From Pseudomonadota bacterium (GTDB lineage Bacteria; Pseudomonadota; Gammaproteobacteria; Burkholderiales; Rhodocyclaceae), in assembly GCA_018262285.1 (NCBI GenBank), contig JAGTRX010000096.1, positions 1 to 15,725 of the forward strand: a stretch of 15,725 nt of DNA. The letters are read 5' to 3'. A program made the translations under genes and the position numbers. The notes under the pieces are model-generated. The model did not search any database. It was not told where the DNA came from and was given only the letters and a program-made list of their open reading frames with translations. Positions 1-15,725 of the stretch are shown here, piece by piece. Position 1 is the stretch's first letter, and the number at the start of each line of letters is the position of its first letter.

Positions 1-462
1 CAGCCGATCAAGGGCATGAACGAGACCTTCCGCCAGACCTTTTTGTCCGCCATCAGCCCGGCCTGGCTGGAAAGAATGTTTGGCGGCGGCTGGGCAGACT
101 CCGCCCTTGATCCGGCCCTTTCAATCGATCATCAATTCAAGGCCTTCACCGGCATTGGCGCTTTGGGTGCCATGAGCTCGCCGCTCTGCGACGCCAACCA
201 TGTGCTCTACATGGCGCGTGCTGCCGCTATCTACAATGCCAAGCCGAAAATTGGTCAAGCCAGGGCAAAATTCCTGTTCATCCCGGCCGAATCCGACTTG
301 CTGTCGCTGCCATCGTGTTCGGAAGAAGCGGTCAAGACCATCCGTGCTGCCGGCGGCCGCGCCGAACTGTTCACCTTGAAGGGCGATGGCGGCCACTTCG
401 ACGGGCTTAACCTGATCGACCAAGCGCGCGAGGTTATCCAGAACTTCCTGGCGACAGACTGA
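1..462 (+). CDS. 3' part of an alpha/beta-hydrolase-fold protein (MetX/homoserine-acyltransferase-like C-terminus); the 5' end lies outside the window
   Basis: The reading frame is open from base 1, in frame with the ATG at 16, to TGA at 460-462. C-terminal motifs DANHVLYMARAAAIY...KFLFIPAESDLL...GDGGHFDGL resemble the acyltransferase/alpha-beta hydrolase catalytic-His region. A hairpin plus T-run follows. Confidence 0.65.
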   Translation, partial: QPIKGMNETFRQTFLSAISPAWLERMFGGGWADSALDPALSIDHQFKAFTGIGALGAMSSPLCDANHVLYMARAAAIYNAKPKIGQARAKFLFIPAESDLLSLPSCSEEAVKTIRAAGGRAELFTLKGDGGHFDGLNLIDQAREVIQNFLATD

Positions 463-483
463 AATTTATCGCAAAAATTCGTC

Positions 484-520
484 ACACCGGCGAAAGCCGG
501 TGTCCAGTTCGTTGTTTTTC
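484..520. terminator. Bidirectional rho-independent terminator serving the convergent genes at 1-462 and 574-1377
   Basis: ACACCGGC-GAAA-GCCGGTGT forms an 8-bp stem at 484-503. GTTGTTTTTCT follows on the + strand, and AATTTTTGCGA follows on the - strand. Confidence 0.6.
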
Positions 521-523
521 TGG

Positions 524-543
524 ATTCCGGCTTTCGCCGGAAT
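524..543. repeat. Second hairpin whose core is the exact reverse complement of the terminator stem
   Basis: ATTCCGGC-TTTC-GCCGGAAT at 524-543. CCGGCTTTCGCCGG is the reverse complement of CCGGCGAAAGCCGG at 487-500. Confidence 0.5.
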
Positions 544-573
544 GACGCCCCTGGAAATGGCTGACGTGCCCTA

Positions 574-1377
574 TCAACTCTTGTTGCGCTGCAGAAAATC
601 CGCCAGCAGTTTGTTGAGGCTGGCGGGATCTTCGACCACGACGGCGTGACCGGAACCCGGCACGACGTGATACTCGGATTGCCTGATTTCGCGATGCATG
701 ATTTCGCTGTAGCGCGGCGGTTTGATGATGTCTTTCTCGGCCGCGATAATCAGGGTCGGGCAGCTGATTTCCTTCAGGCGCGCCGTGCAGTCGAGTTGTA
801 CGAAGGCATCGACCAGGCGGGCAAAGGCATGGAGGAAGTCTTTGGAAATATGGGCAAATTCCAGGCTGCGTGCTTCCAGAAAATCGCGCTGCCGCGCCAG
901 AAATTCGGCCGAGTAGCTCCAGGGCAGCAAGGATTTGTAGAAGGCAACGGCATCGCCGCTGCGCGCCACCGCCGCCCAGGATTCGACCGCTGATCTGAGC
1001 AGGGCGTCCATTTCGCTGACGCCGGTGATCATGGTCAGTGATTGGGTGCGCTGCGGATGGGTGAAAGCAAAAAATGCCGCCACTTCGGAGCCATAGGAGG
1101 TGCCGATCAGATGTGCCTTGTCGACACCGAGCGCATCAAGCAGCGCCAGCGTATCCGCCACATGCGCATCGAACGAGTAGGGCTCTTCCGGCTTGTCGCT
1201 CATCAACTGACCGCGAAAATCATGGCAAAGGCAGCGATACTGTGGCGAAAAATGATCGGCCATCGGCTTCCACAAAGAAGCCGTCATTCCGATGCCGTTG
1301 AGAAAAACCAGCGTGTCCGTGCCCTCGCCCTGCAGCTCGTAATAGAGCCCCACGTCACCTACGTTGATTTTCGGCAT
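574..1377 (-). CDS. Alpha/beta-fold hydrolase (esterase/lactonase-like)
   Basis: GTSYG nucleophile elbow, HGxP-like LVFLNGIGM oxyanion region, and a C-terminal GSGHAVVVEDP catalytic-His motif. An AGGAGG RBS lies 6 nt upstream of the ATG at 1377. The six-frame ORF extends to 1434, but that upstream stretch has no RBS and is unconvincing. Confidence 0.85.
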   Translation of the reverse strand: MPKINVGDVGLYYELQGEGTDTLVFLNGIGMTASLWKPMADHFSPQYRCLCHDFRGQLMSDKPEEPYSFDAHVADTLALLDALGVDKAHLIGTSYGSEVAAFFAFTHPQRTQSLTMITGVSEMDALLRSAVESWAAVARSGDAVAFYKSLLPWSYSAEFLARQRDFLEARSLEFAHISKDFLHAFARLVDAFVQLDCTARLKEISCPTLIIAAEKDIIKPPRYSEIMHREIRQSEYHVVPGSGHAVVVEDPASLNKLLADFLQRNKS

Positions 1378-1437
1378 GTGTCCTCCTGTTGAACCTGGAA
1401 AAAGCAACTTGATTAGAAAGGAACGCCGGCTCACCTA

Positions 1438-1605
1438 TGAATGCCGTCATTGCGAGCAAAGCGAAGTAATCTCATATCAGTATTAAAGATTGCCGCGAGC
1501 CTATCGGCTCTCGCAATGACAAGTTTTCGGGTTTTGCCATTGCAAACGCACGGTGTGCTCTTGGCAATAACAATGCGACTTTTCCGCGCCCTTCGCGGCG
1601 AACTG
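1438..1605. promoter_or_regulatory. Repeat-dense, structured intergenic region. It probably holds the promoter/operator of the hydrolase gene and the 3' end or terminator of the upstream minus-strand operon.
   Basis: Perfect 11-bp inverted repeat GTCATTGCGAG (1446-1456) / CTCGCAATGAC (1510-1520). Nested GAGCC-TATC-GGCTC hairpin (1497-1510). TTGCCATTGCAA (1534-1545). CCGCG-CCCTT-CGCGG hairpin (1586-1600) immediately 3' of the stop of the 78-aa gene. Confidence 0.35.
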
Positions 1606-1607
1606 GA

Positions 1608-1844
1608 TTACAGCAACTTCTTGACCTCGGCGACTTTGGCCTGCATCGCCGGCGTCAGTTCGGAAGGTGTCAGTTTGCTGATAATGCTGGACAGCACGCG
1701 TTTTTCATTGGCATCGACAATGCCATCACGCAGGGCGATATCGACGATGGATTGCAGTTCGTCGGGCAGTAGCTTGCCGTCGTTGGTAAAGCAGTCGATG
1801 GAGCGGAAGCTCATTTCCAGATAATCACGGCTGTCTTTATTCAT
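1608..1844 (-). CDS. Small acidic protein of 78 aa, translationally coupled to the giant ATPase gene
   Basis: The ATG at 1844 is preceded by GGAG (AAAAAAGGAGAAACAAATG). The ATG overlaps the giant gene's stop as ATGAATAA. The product reads MNKDSRDYLEMSFRSIDCFTNDGKLLPDELQSIVDIALRDGIVDANEKRVL.... The longer 99-aa ORF start is out-of-context Pro-rich junk. Confidence 0.6.
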   Translation of the reverse strand: MNKDSRDYLEMSFRSIDCFTNDGKLLPDELQSIVDIALRDGIVDANEKRVLSSIISKLTPSELTPAMQAKVAEVKKLL

Positions 1845-4800
1845 TTGTTTCTCCTTTTTTCCTGGGTTTGGGTACGGATTGTTGGGCGGCGGCGGGCAGA
1901 CTGCCATCCAGTTTTTTCAGTTCTTTGGCGATTTCGCGCACCTGATCCCAGATGCTGTGGTCGAGGCGCAGCTTGTGATAGTTTGCAGTAACCAGCGGTG
2001 CGATGCCTTGTTCGTAGGTTTCGGCCATGCGTTTGACGGCAGCGGCGAGCGCTTCCGATTCCGGTACGGCAACGTTGACTTCGGTTTTCAGGCCAGACAG
2101 AGCCTTGCGCAAGGCCTTGAGTTCGCTTTCCCAGTCCGGGCCGGCGGGTGGCGGTGCAGGTGGCACTTTCTGCTGCTGCAGCATGGCATCGAGGGTAACG
2201 CTGATGTCGGCCAGCAGTTTGGCCACCTTGGTGGCGCCGTCGCCTTCGGCACCGCCGAATTTTTTCAGCCGCCGATAGTCGTCGCAGATGGTGGTCCAGC
2301 GTGCCTGTTCCTCGGCTGTCGGGCGGCCGATCAGCGCGGCCAGGCGCAGCAGATTTTCCTCGGCGCCTGCCGTCAGCGTCTGCGCCTCGCCGCGGTAGTG
2401 ATCACGCATTAGCGCGTCGAGGTCGTCAGCGTTCATCAGGGCATTGACCTTGGCCGCCAGCTTGGCCATGTTGCGGTAACTGCCCTGCAGCTTGAAGGGC
2501 GGCTCGGTGCGGTAGGCGTCGTCCTGCGCAGCCGAGGCGATGTAGGCGGCGTTGACCTTCAGCAGTACGTCGCGCACCTTGAACAGGCGCTGCAGGATGG
2601 CGGTCAATTCGTTCAGTTCGGCAGCGCTGTACTGGTATGAGAAGGCATCCATCGCCACTTCCTCGCCGGCAGCTACCCGCACCAGCAGGCCGACATCCTT
2701 GGGGTCGCGTGTCGCTAGTGGCATCAGCGCTGGGTTGGAGGTCAGGCTGTTTTCGAGGTAGGAGAGGGCGAACAGCGCTTCGCGGCCGGAAAGGACATCA
2801 CCGAGGTTGTAGATGTCGGCACGGTTGGCCAGCATGTCCGGAATCTTGAAGACTTCGCCCGATTCGGTGTACGGGTTGCCGGCCATGACCACAGCGAAGC
2901 GTTTGCCGCGCAGGTCATAGGTTTTCGGCTGGCCCTGCCAGACGCCTTCGATGCGGCGGGTGCCGTCGCACAGCGCGATGAATTTCTGCAGGAATTCCGG
3001 GTTGGTGTGCTGGATGTCGTCAAGATAGAGCATGACATTGTTGCCCATCGCCAGCCCGAGGTTTAGCTTTTCGAGTTCCTGCGCGGCGGCGCTGTGCGGT
3101 GCCTTGCCGGGGTCGAGGGCGGTGACTTCGTGGCCGAGGGCAGGGCAGTTGATGCGCACGAACACCAGCCCGAGACGGTCGGCTAGATATTCCATCAAGG
3201 TGGTCTTGCCGTAGCCCGGCGGCGAAATGAGCAGCAGCATGCCCATGCGGTCGGTGCGGCTGTTTTCGCCGGCGGTGCCGATCTGCTTGGCGAGGTTGTC
3301 GCCAACCAGCGGCAGGTAGACGTCGTTGATGAGCTGGTTGCGCACGAAGCTGGACAGTGGCTTGGCCTGGAACTGCTCCAGGTGCAGGCGGGCTTTTTCC
3401 TCTTCCAGCAGGCGCTGGCGCAGGGCCTGCCAGCGCTGGAAGCCGGGGACGATATTCTGGCAATGGGCCTGGAAGCGCTGGTGGAAGTCGTTGAGATTGA
3501 GCCACAGACCACCGTCGACCAGACGCGGATGCTCGCCGCGCAAGCCTTGCAGCTTGAGGCCGAGACGGGCGTTAAGGCGCTGGCGCGGCAGGTTGAGGGT
3601 GAGCAGGGCGGCGGCTTCGTCGATCCAGTCGGCTTGCTCGGGTTCTTGCTGTGCGACATAGGCGTGCATCCAGTCGCGGGCCAGACGCCAGCACACCAGC
3701 GGCACGCAGTCGGCCAGTTGCTCGCGCCAACTGCTCAGCTTGCCCTGACGCTCCAGCGTACGGGAAAAGCCGTCAGCCAGATCGAGGGCGGCGCCGCTGG
3801 CGATCCAGGTGGCGTTGCCGGCTGCCTTGTGGGCCAGTTCCTCGGCCAGATAGGCGGCGGCTTCGCCAGCCAGTTCGGGGCCGACGCCCCAGAGTTCGAG
3901 CAGGCCTTCGCGCTGCCCGAAGGTGAGCAGCCAAGCTTGCCATTTGGCAATCAGGGTCTGGCGTGCTTCTTCGCTGCCGAACAATTTGCGGATCTGGGCG
4001 GCACTGGCGGCCTGACGCTGCAGGTTGGGACGTTCGATGGCCGGCACGCCTTGCTGCCAGTAGAGCATGGCCAAAGCACGGGCACGCGGCCCGTAGCGCA
4101 GCAGCGCCGCTTCGGCTTCCATGCGCAGCAAGGCCTGCAGCAGCGTGGCAGCATCATGGTCGTGAACGCCTTTTTGGTAACCTTCCTGATAGCGCGGTGC
4201 CGCAAAGCTGCGCACCTGCGTAAGCAGGGCTTCGGTCAGAGATTCAGTTTCGCTTTCTGCCAGCATGGCTTGCAAGGCATTCCATTCTTCGCGATTGGCC
4301 AGCGCTGATTCGAGCATGCGGCCGGCCAGATATTCGGCGCGGTAGAGATTGGGGCTTTCTGACACCAGCGCCTGCGACCAGAAAGCGCGTAGCGGTTCGG
4401 TATCGGGATGCGACAGCGGTTGCAGGTAGTCGGTGCCGGTCAGGTGCCAGTTCAGCCCCTGTTCGCTCGGCACCATGGTCAGATCGAGCGCCTGTTTGCC
4501 GATGGTAAACGCGTGGCGGCCGAGGCGAATGGAGTTGCCATCTTCCGCCACCATGTCTCCACGGTCACGCACCAGACGCAGGGCCTGATCGCGGGCGGTC
4601 TTCAACTGGGTGTCGAGATCGTCGGCCAGCACCTGGGCGCCGATGCCGCGCAATTCCTCAATCAGGCTGCGGCATTTGGCGATCAGCGCGTCACCGGCAA
4701 AATAGGCGTGCACTTCGCTGACTTCGCGGAATCCCTGCACCCGGCGCGGCACGCCGGTGAGGATGCGTTTGGCCGATTCGGCCAGATTTTGCTGGCGGCG

Positions 4801-7007
4801 CTGGCGAACTTCCAGCAATTGCTGTTTGCGGGCGGCCAGCGCTTCGTAAACGGCTTCGCGCTTTTCGGCCAGATCGGCGGCAAAGCGCTCGTCCTCGCCG
4901 AAACGGCCTTCCAGTTCCTCGATTTGCGCCAGCAGGCGGGTTAGCGCGTCGTCGCACTGGTCGGGGGTATCGGTGCGTTCCAGGGCGCTTTCGACCGCCT
5001 GGCCGAAGAGCTTGAACTGGGCGCCAAATTCCGCCCCCAGTTCCTGGGTGGACAGGCTCTTGCGCCGGTTCTTGGCGGCAGCGCGCAGGCGATTGACTTC
5101 GGCATAGACCGTCGACACCTGTTCGAGGATGGTGGTGCGGGCAACAGCATCGCCACCAGGCAGGCCACCGACCAGCTCGTTCAACAGATCAAGTCCGGCG
5201 CCGGTCTGGTCGAGCGCCTTTAGTGCCGTATCAAGGGCGGCGGTCTGGCTGGCCTTGTCGATGTCGGCGGCGGTTTTGGCCAGCGCCTCGTGATAGGGCA
5301 CGAAGGCTTTTTCGGTACCGAGGAAGCCAAGCGCCTTTTCGCCGATGCGGGTCTGTTCCTCGCCCAGTTGCGCATCGAGGGTGGCGATGCGGGCGCTGTC
5401 GATGTAGCGCTGTTCCTTCAGCGCCAGCAGGTTGCCGCGCTGGCGGCGCAGACGATCAAGGGCATCGACGAAATCCTGCGGGTGTTGCCAGAGCTTGCTG
5501 GCGATGTCGGTGAGCAGGACGCGCTGGGCAGCTTCGGCCTGTTCGAGTTGGCGGGCAGCATCGCGGCGGATGGCAGCAACCTTGTCGAATTCGTCGAGCG
5601 TGGCGCGCGCCGTGTCGATGATGGTTTGCACCGCCTGATTGGCATGGCCGGATTCATCGCAGTCCAGCCAGTAATAGGCGTCAAGAATGCGGCCACAGAG
5701 GCGGATGAGGTCTTCGTAAACGACGCGGGTGGCGACCTGTTCGCGCACGGCGCGGCAGATTTCCATCATGTCGGCAACGCCGCGCACCAGTTCGGCATTG
5801 CCGATGCGGCCAAAGAAACTGTGCTGATCGACCTGCTGATTGGCGTGGTCGTCCTCGCAGAACGGTGTCTGCCACAACTGCATCGGGTGATTGCGCGTCG
5901 GGTCGCTGTTTGCGCGTAGAAGACGTAGAGCACATCTTCGCCGTTGGGCGAGCGCACCGAGCGCTTGAAGCGAAAGCCGGCATCGGTATCGGCGGGCATG
6001 TCGAAGCGCTTGTTTTCGCCGGATTGCAGGTAATAGCCACCGGGGAAAATGATGCCGTGGTCTTCCGGCAATTGCACGCAGGAGCGACCGATGGCGTCGA
6101 TGCGGGCGACCTGCTGGGTGCGGTGGTTGTAGACCAGATAGCGGTAGTCGTCTTCGCGGTAAGGCTTGATCTTGAGCAGGATGAGCGAGCCGAGTTTGAC
6201 GTACTGGATATCGGCATCCACCAGCGCCTGATTCTGGTCGACCACCGGCTCGCTGTAGATGCCCAGTCCGCTTTCGGTATTGTTCTCGATCTTGACGGTG
6301 AGATCGCCGCCCACCGTTTCGACGAAGATGGTGTCGAGAATATTGACGTGCGGACACTTGCCATTGACGTGCTCGTCGCGGCCGGTGACGACCCATTCGA
6401 AATCGTGCGTCGGCGGCAGGGCAATGTCGCGCTCGCCGCGATTGTCGATGTATTTGACGCTGCCGTCGTTTTCAATCGACCAGCGGAAAACACGCAGATC
6501 GTTGACGGTTTGGCCGATCTGGAAGGCGGCCAGCAGTTTCTGTTGATTGACGCGTAGCCTTACCAGGCTGGCGTGCTTGTAGTAGGTATAGAGTTCGCGG
6601 AAATCGAGGACGAAGCGTGGGTCGGTCAGGAAGCTATTAGCCGGGTCGGCGGGCACCAGTTCATCGGCGCCCTCCGCCTCGTTGAGGCGATAGAGGCCGA
6701 AGACATCGGCAACCTGAATGTCTTTGCGCAGGCCGATAAAGACGTTGTAGCCGAACAGCAGGGTATCGCCGACGCGGACGATGTCGCGGGCCACGCAGTT
6801 GTTTTCGGTGCGGGCTCGCAGGCGGGCCTTGAGGCGCAGGTCGGACTTGCCGAAGGCGCCAATGCGCGCTTCGTTCAATGCCTGCACCTTGCCGACCAGC
6901 GCTTCGCCGTGCTGCATCAGGCGGCGTTTCAGCAGATCGTAACTGCCGCCCTCGGCGATGGCGGCGTCGATGTTGTTGGTGTCGTCAGTGGATACAGTGG
7001 TGTTCAT
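1837..7007 (-). CDS. Giant (~1,720 aa) multidomain protein with a MoxR/dynein-type AAA_5 ATPase. It is disrupted by an apparent 1-nt frameshift near 5895-5910, and the six-frame track splits it into ORFs 5766-7007 and 1837-6396.
   Basis: N-terminal ~370 aa are mixed and beta-rich (MNTTVSTDD...GEDVLYVFYAQ). A long alpha-helical/coiled-coil middle follows. Walker A reads LLLISPPGYGKTT. Walker B/sensor reads VMLYLDDIQHTNPEFLQKF...FAVVMAGNPYTESGEVFKIPDMLANRADI, as in AAA_5 (LLLDEINRA...ATMNP). A C-terminal helical tail ends in KPRKKGETNE. The in-frame protein sense switches from frame A to frame B between YVFYAQ and NHPMQLWQTPFCEDD. Confidence 0.75.
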
Positions 7008-7048
7008 GGAGCTTTATCCTGAAACAAAGCGAACTTGTCGGGTGGGTC

Positions 7049-7076
7049 AAGCCCGGCCGGAGCCGGGCTTTTGCCT
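7049..7076. other. Stable 9-bp GC stem-loop between the flotillin and giant-ATPase genes
   Basis: AAGCCCGGC-CGGA-GCCGGGCTT at 7049-7070, followed on the + strand by TTTGCCTTT. In the sense (minus) orientation no U-tract follows it. Confidence 0.4.
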
Positions 7077-9176
7077 TTAGCTATGCTTCGTAATCAGTTT
7101 TTGCAGGGCGGCGCGTTGCTCTTCGCTGCCGTCTTTCATCACCTTGGCGATCAGTGCGGAAACGCCCAGATTCTGCATTTCCGGTGCTGAGCTGCCGAGG
7201 GCGCCGAGCAGTTCCTTCAGATCGCCGACCATATCGCGTTCACCGGTCAGATGATCCTTCAAGGCCACCTGCAGGGTGTTGCTGCGTGCAATGGCGCCAT
7301 CGATGCCCTTGCCAACCGCCAGCGCATTGACGAAGCGTTCGAAATAGTCGCCCTGGCCGCCGACGATGTCGATGTTGGCATGGCCAAGCGCCGAGGACAG
7401 CACGCCGGCCTGTTCCTTGGCGACGGCGACCTGCGATTCGATGCCCTTCATGGTTTCGACGTGCACGTTCTGAACGCGCATGCGGTATTCCTCGTGCGCC
7501 CGTGTTTCCGGCGCCATGGTGCGCATGGCGTCGAATTTTTCCTTGAGACCGCGCGCTTCGGCCTGCATGCGGGCTTCGATGGCGCTGGCTTCGGCATTGC
7601 CCTGCTTGGCAACGGCCTCGGCGTCGGCAGTCTTGATGTGCACGGTAGCCAGACCGAGTTGCTCGTTACCCTGGGCTTCCGCTTCCAGTTTCTTCAGCAG
7701 GGCTTCGGCTTCGGCAGCGCCCAGCTTGGCGACGGCTTCGGCGTGGGCGATCTTGACGCGGGCGTCGACCAGGCCGGCTTTTTCGCTGGCGTCGGCATTG
7801 GCCAGCTGCACTTTGGCCTGTGCCAGACCGGGCGCGGCGGTAAAGGCTTCGACCCCCTCGGCTTCGCGCTTCTTGGCTTCGGAATCTTTCTCGGCCGCTT
7901 TCAGGCGAGCTTCAGCCAACACCAGATTCTGGCCGGCCTGATGCTTGGCACTGCGTTCGTTGGCCTCGGCCGCCTTCACCTGCAAGACCAGATCGTGTTC
8001 GGCCTGACCCTCGGCTTCGATGACAGACGCCTTGCGATTGCGGTCGGCTTCGGCCACTTTGCGCACTTCCTTGATGGCTTCTTCCTGCTCGGCGACAGTA
8101 CGCTCGACCACGACGCGCTCTCGGATGACGTCGGCGATGGCTTTCTTCTGCACTTCGACTGATTTGTCCTTGTCGATGGTCTGCAGCGTCACTTCCTTTT
8201 CGCGATCAACGATTTCGAGCTGACGGGCGCGGATGACACGCTCTTCCTCGATGGCCACAGCGCGCATACGGTTATTCTCGGCGACCTGCTTCTCGCGCTG
8301 AACATTTTCCTGCTGCACGAGAATGGCCTGTTCAGTCTGCAAGCGTGCCATTTCGGACTTGCCGAATTCTTCGGCCTGGATGCGCTTGGCTTCAGCCTGT
8401 TCGCGCGCCTGCACGGAGGCGATTTCACGTTGCTGGCGGGCCTGGGCTTCAGCCTGCTGGCGTTCGAGTTCGTAGACGGTTTCCTGCGTCTCGACGTCCT
8501 TCTTCTTGATCTGCGCCTGTTCGTCACGCTTCCACTGGTTGGTGCGGATATGTTCGGCGGCGGTCAGTTCGGTGATCTTACGGATGCCTTGGGCATCGAG
8601 AATATTGCTCGGATCAAGATGTTCAAGTTGCGTCTGTTCCAGATAGTCGATGGCGGCGTCTTCCAGCACGTAACCGGAGAGGTTGTCGCCGATCTGCTTG
8701 ATGATTTCATCGCGGAAACGGTCGCGTTCCTGATACAGCTCTTCGAAATCCATCAGCTTGCCGGCGGTTTTCAGGGCTTCCGAGAACTTGGCGGAGAATA
8801 ATTCTTCCAGGGTTTCCGGATGCGAGGCGCGCTCGCAACCGATGGTCTGCGCTACCTTCAGCACGTCCTGCTCGGTCTTGTTGACGTGCACGAAGAACGT
8901 GACCTCGATATCGGCACGGATATTGTCTTTGCAGATCAGGCCATCCTTGCCGGTGCGCTTGATAACAATGGTTTTGATGGAGATGTCCATCATTTCCATC
9001 TTGTGGATGACCGGATAGACCATGCCGCCAGTGAAAGTGACTTCCGGCGCGTCACGCAGGGTGTTGTTGATCATGGCGTGACCCTGTTCCACCTTGTGGT
9101 AGAACTTCGAGAACAGGGCAAAGATGCCAAAGATCAAAATGACTATGGCGACAACAGGGATAAGTAGTAATTCCAT
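7077..9176 (-). CDS. Flotillin-family protein (SPFH/band-7 domain, YqiK-like), 699 aa
   Basis: N-terminal TM helix (LLLIPVVAIVILIFGIFALF), an SPFH domain, then a long Ala/Glu/Lys-rich EA-repeat coiled-coil typical of flotillins. GGGAG RBS upstream. Sits immediately downstream of an NfeD-like gene, as in yqiJK/yuaF-floT. Confidence 0.9.
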   Translation of the reverse strand: MELLLIPVVAIVILIFGIFALFSKFYHKVEQGHAMINNTLRDAPEVTFTGGMVYPVIHKMEMMDISIKTIVIKRTGKDGLICKDNIRADIEVTFFVHVNKTEQDVLKVAQTIGCERASHPETLEELFSAKFSEALKTAGKLMDFEELYQERDRFRDEIIKQIGDNLSGYVLEDAAIDYLEQTQLEHLDPSNILDAQGIRKITELTAAEHIRTNQWKRDEQAQIKKKDVETQETVYELERQQAEAQARQQREIASVQAREQAEAKRIQAEEFGKSEMARLQTEQAILVQQENVQREKQVAENNRMRAVAIEEERVIRARQLEIVDREKEVTLQTIDKDKSVEVQKKAIADVIRERVVVERTVAEQEEAIKEVRKVAEADRNRKASVIEAEGQAEHDLVLQVKAAEANERSAKHQAGQNLVLAEARLKAAEKDSEAKKREAEGVEAFTAAPGLAQAKVQLANADASEKAGLVDARVKIAHAEAVAKLGAAEAEALLKKLEAEAQGNEQLGLATVHIKTADAEAVAKQGNAEASAIEARMQAEARGLKEKFDAMRTMAPETRAHEEYRMRVQNVHVETMKGIESQVAVAKEQAGVLSSALGHANIDIVGGQGDYFERFVNALAVGKGIDGAIARSNTLQVALKDHLTGERDMVGDLKELLGALGSSAPEMQNLGVSALIAKVMKDGSEEQRAALQKLITKHS

Positions 9177-9256
9177 TGCGGGGCTCCCGTGGTTTGATTC
9201 CCGGCGACAGGCCGGAGGCGAAAATAAAAAAGTGGCAGATTGTTATGGCGGGCGAC

Positions 9257-9907
9257 TTACCCTTCTTCGTCGGGTTCGACCAGATAGCGCCGGGTTTGCT
9301 GATCGTAGGATACGACCGAAGTCATCGAGCCCTTATGCAGAGTGTTGGGTTCTTTGGCGGCAATCTTGATGTTGTAAGAGGCGCCGCGACTGGCGACTTC
9401 GCCCTGGCCGAAGTTTTCGGTAACCTTCAGCGTGGTGACGCGGCACTGCAACCCGATCAGGCTTTCGTTGGAAGGAGCTGGATGGGCAACGAACAGTCCG
9501 CGTAGCGGCCGCGAGAACAGGGCTGTGAAGAAAATGGCCGGGATCAGCGCCAGTACCAGCACCAGCAGGCCGATCAGGGTGCGGGTCAGACCGCCGGGCA
9601 GCAGCGGCAGTAGATAGCGGGTGACCAGGGCAGTAGTCGTCCAGCCGAAAATGGCGAGCAGGGTCAGCACCAGTGACAACGGGACGCCGGTCAGACTAAA
9701 GGTGACAGCGTAATGATCACCTTCGGCATGCGCGTCGCCATGAAGATCGCCATGGACTTCCGGGCCGCCATGATCGAAATCAAGGCCGTGATGGCTGACA
9801 TCGACCAGGCCGACGATGCCCAGCAGCCAGTACAGCAGCGCTACGCAGAGCAACACCGAATAAACGATGGTCGGCCATTCGGTGAGAATGTTGAGCAGGT
9901 TGTTCAT
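9257..9907 (-). CDS. NfeD/YqiJ-like inner-membrane protein (TM helices plus a C-terminal OB-fold-like soluble domain), the flotillin partner
   Basis: Two to three hydrophobic helices, a His/Asp-rich loop, and a C-terminal LQCRVTTLKV...GEVASRGASYNIKIAAKE beta domain typical of NfeD short forms. GGGAGG RBS. Lies directly upstream of the flotillin gene. Confidence 0.8.
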   Translation of the reverse strand: MNNLLNILTEWPTIVYSVLLCVALLYWLLGIVGLVDVSHHGLDFDHGGPEVHGDLHGDAHAEGDHYAVTFSLTGVPLSLVLTLLAIFGWTTTALVTRYLLPLLPGGLTRTLIGLLVLVLALIPAIFFTALFSRPLRGLFVAHPAPSNESLIGLQCRVTTLKVTENFGQGEVASRGASYNIKIAAKEPNTLHKGSMTSVVSYDQQTRRYLVEPDEEG

Positions 9908-9954
9908 TTGCCTCCCGGCATTATTATTTTATGCGGCGAAGATTATGGCAGCTT

Positions 9955-10647
9955 TTAGCGGTTTTCACATCCCGCCAGTTTTATCCACAATTGCTCGAAG
10001 TGCCGGGAAAAACAGGCAATCAGTTCTGGGTCATCGGTGATGATCAGATTTTCCTCGTTGTAACGGCTGGCGCTACGGGTCCAGTTGAAGCTGCCGTTGA
10101 GTAGCCAGCGAGCGTCGAAAATGGCGTACTTGTGATGCATGTGCGCTTCGGTCTGGTCGACAACGACAGAAATGCCGGCCTGTCGCAGCGTTTCAACGTC
10201 GCTGCCACTGTCTGATGCCTTGTCGTTGTCGGTAATGAAGCGCAAGGCAACGCCGCGCCGGTGTGCCGCCAGAATGGCATCGCGGATGCGGTCGTCTGAC
10301 AGCGTAAAGACACAGACATCGACGCTTTTTTGAACAGCCTGAAAGCGCTGGCAGATGGTGTTTTGGCAGGCGTCGCCGGGAGAAAAGAAGACCTCCGAGT
10401 GAACTGGATTTCCGCGTGCGCTATCGAGCGCCCGCGCCACGCCTTCCAGCCAGCGTACCAGGCTGGCGGCTTCCAGCCCGGCAGCCAGCCGTGTCTGCAC
10501 CATTTCAAAAGCGCGGTTGCGTACCCGGCGCAAGCCTTCCTCCGGCGCACCGTGGCTACGCAGCAGATTGACCAGTTCGCGGCGCTCGTCGTCGGACAGA
10601 CGCAGGTCAGCGATGCTGGCTTCAAGGTGGTCGAGGATCGTTTGCAT
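9955..10647 (-). CDS. Phospholipase-D superfamily protein with a single HKD motif (Nuc/endonuclease-like) and an N-terminal ~100-aa helical domain
   Basis: HxKx4D motif HMHHKYAIFD followed by GSFNWTRSASRYNEEN (the GSxN...N.E signature). Single-HKD proteins act as dimers (Nuc, BfiI-type nucleases). The ATG at 10647 has no strong SD. Confidence 0.8.
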   Translation of the reverse strand: MQTILDHLEASIADLRLSDDERRELVNLLRSHGAPEEGLRRVRNRAFEMVQTRLAAGLEAASLVRWLEGVARALDSARGNPVHSEVFFSPGDACQNTICQRFQAVQKSVDVCVFTLSDDRIRDAILAAHRRGVALRFITDNDKASDSGSDVETLRQAGISVVVDQTEAHMHHKYAIFDARWLLNGSFNWTRSASRYNEENLIITDDPELIACFSRHFEQLWIKLAGCENR

Positions 10648-10804
10648 GTTATAGGTACGCCCGGCGTTGCGAACAGGGCTATTGTGCGGTACGCCAGCTT
10701 GATCCGTAAATCAAAATTGGCTTCGCCTCGCGCCTTGTATCATCGCGCTTTCCGGAGTAAGGTCGCTTGTCCGCTCTGCGACAACAGATGCTCCAAATAG
10801 ACGC
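10648..10804. promoter_or_regulatory. Divergent intergenic region holding promoters for the PLD-flotillin cluster (-) and the VanZ-like gene (+)
   Basis: 157-bp non-coding gap between divergent starts. Candidate sigma70 elements TTGGCT (10716-10721), a 15-nt spacer, then TGTATCAT (10735-10742) on the + strand. The minus-strand promoter was not resolved. Confidence 0.25.
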
Positions 10805-11887
10805 ATGAATACCAAAGGCCCCATCCTGCTCGCTCGCTACCTGGCTCTTGCCTGTCTGGGGCTCATCATCTATGCCAGCCTGCACCCATTTTCTGGCTGG
10901 CGCATCAGCGGCATTTCGCCTCTCGCTTTTCTCGAAGGCGGCTGGCCGCGTTACTGGACTGTTTTCGATTTGGTTGTCAACGCGCTGGCCTATCTTCCGC
11001 TCGGCTTCCTTTTTACTTTGGCGCTGGCGCGAGTTCCTGGTCGCTTCAGCGCCGCTGTGCTGGCGACGCTGGCCGCTGCGGCGGTCAGTCTGGGCATGGA
11101 ATGCCTGCAAGTTTATTTGCCGAGCCGCGTACCTTCCAATCTTGATCTCGTCTGCAACAGCCTGGGCGGCCTGATCGGGGCTGTCCTGGCCTATCGTGCC
11201 GGCCCGCGTTTTTTCCCGCACCTGATAGAGTGGCAGCACCGGCTGTTGGCACCCTTGCCGCATGCCGAGTTGGGTTTGACCCTGCTCGGCCTCTGGCTGC
11301 TCATCCCGCTTTCGCCGGAAATCCTGCTCTTCGGCGCCGGCGATGTGCGCGAAGTTTTTGATCTGGCTGGTGCCATGCCGTTTTCACCCGGTAGCAGCGC
11401 ACCCATGGAAACCGCTGTAATTGCCTGCAATACTGTTGCCGTCGGTCTGCTGGTGCGCTGGCTCGCTGCCAACACCCGTCTGGCTTACTCATTGGCGCCA
11501 ATTTTCCTTGCCCTTGGCCTGGCGGTTCGCTCGCTCGCCGCTGCCGTTCTTGTTTCGCCGGAACAGGCTTTTTCCTGGTGGACGCCGCCAGTTCAGAACG
11601 GTTTGCTGGCAGGCGGCCTGTTCCTGTTGCCAGCGCTATTCCTGCCGGCTGGTCTGCGCATCGTGCTGGCGGCGCTGGCGCTGATGTGCGGCACCGTGCT
11701 GGTCAATATCACGCCGCCCAACCCCTATTCCATCGCCGCTCTGGCCTCCTGGCGGCAGGGTCACTTTCTCAATTTCAACGGCCTGACCCGGCTGATTTCA
11801 ATTCTCTGGCCTTTCCTGGTCTTGCCTTTCCTGATGTTCTCCAATCGCAGGACGACCGAGAACCAAGCTACGGTTTTGCCGGATTAG
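10805..11887 (+). CDS. VanZ-like family membrane protein with a polytopic C-terminal extension
   Basis: VanZ signature FDLVVNALAYLPLGF (D..N...Y.PLG) and multiple TM helices across 360 aa. Confidence 0.75.
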   Translation: MNTKGPILLARYLALACLGLIIYASLHPFSGWRISGISPLAFLEGGWPRYWTVFDLVVNALAYLPLGFLFTLALARVPGRFSAAVLATLAAAAVSLGMECLQVYLPSRVPSNLDLVCNSLGGLIGAVLAYRAGPRFFPHLIEWQHRLLAPLPHAELGLTLLGLWLLIPLSPEILLFGAGDVREVFDLAGAMPFSPGSSAPMETAVIACNTVAVGLLVRWLAANTRLAYSLAPIFLALGLAVRSLAAAVLVSPEQAFSWWTPPVQNGLLAGGLFLLPALFLPAGLRIVLAALALMCGTVLVNITPPNPYSIAALASWRQGHFLNFNGLTRLISILWPFLVLPFLMFSNRRTTENQATVLPD

Positions 11888-11892
11888 GGCGC

Positions 11893-12267
11893 TTACTTGA
11901 GCGAAGCAAACGCTTCCTCCCAATGCTGCCCATCGAACGACTCTATCTCCGGTTGTTCACGTTGAAAATCAAAGTTATCGAGCGTGCGTACATTGACGGT
12001 GTATTGCTCCGGTGCTGCCCGGGGGCGTGAGAAGGTGTGAATGCCGCAGACTTTGCAGAAATGATGTTTGGCGATCTTGCTGCCGAATTGATAGGTTCCA
12101 AGTTGCGACTCGTCGGATAGGAGACGAAAATTCTCCGCCGTCACACGATGATGAAGGACGCCTTTTTTTGTGCAGATGGAGCAATTGCACTCGGTGACGC
12201 GATTGATGACGGCATTGATTTCATAGCGAACCGCACCGCAATGACAACTACCCAAATATAAAGTCAT
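11893..12267 (-). CDS. GFA-family (CENP-V/glutathione-dependent formaldehyde-activating-like) zinc-binding protein
   Basis: Conserved cysteine constellation GSCHCGAVRY...CNCSIC...HHFCKVCG. The upstream GAGGGGGG RBS overlaps the cobB stop. Confidence 0.85.
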   Translation of the reverse strand: MTLYLGSCHCGAVRYEINAVINRVTECNCSICTKKGVLHHRVTAENFRLLSDESQLGTYQFGSKIAKHHFCKVCGIHTFSRPRAAPEQYTVNVRTLDNFDFQREQPEIESFDGQHWEEAFASLK

Positions 12268-12274
12268 ACCCCCC

Positions 12275-13027
12275 TCACAATCTGGCCATCAAGGCCGTTA
12301 GCGCATTTGCCGCGCCCAGCGGCAACTTGTAGTCCACATAATCGGAAACCGTCGTCTGCCCTGGATTGATTTCCACTGTCGGAATACCGGCGCGAGCCGC
12401 CCAGACAACGGGCTGGGCGATGTAGGGAAAGACGCTGGTGGTGCCGACCGAAAAGACCAGATCGAAACCCTCCTCCAGTTCGTCGTAAAAACGCTCCATT
12501 GCTTCCTGCGGCAGGGTTTCTCCGAAGAGGACGACTTCCGGCCGCATGACGGCGCCGCAGGCCGGACACTTGGGCGGAATGCTCCGGCCTTCCAGACTCT
12601 CGATCTGTTCGCGCAAGCCGCAGGCGGTGCACAAGAGGCGGTGCAGGTCGCCGTGGATTTCAATGACATTGCGGCTACCCGCCGCCTGATGCAGACCATC
12701 GATGTTCTGGGTAAAGACCAGCACCGAGGCGAATTCCTCTTCAAGTTTAGCAATGGCGGCGTGCGCCGCATTAGGCCCGGCGCCCCGGCAGTTGGCTTCG
12801 ATCTGCGCCAGGTATTTCCAGGTAATTTCGGGATGCCGCCGCAGCATTTCGCCGGACAAGGCGTCCTCGATACTGTAGCCATCTTCAGTCAGATTGCCTT
12901 CGTACAGGCCGCCGATGCCGCGATAGGTGGGCAGGCCGGAATCGGCAGAAATGCCGGCGCCGGTGATGAAGAGAATACGGCGCGCTGTCGCCAGATGTTC
13001 GGCAACCGCGTCCAATAGGTTTTCCAT
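12275..13027 (-). CDS. cobB: NAD-dependent protein deacylase, Sir2 family (CobB-type sirtuin)
   Basis: GAGISADSGLPTYRG NAD-binding motif, QNIDGLH catalytic His, and a Zn-ribbon CTACG...CPACG. GGGGAG RBS 5 nt upstream of the ATG at 13027. Confidence 0.9.
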   Translation of the reverse strand: MENLLDAVAEHLATARRILFITGAGISADSGLPTYRGIGGLYEGNLTEDGYSIEDALSGEMLRRHPEITWKYLAQIEANCRGAGPNAAHAAIAKLEEEFASVLVFTQNIDGLHQAAGSRNVIEIHGDLHRLLCTACGLREQIESLEGRSIPPKCPACGAVMRPEVVLFGETLPQEAMERFYDELEEGFDLVFSVGTTSVFPYIAQPVVWAARAGIPTVEINPGQTTVSDYVDYKLPLGAANALTALMARL

Positions 13028-13040
13028 GTCACTCCCCTTT

Positions 13041-14258
13041 CTATGGCGCCAGCTCCTTCGGCAATAGCACCCACATCTTTCCGGACTGTTTCATCCGTCC
13101 TGCTTCCTCGCCAGCCTTGGCACCAAATCCCCAGAAAAAGTCGGCGCGAACGACGCCCTTGATGGCGCCACCAGTGTCCTGCGCCAGCATCAGGCGATTC
13201 AGCGGCTGGCTGGAATTGGGGCGGGTGGTGGCGAGAAAGACCGGGGCGCCGAGAGGAATAGCGCGCGGATCGACGGCTAGGCTGCGCTCTGCCGTCAGCG
13301 GCACACCGAGCGCACCGAGCGGGCCATCGTCGGAGGCCGGCAGTTCGCGGAAAAAGACATAACTCGGATTGGCGTTGAGCACCTCCTGCAACTTGCCGGG
13401 ATTGGCGCGCGCCCAGGCCTGAATGCCCTGCATTGAGGCTTCGCCCGCTTTCAGTTCGCCGCGCTCGATCAGCACCCGACCAATGGATTGATAGGGGTGG
13501 CCGTTCTGGTCGGCGTAGCCGAGCCGCACCAACTTGCCATCCGGCAATTTGACCCGGCCGGAACCTTGCACCTGCAGGAAAAAGAGTTCAACCTGATCCT
13601 CGACCCAGAGTAGCGGTGTCCCCAAACGCGCCCCCCGGTTTTCCTCAATGTCACGCCGGGCGTAGTAAGGCACTACCTTGTTGCCGACCAGCCGGCCACG
13701 CAAACGCATGTGCCGCAATTCCGGCAGAACTTCACTCAAATCAATGGTCAGCAGATCGTCCGGCACGCCATAAACCGGCACCTTGGCCAACTTGCCGGGC
13801 GTGCGACTGCCTTTCAGGAGCGGTTCGTAATAGCCGGTGATGAGGCCTTCGGTTTTGCCATCGGCGGCGGTCGCTGCAAAGGGCTGAAAATTGCCTTCAA
13901 AAAAACGGCGCACGGCGGCAGAACTTTTGCTATCTACCCCGGCAGCTTCGGCGCAAACCTTTTTCCAGGTAGGTGCCTTAACCGTCAGCACTCGACAGGA
14001 TTGCAAAAAAGCCGGCCAGGCAGCCCGCACATCGTCTTCCTCCCAACCCGGCAAGTCCTTCCAGTCTGCCACTTGCAGAGGCTTGGACGCTGGCTGCGCC
14101 AAGTCGACGCCAGGACACTTTGGACAGGGCGGACAGTTTGCGGGCGCGGGCTCATGTACCGTCAAGGACTGGCAGGCAGACAAGCTGACAGCCAGCAACA
14201 AAACAGCAAGCAGCCTGCGTTGAAACAAGTTTTTCGGCTCCAATTGGCTTTTCTCCAC
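13041..14258 (-). CDS. mltA: Membrane-bound lytic murein transglycosylase A (MltA) lipoprotein
   Basis: Lipobox LAVSLSAC, MltA core GYYEPLLKGSR, 3D-domain signature DTGGAIKG..RADFFWGFG. The start is uncertain: GTG at 14258 per the ORF track, or a TTG 15-45 nt downstream after GGAG. Confidence 0.85.
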   Translation of the reverse strand: MEKSQLEPKNLFQRRLLAVLLLAVSLSACQSLTVHEPAPANCPPCPKCPGVDLAQPASKPLQVADWKDLPGWEEDDVRAAWPAFLQSCRVLTVKAPTWKKVCAEAAGVDSKSSAAVRRFFEGNFQPFAATAADGKTEGLITGYYEPLLKGSRTPGKLAKVPVYGVPDDLLTIDLSEVLPELRHMRLRGRLVGNKVVPYYARRDIEENRGARLGTPLLWVEDQVELFFLQVQGSGRVKLPDGKLVRLGYADQNGHPYQSIGRVLIERGELKAGEASMQGIQAWARANPGKLQEVLNANPSYVFFRELPASDDGPLGALGVPLTAERSLAVDPRAIPLGAPVFLATTRPNSSQPLNRLMLAQDTGGAIKGVVRADFFWGFGAKAGEEAGRMKQSGKMWVLLPKELAP

Positions 14259-14300
14259 GCATTCGCTACAGTGACAATTTTAAGGATTGTACCTGTCGGC

Positions 14301-15179
14301 ATGCCAGATTCCCTCCAGCTTGAACGTTTGTTACATCGCGCCGAAGTCGTCCTCGGGCGGCTCGAAGCCTGTCTGCCGCCGGTACCACCGCTGCCGGACT
14401 GGCAGTCTGCCATTGCCTGGCGCTGGCGGCGTTCACGCACTTGTGGCTATCTGCAAGCGATCAAGCATCCGCACTGGATCACACTGGATGATCTTGACTG
14501 CATCGACGAACAAAAAGCCCGCGTTCTGGCCAATACGCGGCAGTTTGTTGCACGTAAGCCAGCCAACAATGTGCTGCTGACCGGTGCCCGCGGTTCGGGA
14601 AAGTCGTCATTGGTCAAAGCCATGCTGCACAAATTTTCAGGCAAGGGCTTGCGTTTGATCGAAGTCGACAAGGAGGATATGGTCGATCTGCCCGATATTG
14701 TCGATCTGCTGGCCGGTCGCCAGGAGCGTTTCATCATTTTCTGCGATGACCTTTCCTTCGCCGCCGGCGAATCCTCCTTCAAGGCGCTGAAGTCGGTACT
14801 GGACGGTTCTCTGGCGGCGGCTCCGGACAATGTGCTGATCTACGCCACCTCCAATCGCCGTCACCTGATGCCGGAGTATTTTTCGGAAAACATGGAAAGC
14901 CAGCGGGTCGGTGATGAAATTCATCCCGGCGAAGCGATGGAGGAGAAAATATCCCTTTCCGAGCGCTTTGGCCTGTGGATTTCCTTCTATCCTTTCGATC
15001 AGGAGGCCTATCTCACCATTGTCGAGCACTGGCTCAAGCATTTTGGCATTTCAGGGCATAATAGCGAGAATGTTAGGCGTGAAGCGCTGAACTGGGCGCT
15101 GGCGAGGGGAGCACGCAATGGTCGGGTGGCCTGGCAATTTGCCAAGGACTGGTCGGCGCAGCATCACAAGAAGAAATGA
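14301..15179 (+). CDS. DUF815-family AAA+ ATPase
   Basis: Walker A LLTGARGSGKSS, Walker B RFIIFCDDLSF. It is in frame within the 13710-15179 ORF. The 5' 591 nt of that ORF is antisense to mltA and is not coding. Confidence 0.8.
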   Translation: MPDSLQLERLLHRAEVVLGRLEACLPPVPPLPDWQSAIAWRWRRSRTCGYLQAIKHPHWITLDDLDCIDEQKARVLANTRQFVARKPANNVLLTGARGSGKSSLVKAMLHKFSGKGLRLIEVDKEDMVDLPDIVDLLAGRQERFIIFCDDLSFAAGESSFKALKSVLDGSLAAAPDNVLIYATSNRRHLMPEYFSENMESQRVGDEIHPGEAMEEKISLSERFGLWISFYPFDQEAYLTIVEHWLKHFGISGHNSENVRREALNWALARGARNGRVAWQFAKDWSAQHHKKK

Positions 15180-15215
15180 AGTAAAAATTATTATCGGGTT
15201 TTCAGGAAAGCCGCC

Positions 15216-15725
15216 ATGAGCGATGAGATTGTCGAAGTTGCCGCAGCTGTCATGCTCCGCAAGGATGGCAAGGAGTACCTGCTTGCCCAGCGGCCGGAAG
15301 GCAAAGTCTACGCTGGTTACTGGGAATTTCCCGGCGGCAAGCTGGAGGCCGGGGAAAGCCCGCTTGAGGCACTGAGTCGCGAGTTGCATGAGGAACTTGG
15401 TATTACGCTGGAAAAGGCAACCCCCTGGATAATCCGCGAATTTGCCTACCCGCACGCAACGGTGCGTCTGCATTTCTGGCGGGTGACGGCCTGGCAGGGT
15501 GATATTACGCCGCATGAACATAAGGCCATCGAATGGCTGCGCGTCGGTGCAAAAAAACCAGTCGATCCCATTCTCCCAGCCAACGGCCCGATTCTGAAGG
15601 CGCTTGCCCTGCCGACGGTCATGGCGATTACCAATATGTCGGAAAATGGTGAGGACACAGAACTCACCCGGCTGGAAAACGCCGTTGCTCGCGGTATCCG
15701 TCTTTTTCAGGTGCGCGACAAATGT
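15216..15725 (+). CDS. mutT: Nudix hydrolase (MutT/8-oxo-dGTP diphosphatase-like) fused to a ThiE/TenI-like domain; 3' end outside the window
   Basis: Nudix box GGKLEAGESPLEALSRELHEELGI. After ~130 aa the sequence turns TenI/ThiE-like (LPTVMAITNMSE...RLFQVRDK). GGAAAG lies upstream of the ATG at 15216. The ORF is open to the window end. Confidence 0.8.
   Translation, partial: MSDEIVEVAAAVMLRKDGKEYLLAQRPEGKVYAGYWEFPGGKLEAGESPLEALSRELHEELGITLEKATPWIIREFAYPHATVRLHFWRVTAWQGDITPHEHKAIEWLRVGAKKPVDPILPANGPILKALALPTVMAITNMSENGEDTELTRLENAVARGIRLFQVRDKC

Follow-up and report, generated by a model that had tools for sequence, protein, structure and literature searches.

A flotillin-giant AAA+ ATPase cluster, probably a reduced form without PspA of a conserved envelope-stress and membrane-remodelling operon

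Which cellular system is encoded by a minus-strand gene cluster that combines a flotillin, a giant AAA+ ATPase and a PLD-superfamily protein? A sequence-only reading of the 15,725-nt stretch of DNA analysed here (hereafter, the window) described five same-strand genes and raised the possibility of a membrane-anchored machine, perhaps anti-phage, or a DNA-associated repair complex. All five genes are located as described, except that the gene of the giant protein is split between two frames; the open reading frames (ORFs) of the other four, i.e., the PLD, YqiJ-like, flotillin and 78-aa genes, were verified. The features of the cluster are as follows:

9955..10647, minus strand: single-HKD PLD-superfamily protein, 230 aa, MitoPLD/Zucchini-like (Pfam PLDc_2, 1.4e-30)
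10114-10143, minus strand: HKD motif of the PLD protein, HMHHKYAIFD
10078-10098, minus strand: GSFN motif of the PLD protein (NGSFNWT)
9257..9907, minus strand: YqiJ/YuaF-like (DUF1449-like) membrane protein, 216 aa (profile comparison with YqiJ)
7077..9176, minus strand: flotillin/SPFH protein of the YqiK type, 699 aa: N-terminal TM segment, SPFH domain, long charged coiled coil (BLASTP against YqiK)
7049..7070, no strand assigned: perfect GC-rich hairpin, AAGCCCGGC-TCCG-GCCGGGCTT, within the 69-nt spacer between the flotillin and giant genes
5913..7007, minus strand: giant ATPase 5' part, residues 1-365, N-terminal helix and beta-propeller-like DUF3686 (Pfam DUF3686, 5e-151, profile positions 2-335)
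5912..5914, no strand assigned: 121-bp deletion junction in comparison with contig L001 (BLASTN and sequence comparison)
1837..5911, minus strand: giant ATPase 3' part: DUF3686 end, helical/coiled-coil region with DUF7902, AAA+ module, helical tail at the C-terminus
5056-5310, minus strand: DUF7902, within the helical/coiled-coil region
3199-3222, minus strand: Walker A of the giant ATPase, PPGYGKTT
3007-3036, minus strand: Walker B of the giant ATPase, VMLYLDD
2899-2955, minus strand: predicted pre-sensor-1 hairpin of the giant ATPase
2872-2892, minus strand: sensor-1 N of the giant ATPase
2809-2835, minus strand: candidate Arg finger of the giant ATPase
1608..1844, minus strand: 78-aa acidic protein, TerB/EF-hand-like (family profile matches)
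1755-1784, minus strand: first DG-x-(D/E) loop of the 78-aa protein, NDGKLLPDEL
1704-1730, minus strand: second DG-x-(D/E) loop of the 78-aa protein, RDGIVDANE

The PLD and YqiJ-like genes are separated by 47 nt (48 had been counted), while the gaps of 80 nt (YqiJ-like/flotillin) and 69 nt (flotillin/giant) agree with the earlier figures, as does the 8-nt overlap (1837-1844) between the stop of the giant gene and the start of the 78-aa gene. The neighbouring genes, named earlier as mltA, cobB and mutT, were identified as MltA, SIR2/CobB and NUDIX genes. No stress-type promoter was detected. The hairpin between the flotillin and giant genes has no T-tract downstream on the sense (minus) strand, and could possibly act in mRNA processing or stability or as an attenuator, tuning the flotillin:ATPase stoichiometry.

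The giant gene had been taken for a single ORF of ~1,720 aa. In the window it consists of two ORFs in different frames, 5766-7007 (413 aa) and 1837-6396 (1,519 aa), between which the Pfam DUF3686 match is divided (profile positions 2-335 in the former and 362-448 in the latter). Contig L001 (ENA ERZ27276616), which is 99.8-99.9% identical to the whole window (BLASTN), carries the gene intact, encoding 1,763 aa, and comparison of the two revealed that the window lacks 121 bp, at a junction with at most 3 nt of microhomology. Residues 366-405 of the intact protein (PESGRY...VFQAE), approximately the last propeller blade, are thereby lost and the frame is shifted, such that the frame of the 5' part continues out of register to the stop at 5766. 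Since 12 of the 13 remaining differences in the gene are synonymous and one is non-synonymous, there is no further sign of decay. The deletion is either a true mutation or an assembly error, i.e., this ATPase copy is either non-functional or mis-assembled.

A survey of gene neighbourhoods had been named beforehand as the check that could refute a conserved functional block, should the linkage prove sporadic. The linkage was near-universal: among 71 species-level loci from Beta- and Gammaproteobacteria, the giant gene is immediately preceded by YqiJ-like and flotillin genes on its own strand in 69, and PLD homologues recur in 32 of 58 related loci (55%). Of the 69 loci, 58 (84%), among them that of the 69%-identical relative L088, have a CesT/DUF2170-PspA pair upstream, yet the tightest partners of the giant gene are the flotillin and YqiJ-like genes, not PspA. 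The block also crosses phyla, as Hymenobacter (Bacteroidota) has the triad (annotated Tir chaperone-PspA-DUF1449-hypothetical-'DNA repair ATPase') and Streptomyces has a flotillin-giant pair; the giant protein is also encoded by Deinococcus. Moreover, the PLD, 78-aa and Zn-ribbon proteins recur in the block at varying positions; that membership is conserved while order is shuffled indicates that these genes are functionally linked. Other recurrent neighbours in related loci are rhomboid, CorA-like and Na/Ca-exchanger genes; the recurrence of Zn-ribbon (Zn_ribbon_TFIIB), rhomboid and CorA-like genes near the block is a new observation. The 15.7-kb window itself contains neither a CesT/DUF2170-PspA pair nor a Zn-ribbon gene.

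Although the combination had been considered impossible to place in any named system, it has in fact been described. Using comparative genomics, Ravi et al. (2024, mSystems 9:e00847-23; PMC11237479) delineated a PspA/CesT-linked operon of a band-7/flotillin protein, a YqiJ/YuaF protein and a beta-propeller-coiled-coil-AAA+ protein (exemplar, Dokdonia donghaensis ANH61663.1), with an HKD PLD as an option 'in some Proteobacteria', and proposed a role in sub-membrane dynamics. The window has the flotillin, the adjacent 3TM YqiJ/YuaF-type protein and the optional HKD PLD of this operon; it lacks the CesT/Tir (DUF2170)-PspA pair, and its ATPase gene, unlike that of the operon type, is frameshifted. 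Since PspA-less 'abbreviated' operons are counted as related in that study, the window represents an abbreviated form and not a non-member. Two further differences concern the accessory genes. The PLD gene of the described operon lies downstream of the ATPase gene, as it does in every PLD-bearing locus that we surveyed, whereas that of the window lies upstream of the YqiJ-like gene, an order found in 0 of these 32 loci; and a counterpart of the 78-aa gene is not mentioned in the parts of Ravi et al. (PMC11237479) that describe the operon. In line with the earlier description of the system as uncharacterised, our literature search found no experimental study of any member of the operon.

The two upstream genes of the triad place the system at the membrane. 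The flotillin aligns with E. coli YqiK over 441 aa that include the N-terminus (BLASTP, 4e-39, 27% identity) and has one TM segment (residues 1-19). It gave no match to Pfam Band_7, whereas its orthologue in a related locus (L002; phmmer E = 0, 1153 bits) matches this family at 4.2e-10. The 216-aa protein had been labelled NfeD/YqiJ. It has no direct match in Pfam or NCBIfam, and no match to NfeD (PF01957-type) even at E <= 5, so the NfeD identity is not supported; the YqiJ/DUF1449 family fits better, given that a profile of 16 orthologues aligns with E. coli YqiJ (hhalign, probability 87%, E 3.7e-6) and that in Hymenobacter the gene occupying this operon slot, flanked by PspA and the flotillin-like gene, bears a DUF1449 annotation. 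It has about three hydrophobic segments (residues 7-25, 66-84 and 99-117) and, going by the YqiJ alignment, a putative beta-rich, OB-like C-terminal domain. By TM topology, the YqiJ-like protein and the flotillin are the only membrane proteins of the cluster, in keeping with the membrane association proposed previously.

Homologous gene pairs in the same order are found in E. coli (yqiJ-yqiK) and B. subtilis (yuaF-floT; NfeD-like and flotillin pairs), but giant ATPase, PLD and 78-aa genes are missing from the E. coli locus, and the flotillin encoded in the window has an extra 146 aa. A link between SPFH proteins and PspA is known from B. subtilis, where PspA is brought to the membrane by the SPFH protein YdjI (Scholz et al. 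2021, as quoted by PMC10936438 and PMC9239133). There, PspA, the Zn-ribbon protein YdjG, the membrane partner YdjH and YdjI are encoded in one operon, ydjFGHI, which the relatives of the window resemble in that their block includes PspA and also a Zn_ribbon_TFIIB protein; the window has neither. Conversely, ydjFGHI has no AAA+ ATPase or PLD, and YdjH, with its TPM domain, does not resemble YqiJ.

We further characterized the giant protein, whose family architecture in Pfam is DUF3686 + DUF7902 + AAA_5. An AlphaFold2 (AF2) model of the intact DUF3686 domain is nearly all beta, in four-strand groups, and every Foldseek match of it in the PDB (E <= 1e-3) is a beta-propeller, mostly 7-bladed, albeit with TM-scores of only ~0.15. 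The AAA+ fold is closest to NorQ/CbbQ (MoxR) and ClpB-D2, with Walker A/B, sensor-1 and Arg motifs intact, such that the earlier AAA_5/MoxR-type assignment is roughly right; the calls of a single-HKD PLD, a YqiJ-like membrane protein, a YqiK-type flotillin, an AAA+ giant and a 78-aa protein hold. As the two AF2 models are of low to moderate confidence (pLDDT 58.7 for DUF3686 and 64.8), both the propeller and the AAA+ clade are tentative assignments, the latter suggesting a module of the pre-sensor-1-hairpin type that folds like MoxR and ClpB-D2, a new observation. The giant differs from the MoxR-family systems NorQ/NorD and CbbQ/CbbO in that its ATPase is set in a 1,760-aa multidomain protein and its Walker B reads DD, not DE; the VWA-domain partner typical of MoxR systems was not among the conserved neighbours of the giant gene (80 loci).

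ESCRT-III/Vps4 and HflK/C-FtsH offer a functional analogy, being membrane polymers or SPFH cages genetically coupled to a dedicated AAA+ ATPase. The giant's AAA+ module, with its predicted pre-sensor-1 hairpin, finds its best fold matches in MoxR-type NorQ/CbbQ and ClpB-D2 and appears to lie outside the classical Vps4/FtsH clade, and the ~1,760-aa protein with its putative propeller has no MIT domain, protease or TM anchor. The analogy to HflK/C enclosing FtsH, along with the rhomboid protease encoded in some operons, could point to membrane-protein quality control, in which an SPFH cage would confine or present membrane proteins and the giant would act as an unfoldase or extractor, its targets being proteins and not the bilayer or PspA. 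We consider this rather unlikely. Neither the giant protein nor the rest of the window contains a protease domain, the giant has no TM segment, and the high frequencies of the PspA/CesT pair (58/69) and the lipid-hydrolase-like PLD (32/58) indicate bilayer or polymer remodelling over a protein target.

The PLD protein carries a single HxK(x)4D...GSxN motif in a Nuc-type domain and has no TM or hydrophobic segment. Its closest solved relatives are mitochondrial cardiolipin hydrolases (9lkx, 3.3e-29; 4ggj, 5.2e-27); the 9lkx chain, which carries this annotation, is 39% identical to it over 133 aa, and its matches to the bacterial nucleases Nuc (1byr, 1.5e-10) and NucT (5.4e-6) are much weaker. 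By these sequence matches, the protein is closest to mitochondrial cardiolipin hydrolase (MitoPLD), a new observation. It resembles MitoPLD/PLD6 (Zucchini) in its single-HKD Nuc-type fold and membrane-associated context, and differs in having a soluble ~90-aa helical N-terminal extension where MitoPLD has a TM anchor. Whether MitoPLD/Zucchini acts as a lipase or a nuclease is debated, and because its relatives Zucchini and Nuc are nucleases, a lipid is only a candidate substrate of the PLD.

A nuclease effector of this kind, together with the giant ATPase as sensor or motor, would suit the anti-phage role suggested earlier, i.e., a membrane-anchored defence or abortive-infection system, and pairs of a large ATPase and a nuclease-like gene are frequent in defence systems. 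Comparison with defence HMMs returned weak PLD matches in PADLOC (MkoC, 1.4e-8; DpdK, 1.7e-7; DrmC, 2.4e-6) and to the DISARM protein DrmC in NCBIfam (1.6e-8), yet all were far below the cut-offs (in NCBIfam, 34 bits versus 133 for DrmC and 33 versus 100 for DpdK). PADLOC-DB v2 gave no match for the flotillin, YqiJ-like and 78-aa proteins, and the matches of the giant, to LmuB/IetA (1e-4 to 1e-2), cover coiled-coil or P-loop stretches only. Furthermore, the PLD is optional, and the block is core-like and apparently vertically inherited in whole genera (e.g., 11 Variovorax species), residing in housekeeping contexts and next to PspA; among 50,697 phage records none has a relative, and among 72,556 plasmid records just 13 do. 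These findings render an anti-phage function very improbable.

The 78-aa reading is an inner start of a 99-aa ORF (1608-1907). Homologues occur in 14 of the 58 related loci, where they follow the giant gene or sit between it and the flotillin gene, and D22, G23, D40, G41, D44 and E47 are invariant among them. In Pfam, 11 of the 14 members match TerB (best 1.6e-5), 9 match DUF533 and 5-7 match EF-hand families (~1e-3), with the window's own member below significance against these profiles; no solved sequence relative was found at E < 0.2. The family thus looks TerB/EF-hand-like by its profile matches, which is likewise a new observation.

What remains to be weighed is the DNA-repair or nucleic-acid-processing complex, also considered in the sequence-only reading. 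The Pfam text for DUF3686 reads 'ATPase involved in DNA repair' and the NCBI family is named 'DNA repair ATPase'; in addition, the PLD has the nucleases Nuc and NucT among its relatives, and the giant has a weak RuvB P-loop similarity. This similarity is limited to ~45 residues at Walker A and is far below the cut-offs, and our literature search found no paper in support of the family name, to which this reading comes down. The conserved partners are all membrane or membrane-stress proteins (flotillin, YqiJ, PspA, rhomboid, CorA-like), and no DNA-binding or repair genes recur among the neighbours. We regard such a complex as highly improbable, the least credible of the readings considered here.

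Taken together, these results indicate that the cluster is probably a reduced version, lacking PspA, of a conserved bacterial operon for envelope stress and membrane remodelling, most likely a flotillin-anchored, ATP-driven module for membrane stress or remodelling. In the mechanism that we infer, the multi-pass YqiJ-like protein and the YqiK-type flotillin would build an SPFH assembly at the cytoplasmic face of the inner membrane, on which the soluble ~1,760-aa giant would dock via its propeller or coiled coil, using ATP for remodelling, extraction from or disassembly of the flotillin assembly. In most genomes, the giant would also act on the co-encoded polymer of PspA, the bacterial ESCRT-III; since the window has no PspA, this link would here depend on a copy elsewhere in the genome. 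The MitoPLD-like single-HKD enzyme may modify a local lipid, our best guess being the conversion of cardiolipin to phosphatidic acid, and the TerB/EF-hand-like protein could be a divalent-cation-binding regulator.

A more specific, and at present speculative, extension of this membrane-remodelling reading is that the triad, optionally joined by PspA, the MitoPLD-like lipase and the TerB/EF-hand-like protein, serves bacteria as a machine for repairing the plasma membrane, in parallel to ESCRT-mediated wound repair in eukaryotes. The giant would then be the long-missing Vps4-like, ATP-driven remodeller for PspA and flotillin, while the PLD would make phosphatidic acid from cardiolipin at the lesion and the 78-aa protein would sense divalent-cation influx, as ALG-2 does. 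If this tentative idea is true, mitochondrial MitoPLD may descend from the PLD component of this bacterial operon.

The open reading frames of the window, taken from a six-frame listing, place the cluster and its neighbours as follows:

9955-10647, minus strand: PLD-family ORF, 230 aa
9257-9907, minus strand: YqiJ-like ORF, 216 aa
7077-9176, minus strand: flotillin ORF, 699 aa
5766-7007, minus strand: 5' ORF of the giant ATPase gene, 413 aa
1837-6396, minus strand: 3' ORF of the giant ATPase gene, 1,519 aa, in a frame different from that of the 413-aa ORF
1608-1907, minus strand: ORF containing the small downstream protein, an inner ATG at 1844 giving the 78-aa product of the sequence-only reading
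10805-11887, plus strand: VanZ-like membrane protein, transcribed divergently from the PLD gene
11893-12267, minus strand: GFA-family protein, flanking gene
574-1434, minus strand: alpha/beta hydrolase, flanking gene
13710-15179, plus strand: DUF815-type AAA ATPase, annotated in the near-identical contig L001

Intergenic distances within the cluster are 47, 80 and 69 nt, and the start of the 78-aa gene overlaps the stop of the giant gene by 8 nt. The genes, domains and gene order of the sequence-only reading are therefore as it gave them, save that one spacer was off by one and that the giant gene is not one ORF. None of the last four genes listed recurs beside the block in other genomes. Inside the 69-nt flotillin-giant spacer lies a perfect GC-rich hairpin (7049-7070) whose 9-bp stem closes a 4-nt loop. 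The coding (minus) strand has no T-run after it, so for transcription of these genes it does not qualify as a canonical terminator; speculatively, it could tune the relative expression of flotillin and giant ATPase. Consensus scans of the window for sigma-70 promoters and terminators gave chance-level hits only, a sigma-54 scan likewise produced no site that stood out, and an Rfam scan returned no match.

Where a single protein of ~1,720 aa had been read, the giant gene is split over two ORFs in different frames, with the Pfam DUF3686 match divided between them (profile positions 2-335 in the 413-aa ORF, 362-448 in the 1,519-aa ORF). A homology search with the spliced sequence retrieved an intact 1,763-aa protein (P0001, 98% identity) encoded on contig L001 (ENA ERZ27276616), which aligns to the whole window in two blocks at 99.8-99.9% identity, leaving 121 bp of L001 unmatched. 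This stretch codes for residues 366-405 (PESGRYGLFTYNLINRNLGTPLLANGYARFEDGRVLVFQAE), and without it the reading frame changes. A programmed frameshift was ruled out, because coding sequence carried by the near-identical contig is itself absent from the window. Otherwise, 21 substitutions separate the two contigs, 13 in the giant gene and 8 in the VanZ-like gene. Twelve of them cluster in a ~240-bp part of the giant gene (3415-3652; 11 synonymous, one non-synonymous), one further synonymous change lies at 2227, and the remaining 8 lie within ~75 bp of the VanZ-like gene (11614-11689), a clustering typical of recombination tracts or of strain-mixture (chimeric) metagenome assembly. Given that 12 of the 13 changes in the giant gene are synonymous, nothing apart from the deletion points to decay of the gene. 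Either the deletion arose very recently or it is an error of assembly; the exact 413-aa product of the deletion allele had no match on record, and the 31-mer spanning the junction was absent from JGI metagenome contigs. The window carries one more copy, probably a damaged one, of an operon type already on record.

The sequence-only reading had made conservation of the block its key question, with sporadic linkage to flotillin and NfeD as the outcome that would speak against it. The family of the giant is sizeable: of the 8,000 candidates scored, over 5,500 were homologues at E <= 1e-10. With each species represented by a single genome, a scan yielded at least 562 stretches encoding a giant, of which we analysed the best 80 loci, all from Beta- and Gammaproteobacteria. 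Neighbourhood architectures were derived by comparing HMMs from clean families with six-frame ORFs, all-ORF and greedy-longest-ORF clusterings having been discarded on account of antisense ORF pollution in high-GC loci. Among the loci of this best 80 with at least 3.5 kb upstream, 69 of 71 carried the YqiJ-like and flotillin genes directly upstream of the giant on the same strand, so the linkage is not sporadic, the block is real and its proposed conservation is borne out. The sole surveyed exceptions were two Methyloprofundus MAG loci (L073 and L077), where no flotillin or YqiJ-like gene lies within 6-10 kb upstream of the giant; in L077 the orphan giant gene adjoins small reverse-strand ORFs. 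Further upstream, 58 of the 69 linked loci encode a DUF2170 (CesT/Tir-like) protein paired with PspA/IM30, both Pfam-confirmed. The membership of the block is conserved, and the order of its accessory genes is shuffled.

Accessory genes in the 58 loci with both flanks available, from the best 80 of at least 562:
113-aa protein: 35/58 loci
PLD: 32/58 loci, always downstream of the giant gene
Zn_ribbon_TFIIB protein: 30/58 loci
78-aa protein: 14/58 loci, between flotillin and giant or after the giant
CorA-like protein: 12/58 loci
Rhomboid protease: 12/58 loci

The ~113-aa protein, which has no Pfam match, is encoded between the PspA and YqiJ-like genes in most of the operons from Betaproteobacteria (e.g., L005:5892-6330 and L088:4288-4629), and its gene is absent from the window. 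In L088, a relative with 69% identity, the order is DUF2170, PspA, 113-aa protein, YqiJ-like protein, flotillin, Zn-ribbon protein, 315-aa protein, giant and an 81-aa protein; the 315-aa gene (8044-8991) has no Pfam match, and a Na/Ca-exchanger gene lies just downstream on the opposite strand. A closer relative (L089, 87% identity) has flotillin, Zn-ribbon and giant genes. Annotated records extend the pattern to Hymenobacter (Tir chaperone, PspA, DUF1449, hypothetical protein, giant) and Streptomyces (flotillin, giant), and relatives of the giant with 42-50% identity occur in Deinococcus, Nonomuraea, Vibrio, Proteus and Halomonas. On pQBR103, a P. fluorescens SBW25 megaplasmid used in experimental evolution, the YqiJ-like/SPFH/giant triad is joined to yjfK-L-M-C-like polyamine genes (L085, 85.4-97.6 kb). 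The joined block encodes PspA, rhomboid, DUF2491, DUF350, DUF1190 and glutathionylspermidine-synthase-like proteins, uniting two PspA operon classes that Ravi et al. keep separate.

Relatives of the giant were found in none of 50,697 phage records and in only 13 of 72,556 plasmid records. An anti-phage function, raised by the sequence-only reading, is not supported: the distribution is core-like, the block is missing from the phage records and seldom occurs on plasmids, the PLD is optional, and a PADLOC scan, whose models do not cover the block, found no defence system.

Within the giant protein, Pfam recognizes DUF3686, DUF7902 and, weakly, AAA_5/AAA; orthologues share without variation the Walker A (PPGYGKTT) and Walker B (YLDD) motifs, the sensor-1 asparagine and a candidate arginine finger. 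A PDB sequence search gave P-loop-level matches only, with no solved relative beyond the P-loop. For the first 500 residues of the intact protein, an AF2 model (low confidence, pLDDT 58.7) predicts an N-terminal helix followed by ~6-7 four-strand beta groups, and all its Foldseek PDB matches at E <= 1e-3 are beta-propeller domains, mostly seven-bladed. With TM-scores of only ~0.15 these matches are a hint that agrees with the published 'beta-propeller' call, short of proof; on this model the deletion would take out roughly the last blade of the propeller-like domain. In a search of 1.84 billion representatives, a profile of the N-terminal domain matched only 812 clusters (50% identity), and since the matched full-length proteins span 1,590-2,036 aa, the domain is essentially confined to the giant architecture. 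For the AAA+ region (pLDDT 64.8), AF2 places a beta-hairpin between the Walker B and sensor-1 strands, making the earlier 'MoxR/midasin-type' label roughly right, if soft. Public databases name the family 'DNA repair ATPase' or 'repair protein', names that apparently spread from the Pfam DUF3686 description and are probably misleading. A literature search on DUF3686/PF12458 found no paper, and none in support of the repair name; a role in DNA repair has only the database name in its favour.

As for the partners, the PLD (PLDc_2, 1.4e-30) has one HKD motif, no transmembrane segment and a ~90-aa helical N-terminal extension, which proved unrelated to the 78-aa family. Its closest solved relatives are mitochondrial cardiolipin hydrolases (MitoPLD/PLD6/Zucchini; 3.3e-29, 39% identity over 133 aa), compared with 1.5e-10 for bacterial Nuc and 5.4e-6 for NucT. 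Direct Pfam and NCBIfam scans of the 216-, 699- and 78-aa proteins gave no match, and these were identified through pairwise or profile comparison with E. coli YqiJ/YqiK and through orthologues. The 216-aa protein, with about three hydrophobic segments, matches E. coli YqiJ over the membrane region and C-terminal domain (16-sequence profile, 87% probability, E 3.7e-6). The 699-aa protein matches the E. coli flotillin YqiK (4e-39) in an alignment that starts at the N-terminal transmembrane segment and takes in both the SPFH domain and the coiled coil, and its L002 orthologue passes Pfam Band_7; a PDB sequence search with it found no match. Alone, the window's 78-aa protein had no significant match. 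Across its family (n=14), with two invariant DG-containing acidic loops, 11 members match TerB (best 1.6e-5), 9 DUF533 and 5-7 EF-hand models (~1e-3), suggesting a TerB/EF-hand-like mini-protein that probably binds cations. A 75-aa gene downstream of the Streptomyces giant was compared with this family and is unrelated. By transmembrane prediction, membrane proteins are limited to the YqiJ-like protein and flotillin; the other three, PLD, giant ATPase and 78-aa protein, are soluble.

Ravi et al. 2024 (mSystems 9:e00847-23; bioRxiv 2020) describe exactly this operon type, CesT/Tir-PspA operons with three combined components (band-7/flotillin, YqiJ/YuaF and beta-propeller-coiled-coil-AAA+), with Dokdonia donghaensis as the Table S3 exemplar; the window represents an abbreviated form of it that includes the PLD. 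The block envisaged by the sequence-only reading is thus conserved and membrane-linked, yet already described, PspA-associated and not evidently defensive. Apart from Ravi et al., our literature search on flotillin, NfeD and YqiK together with AAA+ turned up reviews only, and no experimental work on the operon. Better-studied related systems are E. coli yqiJK, which lacks the ATPase, B. subtilis ydjFGHI, whose SPFH protein YdjI recruits PspA to the membrane, and HflK/C-FtsH. New here are the closeness of the PLD to MitoPLD, the recognition of the small protein as TerB/EF-hand-like, the placement of the AAA+ fold, the quantified linkage, the further recurrent partners and the 121-bp lesion.

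The best-supported reading, in which all biochemical steps are inferred from homology and linkage, is that flotillin and YqiJ would form a platform on the inner membrane, to which the propeller-coiled-coil-AAA+ protein would be recruited to remodel or disassemble flotillin assemblies, at the cost of ATP, during envelope stress; where PspA is encoded, PspA (bacterial ESCRT-III) assemblies may be acted upon as well. The MitoPLD-like enzyme would change the local lipid, the leading guess being cardiolipin to phosphatidic acid, and the TerB/EF-hand-like protein, together with the recurrent CorA-like and Na/Ca-exchanger neighbours, hints at cation regulation. The chief alternative is quality control of membrane proteins in the manner of HflKC-FtsH, for which the rhomboid neighbours and ClpB/HslU-like fold matches speak; HflK/C-FtsH also sets the precedent of an AAA+ machine that serves an SPFH cage.

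PspA and Vipp1 are bacterial homologues of ESCRT-III, and the giant ATPase bears on how their assemblies, and those of flotillin, are actively remodelled. Ravi et al. remark that it is not known how assembly is controlled in PspA homologues that lack an AAA+ ATPase partner. Because this ~1,760-aa AAA+ protein is still 42-50% identical between Proteobacteria and its relatives in Actinomycetota, Deinococcota and Bacteroidota and is almost constantly linked to the flotillin/YqiJ pair, it is a strong, testable candidate for the missing motor, and the MitoPLD-like lipase and TerB/EF-hand-like protein suggest activities that may be assayed, namely cardiolipin hydrolysis and cation binding.

Follow-up and report, generated by a model that had tools for sequence, protein, structure and literature searches.

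AAA+ enzymes are paired with SPFH proteins in HflK/C with FtsH and in the prohibitins with the m-AAA protease, and Vps4 is paired with ESCRT-III/PspA-family polymers. An operon encoding an "AAA+ ATPase fused to coiled-coil and beta-propeller" was described by Ravi et al. (2024, mSystems, PMC11237479), where the SPFH/PspA-AAA+ context is also discussed; this architecture and the flotillin/YqiJ/PLD operon are thus already known, and our match to that family rests on the description and the operon, not on a shared accession. Here, we analysed a stretch of 15,725 nt from a Pseudomonadota bacterium (GCA_018262285.1, JAGTRX010000096.1:1-15725; "the window") that carries a giant gene of this kind. 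The corresponding P. aeruginosa locus reads DUF2170, PspA, NfeD-like, flotillin-like, giant gene, PLD, YaeQ, RecJ and LasB. If lasB is PA3724 and recJ is PA3725, as we take them to be, this order makes the giant gene PA3728, which adjoins the bac cluster (PA3732-PA3729); the orthologue is named here from gene order and these assumed numbers rather than from a locus-tagged record. The Pfam architecture of the PA3728-type protein is identical to that of the window's family, whereas the window copy carries a frameshifting deletion of 121 nt, its PLD gene lies upstream of the NfeD-like gene instead of after the ATPase, and PspA and CesT/Tir genes are absent within the window.

The giant gene had been read as one intact ORF at 1837-7007 (minus strand), which overlooked the deletion: the interval measures 5,171 nt, not a multiple of 3, and the ORF listing gives two overlapping ORFs in different frames (5766-7007 and 1837-6396). 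By BLASTN, the window is 99.8-99.9% identical to a metagenomic contig (L001; ENA ERZ27276616 k141_3713451) that carries an intact gene for a 1,763-aa product (P0001), and positions 9815-9935 of this contig are missing from the window, which takes out 41 conserved residues (PESGRYGLFTYNLINRNLGTPLLANGYARFEDGRVLVFQAE) and shifts the frame at about 5908-5912. Native sequence in the N-terminal ORF extends over residues 1-366 (5910-7007), up to VLYVFYA at residue 365/366, after which the ORF runs on out of frame for 47 residues until it meets a stop at 5766-5768; the ORF at 1837-6396 becomes native only at NSDPTRNHPMQLWQ. The lost residues 367-407 include G398, invariant among the 75 diverse sequences over which conservation was judged, and correspond to three propeller strands of the AF2 model (E370-377, E387-394, E399-404). 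Pfam mirrors the loss, as DUF3686 profile positions 2-335 of 448 are found in the N-terminal ORF and 378-448 in the C-terminal one, with 336-377 missing. As a result of the deletion and frameshift, the window copy as sequenced is unable to yield the full-length protein. We are close to certain that the window gene is a disrupted copy of the flotillin-linked giant AAA+ ATPase family.

Table 1 Features of the giant gene and its neighbours in the window (residues numbered as in P0001).
Feature	Position	Strand	Extent	Basis
78-aa ORF	1608-1844	-	78 aa	Sequence; also called as a gene on L001
C-terminal part of giant gene	1837-5907	-	1,356 codons; residues 408-1763 plus stop	Other frame than the N-terminal ORF
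Variable helical and proline-rich C-terminal tail	1840-2253	-	residues 1626-1763	Low confidence
AAA+ lid and helical extension	2254-2739	-	residues 1464-1625	Conservation, AF2
AAA+ ATPase core	2740-3237	-	residues 1298-1463	Pfam, conservation, Foldseek
Conserved all-alpha domain	3280-4407	-	residues 908-1283	AF2, invariant columns
Small beta unit (SIRLGRHAFTIG...)	4417-4533	-	residues 866-904	AF2 strands 303-341 (model numbering)
Helical region 1	4534-5853	-	residues 426-865	Pfam, AF2 models
DUF7902	5056-5310	-	residues 607-691	Pfam, E=2.1e-24
N-terminal ORF of disrupted giant gene	5766-7007	-	413 aa	ORF listing, Pfam DUF3686
Deletion junction	5908-5912	-		BLASTN against L001, junction sequences
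Retained part of beta-propeller-like domain	5910-6836	-	residues 58-366	DSSP of AF2 model, Foldseek
N-terminal long helix	6852-6986	-	residues 8-52	AF2 model of residues 1-570
Flotillin/SPFH-like membrane protein gene	7077-9176	-	699 aa	Homologue names, TM, synteny
NfeD/YqiJ-like membrane protein gene	9257-9907	-	216 aa	Hydrophobic windows, synteny
PLD/HKD-superfamily hydrolase gene	9955-10647	-	230 aa	Pfam PLDc_2, E=1.4e-30

An alternative, which we consider possible but doubtful, is that the 121 nt were lost through an error of assembly or consensus calling, or that the window shows a minority variant, and that the organism carries an intact 1,763-aa gene laid out as in P0001; the single giant protein of the original prediction would then be biologically correct. 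Inside the giant gene the window differs from the contig by 13 SNPs, all downstream of the frameshift and 12 of them synonymous (the C-terminal part has a single amino-acid difference, Q for H1161), a pattern that indicates purifying selection on the C-terminal frame until the very recent past; a very recent deletion, however, predicts the same synonymous bias. The near-identity of the remaining window to a contig with an intact gene also fits an artefact, as does the junction, where microhomology amounts to at most 2 nt and no repeat points to recurrent natural slippage. On the other hand, the deletion is clean, its flanks are unique and free of ambiguous bases, it is rare for an assembler to lose 121 nt of unique sequence, and no second contig with the window's sequence is on record. 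It is very improbable that the two ORFs represent a functional split or programmed frameshift, in which the propeller and the helical-AAA+ part are both made, as two proteins. The C-terminal part does have an in-frame ATG, its first, at 5883, a few codons past the junction, but the window sequence has no obvious Shine-Dalgarno upstream of it and no slippery motif, the N-terminal ORF closes with nonsense residues, and the junction costs conserved residues and propeller strands. Furthermore, every complete relative, from six or more phyla, has the N- and C-parts fused as one gene, with no split version among the 77 loci that have a complete gene, and each of the 69 representative clusters of 1,500 aa or more carries the N-domain.

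Overall, the intact orthologue and its distant relatives bore out the originally predicted layout, with a beta-rich N-domain, a mostly helical stretch that measures about 860 residues, a single AAA+ module near the C-terminus and a helical tail, an architecture unlike that of the compact MoxR, RavA or McrB enzymes. The intact protein runs from an N-terminal helix through DUF3686 (a predicted beta-propeller), a helical region with DUF7902, a small beta unit and a conserved all-alpha domain that has no Pfam model to one AAA+ module, its lid and a variable tail. The protein, about 1,760 aa long, is soluble, and hydrophobic windows revealed no TM segment in it. AF2 models of P0001 reached pLDDT 93 and 83 (residues 1-570: pLDDT 93.2, pTM 0.87), and all motifs quoted in the prediction are present on the minus strand, including FRWSIENDG... 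at 6381-6488. The first 370 residues were said to show no assignable motif, which did not hold, as DUF3686 matches the N-terminal ORF with E=5e-151 and the fold is predicted to be a beta-propeller. The intact propeller-like domain spans residues 58-420 with 26 strands by DSSP of the model, which suggests six to seven four-stranded blades, and Foldseek against the PDB returned the beta-propellers of Elp1, DCAF1 WD40, YncE, LRRK2 WD40 and prolyl oligopeptidases (E 4.5e-8 to 1e-5, prob 1.00, yet with low TM-scores). In the model, the N-terminal helix packs alongside the helices that come after the propeller.

The following stretch, predicted as a helical spacer of about 850 aa, is indeed mostly helical but is more than a spacer, as it holds DUF7902, the small beta unit and the all-alpha domain. 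Helical region 1 comprises a helical bundle adjoining the propeller, DUF7902 and low-confidence coiled-coil-like helices (about residues 693-777 in AF2); its weak LmuB and syntaxin matches are probably compositional. The small beta unit adjoins the invariant D855 and G870. The all-alpha domain, about 380 aa with pLDDT mostly above 90, directly precedes the AAA+ module and contains the invariant E924, G987, H989 and D992 (motif GVHDHDA, 4150-4170); Pfam gave no family for it even at E<=1.

The ATPase motifs lie at residues 1265-1399 of the conceptually joined translation, after the long helical region and in line with the predicted 1,230-1,450. They comprise Walker A (GYGKTT, 3199-3216), Walker B (LYLDDIQH, 3007-3030) and sensor 1 (MAGNP in VVMAGNP, 2872-2892) with a beta-hairpin ahead of it, and DMLANRADI (2812-2838) holds a candidate arginine finger. 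P1304, G1305, G1307, G1417, P1419 and R1436 are invariant, and K1308, D1370, D1371 and N1418 reach 90% conservation or more. Walker B reads DD instead of the usual DE, which makes the hydrolysis rate uncertain. The assignment to AAA_5 stands above the gathering threshold (30.8 bits, cut-off 22) but is marginal, since PF00004 does just as well as PF07728, with about 31 bits each (AAA 31, AAA_22 28.1). The best compact Foldseek matches were CbbQ (6l1q, TMt 0.62), NorQ (0.5-0.58), RuvB and dynein, and the modelled module is structurally closest to CbbQ/NorQ, of the MoxR type. With the MoxR class (CbbQ, NorQ, RavA; AAA_5) it shares the single AAA+ module and the beta-hairpin before sensor 1, and by analogy the giant protein probably works as a chaperone- or remodeller-type ring ATPase. 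In contrast to that class, it is about 5x larger, its N-terminal domains taking up about 1,290 residues, has AAA and AAA_5 scores that are equal and the DD Walker B, and has SPFH, NfeD and PspA proteins as partners, with no VWA-domain partner in the two loci with gene calls. Behind the core, the predicted helical tail of about 250 aa was confirmed in part: about 160 aa of it are the conserved lid and helical extension, where R1540, P1543 and R1552 are invariant (YRTEPPFKLQGSYRNM, 2467-2514) and the two arginines are candidate sensor-2 residues, and the remainder has pLDDT 35-75 and no consensus residue in alignment A1.

The name "DNA repair ATPase" is attached to more than 5,500 homologues of about 1,750 aa, and the expectation that such proteins are auto-labelled in this way proved correct; we found no evidence of a DNA-repair function behind the name. 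The P. aeruginosa protein and distant members of the family have the same Pfam architecture (DUF3686, DUF7902, AAA), profile searches gave only DUFs and no characterised family for the whole protein, and a literature search found no biochemical experiment on any family member, with zero papers each for DUF3686, PF12458 and DUF7902. A DNA-repair or SMC-like ATPase whose coiled coil acts on DNA like SMC, RecN or Rad50 would agree with the name that NCBI gives the protein, the Pfam text of DUF3686 ("ATPase involved in DNA repair"), weak RuvB_N matches at the P-loop, a weak match to the SMC-like LmuB in the helical region (E=1.5e-4) and the presence of recJ near the gene in P. aeruginosa. We nevertheless give this idea hardly any credence. 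The likeness to SMC, RecN and Rad50 is that of a long, helical, coiled-coil-rich protein with a P-loop, which also accounts for the automatic name; the ATPase is one contiguous AAA+ module with Walker A and B about 60 residues apart, not a split ABC-type head, and it has neither signature motif nor hinge. No SMC, RecN or Rad50 family match and no DNA-binding domain were detected, RuvB scored about 17-18 bits against cut-offs of 27 and 282-299 bits, the LmuB match falls in the low-confidence coiled coil, and the invariant neighbours are membrane proteins.

Gene order was examined across loci from Pseudomonadota, Myxococcota, Actinomycetota, Planctomycetota, a Thermoanaerobaculia (Acidobacteriota) MAG and one Clostridia-labelled MAG, with Deinococcus and Hymenobacter added by plasmid and chromid records. 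As anticipated, orthologues follow a flotillin gene: all 74 informative loci have a flotillin-like gene upstream, in the same orientation, and keep the order NfeD/YqiJ-like, flotillin-like, giant ATPase. Each of the 72 loci that include 3.2 kb or more of upstream DNA has an NfeD-like homologue there on the same strand. PspA is found upstream in 36 loci (about half) and DUF2170 in 34; CesT/Tir-like (YjfI/DUF2170) and PspA genes often come before the module, and a PLD-type hydrolase sometimes accompanies it. One Pseudomonas-group member is 49% identical to P0001 and 84% to the P. aeruginosa protein, which links the window protein to the latter by way of the common family. In the window, the flotillin-like gene is directly upstream of the giant gene, and its product has an N-terminal TM helix (residues 3-25), an SPFH-like region and a long charged coiled-coil region. 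Pfam gave no match for this sequence itself; its homologues are named "flotillin family protein", "YqiK" or "Band 7 protein" (NCBI, JGI, UniRef), one of them matches PF01145, and the pQBR103 homologue is an "SPFH domain-containing protein" according to PGAP. The NfeD/YqiJ-like protein, likewise with no Pfam match, has hydrophobic segments and a soluble C-terminal part and fits the YqiJ/YuaF-type partner described in PMC11237479.

These neighbours, with PspA, an ESCRT-III superfamily protein, in half of the loci, recall the SPFH/AAA+ and Vps4 systems in that an AAA+ enzyme is genetically coupled to an SPFH scaffold. The likeness is an analogy and no membership is claimed: the giant protein has no protease domain, TM anchor or MIT domain, and for its AAA+ module no closer tie to FtsH or Vps4 than to other clades could be detected. 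A physical contact with flotillin or PspA is suggested by gene order and co-expression. As the likeliest role we tentatively propose, at somewhat short of an even chance, an ATP-driven remodeller of flotillin/PspA assemblies, which would oligomerise via its AAA+ module at the inner membrane face, with its propeller and helical domains bound to assemblies of flotillin/NfeD and/or PspA. By hydrolysing ATP it would build up, take apart or remodel these under envelope stress, much as Vps4 acts on ESCRT-III or FtsH is paired with HflK/C. Averaged over family, disruption and mechanism, our confidence is moderate. A point against the mechanism is that deletion of the P. aeruginosa flotillin partner (PaFlo3/PA14_16180) had only a marginal biofilm phenotype (PMC13086221).

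The PLD hydrolase is an accessory member of the module, with a homologue near the giant gene in 17 of 81 loci (about a fifth); outside the window, most of these homologues come just after the giant gene. Its PLDc_2 domain resembles defence PLD components in PADLOC, weakly (MkoC 1.4e-8, DpdK, DrmC), and phage infection is reported to induce PA3728-PA3732 in P. aeruginosa (PMC12041424), which raises the question of a membrane-associated anti-phage or conflict system with flotillin/NfeD as sensor, the giant AAA+ protein as transducer and the PLD protein as nuclease or phospholipase effector. A patchy distribution among Pseudomonas species, HGT proposed for the flotillin partner (PMC13086221), a copy on megaplasmid pQBR103 and, in one locus, a nucleotidyltransferase with a second ORF between the flotillin and giant genes, toxin-antitoxin-like by eye, are in keeping with such a system. 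We consider it unlikely, though, because PADLOC gave no significant match for the giant, flotillin-like or NfeD-like proteins, PLD accompanies so few loci, and the gene looks common in P. aeruginosa (one 90% cluster has 3,222 member sequences). Moreover, no phage-borne copies were found, only 13 of 72,556 plasmid records carry the gene, mostly megaplasmids or chromids, and the recurrent association is with PspA and polyamine envelope-stress genes. Downstream of the giant gene, the 78-aa ORF, with no Pfam or PADLOC family, starts at an ATG that has GGAG ahead of it and lies in an 8-nt overlap with the stop of the giant gene; it is an occasional accessory gene, and 9 of 81 loci have a homologue, placed behind the giant gene or between it and the flotillin gene.

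The interval 1837-7007 had been read in the original prediction as one giant protein, but its length of 5,171 nt is no multiple of three and it holds two overlapping open reading frames (ORFs) in different frames, so that the 'giant protein' is a conceptual join over a frame change at approximately 5908-5912. The joined translation has 1,723 aa, compared to 1,763 aa for the best database homologue, P0001, whose gene lies on an ENA metagenome contig of 19 kb (L001; ERZ27276616 k141_3713451). The whole window aligned to this contig in two blocks at 99.8-99.9% identity, and L001 9815-9935 had no counterpart, meaning that the window is short of 121 nt, a loss of 41 residues (PESGRYGLFTYNLINRNLGTPLLANGYARFEDGRVLVFQAE) that also shifts the frame; the flanks of the deletion junction share at most 2 nt of microhomology. 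The Pfam match to DUF3686, the N-terminal domain, is strong (E=5e-151) but split, with profile positions 2-335 in the upstream ORF, 378-448 in the downstream ORF and 336-377 deleted, as opposed to nearly the whole 448-position profile (1-2 to 446-448) being covered in P0001 and the distant members P0156, P0189 and P0401 (the last being the Pseudomonas aeruginosa orthologue). Similarly, one continuous polypeptide of approximately 1,600-2,000 aa is encoded by a single ORF in 77/77 loci with a complete gene and is lacking in the window.

That the two ORFs are a functional split gene or a programmed frameshift is extremely unlikely, and programmed frameshifting was rejected because 41 conserved residues are absent relative to a contig that is 99.8% identical. 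Within the giant gene, 13 SNPs separate the window from L001, all of them 3' of the frameshift and 12 synonymous, suggesting that the deletion arose very recently or else reflects an assembly artefact. An exact-sequence look-up found no record of a contig encoding the truncated 413-aa product, and we consider an assembly artefact a serious possibility, if on the improbable side. The window is a family member by descent and, as sequenced, a disrupted copy; in annotation, the locus should read as a disrupted gene (or be re-checked against reads) and not as a 1,723-aa protein. Over the full alignment to L001, the 21 SNPs are unevenly spread: 12 lie within 240 bp of the giant gene (window 3415-3652; 11 synonymous) and 8 within 76 bp of a VanZ-like gene (window 11614-11689; three non-synonymous). 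These two clusters look like short recombination patches or strain-variant tracts amid otherwise identical DNA.

Homologues of the giant protein numbered more than 5,500 at E<=1e-10; among the matches listed, lengths were approximately 1,700-1,800 aa. An exhaustive search with the N-domain gave 715 representative clusters, in which complete proteins measure 1,590-2,036 aa and nearly all carry the domain at the N-terminus, while shorter matches look like contig-end fragments. When one genome was scanned for each species, at least 588 loci turned up, and the best 80 were fetched; these span Beta- and Gammaproteobacteria, Myxococcota, Actinomycetota and Planctomycetota, together with one Thermoanaerobaculia (Acidobacteriota) MAG and one Clostridia-labelled MAG, and a plasmid search added Deinococcus and Hymenobacter. 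Wherever the whole gene lies on the contig, it gives one match from approximately residue 1 to 1620-1760, and the complete gene is always a single ORF, indicating that the N- and C-parts are never separate genes, the window excepted. The expectation that both parts belong to one protein was thus borne out by every complete relative examined. No NCBIfam or PADLOC model exists for the family, and the window gene almost certainly belongs to it (PA3728-type giant ATPase).

The giant protein is no new kind, as comparative genomics has already yielded a published account of its architecture and operon, and its domains are Pfam DUFs; the window contributes only one broken copy of a known family. Ravi et al. 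2024 (PMC11237479) described exactly such an arrangement, built on a CesT/Tir-PspA pair, which is joined by a YqiJ/YuaF-type 3TM protein and, in part of the Proteobacteria, by a phospholipase D (HKD) hydrolase. According to the same study, abbreviated operons without PspA are widespread, and the proposed role is chaperone-like assembly of membrane complexes together with ATP-dependent membrane dynamics. Literature searches found no biochemical study of any family member and no papers on DUF3686, PF12458 or DUF7902 by name.

The anatomy of the intact protein was taken from two AlphaFold2 models of P0001, based on alignments of 86 and 75 diverse homologues and covering residues 1-570 (pLDDT 93.2, pTM 0.87) and 564-1763 (pLDDT 83.3, pTM 0.72). 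The motifs quoted in the original prediction are all present in the window, and its domain order is correct, although the single ORF was not. Its 850-aa helical spacer stands as to length, but the region is no mere spacer since folded conserved domains lie within it, and the AAA+ lid makes up much of the proposed 250-aa tail. Residues 858-1284 match no Pfam family even at E<=1; the all-alpha domain within them has four invariant residues (E924, G987, H989 and D992; GVHDxDA motif) and may serve in binding or catalysis, and its H/D motif could possibly mark a second catalytic site. No transmembrane segment was detected in the giant protein.

Features of the window (nucleotides) and of the intact homologue P0001 (residues)
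Feature	Position	Strand	Basis or remark
PLDc_2 hydrolase gene	9955-10647	-	
NfeD/YqiJ-like membrane protein gene	9257-9907	-	
Flotillin-like gene	7077-9176	-	
Upstream giant-gene ORF, 413 aa	5766-7007	-	ORF listing; protein-like only until '...GEDVLYVFYA'
Downstream giant-gene ORF, 1,519 aa	1837-6396	-	ORF listing; protein-like only from '...NSDPTRNHPMQLWQ'
78-aa ORF	1608-1844	-	overlaps giant-gene stop by 8 nt; GGAG Shine-Dalgarno
Quoted stretch FRWSIENDG...	6381-6488	-	
Quoted motif GYGKTT	3199-3216	-	
Quoted motif LYLDDIQH	3007-3030	-	
Quoted motif VVMAGNP	2872-2892	-	
Quoted motif DMLANRADI	2812-2838	-	
Long helix	residues 8-52		AlphaFold2 model
Helical region, including a low-confidence coiled-coil-like stretch	residues 426-865		AlphaFold2 model
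DUF7902	residues 607-691		Pfam E=2.1e-24
Small beta unit	residues 866-904		AlphaFold2 model
All-alpha domain	residues 908-1283; window 3280-4407	-	~380 residues, pLDDT mostly >90
AAA+ core, beta-hairpin before sensor 1	residues 1298-1463		AlphaFold2 model
Lid and helical extension	residues 1464-1625		R1540 and R1552 invariant
Variable tail	residues 1626-1763		

Both DUF7902 and one AAA+ module near the C-terminus, complete with all of the conserved motifs, are encoded in the window. Among 75 sequences 31-71% identical to P0001, P1304, G1305 and G1307 of the P-loop, G1417 and P1419 of sensor 1 and the candidate arginine finger R1436 are invariant, and K1308 (Walker A), D1370/D1371 (Walker B) and N1418 (sensor 1) are at least 90% conserved. 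The Walker B motif is DD and not DE; this notwithstanding, the conserved catalytic residues lead us to expect an active ATPase. The assignment to AAA_5 is marginal: PF07728 scores 30.8 bits (cut-off 22), but Pfam does not separate it from AAA (PF00004, 31.0 bits, likewise above its cut-off; AAA_22, 28.1 bits), and the tie between AAA_5 and AAA recurs in other family members. With Foldseek, the best compact matches of the AAA+ core were MoxR-class proteins (CbbQ 6l1q, TMt 0.62; NorQ, 0.5-0.58), followed by RuvB and dynein modules. The modelled core resembles that of MoxR/AAA_5 enzymes, including the pre-sensor-1 beta-hairpin (model residues 829-842, which separate the Walker B strand from the sensor 1 strand), but those enzymes are compact (~250-500 aa) and usually have a VWA-domain partner, whereas the giant protein has 1,763 aa; no VWA family was found among the called genes of L001 and the P. 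aeruginosa locus. PDB sequence searches with P0001, the AAA+ region and the family profile gave P-loop-level matches only (midasin, Rix7, RuvB; E>=1e-3), and no solved structure related by sequence beyond the P-loop was found in them.

Where homologues are named, they are mostly called 'DNA repair ATPase', an automatic label that had been anticipated and that is without support. For the giant protein to be a true DNA-repair or SMC-like enzyme, as these names would have it, is hardly credible: it has no Pfam or NCBIfam match to SMC_N or AAA_23-type families, and its Walker A and B motifs lie within one module (residues 1305-1371) of AAA+ fold. SMC, RecN and Rad50, in contrast, have an ABC-type head split by a coiled coil, with Walker A N-terminal and the signature motif and Walker B C-terminal, and the giant protein has neither this split nor such a head.

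The minus strand of the window carries, in order, the PLDc_2, NfeD/YqiJ-like, flotillin-like and giant genes and the 78-aa ORF, so the giant gene is directly downstream of NfeD/YqiJ-like and flotillin/SPFH-like genes. Homologues of the window's proteins were counted with phmmer, run on every ORF in the loci. The flotillin-like gene is upstream of the giant gene on the same strand in 74/74 loci with enough upstream DNA, as is the NfeD-like gene in 72/72; the only loci without them begin with the giant gene. Further 5', the NfeD-like gene is preceded by PspA/IM30 in 36 loci and by DUF2170 (YjfI) in 34; the PLD gene is present in 17 and the 78-aa gene in 9 (of 81). The 699-aa flotillin-like protein has a TM anchor and is named flotillin, YqiK, Band 7 or SPFH in several sources; it has no Pfam-A Band_7/Flot match even at E<=5, one close homologue matches PF01145, and its subfamily seems to lie outside current Pfam models.

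Phage records contained no copy of the module, and plasmid records few (13/72,556, mostly megaplasmids or chromids). On pQBR103, a 425-kb Pseudomonas fluorescens megaplasmid (NC_009444.1, 86.4-97.6 kb), the full NfeD-like, SPFH and giant ATPase module lies directly 3' of a gene set characteristic of YjfJ-type PspA operons (DUF2491, DUF350, DUF1190 and glutathionylspermidine synthase), which indicates that the module can travel on large plasmids alongside polyamine-linked envelope-stress genes. The P. aeruginosa orthologue (1,746 aa; 3,222 member sequences) is found in the order DUF2170, PspA, NfeD-like, flotillin-like, giant, PLD, YaeQ, RecJ, LasB. With lasB and recJ, which we take to be PA3724 and PA3725 on the PAO1 map, this order points to PA3728 as the giant gene. 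The 'bac' cluster PA3732-PA3729 adjoins PA3728 (PMC2587700, PMC10948618), and PaFlo3 is PA14_16180 (PMC13086221). PA3728-PA3732 were reportedly up-regulated in all phage-infected samples (PMC12041424), and PA3728 ('ATPase') has been listed as a recurrent target of mutation in isolates from cystic fibrosis (PMC8190622, PMC4199492).

We propose that the AAA+ module would form a ring at the cytoplasmic membrane face, that the predicted N-terminal propeller and the helical domains would dock onto flotillin/NfeD and/or PspA oligomers, and that ATP hydrolysis would assemble, disassemble or remodel these oligomers during envelope stress. This mechanism as a whole is tentative, its likelihood falling just short of even; it builds on the architecture, the conserved catalytic residues, solubility, the obligate SPFH/NfeD linkage, the frequent PspA linkage and co-induction with psp-like genes in one species. 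Vps4/ESCRT-III and FtsH-HflK/C serve as a working analogy for the giant ATPase, which is a member of neither family. It appears rather doubtful that the ATPase is a dedicated, obligate ATP-driven remodeller of flotillin (and PspA) assemblies, a bacterial counterpart of Vps4/ESCRT-III whose propeller and all-alpha domain (with its four invariant residues) would recognise the SPFH/NfeD cage. A one-way gene linkage fits such a role: the ATPase was never without flotillin among the loci examined, and flotillin occurs without the giant ATPase (PMC11237479).

A defence system with the PLD as effector is improbable: in PADLOC-DB 2.0 the accessory PLD matches MkoC/DpdK/DrmC, the sole protein of the module tested to do so, whereas the flotillin-like and NfeD-like proteins have no match and the giant protein matches only LmuB (1.5e-4, coiled-coil region) and IetA (1.6e-3, P-loop). 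Knocking out the complete set of nine P. aeruginosa SPFH genes had only mild phenotypic effects (PMC13086221). A large ATPase that always lies beside one flotillin subfamily, across six phyla or more, offers an experimental handle on what bacterial flotillins do, and the family is a potentially informative partner of these proteins.

Further observations concern the DNA in and around the module. The overlap and Shine-Dalgarno sequence of the 78-aa ORF suggest translational coupling to the giant gene. In Pseudomonas and Lysobacter its homologues separate the flotillin gene from the giant gene, and elsewhere they lie 3' of the latter; the pattern 'DGxLxxxEL...RDGxxDxNE' is TerB-like by eye, and no Pfam or PADLOC model matched. 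The 69-nt gap from the flotillin-like stop to the giant-gene start holds a perfect 9-bp GC-rich hairpin (window 7049-7070; AAGCCCGGC-TCCG-GCCGGGCTT), which is not a canonical terminator because it has no T-run on the minus strand and could be an attenuator or an mRNA-processing/stability element. A promoter and terminator scan was at chance (promoter-like, 2 vs 2.5 expected; terminator-like, 12 vs 11.6 expected). Two genes that lie a few kb from the module had no conserved adjacency to it in the other loci inspected: one of the SIR2 family (window 12275-13027, minus strand) and one of DUF815 AAA type (window 14301-15179, plus strand), the latter with weak PADLOC matches to mad8 and SspF (E ~1e-6 to 1e-5). 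Several loci, mostly Burkholderiales, carry between the flotillin-like and giant genes a conserved ORF of ~180 aa with paired CxxC motifs (zinc-ribbon-like), which is absent from the window (L004 9376-9924, L005 8448-9014, L009 9351-9884, L012 9417-9947, L013 3040-3612, L028 9441-10004 and L043 9343-9933). The same interval in Lampropedia hyalina (L027 6600-9990) holds a 3.4-kb insert with a 512-aa ORF and what resembles, by eye, a toxin-antitoxin-type pair made up of a nucleotidyltransferase and, after it, a HEPN-like ORF.

Follow-up and report, generated by a model that had tools for sequence, protein, structure and literature searches.

A conserved proteobacterial NfeD-flotillin-AAA+ operon very probably includes, as an optional member, a gene for a single-HKD phospholipase D-family protein

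The stretch of DNA analysed here over its full length of 15,725 nucleotides (the window) carries on its minus strand a gene for a predicted single-HKD phosphodiesterase of the phospholipase D (PLD) superfamily, and this gene very probably, at a probability of about 0.85, belongs as an optional component to a membrane-stress operon that is conserved among proteobacteria. At its core this operon has a short NfeD, a YqiK-type flotillin and a giant DUF3686 AAA+ ATPase (predicted beta-propeller/coiled-coil), and it is often preceded by DUF2170 (CesT/Tir-like), PspA and a protein of ~110 aa. Ravi et al. 2024 (PMC11237479) have already described the operon, including a "phospholipase D (HKD) hydrolase", by comparative genomics only, and abbreviated operons without the CesT/Tir-like-PspA dyad were reported there too. 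The window is a rearranged new example of this published arrangement, as it has the YqiK-type flotillin, the short NfeD and the giant AAA+ ATPase and does not have the DUF2170-PspA dyad; neither of these two nor the ~110-aa protein was found by tblastn in the 15.7-kb window. To the published picture the window adds the rearranged gene order, the conserved N-terminal domain of the PLD protein, its stop/start coupling with the AAA+ gene and the finding that the PLD is optional.

The PLD gene spans 9955..10647 including the stop codon, exactly as had been predicted, and its ATG-to-TAA open reading frame of 230 aa lies on the minus strand, the plus-strand translation of this region being interrupted by stops. 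Both peptides earlier taken for the HKD signature are present, HMHHKYAIFD at residues 169-178 and GSFNWTRSASRYNEEN at residues 185-200, and jointly they make up the complete signature HxK(x)4D(x)6GSxN. The active-site signature H171-x-K173-x4-D178-x6-G185-S186-x-N188 was mapped by sequence to 10084..10137 on the minus strand (codons of H171 at 10135-10137, K173 at 10129-10131 and D178 at 10114-10116), and a downstream glutamate, E199 (10051-10053, minus strand), stands as a supporting residue at the same distance from the serine as in Nuc. All seven residues (H171, K173, D178, G185, S186, N188 and E199) were invariant among 29 homologues, and the HKD motif occurs once per chain. The Pfam PLDc_2 model matched residues 98-221 with an E value of 1.4e-30 and 106 bits (cut-off 27), so the PLD assignment is far beyond chance. 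The catalytic domain of the minimal Nuc/Zucchini type, which holds the PLDc_2 match, comprises residues 84-230 (9958..10398, minus strand). The AF2 model of the protein had a pLDDT of 86.7, and neither a signal peptide nor a transmembrane segment was present. Judged by its sequence, the product is a cytoplasmic single-HKD phosphodiesterase with an intact catalytic site.

Within the PLD superfamily, the protein falls into the Nuc/NucT/Zucchini (PLD6) branch, its closest characterised relative being the animal mitochondrial enzyme MitoPLD/Zucchini. A sequence search of the PDB returned PLD6 as the best match (E = 3e-29), followed by Nuc (1.5e-10) and also NucT, and the identity to human PLD6 was 43.8% over 112 aa of the catalytic core. 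Foldseek with the AF2 model agreed, the top structures being 4ggk, 6ehi and 1byr (Zucchini, NucT and Nuc, respectively) at a probability of 1.00; the model superposed on Nuc with a TM-score of 0.85 and an rmsd of 1.8 A. The single-HKD, Nuc-like character assigned in the original prediction was borne out by these sequence and fold matches. A two-HKD cardiolipin or phosphatidylserine synthase was also considered and was rejected, since the chain has one HKD and scored 15.4 bits with the ClsB model against a cut-off of 281; clustering with Cls/Pss-type enzymes, the outcome that would have spoken against the prediction, was thus not seen.

The catalytic domain is preceded by a family-specific domain of four helices (residues 1-83; 10399..10647, minus strand), which the AF2 model places at residues 2-12, 19-31, 36-55 and 60-77. 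The helical extension foreseen at this end therefore exists and is conserved, but it is of ~83 residues and not ~100. It is kept in every homologue, the P. aeruginosa one included, is hydrophilic, and has D14, L17, E21, R43, N44, A46, F47, W66, L67 and V70 as invariant residues. Against Pfam, only sub-threshold similarities were obtained (TerB, EAD1 and Dioxygenase_N; best E values ~1e-3 to 1e-2, each in 3 of 15 members), and similarity to the ~110-aa operon protein was not found. An effector-associated domain with a partner copy in the AAA+ protein was also tried and rejected, as an HMM of the domain, run over every ORF of ~90 loci, did not detect it a second time.

The PLD stop codon is separated by a 47-nt spacer (9908..9954, minus strand), with GGGAGG at 9911-9916 as ribosome-binding site, from the start of a gene for a 216-aa short NfeD membrane protein of the YqiJ/YuaF type (9257..9907, minus strand), which has N-terminal TM helices and a C-terminal OB fold. 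Its AF2 model (pLDDT 78.8) shows helices followed by five strands, and the top four PDB structures in Foldseek were 3wwv, 2k5h, 2k14 (YuaF) and 2exd, three of which are labelled as NfeD or stomatin-operon-partner C-terminal domains, the family of 2k5h (MTH693) being unstated. The protein is 33% identical (E = 6e-26) to its P. aeruginosa partner, which has been termed 'short NfeD' (PMC13086221), and the similarity of the family to YqiJ is marginal (BLASTP E = 0.15; hhalign E = 0.0033 at 9.8% probability). The next gene encodes a YqiK-type flotillin of 699 aa (7077..9176, minus strand) with a transmembrane segment, an SPFH domain and a long Glu/Ala-rich coiled coil; it matched E. coli YqiK by BLASTP (E = 4e-39, 27% identity over 441 aa from the TM/SPFH region on) and is 52% identical to the 688-aa PaFlo3/PA3729 of P. 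aeruginosa. Searches of Pfam (Band_7 and Flot included, for the flotillin), NCBIfam and PDB sequences gave no match for the 216-aa and 699-aa proteins, so their identities rest on AF2 models with Foldseek and on BLASTP against YqiK. With the OB domains found by Foldseek, YuaF among them, and the YqiK match, the NfeD and flotillin neighbours were confirmed as predicted.

The same unit also holds the giant ATPase and often PspA, an association that is already published (PMC11237479). The ATPase gene (1837..7007, minus strand) encodes 1763 aa when intact and carries DUF3686 (5e-151), DUF7902 (2e-24) and AAA/AAA_5 (~3e-7) domains in Pfam. In the window it lies in two frames with a 121-bp gap at ~5912-5914; in L081, in which the same sequence has been assembled a second time, the gene is intact and in one piece. 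A sequence search of the PDB with the ATPase found nothing meaningful, and a literature search for 'DUF3686' did not find a paper. On the other side of the PLD gene, a divergent intergenic region of 157 bp (10648..10804) separates it from an oppositely oriented VanZ-family gene and is presumed to be the promoter region of the operon; a promoter match above chance was not found in it, and scans for sigma-70 promoters and terminators gave hits at chance level. No terminator-like site was found in the 47-nt spacer. The sigma-54 promoter that has been proposed for the bac cluster of P. aeruginosa found no support here, the consensus having 82 matches as compared with 86 expected by chance. The housekeeping neighbours in the window are VanZ, GFA, a CobB-type SIR2 and MltA.

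In 48 of the 75 classifiable homologous loci (64%), the PLD gene was found in one cluster and on one strand with the NfeD-like, flotillin and AAA+ genes, so that orthologues stand mostly beside a flotillin cluster, contrary to the refuting outcome named in the original prediction, and the functional linkage proposed there is supported by this co-conservation. In these linked loci PLD is the last gene, and in most of them its start abuts the AAA+ stop or overlaps it by 4 or 1 nt; the DUF2170-PspA pair is located upstream in 32 of the 48. The linked state was observed in Burkholderiales, Rhodocyclales, Vibrionaceae, Limnobaculum and P. aeruginosa, i.e., in both beta- and gammaproteobacteria. The PLD-first order did not occur among the 80 related loci, the window being the only case; the earlier description of PLD as heading the flotillin cluster is therefore right for the window, whereas elsewhere the gene forms the tail of the operon. 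The keeping of the neighbourhood in the window with a changed gene order argues for selection on proximity. As clusters without PLD exist (L084, L085, L091 and L093) and PLD stands alone in 27 of the 75 loci, the PLD is optional. A conserved neighbour was looked for in the unlinked PLD loci, those of Lysobacterales and Myxococcaceae among them, and none was found; the large upstream ORF in Lysobacterales encodes an unrelated protein, a beta-propeller that carries bacterial TSP3 repeats. The orthologous cluster in P. aeruginosa is known as "bac" (PA3729-PA3732), with the PLD orthologue following PA3728, and the phenotypes reported for the cluster relate to biofilm, swarming, osmotic shock and virulence (PMC2587700). 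In searches of plasmids and phages, only the 1.7-2.1 Mb secondary replicons of Vibrio/Photobacterium and distant Nuc-like genes were hit, and true plasmids and phages do not carry the family. Roughly 460 bacterial clusters at 50% identity reach E<=1e-30.

The tight coupling of the PLD and AAA+ genes suggests that the two proteins act together, probably in a complex. The PLD would homodimerise, two chains building one active site as in all single-HKD enzymes, for which this is a family rule (PMC5714352), and catalysis would involve H171 as a phospho-histidine intermediate. The rather acidic catalytic dimer may be docked or gated by the N-terminal domain on an assembly of AAA+ ATPase, flotillin and PspA that lines the inside of the cytoplasmic membrane. 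The substrate would most likely be an anionic phospholipid, cardiolipin or phosphatidylglycerol being converted to phosphatidic acid, and the resulting local change of curvature and charge could aid PspA/flotillin-mediated membrane repair or remodelling, by analogy with the activity reported for MitoPLD on mitochondria. We give about even odds to a membrane phospholipid, which is favoured over nucleic acid because all the operon partners organise membranes. PLD6/MitoPLD is described as making phosphatidic acid at the mitochondrial surface (PMC10418416), which also counts for a lipid, as do the absence of the family from true plasmids and phages, the lack of a match to any defence model beyond generic PLD and the housekeeping neighbours. 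In addition, the catalytic domain is acidic family-wide (median pI 5.9) and the non-specific nucleases Nuc and NucT are basic, so a non-specific nuclease is not favoured. Against a lipid substrate, the minimal single-HKD enzymes of known activity (Nuc, NucT, Zucchini; BfiI) are, to our knowledge, all nucleases, and purified Zucchini reportedly cut ssRNA and had no cardiolipin hydrolase activity in the structure papers of 2012. Single-HKD nucleases have an elongated groove where lipid PLDs have a deep hydrophobic pocket (PMC5714352). The 'nuclease' names given by NCBI to several family members, the presence of YaeQ beside the P. aeruginosa PLD, and the dispensability of PLD, with its 27 stand-alone loci, likewise count against our reading. 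With 'mitochondrial cardiolipin hydrolase'/Zucchini as the nearest relative, both the lipid and the nuclease readings were kept; a substrate that is neither lipid nor nucleic acid seems unlikely.

The nucleic-acid alternative leaves the operon membership unchanged and takes the dimer as an endonuclease of the Zucchini/NucT kind, acting on ssRNA or ssDNA, which the AAA+/flotillin complex would keep and control at the membrane and which may for instance degrade RNA or DNA at damaged membrane sites. We hold it as a tentative possibility, short of even odds. By fold and by sequence the protein falls among the nuclease-type PLDs, as both Foldseek and the PDB sequence matches had it; the subfamily consists of endonucleases with a charged groove (PMC5714352); and the best NCBIfam matches were the NucT models, though at 56.6 bits they fall far under the cut-off of 211. 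YaeQ, furthermore, adjoins or is fused with the P. aeruginosa PLD orthologue, and it is classed with the PD-(D/E)XK nucleases; however, this link occurs only in Pseudomonas and one other locus, and the fusion itself was discarded as evidence, since the 445-aa ORF of P. aeruginosa looks like a read-through of two adjacent genes. The membrane-organising partners in the operon are without any nucleic-acid-related domain, which together with the acidic catalytic domain and the missing counterpart of a ~24-residue insertion of PLD6 speaks against this alternative.

An anti-phage or abortive-infection 'nuclease-NTPase' system, in which the giant AAA+ ATPase senses infection or membrane perturbation and unleashes a PLD nuclease, is quite improbable. 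Pairs of a PLD-like nuclease and an NTPase do recur, as in Mokosh and Azaca (bioRxiv 10.1101/2025.07.10.664194), weak PADLOC matches to MkoC, DpdK and DrmC were obtained, and defence-like genes are close to the cluster in Psychrobacter and Colwellia; the PaFlo3 locus is also patchy across Pseudomonas, which is suggestive of horizontal transfer (PMC13086221). However, the PADLOC matches were generic for PLD or P-loop (PLD-fold E ~1e-8) with no match at the system level, and the NCBIfam scores of DrmC_I (34.4 bits vs 133) and DpdK (33.1 vs 100) did not reach the cut-offs. The AAA+/flotillin/NfeD core, moreover, often occurs without any nuclease, the family was not found on plasmids or phages, and the phenotypes reported for P. 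aeruginosa are the biofilm, swarming, osmotic-shock and virulence ones given above. The 'defence-island nuclease' of the original prediction received no support from the surroundings in the window, where housekeeping genes flank the cluster.

That the adjacency is incidental, the PLD being a stand-alone housekeeping enzyme placed by accident upstream of an NfeD-flotillin-AAA+ operon, is very unlikely and scarcely credible: the closest relatives whose context could be read, three genes at 62-63% identity, do stand alone in unrelated housekeeping neighbourhoods, a relative with a 90% identical NfeD-like protein has no upstream PLD, none of the 80 related loci is PLD-first, the PLD ribosome-binding site is weak and a promoter-like match, though at chance frequency, lies between PLD and the next gene, but the same two families adjoin in 48 other loci, drawn from two classes of proteobacteria, with stops and starts that overlap or abut, and in the window the genes are co-oriented, 47 nt apart and with no terminator found between them.

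Bacterial flotillins, NfeD and PspA have been much studied, few of their enzymatic partners being known. The operon joins them to a giant AAA+ ATPase and to an optional, intact PLD that is ~44% identical to human PLD6, so that the PLD substrate would give the membrane-stress module a biochemical output, the bac version of which affects biofilm formation and virulence in P. aeruginosa, and would bear on the old MitoPLD/Zucchini dispute of cardiolipin versus RNA. A further proposal, which we regard as doubtful, is that MitoPLD/Zucchini has its prokaryotic counterpart, and possibly its origin, in this bacterial family, whose native role would lie in remodelling cardiolipin or phosphatidylglycerol to phosphatidic acid within a repair machine of PspA (ESCRT-III-like), flotillin and AAA+ ATPase. 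If true, the disputed membrane-lipid activity of PLD6 would be ancestral and the piRNA nuclease role later, and a tractable bacterial system would be at hand to settle the lipid-versus-RNA question.

Among the known systems, DISARM DrmC, Dpd DpdK and Mokosh MkoC share with the window PLD a generic PLD-fold similarity; the alignment with the DrmC class I model covered PLD residues 17-220 and so most of the N-terminal extension too, and the partner genes by which these systems are defined (helicases, methylases, Dpd modification genes) were not found among the scanned window proteins. ClsA/B/C and PssA have the superfamily and the catalytic motif in common with it but carry two HKD motifs in ~410-490 aa as against 230 aa, and PssA structures came far down the Foldseek list. 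Nuc, the endonuclease of a conjugative plasmid (PDB 1byr), and NucT of H. pylori (PDB 6ehi) agree in fold and single-HKD architecture at an identity of only ~22-28%. Both are secreted or periplasmic, basic proteins, whereas the window PLD has no signal peptide, is acidic and has the extra N-terminal domain; Nuc is also plasmid-borne and the window PLD chromosomal. The bac cluster of P. aeruginosa shares four protein families with the window, with identities of 33% for the NfeD-like protein, 52% for the flotillin and 46% for the PLD, and the same domain architecture of the giant ATPase. The window differs from it and from the Ravi operon in that PLD is first and not last, the DUF2170-PspA-110-aa module is absent and the AAA+ gene is interrupted in the assembly.

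PLD6/MitoPLD/Zucchini (PDB 4ggj, 4ggk, 9lkx and 4gel) is an animal protein of the mitochondrial outer membrane, whereas the window PLD is bacterial, cytoplasmic and operon-encoded. PLD6 has an insertion of ~24 residues after the first strand, before a helix, which the window PLD does not have: the blocks EVFFSPG and DVCVFTLSD are 26 residues apart in the latter, as compared with 50 between VLFFPS and ELCLFAFSS in PLD6. This insertion is presumably the zinc-finger-like RNA-binding element of Zucchini, and no Cys/His cluster was found in the corresponding segment of the window PLD. An N-terminal TM anchor is present in PLD6 at about residues 10-32 (PMC10418416), in place of which the window PLD has the soluble four-helix domain. 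The two proteins are nevertheless alike in having one HKD per chain with the HxKx4Dx6GSxN signature, a minimal catalytic domain of ~145 aa, a tie to a membrane system and a substrate, lipid or nucleic acid, that is contested for each.

The analysis showed that the PLD gene of the window encodes a single-HKD phosphodiesterase that is intact and carries a conserved additional domain, and that the gene is genetically coupled to a membrane-organising module. The open reading frame runs from 10647 to 9955 on the minus strand (ATG to TAA, 230 aa), and the plus-strand translation of 9955-10647 contains many stops. Both HKD peptides quoted in the original prediction were located in this frame and jointly make up the full PLD-superfamily signature (H171-x-K173-x4-D178-x6-G185-S186-x-N188, then E199), and the Pfam model PLDc_2 covered residues 98-221 (E=1.4e-30, 106 bits against a cut-off of 27). 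Each chain carries one HKD motif, the catalytic residues showed no variation across 29 aligned homologues, and neither a signal peptide nor a transmembrane segment was found in the protein. In the AlphaFold2 model (mean pLDDT 86.7, pTM 0.67), helices at 2-12, 19-31, 36-55 and 60-77 are followed by the canonical PLD alpha/beta domain. A helical N-terminal region of ~100 aa had been proposed; the model and the alignment bore out the extension and its helices and shortened it to ~83 residues. It is kept in all homologues examined, including the P. aeruginosa protein (46% identical), with invariant D14, L17, E21, R43, N44, A46, F47, W66, L67 and V70. Family searches with this domain returned only sub-threshold matches to TerB, EAD1 and Dioxygenase_N, and no second copy was found in any operon partner. 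The domain would be an obvious candidate for a docking or gating module.

Among solved structures, the best sequence match was human and mouse "mitochondrial cardiolipin hydrolase" (PLD6, also MitoPLD or Zucchini; E=3.3e-29 and 5.2e-27), followed by Drosophila Zucchini (about 3e-15), the plasmid endonuclease Nuc (1.5e-10) and H. pylori NucT (5e-6), and the human PLD6 core was 43.8% identical over 112 residues. Foldseek with the PLD model was led by the same proteins (4ggk, 1e-13; 6ehi, 3e-12; 1byr, 1e-11, TM 0.85, rmsd 1.8 A). These matches agree with the single-HKD, Nuc-like class originally assigned. The curated models of NucT (56.6 bits, cut-off 211), DrmC class I (34, cut-off 133) and DpdK (33, cut-off 100) all failed, and PADLOC reported generic PLD similarity and nothing more. 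A two-HKD lipid synthase was ruled out as the identity of the protein, the nearest relative being PLD6 and the ClsB model giving 15 bits against a cut-off of 281. Because the structure matches favour PLD6 and the curated models all stayed below their cut-offs, the protein is placed by its sequence in a distinct bacterial family of the Nuc/Zucchini branch, closest to PLD6. It lacks the N-terminal membrane anchor of PLD6, and its stretch from first strand to first helix is ~24 residues shorter; the missing segment is presumably the zinc-finger-like element of Zucchini, an insertion that we take to aid RNA binding. The conserved blocks here lie 26 residues apart, against 50 in PLD6 (PMC10418416).

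The family is large: when 1.84 billion cluster representatives were scanned in full by HMMER with the catalytic domain, 462 clusters reached E<=1e-30, and many of these have lengths of 225-245 aa and a catalytic domain at ~88-228, the architecture of the window protein. It is a chromosomal family: in the plasmid collection it was found only on Vibrio/Photobacterium replicons of 1.7-2.1 Mb (46-49% identity), whereas the Nuc genes of classical plasmids are ~28% identical to the window PLD. Phage matches covered the catalytic domain alone.

Downstream of the PLD gene, a spacer of 47 nt carrying the ribosome-binding site GGGAGG precedes genes for a 216-aa NfeD-like membrane protein (9907-9257) and a 699-aa flotillin (9176-7077), and then a very large gene with DUF3686 (E=5e-151), DUF7902 and an AAA+ module in Pfam (7007-1837), all on the minus strand. 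Pfam matched neither of the first two proteins. BLASTP aligned the 699-aa protein to E. coli YqiK from the transmembrane/SPFH region on (E=4e-39, 27% over 441 residues), which identifies it as a YqiK-type flotillin. The similarity of the 216-aa protein to E. coli YqiJ was marginal; in its AlphaFold2 model (pLDDT 78.8), membrane helices at the N-terminus are followed by a C-terminal barrel of five strands, and three of the model's top four Foldseek matches in the PDB, P. horikoshii 1510-C (3wwv), MTH693 (2k5h), B. subtilis YuaF (2k14) and PH0471 (2exd), are labelled NfeD or stomatin-operon-partner C-terminal domains. The modelled structure thus confirms its identity as NfeD, and with the YqiK match the naming of these neighbours in the original prediction was right. 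Pfam-A models also miss the flotillin PaFlo3 and its partner in P. aeruginosa (7108-9851 of the fetched locus L083), and detect YqiK and YqiJ of E. coli normally; domain-based SPFH/NfeD surveys would therefore overlook this entire subfamily. Relatives of the very large gene are named "DNA repair ATPase" at NCBI; no experimental basis for the name was found, and a literature search for "DUF3686" found no paper.

At 5912-5914, inside the DUF3686 part of the giant gene, the window lacks 121 bp present in a second assembly of the same sequence (99.8-99.9% identical), and the resulting frameshift makes the gene appear as two overlapping frames (5766-7007 and 1837-6396); this reflects either an assembly error or a true pseudogene of the strain. 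Between the flotillin stop and the AAA+ start lie 69 nt with a perfect GC-rich palindromic hairpin at 7049-7070, AAGCCCGGC-CGGA-GCCGGGCTT, which might act as an attenuator within the operon or in RNA stability. A 78-aa frame on the minus strand (1608-1844) overlaps the AAA+ stop codon; it is a called gene in the ENA assembly and had no family match.

A scan of one genome per species gave 573 loci encoding relatives, and the linkage was examined in the best 80, fetched with 10-kb flanks, by using the proteins of the window as tblastn queries. Genes for the NfeD-like protein, the flotillin and the DUF3686/AAA+ protein adjoin the PLD gene in 48 of the 80 and are absent in 27, five being too short to classify, so that 64% of classifiable loci (48/75) support the functional linkage proposed originally. 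All 48 linked loci share the order NfeD-like, flotillin, AAA+, PLD, with the PLD gene at the end. The AAA+ stop and the PLD start of most of these loci abut or share 4 or 1 nt, as is classic for translationally coupled genes. Upstream of the NfeD-like gene, 32 of the 48 have genes for DUF2170 (YjfI, CesT/Tir-like), PspA/IM30 (Pfam E=3.5e-33) and a ~110-aa protein. The ~110-aa protein (908-1240 in the relative locus L002, and 32 other loci) is highly conserved (75% mean column identity), stands invariably between PspA and the NfeD-like gene in full operons and had no significant Pfam match. Linked loci occur in Burkholderiales, Rhodocyclales, Vibrionaceae, Limnobaculum and P. aeruginosa. In a neighbour-joining tree of the PLDs, linked and unlinked members were intermingled; Lysobacterales, Myxococcaceae and one Rhodocyclaceae clade were wholly unlinked, and no other conserved neighbour of the unlinked PLDs was found.

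Viewed from the cluster, the PLD is optional: two Pseudomonas genomes have it, and it is missing from the clusters of Colwellia and Psychrobacter, from one PspA-containing metagenomic operon and from one degraded cluster. In a relative with an NfeD-like protein 90% identical to that of the window, no PLD lies upstream. Among the loci examined, only in the window does the PLD head the cluster, and the PspA, DUF2170 and ~110-aa genes are absent from it. Because the gene families remain adjacent despite the changed order, selection on their proximity is favoured over coincidence. In one genome (L093:7050-8694), the cluster is disrupted: an insertion of a Y1_Tnp transposase and DUF2281/PIN genes separates flotillin fragments from the DUF3686 gene.

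In this family an active site needs two paired chains (PMC5714352), and two PLD chains would by that rule form one site with H171 as the nucleophile. From its context, the enzyme may work at the cytoplasmic face of the inner membrane alongside the AAA+/flotillin/PspA assembly. We give a lipid substrate a probability of about 0.5, since all the partners organise membranes, the catalytic domain is acidic across the family (median pI 5.9), the insertion taken to help Zucchini bind RNA is missing, and PLD6, its closest characterised relative, reportedly produces phosphatidic acid from cardiolipin (PMC10418416). A nucleic acid substrate is somewhat less probable: the minimal single-HKD enzymes of described activity that were considered are charged-groove nucleases (PMC5714352) and a YaeQ gene follows the PLD in Pseudomonas, but the same membrane partners, acidity and missing insertion speak against it. 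That the family is a bacterial MitoPLD counterpart, hydrolysing cardiolipin for PspA/flotillin-mediated membrane repair, is a tentative and rather unlikely extension of the lipid reading, and other phosphodiesters are improbable substrates. A dedicated anti-phage role of the cluster is improbable; a PLD nuclease with an NTPase is a known defence layout (bioRxiv 10.1101/2025.07.10.664194), but the core cluster mostly occurs without the PLD, none of the defence models matched and the window's surroundings are housekeeping (VanZ, GFA, CobB-type sirtuin, MltA, DUF815, NUDIX).

Outward from the PLD, 10805-14258 holds a divergent 360-aa VanZ-family membrane protein, a GFA-family protein, a CobB-type SIR2 deacetylase and MltA, which are ordinary housekeeping genes and no defence island. 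A few kb downstream of PLD-less clusters lie PRTase-CE and ORC/CDC6-like genes in Psychrobacter (L085:18519-21242) and a HEPN gene in Colwellia (L084:19818-20549); these neighbours are defence-like and may be a sign that the cluster is sometimes located next to defence islands.

The original prediction was correct in its observation and its interpretation. Exactly this flotillin/NfeD/AAA+/PLD neighbourhood was described by Ravi et al. (mSystems 2024, PMC11237479; preprint 2020), who found abbreviated operons without PspA to be more widespread. The orthologous locus of P. aeruginosa is the biofilm-associated cluster bac (PA3732-PA3729). A mutant of its PspA-like PA3731 shows defects in swarming, virulence, rhamnolipid production and the formation of biofilm, and osmotic shock induces the PA3731 protein (PMC2587700). 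The flotillin of this cluster is PaFlo3 (PA14_16180), with PA14_16160 annotated as a "short NfeD" partner; deletion of paFlo3 costs only about 20% of the biofilm, and the distribution of the locus in pseudomonads is patchy (PMC13086221). The literature yielded no report on the PLD or AAA+ protein of the cluster. In L083 of P. aeruginosa (15259-16596), the PLD frame continues into a YaeQ domain (445 aa in total) through a linker resembling translated intergenic sequence; the two are separate adjacent genes in another Pseudomonas assembly, and in L066, another relative locus, YaeQ is near the PLD on the opposite strand. New here are the specific affinity of the PLD to PLD6/Zucchini, the conserved N-terminal four-helix domain, the AAA+/PLD stop/start coupling, the quantified linkage with an optional PLD, and the confirmation by the modelled structure that the Pfam-invisible neighbour is an NfeD. 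In the window, an operon type known from comparative genomics and partly studied in P. aeruginosa occurs in rearranged form and without PspA; its NfeD-like, flotillin and PLD proteins are 33%, 52% and 46% identical to those of P. aeruginosa.
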